63,906 nt of DNA, filler included, from Octopus bimaculoides (GCF_001194135.2; 7 parts of 7 records of this genome joined end to end with filler, not necessarily neighbours in it); one strand, 5' to 3'; positions 1-63,906 are shown, counted from the whole stretch's first letter. Made by a program: numbers and translations. Notes: generated from the letters alone by a model not told the origin.

Positions 1-12135: not shown

Positions 12136-13109
12136 ATCTTAATGGAAAACTTTTGTTATACCTCTGCTTGAAATTTGGTAGCATTGGGTGTGGCAGCATA
12201 CCCAATATGCCACTGAAACAAGCATATACACTAGTATACCTGTATCATCAATAATTATGCTATTTTCAAAGAAATATGCTGAAACTGGTACATAATAACT
12301 GCAATGACAACTTATATTTTATATATTTGAATATAGATTTGGAGTCAAAGTCCTTGAAAATTTTCATCCCTAAAAAGAATTGAACTCATCACCCATTTGG
12401 TTCTTTCCATCATTGTATTATGTTGTTAAAAACTTTTGCAAACAATAAATATTAAATTAATAAGTTACAAAGCCAGAAGAGAGATTTATAAGTGTAGGGA
12501 GGGGGGGACAAAGGCATGGTTGTGTGGTAAGAAGTTTGCTTCTCAACCCCATGGTTTTGTGTTCAATTTGCACTGTATGACGCATTGCACTGGTGTCTAA
12601 TACCACAGCATCAGACCAACCACAGCCTCGTAAATGGATTTGATGAATGGAAACTCAGCGAAAGAACAAACAAAGACTCAATCCAAGAATCAAAAATTGG
12701 ACATTAAAGCAAGGATGATGACAATGATGATAATGATGATGACCATCATCATCGTTTAACATTCATTTTTCACCTGGCATTGGCTGTACAATTTGACAAG
12801 AGCTAACAAAACCAGAGAACTACACCAAACTCTATTATCTATTTTGGTATGGTTTCTATGGCTGAATACCCTTCCTAATGCTTTTTCAAGTCATTGGCAC
12901 TAGTGAGGTTGCCAAGTAACTTGTAAGACAGGAAAGGACAAGAAAAAGGGAAATCTCTCAAAGAAGTGGGGGCAAAATTTAAGTGGGTGGACTTTACCTT
13001 TCATTCTTATTTACTCTTATTCATTCTTATTTATTCTCATTTATTCTTATTTATTATTTGTTTTATAAAAGACGTGTTGTATTGCCCATAATACTTAAGG
13101 CAATGAGCT

Positions 13110-13350
13110 GACAGAATCATTGCCACGCTAAAGGCGGTGAACTGGCAGAAACATCAGCACGCTGGGCTAATTGCTTAGCAGTATTAAAACTGTCTTTACA
13201 TTCTGAGTTCAAATTCCGCCGAGGTCAACTTTGCCTTTCATTCTTTTGGGGTCGATAAATTAAGTACCAGTTGCATACTGGGAGTCGATCTAATTAACTG
13301 GCCCCCTTCCCAAAACTTTTGGGCCTTGTGTCTAGAGGAGAAAAGAATAT
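13110..13350 (+). mobile_element. SINE family B (tRNA-derived, ATT tail)
   Basis: ggtga.ctggcagaa...ctgagttcaaattccgccgaggtc.actttgcctttcat...gataaattaagtaccag...ggccttgtg; more than 20 copies in the window. Confidence 0.85.
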
Positions 13351-13617
13351 TTAAGTGGGTGGAAAAGCGATTTTATGCTAGAGATAAGCAGAGATAGAGG
13401 TGTCTTGCTCTAGTAAAGATGCCTGGCTACCCCACATTTATATGAGTGAGGATGAGAGTATCAAAGAAAAGATAAGATGGTAGTAATGGGGTACCAGCGA
13501 ATAACATTCAAGAAGCATCATCATCATCGTCATCATCATCATCGTCATCATCATCATAATCAAACTATTTTACACATTGCACTGTTGCTAACTTTCATTG
13601 AATAATTTCTATTTTAG

Positions 13618-13702
13618 GCAGTTGTTCAAAATAAAGATCTTCAAAAAATGTATGCTTTTGAGTGCCAGTCACAATGTGTTGGGAAACAAAAGTTAGAAGA
13701 AT
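13618..13702 (+). CDS. Exon 3A: AVVQNKDLQKMYAFECQSQCVGKQKLEE
   Basis: Acceptor ttctattttAG, 85 nt open, donor T|GTAAGA (phase 0 to 1). A paralogous exon lies at 17267. Confidence 0.8.
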
Positions 13703-14434
13703 GTAAGATTTTGTCTTAGAACTTTTCTTTATTCTTCTCTTTTTAGCTTTTCTATCTCTTTAAATTCCTCAAGGAATACTCTTAACATACACATGCGTGC
13801 ACGCATGCAAACACACACACACACACACACCAACATACACACAGCATAGTAATTGTAAGATTCCTATGCTCAACTACAAAAATCAATATTATGCGACCAG
13901 ACTTTATTGTTGCTATTCAAACCCTTGGAAAGACACATTATTCTACATTTAGTGGTTCAATTCACAGTTGTGCTGTCAGCAATGAGAAACAAAAACAAAT
14001 GTAAAGTCAATATCTCCAATCAATCACGGATCATCATCATCATCATCATTGTTTAACGTCCGCTTTCCATGCTAGCATGGGTTGGACGATTTGACTGAGG
14101 ACTGGTGAACCAGATGGCTGCACCAGGCTCCAATCTGATCTGGCAGAGTTTCTACAGCTGGACGCCCTTCCTAACGCCAACCACTCTGAGAGTGTAGTGG
14201 GTGCTTTTTTGCAACAACTCTTCCAGCTAATGTTCAATATAAAAGTAATATTTTCTAAAATGGCTAAAGCAATAATGTTGTTCTGATTTTAAGAATTTGG
14301 TAAAATACTTAAAGCTTGATGTACTGAATGATGAATACAAAAGAAATCTTAATTGGAATTTCATGTTTTGATGGAGAANNNNNNNNNNAAATTTTGCTGT
14401 AATTGATGTCAAGTTTTTTTGTATTACTTTCTAG

Positions 14435-14640
14435 GGATACACTGGAACCTTGAAGTTATTCACAGTGAGATAAACGACAGTTATGACTATTCTATTGAGA
14501 TAAGGCCTTATGGTGAAAACAAAATAATGTTTAAAACAAATTCTAGAACATCAAACACATCATTCTTCCTGCCCACGAAAATGAATAGAAAGTCAAGAAT
14601 GGAGTTATTAACTACAGGAAAATTTTGGCCAGAAAAGATT
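14435..14640 (+). CDS. Exon 4A: WIHWNLEVIHSEINDSYDYSIEIRPYG...GKFWPEKI
   Basis: Acceptor tactttctAG, 206 nt open, donor ATT|GTGAGT (phase 1 to 0). The near-identical copy at 18491 differs mostly at silent sites. Confidence 0.85.
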
Positions 14641-15084
14641 GTGAGTAAACCCTTTATTTTATTTATATATATATATATATTTTTTTTTTTCAGTTAAAAA
14701 GGAATATAACTGGTTGATTCAACTTCAATTTATTACTTGTTTCCAAGGTTTCTAGATTTGAGAAAATACAGTAAGATATATACATGTATGCACACATATG
14801 AATCAGTAAAACACACTGATGTGTATTGATGATTATTTTTTCCTTTTTTAGAAAGCAGGTAGTTTGGATGAATGACTCAACATCACTGTTTTGTGTTCAC
14901 TTCATGCCAGGCCTAAATTTGCCATTTACCCTTTGTGTTGTTTAGTAAAACAAATAATACCAAAATGCTTTTTCAATTCTGTAATCTCAGTCGACTTGAA
15001 ATCTGTTTTTATTCATAATCAAAAGGAATATCATAGCTTATGTCATGTTAACATGTTGAAATATTAATAAATATTGATGTATAA

Positions 15085-15298
15085 TCTTTTCTACTCTAGG
15101 CACAAGGCCTGAAATTTTGGGAGAGGGGGGTGCGGTCGATTAGATCGACTCCGGTATGCAACTGGTACTTAATTTATCGACTGCGAAAGGATGAAAGGCA
15201 AAGTCGACCTCCGCAGAATTTGAACTCACAAAGTAAAGACAGACGAAATACCGCTAAACATTTCACCTGGCGTGCTAATGTTTCTGCCAGCTCATCAC
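15085..15298 (-). mobile_element. SINE family B
   Basis: Reverse complement of the family B consensus. Confidence 0.85.
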
Positions 15299-15619
15299 AT
15301 TATAAATATTGATGTATTATGTACAATTTGTTAACTACATGTTATGTGTGTGAATTAATGAACTGTCAAATATTTCTTTATATAATTTAGAACATAGCAG
15401 TTACAAGAATTATCTCTTAGAGAGAAGGTTAAGAGATGAAAATTATTTTCTCAAATGTGGGCCTACAGACACATTGTGTCTGGCTGCTATAAGAAGAAAA
15501 AATAGCAAAGAATTTTTGGCTTTTATAAGCCTACCAAGAAAATGTAGAATTTTCCGTTAAGCCTTTAGAAGTGAACATAAAACTTTGCAGTTATACAATT
15601 ACTGCCTACCATAAACTAA

Positions 15620-15975
15620 TGTGGAGACGCAATGGCCCAGTAGTTAGGGCAGCAGACTCACAGTCATAGGATCACAGTTTCAATTCCCAGATCAGGCATT
15701 GTGAGTTTTATTGAGAAAAAATACCTAAATCTCCACGAGGTTCCAGCAGGGGGTGGTGGCAAACCCTGCTGTATTCCTTCACTACAACTTTCTCTCACTC
15801 TTTCTTCCTGATTCTGCTGTACCTGTATTTCAAAGGAGCAGCCTTGTCACACTCTGTGTCACACTGGATCTCCCCAAGAACTATGTTAAGGGTACACGTG
15901 TCTGTGGAGCAGGCTGTTCCGTTGATCGGATCAACTGGAACCCTTGTCGTTGTAACCGATGGAATGCCATAACCA
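15620..15975 (+). mobile_element. tRNA-derived SINE family C
   Basis: A-box-like tggcccagtagttagg and B-box-like gtttcaattccc, followed by a ~300 bp non-tRNA body. It is a single copy here. Confidence 0.65.
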
Positions 15976-17266
15976 TAAACTAATATCACAGATGCTTGGT
16001 TAGATATTACAAATACAACTACAAGCAACAAGAAAATAACAACGGGTGTCTTTCGACTAATAAAGATGAATCGAATTGAGCTGGCATGTGTAGAGTGAAA
16101 GAAGGAACATAGGAGATGAACATAAGGGATGAAAGTCATGAGACAGGAACATAAGAGATGCTTCGCAGCTGGCAGTCAAGCCAAGAAAGAAAGATCATAC
16201 TTGGCCGAACATGGGTCATGTGGAAAGAAAGGGGAGGGGTAGGTGGCAGAGGGATTGAAGAATAGGAGAAGAACAAGAAAGAAGGAAAATCAAAGGGACA
16301 TGGAGAAAGGTACAAGGGAGATAAATGAGGAGGAAAAGAAATGTGAGAAGGAGGGAGTTAGAAAAATAAAAGAAGAAAGAAAAAAGTCCAAGGGGGACTA
16401 AACAAAAGAGTAAAAGAGTCATGCGGAATTTAGATACATACTTACTCACAAGGTGAGCAAAAGTGTACACACACCACTATATGTATATATAAATCCAAAA
16501 ATATGGAACAAGAATGCAATAGATGACAATAAAACATCTGGACAGATAGATGATTCAAAGACAGACAGGAAAACAACAAAAAGATGGACAGGTAAAAAAA
16601 GGATGAGTCATTCTCAGTCTTCTCTCATCAGTCAAGTTTCCAAATCATCCTTACGGTTTCCGCTGGTTACACTTGAGACTGTTCAAATCTGGTTGGCCCC
16701 AAAAATCTAAGCTAAGAGTATTAAATTTTGGGGGAGAAAACAAGCAAATGTGTACAACAACAAAGACAAAAAAGAACAGAAAAACTGAGAGAATGTTACA
16801 CAATTACATATACAAGCAGCAAGATGAATCAAATTGAGCTGGTGTGTGTAGAGTGAAAAGCCTTGAGGCAGGAACATCGCTCAGCCTGTAAGTTATGCCT
16901 AAAAGAGGCATTCGACATATTAAAACATAACTCTTCAATACTACTAAATAAGTATAATGAGGCCCTAGGTACATGCAACCACCGCTGTTTTCATACCTTC
17001 AAATTTTTCCACAGATCTGATTGCAACCTAAATCACTGCACAGTGCATATACCAAATACACCTTAGGCAACCTCCAACAACCTGATTTGACTTTCCAATT
17101 ACTTAATTTTTTAATTGTTTAATAATATATATATTATAAATATATATATATGATGATGATGATGTTCATCCTCATCCTCATCATCATCATCATCATCATC
17201 ATCATCACAATCAAACTATTTTATACATTGCACTGTTGCTAACTTTGTTGAATAATTCTATTTCAG

Positions 17267-17351
17267 GTATTTGTTCAAAATGAAGATCTTCAAGAAACAT
17301 ATGCTGTTGAGGTCCTGTCAAATTGTTCTGAAAACCAGAAATTAGAAGAAT
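17267..17351 (+). CDS. Exon 3B (duplicate of 3A): VFVQNEDLQETYAVEVLSNCSENQKLEE; GC donor
   Basis: Acceptor ttctatttcAG, same 85 nt length, open frame. The donor is T|GCAAGA instead of GTAAGA, so its use is uncertain. Confidence 0.6.
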
Positions 17352-18490
17352 GCAAGACTTTTGCTTTATTCTTTATTCTTCTCTTTTTTACTTTGTTTTC
17401 TCTCTTAACCTCCTTAAGGAATACCTTTAACACACACATGCACTTACACACACATACACATGCACACACACATACACATGCACGCACACACACACACACA
17501 CATGCACACATACACATGCAAGGAAGCATAATAATTGCAAGATTAATATGCTCAACTACAAAGATTAATATTATGAGACCAGATTTTATTGTTTCCATTC
17601 AATCCCTTGGAAAGACACATTATTCTATATTTAATGGTTCAAGTCATAGTTGTGCAGTCAGCAATAAGAAAGAGAAACAACTGTAAAGTCAATATCTCCA
17701 GTCAACCCAAATCATTATAGAAATTTGCAACAACTCTTCCAGCTAATGTTCAATATAAAAGCAATATTTTCTAAAATGGCTAAAGCAATAATGTTGTTCT
17801 GATTTTAAGAATTTGGACAAATAATTTAAGGGGTTGATGTACTGAATGATGGATGCAAGAGAATTCTTAATTAATTAAAATTTTATGTTTTGATGGAGAA
17901 GGAAAGAAATGTCTCATTGCAATTGTTAGTGACTCTCAAGAGAAAGGGGAGATAATTTTAATCAATTATGAATTCAGGAAAAAAATCTGATCTTAATTTA
18001 CAAGCAAGGGGACAACTGTGGACTGAAACTGAAAGCACATGGATGCAAAGCAAGCTTTTTAACCCCACAGCCATGCCTGGGTATTTTTAATGTTTATACA
18101 TTAAAAATAGAGAGCAGGGTGTATAGAAAAAGTATAAGGAATAGAAAAGGGATGATATTTAAAATTGTTTGAAAAGCACTGTTTAGTGCATTTGGTACCA
18201 AACTGCCAGAGATAGTATGTGTACAATTTACACATAAGACTATTTAAAGTTTTTAAATCTTCTCATGCCATTGTTTACTATATAAATGAATAAATAAATC
18301 TAAATAGATTTCAAATGAAAAGAAATGTAATAAATCTATGATAGAAGAGCAGAGAAAATAAATGTCTTTTCGATCATCTGTTGATAGTTTCATTCTAAAT
18401 ACCCCTCATTCTAAATACAATTATCCGTTTGTTTATTAACTTTGAAGTTTTGCTGTCATTAATCTCGAGTTTTTTTCTATTACTTTCTAG

Positions 18491-18696
18491 GGATACACTG
18501 GAACCTTGAAGTTATTCATAGTGAGATAAACGACAGTTATGACTATTCTATTGCAATAAGGCCTTATGGTGAAAACAAAATAATGTTTAAAACAAATTCT
18601 AGAACATCAAACACGTCATTCTTCCTGCCCACAAAAATGAATAGAAAGTCAAGAATAGAGTTATTAACTACAGGAAAATTTTGGCCAGAAAAGACT
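18491..18696 (+). CDS. Exon 4B (duplicate of 4A)
   Basis: Acceptor tactttctAG, 206 nt open, donor ACT|GTGAGT. It has 7 nt and 3 aa differences from 4A. Confidence 0.8.
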
Positions 18697-20014
18697 GTGA
18701 GTAAACCCTTTAATTTATTTATTTATATATATATATTTCCAGTTAGAACGGAATATAACTGGTTGATTCAACTTCAATTTATTGATTGTTTCCAGGGTTT
18801 CTAGATTTGAGAAAATACAGTAAGATATGTACATGCATGCACACATATGAGTCAGTAAATCAAAATGTTCTTCGTGACACTAATGCTTTCTTGTTTTTCA
18901 TGCGAGGGAGATTTCTTTCCACTTGTCTTTGAGAGTACAGAGCCATTGGACAACTTTCTGACAGAAATTTCAACAAGCCTCACCATCTTTCGCTCACCTC
19001 AGTGCAGAATGTAATCAGTTACACAGATACACACATGCATGGTGCTAGCGATAGAGAGGTTCTCATGTTCTTGACCAGACTGAAAGGTTCTCTTGACCTT
19101 GCGTTGTCTTCAGTCAATTGCTAACACCTTTACAGAGTGCACTGGATGCATTTTATCATGACACCAAAACTAGTAAGATTGCCTTCTGCTTTCATTAGTT
19201 TATGTTGTGTGTCTCCACTGAATGCAATGTATCAGAGTGGATAGCAGGTAGAGTGATGGTGGGTGCAAACTAGAATGTGTTTGAGGAAGGGGCCAGGTGT
19301 ATGATAGCAGAAACAAAAAGAAGGGAGTAAAGGGGTAACAAAAGACAACAGAGAAGGAATGTTGACTGCATTGAAACAGAGGACAAGACTGGATGTAGTC
19401 AAAATTGAGTACAGATAGTTTCAGTGCCACTCTTTATAACAGAAGCATAATGGCAGAGAGTAAGGAAAGAAAGAGAGAAGGGGGTAAGAGTGTGAGAGAG
19501 ACAAGAGGGTAGACAGGTTTAATAACATCCCTACATTGGTTGCATGGTACAGAGATCAAGAGAGATTCACTGTTATCATTAGTTAGACAGGCTGCAGATG
19601 GATAATAGAGAAATGAGTGATAGAGAACTGATAAAGAGGTGAGATGATATATCAAGAGGCAGTCTAGGCATCTTATGTAGATCCAAAAGGGGGAATAGAA
19701 TAGGTAAGAGACCCAAATGTAGACAAGTTATATCTACCAGACTTCGTCACTAACTCTATTTCAACATTCAGTTCCACATGAATTTATGATTTAGAATAGA
19801 ATATTTTCAAGTTGAATATATTAAGATGACAAGACCAGGTTCTGTCCCCGATGCCGTCATTTGTGGATTAATATAATTCCTTTATGTTGTTTTAATTTTA
19901 TTAAATCATGCCTTTGCCACAGGGAGAAAATCTAGTAGTTGGTAGCTTCCACTACCTAGGTGACCAAGTTAATAGTGGGGGGGGTGCATTGAAAGTGTAG
20001 CTGCTAGAATAAGA

Positions 20015-20950
20015 ATAGAATAACAGCCATGCTACATGGCAGTGAAATATGGGCCATGACTGCTGAGGACATGCGCAAGCTTGCAAGAAACGAAGCCAGT
20101 ATGCTCCAATGGATGCGTAATGTCAGTGTGCATACTAGACAGAGTGTAAGTACCTTGAGAGAAAAGTTAGACCTAAGAAACATCAGTTGTGGCGTGCAAG
20201 AGAGACGATTGCGCTGGTATGGACATGTGGCAAGAATAGATGAGGATAGCTGTGTGAAAAAGTGCCACACCCTAGCAGTTGAGGGAACCTGTGGAAGAGG
20301 TAGACCCAGGAAGACCTGGGATGAGGTGGTGAAGCATGACCTTCAAACTTTAGGCCTCACTGAGGCAATGACCAGTGACCGGGACCTTTGGAAATATGCA
20401 GTACATGAGAAGACCCGGCAAGGCAAGTGAGAGCATNNNNNNNNNNNNNNNNNNNNNNNNNNNNNNNNNNNNNNNNNNNNNNNNNNNNNNNNNNNNNNNN
20501 NNNNNNNNNNNNNNNNNNNNNNNNNNNNNNNNNNNNNNNNNNNNNNNNNNNNNNNNNNNNNNNNNNNNNNNNNNNNNNNNNNNNNNNNNNNNNNNNNNNN
20601 NNNNNNNNNNTGCATTGCCTTCTAGCACTTGTGCTGGTGGCACGTTCGAAAATCATTTGAGCGAGGTCGTTGCCAGTGCCGCTGGACTGGCTCCCGTGCA
20701 GGTGGCACGTAAAAAATACCTTTTTGAGTGTGGCTGTTGCCAGTACCGTGTGACTGGCCCTCGTGCCGGTGGCACATAAAAGCACCCACTACACTCTCGG
20801 AGTGGTTGGCATTAGGAAGGGCATCCAGCTGTAGAAACTCTGCCAGATCAGATTGGAGCCTGGTGCAGCCTTCAGGCTTGCCAGTCCTCAGTCAAATCGT
20901 CCAACCCATGCTAGCATGGAAAGTGGACGTTAAACGATGATGATGATGAT
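20015..20950 (+). mobile_element. RTE-clade LINE 3' end (5'-truncated ORF2 C-terminus, 3' UTR tandem units, (GAT)n tail)
   Basis: ORF 20029-20430 reads MLHGSEIW...RRLRWYGHVARIDED...RGRPRKTWDEVVKHDL...DRDLW, which is the typical RTE C-terminus. Confidence 0.9.
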
Positions 20951-21174
20951 GTGTAAAGAAACTAAACTGCTGAGCCCCTGTAAAGATGGTCGTTTTTCAA
21001 TATTTGAGAAAACATTTCAGTTCAAGTCGAGATGAAATTACTGAGTAGATGGATAAGTCAGGTATTTCTCATATCTGTATCATTACTAGATCCAGAACAT
21101 AGTGACACCTGTCTAAACCAATGTAATTCCAGATGACACAATTTTGTTTTTTAATTATTTTTATTTTACTTTAG

Positions 21175-21268
21175 ATCAGACTGAAGAATCTGGAAACTTC
21201 CATTATATATTCCTGTAGTTATATTCTTAAACAAAGGACTCATTATCATGAATGTTCACAGAGAAATG
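21175..21268 (+). CDS. Exon 5: IRLKNLETSIIYSCSYILKQRTHYHECSQRN
   Basis: Long T-rich acceptor ending ctttAG, 94 nt open, consensus donor G|GTAAGT (phase 0 to 1). The L-x-N-L...Y-x-C pattern resembles Ig/FN3 E-F strands. Confidence 0.85.
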
Positions 21269-21659
21269 GTAAGTTGATAGAAAATATTTCTTATGTCACT
21301 TTATTAGAAACTATGAAGTAGTTCTACCTTGCTGTCTGTGTGGCTTTTACAAGATGTTAATGATAAAAAAAGAGAGTGAGCAGGGTGAATTCTAAATGAT
21401 TCATGCTGCTGTGTTGATGTTATTATCAAGAGTTAAATCTTTCCAACACTGAAACCATTTTCCAATCAAATGATATAAAATTACATATCTTTGCATCAGA
21501 TTTGAAGTGAAGGCGACCGCTTGTATGGTGGTGGTACTCATTTACAACTATTGCTCAGCATCAAGACTAGGAGACGCAAACACCCCTTCCACATACACAT
21601 ATGTATGTATGTATGTATTTATATATGTATGTGTGTATGTATATGTATATATGTGTGTA

Positions 21660-21715
<56 letters not shown>

Positions 21716-22369
21716 TNNNNNNNNNNNNNNNNNNNNNNNNNNNNNNNNNNNNNNNNNNNNNNNNNNNNNNNNNNNNNNNNNNNNNNNNNNNNNNNNNNNN
21801 NNNNNNNNNNNNNNNNNNNNNNNNNNNNNNNNNNNNNNNNNNNNNNNNNNNNNNNNNNNNNNNNNNNNNNNNNNNNNNNNNNNNNNNNNNNNNNNNNNNN
21901 NNNNNNNNNNNNNNNNNNNNNNNNNNNNNNNNNNNNNNNNNNNNNNNNNNNNNNNNNNNNNNNNNNNNNNNNNNNNNNNNNNNNNNNNNNNNNNNNNNNN
22001 NNNNNNNNNNNNNNNNNNNNNNNNNNNNNNNNNNNNNNNNNNNNNNNNNNNNNNNNNNNNNNNNNNNNNNNNNNNNNNNNNNNNNNNNNNNNNNNNNNNN
22101 NNNNNNNNNNNNNNNNNNNNNNNNNNNNNNNNNNNNNNNNNNNNNNNNNNNNNNNNNNNNNNNNNNNNNNNNNNNNNNNNNNNNNNNNNNNNNNNNNNNN
22201 NNNNNNNNNNNNNNNNNNNNNNNNNNNNNNNNNNNNNNNNNNNNNNNNNNNNNNNNNNNNNNNNNNNNNNNNNNNNNNNNNNNNNNNNNNNNNNNNNNNN
22301 NNNNNNNNNNNNNNNNNNNNNNNNNNNNNNNNNNNNNNNNNNNNNNNNNNNNNNNNNNNNNNNNNNNNA

Positions 22370-23345
22370 GTTTGATGCTCTTCCTAACGCCAACCACTCC
22401 AAGAGTGGCACTGGCACGTAAAAGAACCCACTACACTCTTGGAGTGGTTGGCGTTAGGAAGAGCATCCAGCTGTAGAAACCTAGCCAGATCAGATTGGAG
22501 CCTGGTGCAGCCATCTGGCTCGCCAGTCCTCAGTCAAACTGTCTAACCCATGCCAACCACTCCAAGTGTGTAGTGGGTGCTTTTACATACCACTGGTATG
22601 AGGGCCAGTCAGGGGGTACTGGCGACAGCCATGCTCAAATGGTGTTTTTTATGTGCCACCTGCACAGGAGCCAGTCCAGCGGCACTGGCAACGACCTCGC
22701 TCGAATGTTGTTTTTCATGTGCCACTGGCACAAGTGCCAGTAAGGCGATACTGGTAATGATCACGCTCGAATGGTGCTTTTTACATGCCATTGGCACAGG
22801 AGCCAGTCAGCGGCCCCAGCAATGATCACGCTCAGATGGTGCTTTTAGCGCTCCACTGGCACAGGTGCCAGTCAGGTGGTGCTGTCATCAGCCATGTCAG
22901 TGATTTTGATTTTGATTGTGATTTCACTAGCCTCAAAAGGTCTTCACAAGCAACGCATATGTGGGCTGGTTACACCGCTGGCATAGGCCATGGGTTATGG
23001 TCTCACTTGGCTTGCCAGGTCTTCTCAAGCACAGCATATTTCCAAAGGTCACGGTCACAAGTCATTGCCTCGGTGAGGCCCAACATTCAAAGGTTGTGCT
23101 TCACCACGTCATCCCAGGTTTTCCTGGGTCTACCTCTTCCACAGATTCCCTCAACTGCTAGGGTGTGACACATTTTCACACAGCTGTCCTCATCCATTTG
23201 CACAGTCGTCTCTCTTGCACACCAGATCTGATGCTTCTTAGGTCCAACTTTTCTCTCAAAGCACTTACACTCTGTTATGTATGCATACTGACATTACACA
23301 TCCAGTGGAGCATACTGGCTTCATTCCTTGCAAGCTTATGCATGT
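22370..23345 (-). mobile_element. RTE LINE 3' end with an internally inverted tail segment
   Basis: 22900-23345 is the reverse complement of the RTE ORF2 end. About five ~63 bp units lie at 22575-22890, and 22410-22550 is the tail in + orientation. Confidence 0.85.
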
Positions 23346-23361
23346 CCTCAGTAGTCAGCAG

Positions 23362-23396
<35 letters not shown>

Positions 23397-23852
23397 NNNN
23401 NNNNNNCAAGAAGAGCAACAACAACAACAACGAAGGAAGAAAGAAGGGGAAGGAGAAGAGAAAATATAAATATATCAAATAAATAAAATGAAAAATAAAA
23501 CATAAGATTAATAGTAATTGAGAACAGTGGTTGGTGGGGGGGGGGTTGAGATTTAAGTCTATCAAGAATTGCCAAATGGAAAATTTAGGAACGGTCACTC
23601 TTCGTGTGTTCTTGTCAAAAGTTTGACTTGTGTGGTAAGGTCACCTATTCCATTCTCACATACGCACACATATATACATACACATACTAATAAACTTATA
23701 TGTCGCTTGACTTATACATTTGCATGTACACACACATATATGCATACATACATTCACCACTTTTTTTTTTACAGTACATTTCTTTTAATGTATCACAACT
23801 ACTATACCATTTTTTATTGTATTTTTCTTTTATTTTATTCTCTCTTTTGTAG

Positions 23853-24085
23853 ATCTTGTGTGGATAATAGAACTAACCACTCATTCCAAACTAATTAGCC
23901 TCATCACACAAGTAAAGATATTTGTTGGAGTGACCAGCAATGGAACAAACTCTTCACAAGGACTAACATTCAGAAAGTTAGCTTATTTCCCCACATTCTC
24001 TGCTCCCACCAATATTGGAACCGTAAGCATTGATGAGGTTGAAATATACTTTGAAGATTATAACAAATCTTTTGATATATCCAAA
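23853..24085 (+). CDS. Exon 6: DLVWIIELTTHSKLISLITQVKIFVGVTSNGTNSS...YNKSFDISK
   Basis: Strong acceptor tctcttttgtAG, open frame, donor AAA|GTGAGA (phase 1 to 0). An alternative in-frame donor ACC|GTAAGC lies at 24023, so the 3' end is ambiguous. Confidence 0.75.
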
Positions 24086-24510
24086 GTGAGAATTTTCACC
24101 ATGCTTGCTTTTTTATTTTAAATATTTATTTACTTATTTAACATAATTGTTGTTGTCCCCATATTGTTATTGTTGTGTTGTCCTGGTTGGCCTTGATTGT
24201 GAAAACCTTGGGTTAAAGATATTCCAGACATGGCCATCAAATTGTTTTCTCTGGTGCATACACCCAAGACTATTATTCAGTGAGTTCTTCTTTATTAAGA
24301 CAGTCATTTGTTCCATAAAGTAGATTTGGCACCTATTTCTTGCAAATCAATCAATCACATAAAAGCTTTCTGCATTAATTGGAATTATTTTGTGTGTGTA
24401 TCAGTGAGAGATTGTGCATGTGTTTGTGTCTGCATGTGTACATGTTTATGAATGTGTATACATGTGTGTATATGTATGTGTGTATATATATTCCCATACA
24501 TAATTCGTAC

Positions 24511-24551
<41 letters not shown>

Positions 24552-25224
24552 CACACACACACACACACACACACATACATACATACATTCATACATACAT
24601 CCAAACATACATAGTGGACTCTGCTGTTATAGACAATAGATGAGCATTCTGCAACTTATTTCTTGCTGAACAACCTGCAAAGACGACTCATTTATAATGA
24701 TCAAATATTTGTGTTGTACATCAGCTCACTCGCTCCAAAAACCTGACATTACCTGTACAGACGCACGTTGTGCTACATGTCTGAAATCAGAAATTGCAGA
24801 GCAACATGAGGTGAAGTGTTTCACCCAAGTACACAATGCATCGCCTGGTCCAGGAATTGAAACCACAATCTCATGAAGTGACTACACCACTATAACCAAT
24901 TGGCCAAGACCTTCATGTATATATAGTAATATAACTACACATGTGCTGTAGACGATTTCTTCTCCAACTTGGCACTTTTGCATTTCCCCTTTCCAATAAA
25001 GAGCTATGCTCGAAACATCAAACACTCTTCTTTCTCCAAGCATTAAACTAATACATCTGTTTGTTGTCTACACCACCTGTCTTCGTCTTGTGTTTTTTTT
25101 TGTGAATTCTCCCTATATATATATATATATATNNNNNNNNNNNNNNNNNNNNNNNNNNNNNNNNNNNNNNNNNNNNNNNNNNNNNNNNNNNNNNNNNNNN
25201 NTATTATTTATTACTTAATTGAAT

Positions 25225-25480
25225 GCAATGCATCCGTTTCCAAGCATTCCCCTGGTCTGACAGCCACCATATTCCCCAGACCTCACCCCTTGTGACTTTT
25301 TCCTCTTTCCAAAAATCAAATCCCACTTGAAAGGAAGACAATTTTAAGACGTGGAGAAAATCAAAATGAATGTGATGAGGCAGCTGTTGATTATCCCAGG
25401 AAACAAGTTCCAGAAATGCTTCTGTCAATGGAAACAGTGCTGGATTAAGTGTGTGGCTTCCAAAGTGGACCAATTTGGTA
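25225..25480 (+). mobile_element. mariner (DD34D) transposase C-terminal fragment
   Basis: QPPYSPDLTPCDFFLFPKIKSHLKGRQF*DVEKIK...FQKCFCQWKQCWIKCVAS; YSPDL is the mariner hallmark motif. Confidence 0.85.
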
Positions 25481-25549
25481 CATGTTGTAGTTTTGTTTCT
25501 ATAGCACCACTCTGGATACTTATTGATCAGACCTCGCACAGATAGATAA

Positions 25550-25608
<59 letters not shown>

Positions 25609-26114
25609 TACATATACAATATAATGGGTGCTAAAATGCTAATACTAGCAAGGGATAGTCATCAAGCAGTGATAAGAAATATCATATACAAAAACTCCAA
25701 CTTCTTCATGATGCTGAAGTACTCCAGAGATAGAAATGTTAGCTAGAAGAAGGATCAAAACTGAATGTCTACCAAAGAATAATGCTGGACAAAAAATAGA
25801 TGCAAGCAATGTATTTTTAAGAAAAATTGTATATATAGTTTACTTGATGTGTACATTGCTTCAGTATTGAATGTGCTCACATAATTTGGCTTGTTATATC
25901 AATCCTTCACTGATAATTTGAAACAGCTGTAAAGATATGACTTGCTTACATCATGCAGATTGTATTTGGAATTTTCCATATAGATATGTTTCATATTCCT
26001 GTTTCTGTTTATCCATCATTCCATCATTCTAAAATATATATATATATATATATANNNNNNNNNNNNNNNNNNNNNNNNNNNNNNNNNNNNNNNNNNNNNN
26101 NNNNNNATATATAT

Positions 26115-26700
26115 ACATCATCATCACCATCAATTAATATCCACTTTCCATGCTGGTATGGGTTGGACAGTTTGACTGAAAACTGGTGAGCTAGTGAGCT
26201 ATGCTAGATTCCAGTCTGGTTTGGCATGGTTTCTACATCTGGATGCCCTTCCTATTGCTAACCACTCCAAAAGTGGAGTGGGAGCTTTTTACGTGGCCCC
26301 AACATGGGTGCCATTGACATGACACCGGCATCACCCACATGCTCAAATGGTGCTTTCTATGTGCCACCAGAATGGGTACTAGTCAACCATGGCTATGATT
26401 TCACATGGCTTGACAGGTCTTCTCAAGTACAGTATATCACCCAACGGTTGAGGGGTGATTTTTATGCACCATTTACATGACACTGGCATCAGTCACGACT
26501 ATGATGTCACTATGCTTGTCAGGTCTTCTCAAGCACAACATATCACCAAAGGTCTCAGTCACTACCCCCGTGAGGCTCAGCATTCAAAGATCATGCTTCA
26601 CCACCCCGTTCCATGTTTTCCTGGGTCTACCTCTTCCACAGGTTCCCTCCACCATTAGAATGTGGCATTTCTTCACACAACTGTCCTTATCCATATGCAT
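26115..26700 (-). mobile_element. RTE LINE 3' end
   Basis: Reverse complement of the same ORF2 end (VEGTCGRGRPRKTW..VVKHDL) and tail. Confidence 0.8.
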
Positions 26701-27456
26701 CACATGACTATACCAGAAATACATGCATACATACATACATATATATATATACATACATACATACATACATACATATACACATACATACATACGTACATAC
26801 ATACGTACATACATGCATACTTTAACTGGAGTCATACAAAGTGTTAAATAATATATAATTGTATGCAACCAATTTTAACATGTTGGTGAGTACTCTGATA
26901 TGAGAAGGAAAACCTTCTGTAATAGAAATAGCTGTGGGAGAAAATTGTTCTCACAGAAAAATATGTGAAAATAAATTGAGCAATGAATGATACCTTGTAG
27001 TATGCTGTATGCATTTCTGTGCCATTCCTAGTTGAGAGCTATGAACACCAAATTTATCTTTCACAGCCCTATAAAAATAATAGCTTTATTTATATGAACA
27101 GTAAATACTACATATACCGATGTAGTTAAAGTTTGGTCAAACTGGAATTAAATAGTGAAAGTCATATGAAAAATATAGATTCAAGTATAACCATATTTAA
27201 CATGACTAATAATTCTACAGTTGGGATTTTAATCATTAGTCTTACAAACTTAACTAAAGATGGAATAGAATTTGTCAGTCACACAAATAAAATGGAAGAA
27301 CCAATAAAACTGCTGAAATTTTGCTTTGGTGAAATATTGATACTAACATCAGACTCATAAAGACAAGGATTTCCCTTTTATCATTGTTGATATTTGTGTT
27401 AATTTAAATATATAATAAAACTAACAAGCTTAAAGTTTTCTCTAAAAATTTTTCAG

Positions 27457-27550
27457 ATTGTCATGACAAGAATACTTACAGGAGAAGAATATGGTTGTGT
27501 TAACATACATAAGACAATCCCAGCTAAATATTCATGTAAACTACAGAAAA
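27457..27550 (+). CDS. Exon 7: IVMTRILTGEEYGCVNIHKTIPAKYSCKLQK
   Basis: Acceptor attttttcAG, donor A|GTAAGA (phase 0 to 1). Same 94 nt length as exon 5, with Y-x-C and the second Cys at identical positions (12-14 and 27). Confidence 0.8.
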
Positions 27551-28559
27551 GTAAGATTTCATTGAAGAACTAAAACAAATATATGTGGTCCCTCGAATGG
27601 GTGCGTCTATTACAAGGGAGTTAACCATTCTGTAATAATTCAAAGCAGCATCAGAAATTTGACATTGAAATTAAGGATATTTAAGGAATAATTTGCATGG
27701 AATTCACATATTTATTTTTTTATGTTTACTTAATGTGAAGATCTTAAGAATGTTCATCATTGGTAATTATGTGTAGCATTATTTCATTCTTTTTAGAAAT
27801 CATCAGAATGGCATGATCTAGTATATAAAACTCTTTCTGTGGAATGTTGTTTTAGTTTTACTGTAACCAATGAAAACATCAATGAAATTAAAGGGCATTT
27901 TAGAAAATTTATTAGGGAATTAAAGCTTTACATCACCTGCTTTTAAATTTCAAACTTTGCACTCACAAACTCTGCCATTAACACTGGTGACCTCAGAAGT
28001 GGTGGTGCCTTAAAAATAGCAGCCAGTACACATTGTAAAGTGGTTGGCATCGGGAAGGGCACCAAGCCATAAAAACCCTGCCAAAGCAAATACTAGAGTC
28101 CTTGGTCCCATCAGATCCTGCTAAACCATCCAACCCATGCTCAACAGGATACCTCAGCTTGTTAAGGAGCTTTTTTGCTTCCATCAAGTGATTCTCCTTG
28201 GCTTTGGTGTTAGAATTTATCGCTTGCATCACTTGTATGAGTGGAAGTGAAGGTCCTCATTCAGGGTCAGCTTCATGATGATGACTCAAACAACCATTTC
28301 TTTCACTAAAGCCTGGATTCCTTTGCTCAAATCTTCTATCAGTCTGTCCTACAGCTCTTTGGGTGAATTCCAACCTGCTGAATGGTTGGTGTTAGGAAGG
28401 GCATCCAGCTGTAAAAGTTCTGCCAAAACAGTTACAGAAGTCTGGTACATGCTCTACCTGGCCAGCCCTTGTCAAACCGTCTCACCCATACCAGCATGGA
28501 AGATGCATGTTAAGCAATGATGATGATGATGATGATGATGATGATATATATATATATAC

Positions 28560-28728
28560 AGGTGCAGGAGTGGCTGTTTGGTAAGAAGCTTGCTTCCCAA
28601 CCACATGGTTCCAGGTTCAGTTCAACTGCATGGCACCTTGGGCAAGTATCTTCTACTATAGGCTCAGACCAACCAAAGCCAGCCTTATGACTGGTTTTGG
28701 TAGATGGAAACTGAAAGAAGCCCATCAT
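28560..28728 (+). mobile_element. SINE family A 5' half
   Basis: caggagtggctgt.tggtaag...gttcagttc...ggcaccttgggcaag...gaaagaagccc. A similar half lies at 36240-36405. Confidence 0.8.
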
Positions 28729-29149
28729 GTGTATATATATATGTATATATATAAAAAGTTTAAATAAGCAGAAAATGGAGAAAACATTTGATCAACAAAA
28801 AAACAAATTGACCAGCATCGGTTAATTACTGTTTAATACAAAACATAACATAGCATTTCTTATGGCCATTTCTACTGCCAATGTCAGTTAGTGTTTACAA
28901 AGAAAATTCCGAAAATAATATTCGCCATCTTCATAGCTCATTCGATCTAGTACATGGAGCTTCATCAGAGTGAATACAAATACGAAAACTGAAATAAAAT
29001 AAATGAAGGGAAATGGAAAGAACATGGCTCAATATATATATATATATANNNNNNNNNNNNNNNNNNNNNNNNNNNNNNNNNNNNNNNNNNNNTTAATTAA
29101 TTAANNNNNNNNNNNNNNNNNNNNNNNNNNNNNNNNNNNNNNNNNNNNA

Positions 29150-29600
29150 TATATGTTTATATATATATATGTATATATATATATGTATATATATGTTTAT
29201 ATATATATATGTATATATATGTATATATATGTTTATATATATATGTTTATATATATATATGTATATATATGTTTATATATATATGTGTTTATATATATAT
29301 ATATGTGTTTATATATATATATATGTGTTTATATATATATATATGTGTTTATATATATATATGTATATATATGTTTATATATATATGTGTTTATATATAT
29401 ATATATATATATGTGTTTATATATATATGTATATATATGTTTATATATATATGTGTTTATATATATATATGTATATATATGTTTATATATATATATGTAT
29501 AGATATGTGTATATGTATATGCAGATACTCACACATATATATATATGCATATATACATATGTATATATATGTATATATATGTGTATATGTATATGCACAT

Positions 29601-29662
<62 letters not shown>

Positions 29663-29760
29663 GTGTGTGTGTATATATATGTGTATATATATGTATATAT
29701 GTGTTTATGTGTGTATATATATATGTATATGTTTGTGTGTGTGTATGTATCTATTGTTAC
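29150..29760. repeat. Compound (TA)n-derived satellite with recurring tatgtttata units
   Basis: Direct reading; it produces the spurious YI/CV-rich ORFs in the track. Confidence 0.95.
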
Positions 29761-30495
29761 TACATTGTTTTCTGCTAGTGAATAAGTGCCGAGAACTAAA
29801 GATCTGTCATAAAATATCTGATTCTATAAGTGAAAATTGTGTAACTTTTATTTCCATCTGAAGAAATGCTACTCCTATAAATGCTTCATTTTATTTTCTT
29901 GGTCTCTTCTGAATACTGAGAGTCCACAGTATTATCTCTTTATTAAACTGTGATTATTTGCTCAGATTTGACTCTGACTTAATTTACATTATGAAATAAT
30001 TACATATTAGCTAAAACGTTGCTGTATCATTTCACCAAAATACATTACTCACTGTGCTAATGAGACCTTTATCACTGTTTTGCTCAAGTAATGAAGTGTT
30101 TTAGTGATAAAAAGAAGTAGAATTTGATAATAAGTGTTATATATGTCAAGGTATTGATAAAAAAAAAAAAAATTCAGATAACAAACAATATTAAGCATTT
30201 TCATACGATAAAAACTGCAAACAAATGAGATTAAATCAATGTTGCGATTGTTCTTCTTTTCTTTAACTAAAATGAAAACCACAAATTGTGAAACATTAGT
30301 GAATATTCCCTTGAGTGATTATGAGAGTATTGTTTTAAAGGTTTGATGTCTTAATTAACCATTACTTTTATGTAACCTTATTTGATTTTGAAATTACATG
30401 AAACTTGCTTCGAAATTTTAATTGGTTATGTCCAATATTCTGTATCTTAATTAGCAAATTAATTAAAGCCATTTATTAAGATTTCAATTTTATAG

Positions 30496-30697
30496 TGATA
30501 ACTAGCAAACAATTATATTAACAGCTTCCCTTACCATTTTGTTTACTAAGAAAAGAAGAAGAAAACCAGGAAATAAGCTCTTGAAGGAAATTAGATATTA
30601 CTCTAGATTTAAATGTAAAACAAAAGAACTAATTGAGGATTTTCTACTACTTAATAATAATGCTGTATCTAAATTGTATGTAATTGTGTATTCATAA
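30496..30697 (+). pseudogene. Possible degenerate transmembrane/cytoplasmic exon (..TIILTASLTILF-TKKRRRKPG..)
   Basis: Acceptor-like ttcaattttatAG at 30495. The frame 30506-30697 gives a hydrophobic run followed by KKRRRK, but joining it in phase 1 needs a frameshift. It could be chance. Confidence 0.25.
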
Positions 30698-30819
30698 TCA
30701 ATAACCAATGCTCTTATTATGATAAATATAGATTACTGAATGGCTTCATTTTTTTTCTCACAATATTCATAACCCACAATCCTCTTATTATTATTATTAT
30801 TATTATTATTATTGTTTCA

Positions 30820-30975
30820 TCCATCTTCACTTCCTGAGTTCAAATTCTGCCAAGGTTGGCTTTGCTTTTTACCCTTTCAAGATCGATAAATTAAGTATCA
30901 GTAAAACATTTGGGTCGATGTAATTGACTAGTGCTTTCCTCCAAAATTTCAGGCCTTGTGCCTTTAGTAGAAAGG

Positions 30976-31032
<57 letters not shown>

Positions 31033-31850
31033 TTATTATTATTTTTATTATCATTATTAAAGTGGTGAGCTGGCAGAATTGTTAGCATGCCGAGCAAAAT
31101 GCTTAACTGTATTTCATCCGTCTTCACTTTGCAGTTCAAATTCTGCCAAGGTCAGCTTTGCTTTTCATCCTTTCAGGGTCAATAAATTAAGTGCCAGTGA
31201 AACACTGGGGGTCAATGTAATCGACTAGTTCCCTCCCTCAAAAGTTCAGGCCTTGTGCCTTTAGTAGAAAGGACTATTATTATTGTTGTTGTTAATGTTG
31301 TTGTTGTTATTATTATTACTGTTATTATTAGTAGTAATAGTCAGATGGTGAGAAGGTAGAATTGTTATCACACCAGGCAAAATATTTAGTGAAATTTTGT
31401 CTGTCTTTACATTCTGAGTTCAAATTCCCCTGAGGTCGACTTTGCCTTTTATCCTTTCGGGATTGATAAACTAGTTACTAATTGTGTACTGGAGTCGATG
31501 TAATTGACTATCCCCACCCCCAAATTTCAGGCCTTGTGCCTATCGTAGGAAGGATTATTATCATTATTGTTATTATTGTTGCTAATATTGTTATTACTGT
31601 TATCATTATTAGTAATAGTAATGTGGCAAGCTGGCAGAACCGTTAGCATGCTGGACAAAATGCATAGTGGCGTTTCGTTTGTCTTTATTTTCTGGGTTCA
31701 AATTCCATTGAGGTCAACTGTGCCTTTCATCCTTTTCTGGTCAATGAAATAAGGTACCAGTTAAGCACTGGAGTAGTTGTTATCAACCTACACATTCACC
31801 AAAATTTCAGGCCTTGTACCTATTGTAGAAAGGATTATTATTTTTTGTAT
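30820..31850 (+). mobile_element. Head-to-tail array of 4 SINE-B copies separated by (ATT)n
   Basis: Copies at about 30820-30985, 31060-31285, 31340-31560 and 31620-31840. Confidence 0.85.
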
Positions 31851-31984
31851 TATTGTTATTATACAGACACAGACACAAAAGTCCAGTTGTTATTGAGTAC
31901 ATGATGCTTTAAATTGTGATCATTGTGGAAGAAACAGCATTCCTGTACTCACAAGCTGTCAGTATGAAAGTTGATTGCCGATGC

Positions 31985-33140
31985 AGGGGCTAGTCGATTA
32001 TATCAACCCTAGTACGTTACTGGTCCTTATTTCATTGACACTGAAAGAATAAAAGGCAAACTCGACCTCAGCAGAATTTTATTTTAAACTCAAAATGTAA
32101 AGACAGATGAAATGCCACTAAGCATTTTGCTCAGCATGCTAATGATTCTTCCAGCTCAAATAATAATAACAATAAAATAAAGTATTATCTGTCTGAGGTC
32201 CTTGTTGTGACTCGACAGATGACTAAAGACTCCAGTGCATTTTTACCTACACTGTGTTATGAAGGAATAATAATAATAATCCTTTTTACTAAGCACAAAG
32301 GCCTGAAATTTTGGAGGAGGGAAAAGTCGATTACATCGACCCCCAGTAATTGACTGGTACTTAATTTATTGACCCCAAAAGGATGAATGGCAAAGTCGAC
32401 CCCAGCGGAATTTGAACTCAGAACATAGAAATGGGCAAAATACTGCTAAGCATTTTGTCCAGCATGCTAACGATTCTGCAGGAAGCACAAGGCCTCATAT
32501 TTGGAGGAAGGGATTAAGTCGATTACATTTACCCCAGTGTGTAATTGGTACTTATTTAATCGACCCCCAAAAAGATAAGAGGCAAAGTTGATCGCCGGTG
32601 GAATTTGAACTCAGAACATAAAGATGGATGAAATACTGCTAAGCATTATGCCTGAAGTGCTAATGATTCTTCCAGCTTGAATATAATAATAATAATAATG
32701 CCCAGTAAAGCTATTACAAAATGTTTGCTTCCTTGACACAGCCAGAATAGTTGGGAAAGTATTAGGTAGTTGAAAAGAACAGAGAGAATGGTACTGCAGG
32801 CTACAGGTAGCAAGCCCACTGCACACGCAAAACTCCTGGAGTTCCAACAAAATCTAAGTAAAAAAAAAATGATGATGATGATGATGATGATGATGACGAT
32901 TAATGATGATAATGATGATGATTTTTTTTTCTAATTCTGGCACAGGCCAGCAATTTTGAGGGAAGGGGAAAAGTCAATTACATCAAACACAGTACATGAC
33001 TGGTCTTTAATTTATCAAACCCAAGAATGGTGAAAGGCAGATCTTGGTAGAGTTTGGACTCAGCAAATAAATAGACAAAAGAAAGCCACTAAACATTTTG
33101 TCTAATACACTAAGGATTCTGCCAACTCATCACCTTCTCA
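31985..33140 (-). mobile_element. Head-to-tail array of 4 SINE-B copies on the opposite strand
   Basis: Copies at about 31985-32160, 32275-32480, 32490-32690 and 32925-33140. Confidence 0.85.
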
Positions 33141-33174
33141 ATAATAATAATAATAATAATAATAATATTTTAAA

Positions 33175-34119
33175 AAAAGGATTGGCGTAACTCTTCACGA
33201 AGGTAAATAGTCAAGACGAAGAGTGCGATTTTAGATGTTTTATTTTTTTAACAATATTTCGACAGAACGTCTGTCTTTCTCAAGTTCAAACCAAAAGGTG
33301 ATTGAAAATTCAAAATTTCAGAAACCAAACGTAAACTATGAACGTGAGTAACCAGCGTCCATACGTTGATGGAATGACATCATCAGTTTTTGTCANNNNN
33401 NNNNNNNNNNNNNNNNNNNNNNNNNNNNNNNNNNNNNNNNNNNNNNNNNNNNNNNNNNNNNNNNNNNNNNNNNNNNNNNNNNNNNNNNNNNNNNNNNNNN
33501 NNNNNNNNNNNNNNNNNNNNNNNNNNNNNNNNNNNNNNNNNNNNNNNNNNNNNNNNNNNNNNNNNNNNNNNNNNNNNNNNNNNNNNNNNNNNNNNNNNNN
33601 NNNNNNNNNNNNNNNNNNNNNNNNNNNNNNNNNNNNNNNNNNNNNNNNNNNNNNNNNNNNNNNNNNNNNNNNNNNNNNNNNNNNNNNNNNNNNNNNNNNN
33701 NNNNNNNNNNNNNNNNNNCAAAAATCATAATAGAAATGTTATGATTTATACAGAAGGGGGAACCTGCAAAGATTCCCATTTAGTGTACGGTGCAGAATGC
33801 ACAAAACATAACTTGATTTATGTTGGTTGTACAATGGAACAATTAAACAAAAGGTTTAATGGGCACAGATTCGACGTCAGGCACAAGAACAGTAGTTCAA
33901 CAGAACTTGCTGAACATTTCGTTTCAAGCGGCTGCAATTTTGAAGAAGATTTGAAAGTGCACATTCTCAAAAAATATCCTGAATGTACCCCACTTTCACT
34001 TCTCAGAATGTATGAGGAGAAATATGTTTGTGGGTTATTGACATCACGCCCTGGAGGAATGAATAAGATGACAGGAGAATATCATCAAATTTATAAAATC
34101 GCACTCTTCGTCCTGACTA
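33175..34119 (+). mobile_element. Penelope-like element: GIY-YIG endonuclease C-terminus with an inverted terminal copy
   Basis: 33720-34100 translates CKDSHLVYGAECTKHNLIYVGCT..LNKRFNGHR...LAEHF...GGMNK. 33208-33233 is the reverse complement of 34094-34119 (25/26). An N gap lies in the middle. Confidence 0.85.
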
Positions 34120-34149
34120 ATAATAATAATAATGATAATAATAATAATA

Positions 34150-35335
34150 ACAACTGGAGGACAGGATTTAGCTTGCACCACCCAAAATCTGACATAGAAA
34201 GGCTATATATACAATGTATTGAAGGTGGTAGTGACCTTATACAGCTAGAAAACTATTACAAAATAACCACCATAGGACTACAGAAATACCTACTTCAGAA
34301 GCAAGGAAAACTAATAGAAATAGCTGCAGTTTTCAGTCTTTAAGGAAGCTGATAAATACATATAAGAAGTCATAGTACCTAACAACTATGAAGAAAAAGA
34401 AGAAACAGCAAAAGCTATAAAACAGCTGAAATCCAAACTAAAACTGGAACAGCAACAGATCATGATAAAACGATGGCAAGAAAAGCACTTTCATGGTAAA
34501 TACTGGGTTAAACTAAACAGAAAAGAAATAGACAAAAACAAAATCCCAAGAATGGCTGAGAAACTCAGGACTCAAAAGCAGAGACTGAAGGATTTTTAAT
34601 TACAGCACATGATCAAAGCCTTCTCACTAGAAATCACCAAAAACATGTAATGAAAAGAAATACAAGTAACTTCAGAATATGTGGAGATGGAGAAGAAGCA
34701 ATAAATTGTATTGTCTCTGGCTGCTCAGTCCTAGCTAAGTAGGAATATATTCACAGACATGACACTATATACACCGGAAGCTATGCCAACATTATGGAAT
34801 AACAAAAGAAAAATGATGGTATAGGCACACGCCAGAAGAGATCACAGAAAATGAGAAAGCAACCATACTCTGGAATATGCCAATACACAGGGATAAAGAA
34901 ATTAAGGCCAATAGGCCGGATATAATTGTCAGAGATCACTAAGAAAAGAAAAATGCTTTCTAATCTATGTATCAATACCAACAGATGACAATATTTCTCT
35001 AAAAGGAACAGAGAAACTTACAAATTACAAGGATCTGGAAATAGAGGTAACTCGAATGTGGAGCCTAAAAACAGAAGCAATTCCTATAATAGTAGACACA
35101 TTAGGTATAATAAAAAAAAAGCATTCAGACAAATGCATAACAAAAACATCAGGACCTACAAGCATACATAACATAGAGAAAATAGCACTACTAGGCACTG
35201 CACACATCCTATGTAAAACACTTTCAATACAGTAACCATAAGAGCATTACAGCAAACCACAGCACATACCCAAGGCATGCAGAGCTGTGCTTGGTAGTGC
35301 AGTGAAAACATGTGATAAAAATAAGAATAGACTAG
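34150..35335 (+). mobile_element. R4/Dong-clade non-LTR retrotransposon 3' part (restriction-like endonuclease), degenerate
   Basis: HPKSDIERLY, W.EK..HGKY, AETEGFL...DQSL.TRN, a zinc-finger remnant, ANRPDIIV and YKDLEIEVTRMW. It is inserted in, and ends with, (TAA)n. Confidence 0.85.
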
Positions 35336-35346
35336 TAATAATAATG

Positions 35347-35380
<34 letters not shown>

Positions 35381-35399
35381 CAATGATAATAATAGTTTC

Positions 35400-35607
35400 A
35401 AATTTTTTCACAAGAGCACCCATTTTGGTGGGGAGGGGATGAGCCGATTACATCAACCCCAGTGTTCCACTGGTACTTAATTTATTAACCCCAAAAGGAT
35501 GGAAAGCAAAGTCGACCTTGTTGGAATTTGAACTCAGAATACAAAAATGGACGAATTACCACTGAGCATTTCGTCTGGCATACTAATAATTCTGCCAGCT
35601 CGCCAAC

Positions 35608-35642
<35 letters not shown>

Positions 35643-35860
35643 CCCTTCTACTATAGGCACAAGGCCTGAAATCTGGGGGAGGGGATTAGTCGATTACATC
35701 GACCCAGTACGCAATGGTACTTAATTTATTGACCCCGAAAGGATGAAAGGCAAAGTTGACCATGGCGGGATTTGAACTCAGAACGTAAAGACAGACGAAC
35801 TACCACTAAGCATTTCACCTGGCATGCTATCAATTCTGCCAGCTCACCACCTTAATAATA
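35400..35860 (-). mobile_element. Two tandem SINE-B copies
   Basis: About 35400-35610 and 35640-35860, separated by (AAT)n. Confidence 0.85.
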
Positions 35861-37059
35861 ATGATAATATAATAATAATTTCTTTATATGCCTCTAAGGG
35901 TCCGGTCCATTCATTCATACATGCAACAGAAAAATGATATAGATAAAGGTGTTACAAACATGTGGAGTTGGGCAAAAATGTTATGTAAAAATGAGGAAGG
36001 CTTTAAGGCATTGTATAAGGATATATTAATAATATGAACAACAGACACAAAGGTGAGAATTCAGCTGTTATGCTACTAGAAATATCTAGCCAAATCTTTC
36101 TGAAGTCACATTCAGCAATGTTTAAAAATGCCGGATGATTTAGATAATGTACTTCTATTAAGATGGATCATAAAAAGTGGAATGTTTTTGATCGTATATC
36201 TGACTGCAAAAAGTTAACTTGAAGTCAAACAACTCAAAACAGGTGCAGGCATGGCTGTGTGAAATGAATGTTGCTTCCCAACCACATGGTTCTAGGTTCA
36301 GTCCCCCTGTGTGGTACCTTGGGCAAGTGTCTTCTACTATAGCTTCAGGCTAACCAAAGCCTTGTAAGTGGATTTGGTAGATGGAAACTGAAAGAAGCCT
36401 ATCATGTGTGTAGGGAGAGTAGGTTGCTCCTCTTTATTAGTTACACCACTGACAGTAGGAATGAACCTGGAACCATGTGGTTTGGGAAACAAACTTCTTA
36501 CCAGACAACCAAAATAGCTCGTGTGCTCAGTCTTCAGTAAGTCTTCACGTGTTTAGTAACATATGTTACTAATTAGGTAACACTACTTCATGTTACGAGA
36601 ATTTTACAAGCTTTCTTCAGTGAAAAGAAATTAAATATTTTGGCTAACTTTATAAATACTCAGTTTTTATGAAAACCAGAATTTAATATCTGCAATAAAA
36701 TTTAATCTCAGATAATATTATAGATAATCTTTGGCATTTAATAATGAATAAACAAATTTCAGAAACTTATGTGTAAAATGAAATACAATTACTGAATTTT
36801 TGGGAAACCTCCAATGGGTTGCATTGTAGTCATTAATTCATAAAAAAATTCATATTTAAATCATTATGGACCAGTCAGTTAGTCTTAGTGAAAAGTTTTT
36901 GAGAACAAAATTTAATACTAAATACAACCAAGAGAAATAAGTTGGTATATTGTCTGATGAAGAAAATCATTTGGTTAAACCAAATGATTATAGTACCTTT
37001 AATTTCTTTAGTGTATAAAACATTAAATTTTACTTTTTATTGTACATAAAATATGACTC

Positions 37060-37108
<49 letters not shown>

Positions 37109-37214
37109 NNNNNNNNNNNNNNNNNNNNNNNNNNNNNNNNNNNNNNNNNNNNTTAATTAATTAANNNNNNNNNNNNNNNNNNNNNNNNNNNNNNNNNNNN
37201 NNNNNNNNCAGTAT

Positions 37215-37514
37215 AATGAAAATCCTTTCTAATAAAAGTAGAAGGCCTGAAATTTGGATTGAGGAGAGTAGACGATTTCATCGACCCCAGAGTTTCACTG
37301 GTACTTAATTTATCGCCCCAGAAAGGATGAAAGGCAAAGTCGACCTCGGCGGAATTTGACTTCAGGACGTAAAGACAGAAGAAATGCCGCCAAGTATTTT
37401 GCCCGCCGTGCTAACGCTTTTGCCAGCTTGCAGTATAATAATAATAATGTCGGTATTAGCACTGTTAATATATGCATGTGAATGTGTGTGGTTGTGTGCG
37501 TGCATGCGAATAAG

Positions 37515-37568
<54 letters not shown>

Positions 37569-50114: not shown

Positions 50115-50984
50115 CATACATAGATATACAAACATATATATATACATGCATGCATATAAATATATATGTAAATTTACACACTTTATGTGAGCGTTAGGTA
50201 TATATGTTTATATAGAGAGAGATGGATAGATAGACAGATAGGTACATACATACATACATACATACATACATACATACATACATACATACACAAACACATA
50301 CTTGCAGATATATATACACGCTGCGTGTGGATGTATGTCTGTACAAAATTGCGTGTGTACGTATGTATGTGGGTATCAGTGTGTTCACCGAGTGTGTGCC
50401 GGTGTATGTGTATATACATGGGTGGGGTGGGAGAGGCTGAGATAAGTTTAAGAGAATAAAATATATAATTGCACGGCATCAGATACCAAGCGATACATTG
50501 CCCATAGCTCCCCTTCTCTTCCTCCTCCTCCTCCACCACCTCTTCCTCCTTTCCATCACACACTCCACCTTTCTCCCGTTACCTCACCCCACTTCCTTGC
50601 CTGACAATTTCTTCACAGTATCATCCCCAAAATAGGGTAGTGAATCTCAAACTTTCACGATAAATACACTGGAGCTTACATCGCTTACACATACATACAT
50701 ATATACATACAGACATACATACATACATACACACACATACACACATACACATATACACGTGCGTCATCTATACGTGTATATGTATGTATGTATGTATGTA
50801 CGCTCGAATGCACACACACACACACANNNNNNNNNNNNNNNNNNNNNNNNNNNNNNNNNNNNNNNNNNNNTTAATTAATTAANNNNNNNNNNNNNNNNNN
50901 NNNNNNNNNNNNNNNNNNNNNNNNNNATATATATATATATATATATATACCTATATAAATATATATATATACATATCAGGTTCC

Positions 50985-51651
50985 TTCCACTGTTAGCTGT
51001 GTGAAGAAGTGCCACATACTAACATTGGAAGAGGGAGACCCAGGAAGACATGGGATGATGTGATGAAGCACGACCTTCGAATGTTGGGCCTCACAGAAGC
51101 AATGACAAGTGACCAAGACCTTTAGAGATATGCTGTGATTGAGAAGACCCGGCAAGTCAAGTGAGATCATGGCCAATGCCAGTGTCACATAACCAGCCCA
51201 TTTAAGAGTACCCTTCAATCGTCAAGCAATATGCTGTGCTTGAGAAGACCTGTTGAGCCAAGTGAAATTGTAGTTGTGGTTGATGCCAGTGCTGCCTGAC
51301 TGGCACCCATGCCAGTGCTGCCTGACTGGCACCCATGCCAGTGGCACATAAAAAGCACCATCCAAGCGTAGTCAATGCCAGTGCCACTTGACTGGCGCCC
51401 GTGCCGGTGGAATGTAAAAAGCACCATTTTAGCATGGTCGGTGCCAGTGCTGCCTGACTGGCCCCCGGACTGGTGGCATGTACAAAGCACCCACTACACT
51501 CTTGGAGTGGTTGGCGTTAGGAAGGACATCCAGCCATAGAAACCTTGCCAGATCAAATTGGAGCCTGGTGCAGCCTTCTGGCTTGCCAGTCCTCAGTCAC
51601 ACAGTCCAACACATGCCAGCATGGAAGGTGGATGTTAAACGATGATGATGA

Positions 51652-51655
<4 letters not shown>
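50985..51655 (+). mobile_element. RTE LINE 3' end
   Basis: gtgtgaagaagtgccac...ggaagagggagacccaggaagacatgggatga, then tandem units, tail and (GAT)n. Confidence 0.85.
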
Positions 51656-51692
<37 letters not shown>

Positions 51693-52745
51693 CAGGTGCG
51701 ATGGGTAAATTGTCGCCATTTTATATTTTTAATTTTGCACATGTGCATTGTTGGTTTTCGGTTTTGTTAACTACACAGTATAGTAGGGTCTGTGAGAAAA
51801 ACAGCACCAGAAATTTGGAATTGACATGCCGTACTACTTGGCATTCATGCCAGAAGCTCCAATACGAACATTTCAGAGTGTTTGGGTGTCAATCTAAGGA
51901 CAGTCCAGCAGATTCGGAAAGAGTTGGAGGAGTCTAATGGTGATTATGAAGGTATGGCAGCTTAGAAAACTCACTCTCATTGTTCTGATGAGAAAAGAAT
52001 TCTTCAAATTGTTGGTGAGATCCGGGCCATGATTGACAATGATCCCTCCAAGACAATCAGATCCATCACCAGGAACATGAGAGTGTCTAAGTTTCTTATC
52101 AGGTAGGTAGTGTATGAAGATATTTGGTATTCCTCATACAAGATGAGAAAGGGCCAATTTTTATCCCAGGCTATCAAGGACAAGAGGAAAGACTGCACTA
52201 TGAAGCTTTTGAACAAACTCATGCAACCCCCTCCAACCGAACATGCTTCAGTTTTTCTCAGACAAGAAAAATTTCTGGCAGGATCAAATGGTGAACACAC
52301 AGAACAATTGTTGGCTTGCTGTGTCCCCAAAACATGTACCGAGAGTGATAAAAATCAAACATCCAGTCAACATCATGGGGTTTGGAGTGATCACTAGTGA
52401 TAACGGCATTATGCCACGATTCATCTTCCCACACAGCCTTAGACTCAACACAGAGGCCTATATCAAGTGCCTGGAAGAGGTAGTGCTGCCCTGGGTGAAG
52501 AGGGTGGCTACTAGAAGACCCTATGTCTGGCAACAGGACCATGCCACACAAACAGGAGAACCCAGTCATGTCTGACAGACAACTTCTGCAACCACATCAC
52601 CCCTAACATCTTGTCACCTAACTCCCCAGACTGCAACCCTCTTGATTATTATGTGTGGGGCATAGTTGAGTGAGAGACCAACAAAACTCCTTGTAACACC
52701 AAAGACAAACTGAAGGCAAGGATTATGACCACATTCACGAACTGA
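51693..52745 (+). mobile_element. maT-like (DD37D-type) Tc1/mariner transposon, degenerate and 3'-truncated
   Basis: Starts TA-CAGG after a TA run. It reads FFSDKKNFWQDQMVNTQNN..KHPVNIMGFGVITSD..LRLNTEAYIKCLEEVVLPW..PYVWQQD; NSPDCNPLDYYVWG. The subfamily call rests on motif resemblance. Confidence 0.8.
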
Positions 52746-52999
52746 AACCAGCAAACAATAAAAGATATGTAATTAACATGTAGAAATATCTCAGCAACAA
52801 CATGTAGCGATATTTAGCATTTATAATATTAAAGATCCCTCTATCATAATTCCATTCTTACTGAGAACACCTCATAGGTACATAAATCTAGCCCAGTAGA
52901 TGACTGGTACTTTATTTTATCTACACCCAGAAGGATAAGGGTGGAATTTGAATATATTGCAATGCAACACCCATCCTGAGAGTTTGGAGTTTGAACTTG

Positions 53000-53375
53000 C
53001 ATCTCTTTTACTCTTTTACTTGTTTCAGTCATTTGACTGCGGCCATGCTGAAGCACCGCCTTTAGTAGAGGAAATTAACCCCAGGACTTATTCTTTGTAA
53101 GCCTAGTACTTATTCTATCAATCTCTTTAGCTGAACTGCTAAGTTACGGGGACATAAACACAACAGCATCGGTTGTCAAGCGATGTTGGGGGGGACAAAC
53201 ACACACATATATAAACGACGGGCTTCTTTCAGTTTCCATCCACCAAATCCACTCACAAGGCCTTGGTCGCCCCGAAGCTATAGTAGAAGACACTTGCCCA
53301 AGGTGCCACGCAGTGGGACTGAACCCAGAACCATGTGGTTGGTAAGCAAGTTACTTACCACACAGCCACTCCTGT
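53000..53375 (-). mobile_element. SINE family A, full length
   Basis: Reverse complement of 47820-48230. Confidence 0.9.
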
Positions 53376-54677
53376 TTATTTCCCTAAAATCTTCATCTCT
53401 CAGTGAGAAGAAATAACTATTAATGTTGTATTTCCAAATTATTGTTTCATGAATTGTAAAATTCTAAAATATTTATTAGAAATAACACTTAAAAATGTGT
53501 GAATAGATATCTGTGGAGAAACCAGGTTTTTTTCCATTTTCCATTAGATAGAAATAAAATATATATTAGCTATATCATATAAATATATATGNNNNNNNNN
53601 NNNNNNNNNNNNNNNNNNNNNNNNNNNNNNNNNNNNNNNNNNNNNNNNNNNNNNNNNNNNNNNNNNNNNNNNNNNNNNNNNNNNNNNNNNNNNNNNNNNN
53701 NNNNNNNNNNNNNNNNNNNNNNNNNNNNNNNNNNNNNNNNNNNNNNNNNNNNNNNNNNNNNNNNNNNNNNNNNNNNNNNNNNNNNNNNNNNNNNNNNNNN
53801 NNNNNNNNNNNNNNNNNNNNNNNNNNNNNNNNNNNNNNNNNNNNNNNNNNNNNNNNNNNNNNNNNNNNNNNNNNNNNNNNNNNNNNNNNNNNNNNNNNNN
53901 NNNNNNNNNNNNNNNNNNNNNNNNNNNNNNNNNNNNNNNNNNNNNNNNNNNNNNNNNNNNNNNNNNNNNNNNNNNNNNNNNNNNNNNNNNNNNNNNNNNN
54001 NNNNNNNNNNNNNNNNNNNNNNNNNNNNNNNNNNNNNNNNNNNNNNNNNNNNNNNNNNNNNNNNNNNNNNNNNNNNNNNNNNNNNNCAACACACATGTAC
54101 GTACATTTATTATTCATAACTGTGATGGCTAAAATAATCTAAGCAACAAAGAGCTAACGAACATGTTTTTCAGCTTGATTAATCCGTGTTTATCCTCCTG
54201 TTCCTTATTCTTGGTGTTTATCTGATAATCAATCAAACATACAAGAAAATCGGAGCGGGGGGGTGGGGAAGAAAAATGGCCAGCCATGTCTGTCATTTGC
54301 AAACGAATGTGATTTGATAACGTGTGCAATGATTACACTGATTGTTTTAGGGGACTTTTTAGTCCATGATAGACATAGTCACCTCGGCTCCCTCACCTTC
54401 AGTTAAGCAGAACATCCAGGATTTGATGGCTGGTGGGGAGGATATTGGGTGGGGGCACATTAGTAGTCAGCTGGTATTCACTTTTAGATGAACAGACTGA
54501 CATCGTATGCATGAAATGATGTACCTGGGTCAAGGGCACAATGCACTGCTTGGTCCAGGGATTGAACTCATGACATTATGATTGTGAGTTCAACACCTCT
54601 AACCACTGAGCCATGCAACCATGTTGCATTGAAAAATGGTATTAATCACCATCTTTATCATTCTCATATTATTATAA

Positions 54678-54723
<46 letters not shown>

Positions 54724-54959
54724 TAGGCGGTAAGCTAGAAAAATCATTAGCATGCCTGGTGAAATGCTTAGTGGTATTTTGTCTGCCATTATGTTCTGAG
54801 TTCAAATTCCGCTGAGGTTATCTTTGCCTTTCATCCTCTTGGGGTCAATAAATTAAGTACCAGGTGCGTACTGGGGTTGATGTAATTGACTCATCTCCTC
54901 TCCTCCAAAATTGCTGCCCTTGTGGCAAAATGTGAAACCATTATTGTTGTTGTTGTTGA

Positions 54960-55515
54960 GTGAGAGAGCAGTGCATGCCATCAAAGTGACACTGGGGTAA
55001 AATATACAAAGCCCAATATACCCACCATGACTACCCGTCTGATAAGGGTACACCAGGCACATGCATCACAACCATATGTACGCAGCATAGTGATCTCATA
55101 TCCAGATAAACAGTGCATGACCTCGCAGGTGGGGCCCAGTTAGACTTTTCTTCAGGTCAAGTAGCCCTTCCCGCTCAAAAGGTCCCTGAATAAAGGTTGT
55201 TTAAGGATGTTGAGCAAAACACCCATGTTTCCAAAGGTGAATTATTCAAACCCCAAAGAACTCCTCTCAACACATGGCTATGATGCTCCTCCACTACTTC
55301 TGCTCATGATCAGAGACACACATATTGTCAGCCACCAAGGGACATGCTCAACTGGTTAAGGTCAAACAACTGACAAGCAAATCTGTGGTATTGAGCAGAA
55401 TATTTGCTGTAGCCCATCTTTTATACCAAGACAAAACAATGTACAAGATAACACTTCCAATCAATTAAGATCAGAGGCAATGAGAGCCACTGCCTGGTAC
55501 TGCATCAGGGCATTT
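54960..55515 (+). mobile_element. Repeat family D, full copy
   Basis: Homologous to 40160-40700 and directly follows a SINE-B copy. Confidence 0.8.
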
Positions 55516-55613
55516 ATTATTATTATTTTATGTTTGACTTTTGTTTTGCATTTGTACAAGTTGGATCCAAGTCTCACCCAGAGACCTCAAGAGACAACAA
55601 GTTAGAAGTTCAT

Positions 55614-55678
<65 letters not shown>

Positions 55679-55801
55679 TTATTGCCTTTGCACAGCTTCT
55701 AATGCTGGAGATGTCCTACGGTGCCAGCTGTTCACTACCAGTGAACTAAAGTAACACCCTTTATTTTTCAAGCACCATCCAGAGAATTCGAGCGATTATG
55801 A

Positions 55802-55875
<74 letters not shown>

Positions 55876-56119
55876 TTAAAAAGATTGACGTAACTCCTCA
55901 CAAAGGTAAATAGATGATAGGAAGTGTGCAATGCAATTGCTATAGGCATCTTATTGATTTTCAACAATATTTCATCAGTTTGCCTGAGTTTGTTGAGTTG
56001 AAGATGAAAAGTGTTGAACTCAGCAAAGATAAGCAACCTATTAAAATATCATTCAAACCAAACGATACCCATTGAAATTGCCTTATGCTCTTCGTATTGT
56101 CTATTATTATTATAATTAT

Positions 56120-56500
56120 TGTGGTAAGTAGCTTGCTTACCAACCACATGGTTCCGGGTTCAGTCCCACTGCATGGCACCTTGGGCAAGTGTCCTCTACT
56201 ATAGCCTTGGGCCGACCATAGCCTTGTTAGTGGATTTGGTAGACGGAAACTGAAAGAAGCCCATCGTATATATGTATGTATATGTATATATATGTATGTG
56301 TGTTTGTGTGTCTGTGTTTGTCCCCCCACTATCGCTTGACAACCGATGCTGGTGTGCTTACGTCCCCATAACTTAGCAGTTCGGCAAAAAGAGACCGATT
56401 GAATAAATACTAGGCTTACAAAGAATAAGTCCTGGGGTCGATTTTCTCGACTAAAGGCAGTGCTTGAGCATGGCCGCAGTCAAATGACTGAAACAAGTAN
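56120..56500 (+). mobile_element. SINE family A, near full length
   Basis: Same consensus as 47820-48230. Confidence 0.9.
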
Positions 56501-57247
56501 NNNNNNNNNNNNNNNNNNNNNNNNNNNNNNNNNNNNNNNNNNNTTAATTAATTAANNNNNNNNNNNNNNNNNNNNNNNNNNNNNNNNNNNNNNNNNNNNT
56601 TTTACACACTTACTTCAAGTTTTTCTTGGTCTTCTTCAATTTTCTGGCCCTTCAATTAACGTTTGACTCAGTTTCTAACTATACATGAAACGAACATCTT
56701 AGAGCGAATAAAATGAAATTACTAGCACAGGCATTTAGAGTACAAGCAGCTCGCCTGCTTGTTAGGAACGGTGAAGCTCATTCAAAAGATATTCAATGGG
56801 CAAGGTCGTGGATGGATGGTAATTTGTTATCCACTTAAATTCCATCATAAGGGTGAGATAAATTAAAACAGCTTATAACAGCAACAGCAACATCATCAAT
56901 AATAATGATTTCAAATTCTCACGCAAGGCTTGTATTGCCGCCAGGCATTTTGTGTGCCATGTAGACGATCTTGGTAGCTTGCCACTAACACCAACAACGA
57001 TAATAAAATTGGTTTCAAATTTAACTACTCAACCAGCAATTTTGAGTGATGTGGTAAGTCGATTACATCGATCCCAGCACTCCACTGGCATTTACTCATA
57101 TTTTATCAACCCCGATGGAATGAAAGGCTATGCCACCGTTGGTGGAATGTTTATACCCGGAAACTAATGACAGATGAAATGTCACTAACAATTTTACCTG
57201 GCGGCTAACGATTCGGGCAGCTCTCCGCCTTGAGAACAACCACAATC

Positions 57248-57286
<39 letters not shown>

Positions 57287-58186
57287 GCAACAATAATACA
57301 CCAATACTCACAGACACATATACGCACATACAGAAAAAGATATATATGTGTGTCTGTGTGTGTTTGTGTGTCTGTGTGTGTGTGCATATGTGTGTGTGTG
57401 TTTAGTTGACGTGAGCCTTTGACATTTTATATACAAAACGATTCTTAACCCAATTTTCAAACCCTATTATGCATAGCTTTTTGCGCTTCGAGATCCATTA
57501 TTCACAAAAATAATTAGAGAGTAGGTGAGAGAGAGAGGTACATCTAGATTATTTGTATAATATATAGTTACTTCACAGCGTTAAATATATATTTATGAGC
57601 TTGTATAGATATAGATATACACATCACATATAAAGATATACACATATGTATGAATGTATGTATGTATGTATGTATGCATGTATATATGTGTATACGTATG
57701 TGTGTATGTATGCATACATTCATGTTTGTATCTGTATATATGTAGTCTATATTTTCTGGTCAAATTAAACAACAGATTTCGACCCCAGACGCTAGTTTCG
57801 CATGAGTTCAGTACATAAATTATTTTATTTAATTTTGCTTGTACTGTCAGTATCCTAATTTATTTTATGGATGAAACTCAGAGACATTTACAAAATGTCA
57901 ATTTAGTTAGGTAGAAGTTTTAATGAAATATTTTAAACATATTGCCAAACGAGCAATAAAAAGAAAATAAATAGAAAATGGAGCTCTATGCATAGCGAAA
58001 ATAGAGTCTAACAACATATGGTAGGAAAAGCGTGGCAATGTTGCGCATGTGCAGAGGTAAAAGTACATTTCAATGAGGTTGGTGGATGGCGTCTAAAAAT
58101 AAACAGAATGAACTTGTTTGTCATCTAATATCAGTCTTGAAAGAATCTTGAAATTTTTTTAAAAAAAGATTTAGCTTTGCCAAAAC

Positions 58187-58201
58187 TATAATAATAATAA
58201 C

Positions 58202-58273
<72 letters not shown>

Positions 58274-58300
58274 TATAATAATAATAATAATAACAATAAC

Positions 58301-58344
<44 letters not shown>

Positions 58345-58910
58345 CAATAATAATAATAATAATAATAACAACAATAATAATAATAATAATAACAATAATA
58401 ATAATAATAACAATAATAATANNNNNNNNNNNNNNNNNNNNNNNNNNNNNNNNNNNNNNNNNNNNNNNNNNNNNNNNNNNNNNNNNNNNNNNNNNNNNNN
58501 NNNNNNNNNNNNNNNNNNNNNNNNNNNNNNNNNNNNNNNNNNNNNNNNNNNNNNNNNNNNNNNNNNNNNNNNNNNNNNNNNNNNNNNNNNNNNNNNNNNN
58601 NNNNNNNNNNNNNNNNNNNNNNNNNNNNNNNNNNNNNNNNNNNNNNNNNNNNNNNNNNNNNNNNNNNNNNNNNNNNNNNNNNNNNNNNNNNNNNNNNNNN
58701 NNNNNNNNNNNNNNNNNNNNNNNNNNNNNNNNNNNNNNNNNNNNNNNNNNNNNNNNNNNNNNNNNNNNNNNNNNNNNNNNNNNNNNNNNNNNNNNNNNNN
58801 NNNNNNNNNNNNNNNNNNNNNNNNNNNNNNNNNNNNNNNNNNNNNNNNNNNNNNNNNNNNNNNNNNNNNNNNNNNNNNNNNNNNNNNNNNNNNNNNNNNN
58901 NNNNNNNNNN

Positions 58911-58951
<41 letters not shown>

Positions 58952-58958
58952 CAACAAC

Positions 58959-58996
<38 letters not shown>

Positions 58997-59003
58997 CAAC
59001 AAC

Positions 59004-59047
<44 letters not shown>

Positions 59048-59050
59048 TGA
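58187..59050. repeat. Long (AAT)n/(AAC)n microsatellite spanning an N gap
   Basis: Direct reading. Other microsatellites include (CT)n 5170-5222, (GATA)n 25545-25610 and (GGTA)n 59175-59255. Confidence 0.95.
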
Positions 59051-59826
59051 TGATGATTTTTTTTCATTAACCACGATGGTTTACGTTAACAAAAGGGTTT
59101 GCTCACAGACTCAGAGACCCATCCACACCACCATATATACATATATATAATTGGTTGTGTGTATGTATGTAGTGTGTTAGGTAAGCAGGTAGGTAGGTTG
59201 GTAGGTAGGTAGGTAGGTAGGTAGGTAGGTAGGTAGGTAGGTAGGTAGGTAGGTCATGTTTACGTCATACCAGAAGCCTTCAACATTCTCTGTCTAAAGG
59301 ATTTTTAACTCAATATTTGCACGCCATTATTTATAATTCATCTGCTTCCAGTCTTACTGATTTCGACCTGACAGAATATATAAATAAATAAATAAATAGA
59401 TAAATAAATAAATAGATACATACATACATACATACATACATACATACATACATACATACATACATACAAACATACATACATACATAGACACAGAAAGAGA
59501 GATATGTATGTATATATGTATACCTAATTATATATATATATANNNNNNNNNNNNNNNNNNNNNNNNNNNNNNNNNNNNNNNNNNNNNNNNNNNNNNNNNN
59601 NNNNNNNNNNNNNNNNNNNNNNNNNNNNNNNNNNNNNNNNNNNNNNNNNNNNNNNNNNNNNNNNNNNNNNNNNNNNNNNNNNNNNNNNNNNNNNNNNNNN
59701 NNNNNNNNNNNNNNNNNNNNNNNNNNNNNNNNNNNNNNNNNNNNNNNNNNNNNNNNNNNNNNNNNNNNNNNNNNNNNNNNNNNNNNNNNNNNNNNNNNNN
59801 NNNNNNNNNNNNNNNNNNNNNNNNNN

Positions 59827-59889
<63 letters not shown>

Positions 59890-61762
59890 ATGTATATACA
59901 TACATGCATAATGCATACCTACAGACAGACAGAAAGACATCAAACATATCAGCACAATAATTCTTTATCTAAGTGACCTGTTTAATTGTTTGGGGTGTGC
60001 ACACCGATTCCAAATGTAATAGACATTTTAAGCTTATACTAATTTCAATTAAACAATAGGGAAAACTGGACTTGAAATATACCAAATATGGCTAATATAG
60101 TATATTTATCACAAATATTCTGGCGAGGCGATCAAATGTGTCAGCGACTATTCATCCACATATAGAAGCGTATGCAGGTGTATAATTGTGCCTGTCTTTG
60201 CGTTCGCGCGTTACAAACCTTGACATATGGAGATTTGCTGCCTCAAACAAACCGAACAAAACTAGTGGAGACATCCTGTATTTCGATAGCGCATTCTCTT
60301 CTGTCTCCTTGGAATGAATCAAGAGATGTACAGCGCTAAATCTCAACTTAGCTGAATTCAAATCTGAAACACTTTCTTTTCAACATTACGTTTTATCTGG
60401 CACAAATCGTTTAAAGTGAGCATCATTGAGACATTAAATCCATTCTTTGAAATTTCTTTCTCCAATGGAGAATTATCCTTCAGGCCTATCGTAGGAATTA
60501 GCATTTAGTTTCTGCCTTTACTTTCTCAGTTTAATTACCGTATGGTTTCTGTTTAATTACCGCTTAGTTTGATTTTCATTTCATCTTTTCGTTTCGATGT
60601 ATTACGTAACACTAATATGGAATAAAATCCTATGATTCTATGCCCCTATGGAAGATATGATGCCATGTTAATATCATAGTAACAAATAACAAAGGAATTT
60701 AAAGATAGCGAGAATATGCATATGCTGTGATTCAAATTCTCAATTCTAATTTGATACAGTTTTTAAGCGATTTGCATTGACATAAGATTCTAAATATTTT
60801 AATACTAAGAATGCATGTATCTTCAGTTATAACATCAACAACAGTTTCAGGGTTATATTCATTAGGAGTAATCAATGTCGAATTGAGGTTATTTAGCTCA
60901 TTACTTAGTCTACTACAATGCAATCAGTACATAGTGATGAAAAAATTAAGTGAATGTGTTTGGACGAAAGACAGATCTCCGAAATTTCAAAATCAATTAT
61001 TAAAAAAATGTGTTATTTGACGAAAAACGTATCTCCGAAATGTCAGAAATATAATTCCTCTTGTTCCACTACAATTCATCTTAATTTATTCATTTTATTA
61101 CCGTCTCAGTTTATACAACAAACTAGTAGGAATGTAACATAGTTCATGAGCTCATAAAACCGGTGTAGCTGGATGCTATTTTACCAGGTTTGTCTGCTGT
61201 TGTTGAAAGAACGTAAAACTACATGTATCAACTTTTGTTGGTTCGTGCATCTTATTAAATCTAACATGTATAGTAATTAGAAATATGTATCCAATAAGAT
61301 AACGATAAGATGCCGTTATATACTTTAGCCAATGCACAGTAGATATCGTTTTGACACATCATTATAAATAAGTGAGAATTTATGAAAACATATAAGAATA
61401 ATGAGATGAGGAGAAAGATAGTGATAGTGCGGAAGTGGAAGGAAGAATAAGTGTAGGATATAGGTAGGAAAAAAAGAGAAAGAGACGGTTGGAGAGTGAA
61501 AGACGTAGAGAAGTGGCGGATGAAAATAAAAAGACAATGACAACATTCATAATTAAAATATAATTTGAGAGTTATATAACTACTATTTATATTCATACGT
61601 GACTGTATAATAAAATAATAGATATCAATAAAGCTCCATATTTCATGATATGATATTGGAGATATTACATGAGAAGCTGAGAAACATAGCTTACCACCAA
61701 CATCACATCCTCAATATAGATAAAGAGACAGGTAGACAGATATATAGATAAGGGATATAATA

Positions 61763-61805
<43 letters not shown>

Positions 61806-62354
61806 NNNNNNNNNNNNNNNNNNNNNNNNNNNNNNNNNNNNNNNNNNNNTTAATTAATTAANNNNNNNNNNNNNNNNNNNNNNNNNNNNNNNNNNNNNNN
61901 NNNNNTGCATGTATGTATGTATAAAGTCAACTCCCAATAATAAATATACACTACAACAACTGTACACAATAGTATAGCATACTGTTAAACTGTCTAGTAC
62001 TCCCTTAGGTTGTATACAGTATACACACAACAAATTATACACATTTATAGAATACTCTCCCTACCACCACTACCACCATTTTTACTACAAAACTCCTCCT
62101 TGCTTTTTGGCATTTCCACTCCATGGTAGTGAAATTATTAAGAATGGTTTCTTATTTAAATATATGGATAAGGACCACAGTCCCTTTTGGTTTTTCTTAG
62201 TTCCCCATACATGGTCCTCATCATTTTTTTGGTCAGCCTGTTTATGTCTTTAGCTGTTCTGGCAGCAACATCAATGGAAGCTGCGAAATCAGGATTCAAG
62301 AGCTAAAAAAAACAAAAAAAATAATAGAAAAGTTGCAAATAAAATATATAATCA

Positions 62355-63225
62355 CACTAGCAGAGATACCCGACGTTGCCCGTGTTACATGCAATATTGA
62401 AGGATGAGACTTTTCTCTTATATTTTCTGTAAGGAACTGGAATACATATGATTGGAATTTCATCAAAATTGCACATGAGGGTTCTTTCCCTCTTTACACA
62501 CCCTAAAAAATTTCTAATCATGCGACATGTATCCCATACTATTGATCTTTATGTGCATATTCCAAAATTTCAGTCTTCTGGAATCTGTAAAAAGGATTTT
62601 GCTCCTGAAAAATGGAGCTCATGGAGCTCTAAAATGGGGGAATGAAGGCTCCTATTGGGGGTGGGGGTGTTAATGTCAACCAGAGAAGTTGAATTGTTGG
62701 GAATGTTTTAACTTGGGTCTTATAGTATGCCTGTATATGTGAGAGTATAGTTTCACTTTAATAGTTTCAGTATGAAATTGAAAGTATTAAAGTGAAAGTA
62801 TCTGACATTATAGTAGAGTGATGTTATTGTTTCACTTTTGANNNNNNNNNNTGAAAGTATCTGACATTATAGTAGAGTGATGTTATTGTTTCACTTTTGA
62901 CACGTAATACTGAAATAGTGGAGGAGATATGATATTGCTGTGGGCTCAAACTATGCAAGAAATTAAAAATTGTTTTGGCCAAAGACACTACATGGACCCT
63001 AAGTAGGGCATGTGTTAATTTGGAATGAAATTGGTTGTGTAGTTCTCGATTTTTAGGGATTCACACAGACACACATTCTCATCTTTATATATCTGATATT
63101 TATGCGCATATTCGAAAATTCTAGTGTTATGGACCCTGTAAAAAGGATTTTGCTCCTGAAAAACAGAGCTCTTGGAGCTGAAAAATACACACACACAGAC
63201 AGACAGACAGACAAACATTTTCATT

Positions 63226-63235
<10 letters not shown>
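62355..63235 (+). mobile_element. Non-autonomous Helitron/Helentron-like element
   Basis: 5' ACTAG..ACCCGACGTTGCCCG motif, 3' (GACA)n followed by a TA run, and an internal ~80 bp direct repeat (ctgtaaaaaggattttgctcctgaaaaa..gagctc) at about 62560-62635 and 63105-63185. Confidence 0.5.
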
Positions 63236-63262
<27 letters not shown>

Positions 63263-63864
63263 ATATATCTCTGTAACTTTGTATCAATCTCTCTGCCTCC
63301 TTCTACACACACACGTCATCGTCATCATTTAAGATGGGTTGAACAGTTTGAGTGCAGCTAGCAAGGCGGAGAGCTGTATCAGGCTCCAGTCACACCCTAA
63401 CAAACACAAAACTGGTGAGAATTTATTATGATGCAATATATATATAGTAATATCAAGATATTTATGAATATGAAGAAAGAAAGAAAGAAAGGAGTGAGGG
63501 AAGGAAGAAAGAAAGAAAGAAAGTGGAGAAGGAAGAAAGAAAAAAGAATGAATGGGAAAAGGAAAAAAATATAAATACAATAATTAAAGAGAAGGGAGGA
63601 GTAAAAGAATAGGGAGGGTGGAGAAAGGAAAAGAGGGGAAGGGGAGGAGACAGAGGGAGAAAGATTGAAAAATAAAAAAAAGAAACAGAAAAAGAAAATG
63701 AAAATGGGGGAAAGTTTCAGCAGAAATTGAACATGAAGTCTTTCTCGGAATCAAACCGGGTGCGTTGGGAGGAGGGATATGCGTAGAGTATGTGCATGAC
63801 TGTATATCTACTTGTGTATGTAAGTGGATATATGTATGCATGTGTGTATGCATATATGTGTGTT

Positions 63865-63906
<42 letters not shown>

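What the first reader, a model, noticed from the sequence alone, without database searches (positions are those of the whole stretch)
13515..18860. Out-of-register exon-pair duplication creates a chimeric domain whose short exon diverged almost only by replacement changes
Seen in the sequence: exons 3 and 4 (phase 0 in, phase 0 out) are tandemly duplicated, so the frame is kept whether one or both copies are used. Modules are built from a long exon plus a short exon (2+3, 4+5, 6+7), so reading straight through gives 2+3A, 4A+3B and 4B+5. The 4A+3B unit is a new hybrid of module 2's first half with module 1's second half. Exon 3A vs 3B differ at 19 of 85 nt and 12 of 28 aa, and only 2 changed codons are silent. 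Copy 3B loses one Cys and gains an N-C-S sequon. Exon 4A vs 4B differ at only 7 of 206 nt (3 aa). By eye, the intron just upstream of exon 3 is more conserved than exon 3 itself. Inference: 3B was under positive selection (for a new partner half-domain or a binding surface) while exon 4 was constrained or gene-converted. Alternatively the pairs are mutually exclusive cassettes that diversify a surface receptor.
Basis: partly seen in the sequence, partly recalled or inferred. Interest (0 to 1): 0.8.

Follow-up and report, generated by a model that had tools for sequence, protein, structure and literature searches.

The report
Old in-frame exon-pair duplication, octopus receptor
An octopus gene for a cell-surface protein carries a real, ancient tandem copy of two neighbouring exons that adds one extra protein module; the striking contrast between the two exon pairs comes from gene conversion, not from positive selection, so it is a tidy but ordinary case of repeat growth.

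Summary
Exons 3 and 4 (85 + 206 nt, phase 0 to 0) occur twice, in units 13516-14810 and 17167-18859. The window is Octopus bimaculoides LOC106873081, an uncharacterised type I membrane glycoprotein built of ~100-residue modules. All three RefSeq isoforms read 2-3A-4A-3B-4B-5. The orthologues in O. sinensis (gap-free locus) and O. vulgaris have the same four exons and the same read-through models. The duplication is therefore older than these species and is not an assembly artefact.

The assembly gap lies in intron 3A. Its two sides are colinear with O. sinensis, and about 77 nt are missing.

Positive selection on 3B is not supported. 3A versus 3B gives dN/dS = 1.0, both copies changed about equally, and the copies group by orthology (7-9 differences between species, 15-19 between copies). 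Exon 4 groups by species instead (7 differences within O. bimaculoides, 17-24 to orthologues). Its segment was therefore homogenised by gene conversion.

3B has a GC splice donor and lacks one conserved Cys in all three species. No annotated isoform supports mutually exclusive use.

Verdict: a new member of a known kind, of modest interest.

The parts
9431..9485 (+). Exon 1 (coding part): start codon and signal peptide MLVLSFWSILFFVFLHFT; donor ACAG|GTAAGT, phase 1 out
   Evidence: identical to the N-terminus of O. bimaculoides LOC106873081
11254..11447 (+). Exon 2 (194 nt, phase 1 to 0): long exon L1 of module 1
13516..14810 (+). Repeat unit A of the tandem duplication. It starts in a (CAT)n microsatellite and ends 170 nt after exon 4A.
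   Evidence: same end point in O. sinensis (L005 7652)
13618..13702 (+). Exon 3A (85 nt, phase 0 to 1): short exon S1 with the family's conserved C-x3-C; GT donor
14024..14207 (+). SINE-like insertion in intron 3A, absent from unit B and present in many copies elsewhere in the window and in related loci
14379..14388 (.). Assembly gap inside intron 3A. The flanks are colinear with gap-free O. sinensis DNA, and about 77 nt are missing.
14435..14640 (+). Exon 4A (206 nt, phase 1 to 0): long exon L2
14427..14677 (+). Minimum tract of concerted evolution (gene conversion) in unit A; the partner tract in unit B is 18483-18733
   Evidence: 12 'species-specific' informative sites and 0 'orthology' sites here, against 25:3 the other way at 13510-13800 (p = 8e-8); distances
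14807..16302 (+). Spacer sequence with no counterpart in O. sinensis: repeat elements plus some ancestral intron-4 sequence
16303..17166 (+). Spacer between the two units that is shared with O. sinensis (L005 7652-8796) and O. vulgaris
17167..18859 (+). Repeat unit B of the tandem duplication
17267..17351 (+). Exon 3B (85 nt, phase 0 to 1): the first Cys of C-x3-C is replaced by Val; carries an N-C-S sequon
   Evidence: part of all annotated proteins
17352..17363 (+). GC splice donor of exon 3B (gcaagacttttg), identical in three Octopus species
18491..18696 (+). Exon 4B (206 nt, phase 1 to 0): a second copy of long exon L2
21175..21268 (+). Exon 5 (94 nt, phase 0 to 1): short exon S2 with C-x12-C
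23853..24085 (+). Exon 6 (233 nt, phase 1 to 0): long exon L3. Isoform X2 uses an internal donor at 24022|24023.
27457..27550 (+). Exon 7 (94 nt, phase 0 to 1): short exon S3. The rest of the gene (module 4, transmembrane helix, tail) lies beyond the piece.

Best explanation
The window holds the 5' two thirds of Octopus bimaculoides LOC106873081. This gene belongs to an octopod family of single-pass type I membrane glycoproteins. Their ectodomain is a chain of ~100-residue beta-sandwich modules, each encoded by a long exon (phase 1 to 0) followed by a short Cys-bearing exon (phase 0 to 1).

Before O. bimaculoides split from the O. sinensis/O. vulgaris lineage, a segment of a few kb running from intron 2 to intron 4 was duplicated in tandem. 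Because exons 3 + 4 together are phase 0 to 0 and 291 nt long, the copy is in frame. The mRNA reads 2-3A-4A-3B-4B-5, which adds 97 residues, that is one extra module, to the ectodomain.

Afterwards the two halves of the repeat had different histories:
- The exon 3 segment (exon 3 plus roughly 100-170 nt downstream) has not been exchanged between copies and keeps the old divergence. This includes a GT-to-GC donor change and the loss of one conserved Cys in 3B.
- The exon 4 segment has been homogenised between copies by gene conversion, most recently in the O. bimaculoides lineage, and is also under purifying selection.

Shown here: the duplication, its age, the mosaic, the constraint on exon 4, and the annotated read-through. 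Inferred: that both pairs are constitutively spliced in, that the long+short exon pair is the folding unit so that 4A+3B is a hybrid module, and that the hybrid folds.
For: Identity of the gene:
- The spliced window exons give a 386-aa open frame.
- This frame is 100% identical to O. bimaculoides LOC106873081 isoforms X1 and X3, and to X2 apart from its alternative exon 6 donor.
- All three isoforms contain both exon pairs.

Age and reality of the duplication:
- O. sinensis LOC115217897 (locus L005, no gaps) and O. vulgaris CAI9731462.1 (locus L006) have 3A-4A-3B-4B in the same order.
- Repeat unit A ends at the same point in O. sinensis.
- Their annotated proteins read through both pairs.
- Of 26 family proteins aligned, only this orthologous pair has the insert.

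Mosaic history:
- Exon 3 groups by orthology: winA-sinA 7, winB-sinB 9, and A versus B 15-19 of 85.
- Exon 4 groups by species: winA-winB 7/206 against 17/203 and 24/206 to orthologues (p = 0.036 and 0.002).
- Informative sites switch from 25:3 in favour of orthology (13510-13800) to 0:12 (14427-14677), p = 8e-8.

Function of both copies:
- GT/GC donors and AG acceptors are intact in all 12 exon copies, and the GC donor context of 3B is identical in three species.
- Indels in 4A of O. sinensis (3 nt) and O. vulgaris (15 nt) keep the frame.
- Exon 4 dN/dS is 0.23-0.44 between orthologues (pooled p = 0.003) and 0.18 between 4A and 4B.

No excess replacement change in exon 3:
- dN/dS between 3A and 3B is 1.02.
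- Derived changes number 9 on 3A and 7 on 3B.
- Orthologous pN of 0.114 matches the intron divergence of 0.125.
- The homologous short exon 5 has pN 0.159.

Module architecture:
- Alignment A3.
- AlphaFold2 gives all-beta modules with uniformly high confidence over L1+S1, residues 23-110.
- Foldseek's best domain-level matches are PLAT/LH2 and C2 sandwiches of about 115-120 aligned columns.
Against: - No transcript reads could be inspected. Inclusion of 3B and 4B rests on gene models from three or four annotation efforts, not on junction counts.
- The GC donor of 3B sits in a weak context (T at -1). From general knowledge such donors are often alternatively used, so part of the mRNA may skip a pair.
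- Exon 3 shows no purifying selection at the protein level in either copy, so sequence conservation alone does not prove that 3B is translated.
- AlphaFold2 gave pLDDT 21-31 for the 3B-4B stretch, because only two alignment rows cover it. Nothing can therefore be said about whether the hybrid module folds.
- The direction and number of conversion events are not resolved. The 'species-specific' sites prove exchange after speciation in at least one lineage, not necessarily only in O. bimaculoides.
Confidence: 0.8

Rival explanations
1. After the duplication, exon 3B evolved under positive selection to fit a new partner half-domain or a new binding surface, while exon 4 was simply constrained.
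For: - 3B differs from 3A at 12 of 28 residues and has lost a Cys that is at least 90% conserved in the family.
- Between orthologues nearly all changes in 3B are replacements (Sd 0.5, Nd 8.5).
- The exon 3 segment has escaped the conversion that homogenised exon 4, as would be expected if mixing 3A and 3B were harmful.
Against: - dN/dS between 3A and 3B is 1.02, with pS 0.223 and pN 0.227.
- 3A has as many derived changes as 3B, and between orthologues 3A shows the same pattern (Sd 0, Nd 7).
- Pooled over both copies, the excess of replacement over silent changes is borderline and depends on one silent change (p = 0.04 to 0.20).
- pN equals the intron rate.
- The intron just downstream of exon 3 is as diverged as the exon, so the effect is regional, not coding-specific.
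- The low divergence of exon 4 is due to conversion, because within-species copies are closer than orthologues.
Confidence: 0.1
2. The two exon pairs, or exons 4A and 4B alone with 3A, are alternative cassettes. Transcripts carry one or the other and so diversify the receptor. The weak GC donor of 3B is the regulatory switch.
For: - All three one-pair forms (2-3A-4A-5, 2-3B-4B-5, 2-3A-4B-5) stay in frame and open.
- The GC donor with T at -1 is conserved in three species. From general knowledge, GC donors are enriched among alternatively spliced introns.
- Tandem exon duplicates are often used in a mutually exclusive way (PMC9013439).
Against: - None of the annotated isoforms in O. bimaculoides (X1-X3), O. 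sinensis (single model) or O. vulgaris omits a pair.
- Including both pairs keeps the frame, so nonsense-mediated decay cannot enforce exclusivity.
- The 4A-3B intron is 2.6 kb, so there is no steric block.
- In O. bimaculoides 4A and 4B differ at only 3 residues, which would give little diversity.
Confidence: 0.12
3. Unit B, or exon 3B alone, is a dead duplicate. It would be a pseudo-exon with a broken donor and a lost Cys, swept into gene models by prediction software.
For: - The GT-to-GC donor change, the loss of a conserved Cys and the neutral-looking dN/dS of exon 3.
Against: - The GC donor and its 12-nt context, the acceptor and the open frame of 3B are kept in three species.
- 3B has not accumulated more changes than 3A.
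- 4B is under purifying selection: sinB-vulB 0.26 and winB-sinB 0.42.
- Skipping 3B alone breaks the frame, giving 16 stops.
- Independent annotations include it: NCBI models for two species, the UniProt entry A0A0L8ID93 for O. bimaculoides, and the O. vulgaris annotation.
Confidence: 0.05
4. Assembly artefact: two haplotypes of one exon pair placed in tandem around the gap.
For: - There is a 10-N gap inside unit A, and the window has eight assembly gaps in all.
Against: - 4A, the spacer, 3B and 4B lie on one gap-free stretch, 14389-20436.
- The copies differ by 5-22% and by a SINE insertion.
- The same arrangement exists in the gap-free O. sinensis locus and in O. vulgaris, with 3A and 3B each grouping with their orthologues.
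Confidence: 0.01

Closest known systems
Tandem exon duplication that lengthens a repeat protein (internal domain-repeat expansion)
   Same: - Adjacent homologous exons lie in one gene, in the same orientation and with symmetric phase, so the copy is in frame. The result is one more module in a chain of homologous modules.
- About 10% of animal genes are reported to contain tandemly duplicated exons (PMC9013439, introduction).
   Different: - The duplicated unit is a pair of exons that straddles a module boundary (short exon of module 1 plus long exon of module 2). The new module is therefore a hybrid of two older, homologous modules.
- This is also the outcome expected from unequal crossing-over between repeats, but it is rarely pointed out exon by exon.
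Mutually exclusive exon clusters derived from tandem duplication (e.g. Dscam1, tropomyosin; PMC9013439, PMC9741552)
   Same: Duplicated exons of the same length and phase, of tandem origin, in a cell-surface protein.
   Different: - Both copies are in series in every annotated isoform.
- No frame, steric or other feature that would enforce exclusivity was found.
- The unit is two exons, not one.
Concerted evolution by intragenic gene conversion with mosaic tracts
   Same: One part of the repeat is more alike within a species than between orthologues, and a neighbouring part keeps the old divergence. The switch in informative-site pattern is sharp.
   Different: Here the tract covers the constrained long exon and spares the fast-evolving short exon. 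This creates a false appearance of accelerated evolution in the short exon.
GC-AG introns
   Same: A GC donor paired with an AG acceptor, +3 to +5 AAG as in the consensus, conserved between species, and used in annotated models.
   Different: Position -1 is T rather than the usual G, so it is a weak example. It arose in one copy of a duplicated exon, whereas seven other copies of that exon in the family keep GT.

Membership tests
In-frame tandem exon duplication (constitutive) | Two adjacent homologous exon sets in the same orientation inside one gene | tested here: met
In-frame tandem exon duplication (constitutive) | The duplicated block is symmetric in phase and a multiple of 3 in length | tested here: met
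   85 + 206 = 291 nt, phase 0 to 0; the read-through frame is open over 386 aa
In-frame tandem exon duplication (constitutive) | Both copies keep splice sites and open frames across species | tested here: met
   12 exon copies in three species; 3B uses a GC donor
In-frame tandem exon duplication (constitutive) | Both copies are present together in mature mRNA | not testable with these tools
   Only annotated protein models could be read; all of them include both pairs. No reads were available.
Mutually exclusive exons | A mechanism that prevents joint inclusion (frame shift, steric hindrance, incompatible splice sites) | tested here: not met
   Joint inclusion keeps the frame; the 4A-3B intron is 2626 nt; all sites are GT/GC-AG. 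Competing RNA structures were not searched for.
Mutually exclusive exons | Isoforms that carry one copy or the other | tested here: not met
   No such isoform among the annotated models of three species. RNA data were not examined.
Gene conversion / concerted evolution | Paralogous segments within a species are more alike than each is to its orthologue | tested here: met
   Exon 4: 7/206 within against 17/203 and 24/206 between species
Gene conversion / concerted evolution | A mosaic with a switch of phylogenetic signal along the repeat | tested here: met
   Orthology:species-specific sites are 25:3 at 13510-13800 and 0:12 at 14427-14677, p = 8e-8
Positive selection on exon 3B | dN/dS significantly above 1, specific to the 3B lineage | tested here: not met
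   omega is 1.02 for A versus B; derived changes are 9 (3A) and 7 (3B); pN equals the intron rate
GC-AG intron | GC at +1/+2 with an AG acceptor, conserved in orthologues | tested here: met
GC-AG intron | Otherwise near-consensus donor (G at -1, AAGT at +3 to +6) | tested here: inconclusive
   AAT|GCAAGA: +3 to +5 fit, -1 and +6 do not. No splice-site scoring tool was available.
False duplication in an assembly | Near-identical copies abutting a gap, absent from independent assemblies | tested here: not met
PLAT/LH2 or C2 beta-sandwich domain | Significant sequence-profile or structure match | tested here: inconclusive
   No Pfam family reaches its threshold. Foldseek gives probability 1.0 but E 0.02-0.1 for PLAT domains, on a model of mean pLDDT 65.

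The most novel reading that the evidence does not exclude
The short Cys-bearing exons could be the fast-evolving recognition loops of an octopod-specific family of surface receptors that is under diversifying pressure.

Evidence that points this way: in a paralogue pair from O. vulgaris and O. sinensis, exons are 2-5 times more diverged than their own introns.

In LOC106873081 the two versions of the short exon would then be kept distinct by selection against conversion. The conserved weak GC donor would allow regulated inclusion of the extra hybrid module. The result would be receptors of two lengths or specificities, with an unpaired Cys.
Probability: 0.12. Interest if true: 0.6.

Novelty: new member of a known kind. 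Interest (0 to 1): 0.3.

Why it matters
This is a clean, datable example of how a chain of protein modules grows by one unit when the duplicated block is offset from the module boundary.

It is also a warning. Partial gene conversion between duplicated exons can make the unconverted exon look as if it evolved under positive selection.

The gene family itself has no name or known function. It is octopod-specific as far as these searches show, clustered on one chromosome, and evolves quickly. The exon map given here would help anyone who studies it.

No long-standing question is opened or closed by this finding.

Tried and rejected
- The first protein search, with the 194-aa 3A-4A-3B-4B peptide, returned only four paralogues at 45-60% identity and missed the orthologues. 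At that stage I read 3B as a decaying pseudo-exon (GC donor, lost Cys, omega = 1) and 4A/4B as possible alternatives. I dropped this once the orthologous loci showed that the GC donor and the Cys loss are conserved.
- I first took the 10% A/B intron divergence as the neutral yardstick for the age of the duplication. That was wrong, because most of the unit has been homogenised since the duplication.
- I first estimated the gap as about 544 nt by comparison with unit B. The orthologous unit A in O. sinensis shows about 77 nt.
- Pfam found no family.
- Five accession and locus-name searches of the literature found nothing.
- The AlphaFold2 model could not address the hybrid module, which had pLDDT 21-31. 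Exon junctions of both kinds coincide with strand starts, so secondary structure alone does not fix the domain boundary.
- hhalign between modules gave only weak, in-register similarity (E 0.01-0.04).
- A look-up of the O. bimaculoides protein's own contig returned nothing.
- The spacer between the units has no similarity to intron 2 or intron 4B, so the exact ancestral breakpoints remain unresolved.

Full report
**What is in the sequence**

A direct repeat is plain in the window. Unit A is 13516-14810 and unit B is 17167-18859. They align in three colinear blocks of 80%, 89% and 92.7% identity. Unit A carries a SINE-like insertion (14024-14207) that unit B lacks.

Each unit holds two open exons with standard acceptors:
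- 3A 13618-13702 and 3B 17267-17351, 85 nt each.
- 4A 14435-14640 and 4B 18491-18696, 206 nt each.

- 3A/3B differ at 19 of 85 nt and 12 of 28 aa, with two purely silent codons.
- 4A/4B differ at 7 of 206 nt and 3 aa.
- 3B has lost one Cys and carries an N-C-S sequon.

Mapping homologous proteins onto the window gives the other exons:
- exon 1 at 9431-9485
- exon 2 at 11254-11447
- exon 5 at 21175-21268
- exon 6 at 23853-24085
- exon 7 at 27457-27550

Long exons run phase 1 to 0 and short exons run phase 0 to 1. The 3+4 block is therefore phase 0 to 0 and 291 nt long. The read-through CDS is open over 386 aa up to exon 6. The three one-pair forms are open too, whereas skipping 3B alone breaks the frame.

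**The gap**

The 10-N gap (14379-14388) lies in intron 3A, 46 nt upstream of exon 4A. Window 14208-14378 aligns to O. sinensis L005 7011-7183. Window 14389-14806 aligns to L005 7261-7652, and that locus has no gaps. The two sides are thus in the right order and orientation. About 77 nt are missing, and no reading frame crosses the gap.

Exon 4A, the spacer, exon 3B and exon 4B lie on one uninterrupted stretch, 14389-20436.

**Which gene it is**

The spliced product is identical to Octopus bimaculoides LOC106873081:
- Isoform X1 is 671 aa and is also UniProt A0A0L8ID93.
- Isoform X2 (650 aa) differs only by an internal donor in exon 6.
- Isoform X3 (648 aa) starts at a downstream Met.

All three contain 3A-4A-3B-4B in series.

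The full protein has a signal peptide and an ectodomain of long+short exon modules. A transmembrane helix and a cytoplasmic tail follow.

Relatives were found only in octopods: O. bimaculoides, O. sinensis, O. vulgaris and Argonauta hians. A search of 1.84 billion representative proteins gave 22 proteins. No Pfam family matches.

An AlphaFold2 model of the O. sinensis orthologue (mean pLDDT 65) is all-beta. Its best domain-level Foldseek matches are PLAT/LH2 and C2 sandwiches, with weak E-values.

**The duplication is old and shared**

The orthologues O. sinensis LOC115217897 (XP_036363780.1, locus L005) and O. vulgaris CAI9731462.1 (locus L006) are colinear with the window at 85-92% identity. 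They carry the same four exons in the same order. Their annotated proteins read through both pairs. Of 26 aligned family members, only these two have the extra 97 residues. The paralogous loci L001-L003 have single copies of exons 3 and 4.

This rules out an assembly artefact. It also places the duplication before the split of O. bimaculoides from O. sinensis/O. vulgaris.

**Why exon 3 looks fast and exon 4 slow**

Pairwise distances among the six copies, A and B in three species, give opposite pictures for the two exons.

| Segment | Same copy, O. bimaculoides vs O. sinensis | A versus B within a species | Groups by |
|---|---|---|---|
| Exon 3 (85 nt) | 7 (3A), 9 (3B) | 15-19 | copy (orthology) |
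| Exon 4 (206 nt) | 17/203 (4A), 24/206 (4B) | 7/206 in O. bimaculoides (p = 0.036 and 0.002 against the two between-species values); 19/203 in O. sinensis | species |

The 150 nt downstream of exon 3 behave like exon 3.

Informative sites along the unit switch sharply:
- 25 'orthology' to 3 'species-specific' at 13510-13800.
- 0 to 12 at 14427-14677 (p = 8e-8).

The exon 4 segment has therefore been exchanged between the copies after speciation, most recently in the O. bimaculoides lineage. The exon 3 segment has not been exchanged.

The elevated divergence is regional. The 80 nt of intron after exon 3 differ at 15 of 75 sites, the same rate as the exon. The well-conserved stretch just upstream of exon 3 is conserved across the whole family.

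**Selection**

- Between 3A and 3B, pS is 0.223 and pN is 0.227, so omega is 1.02.
- In this A+T-rich exon 68 of 84 sites are replacement sites. A preponderance of replacement changes is therefore what no selection at all would give.
- Polarising the 19 differences with five outgroup copies assigns 9 to 3A, 7 to 3B and 3 to neither.
- Between orthologues both copies show almost only replacement changes: 3A Sd 0 and Nd 7; 3B Sd 0.5 and Nd 8.5.
- The pooled replacement rate (0.114) equals the intron rate (0.125, p = 0.89). The excess over silent changes rests on about 32 silent sites (p = 0.04-0.20).
- The homologous short exon 5 changes even faster, with pN 0.159.

Exon 3 is therefore a weakly constrained or fast-evolving part of a fast-evolving gene, in both copies alike. 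There is no signal specific to 3B.

Exon 4 is constrained:
- omega is 0.23-0.44 between orthologues (pooled p = 0.003) and 0.18 between 4A and 4B.
- Indels in 4A of the other two species keep the frame.

**Features of 3B**

Its donor is GC (GAAT|GCAAGACTTTTG). These 12 intronic bases are identical in the three species. The three orthologous 3A copies and five paralogue copies of exon 3 all have GT.

The first Cys of the C-x3-C motif is conserved in at least 90% of family members. In 3B it is replaced in all three species, by V in O. bimaculoides and by G in the other two. These are old, retained features, not recent decay.

The N-C-S sequon is specific to O. bimaculoides.

In O. sinensis and O. 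vulgaris exon 4B carries an extra Cys (GKSCPEK). O. bimaculoides 4B lacks it (GKFWPEK), in line with its 4A-like sequence. By the module logic this leaves Cys200 without an obvious partner; that last point is inference.

**Is 4A+3B a hybrid module?**

Three observations favour long+short as the folding unit, in which case 4A+3B is a hybrid of module 2's body with module 1's tail:
- The mature protein starts with a long exon directly after the signal peptide.
- It contains four long+short units before the stalk.
- AlphaFold2 confidence is uniformly high across L1+S1 and drops at the start of L2.

This is inference. Both kinds of exon junction coincide with the starts of strands. No coordinates could be inspected. 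The 3B-4B stretch was modelled at pLDDT 21-31 because only two alignment rows cover it.

Because S1 and S2, and L1 and L2, are themselves distant homologues (weak), the hybrid amounts to a recombinant between two related modules. That is the usual product of unequal exchange in a repeat array.

**Comparison with what is known**

Tandem exon duplication is common: about 10% of animal genes are reported to contain it (PMC9013439). It is known both as a source of repeat growth and of mutually exclusive exons (PMC9013439, PMC9741552).

This case fits the first kind on every feature I could test. For the second kind it lacks both a mechanism that would enforce exclusivity and any annotated one-pair isoform. 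The GC donor leaves room for some regulated skipping, which only RNA data can settle.

**Verdict**

- It is partly wrong: positive selection on 3B.
- The gene models that include both pairs are already in public annotation, but the duplication and its mosaic history do not appear in the literature I could search.
- I rate it a new member of a known kind, of modest interest.

Noticed in passing
L003 (O. vulgaris) versus L004 (O. sinensis LOC115218105), exons 2, 3 and 4: In this paralogue pair the exons are 2-5 times more diverged than their own 400-nt flanks. Exon 2 is 34/192 against 33/795 (p = 2e-9). Exon 4 is 18/209 against 13/773 (p = 6e-6), with Sd 0.5 and Nd 14.5. The 50-60 nt (104 aligned sites) directly flanking exon 3 on the two sides are identical, while the exon differs at 20 of 84-88 sites. 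This is an exon-faster-than-intron signature. It could reflect diversifying selection or exchange with other paralogues.
   Followed up: partly
L004 38257-42837 and 59832-64225: O. sinensis LOC115218105 has a second 4.4-kb copy (90-92% identical) of its exon 3 region, downstream of exon 4. The copy starts exactly at a 100-N gap. It could be a parallel exon duplication or an assembly problem. The O. vulgaris counterpart (L003) shows only one copy.
   Followed up: partly
L002 30572-30796 and 40001-40225: The O. vulgaris locus of P0001 has two exon-6-like open frames about 9.4 kb apart (64% identity to the window's exon 6). This is either another internal duplication or the next gene of the cluster.
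   Followed up: no
window 24022/24023: RefSeq isoform X2 of LOC106873081 uses an internal donor (ACC|GTAAGC) inside exon 6. This removes 21 residues (VSIDEVEIYFEDYNKSFDISK) in frame.
   Followed up: partly
window 14641-14697 and 18697-18804; L001, L004: The O. sinensis models P0002 and P0004 end by reading through the exon 4 donor into the intron (…VSKPF…). The same read-through frame is open for 19 and 36 codons after 4A and 4B in the window. This may point to short secreted isoforms that end after exon 4.
   Followed up: no
C-termini of family proteins (beyond the window): P0046, P0007: Several family members end in a conserved tyrosine motif (…PIYEELT, …IHIYEELA). A YEEL motif suggests phosphotyrosine signalling. 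I did not examine it further.
   Followed up: no
window 18866-19898: This stretch of intron 4B has no counterpart in the O. sinensis or O. vulgaris orthologues, but it matches intron 4 of the paralogues (L001 21722-22680, L003 61874-62907). It is therefore ancestral intron sequence that the other lineage has lost.
   Followed up: partly
window 13138-13350 and 15081-15294; 14024-14207; 20022-20436 and other sites: The window is dense in repeat elements: SINE-like units in both orientations and a ~415-nt element with many copies in related loci. It has eight assembly gaps. Microsatellites, (CAT)n and (CA)n, sit at the left edge of both repeat units and inside them.
   Followed up: no
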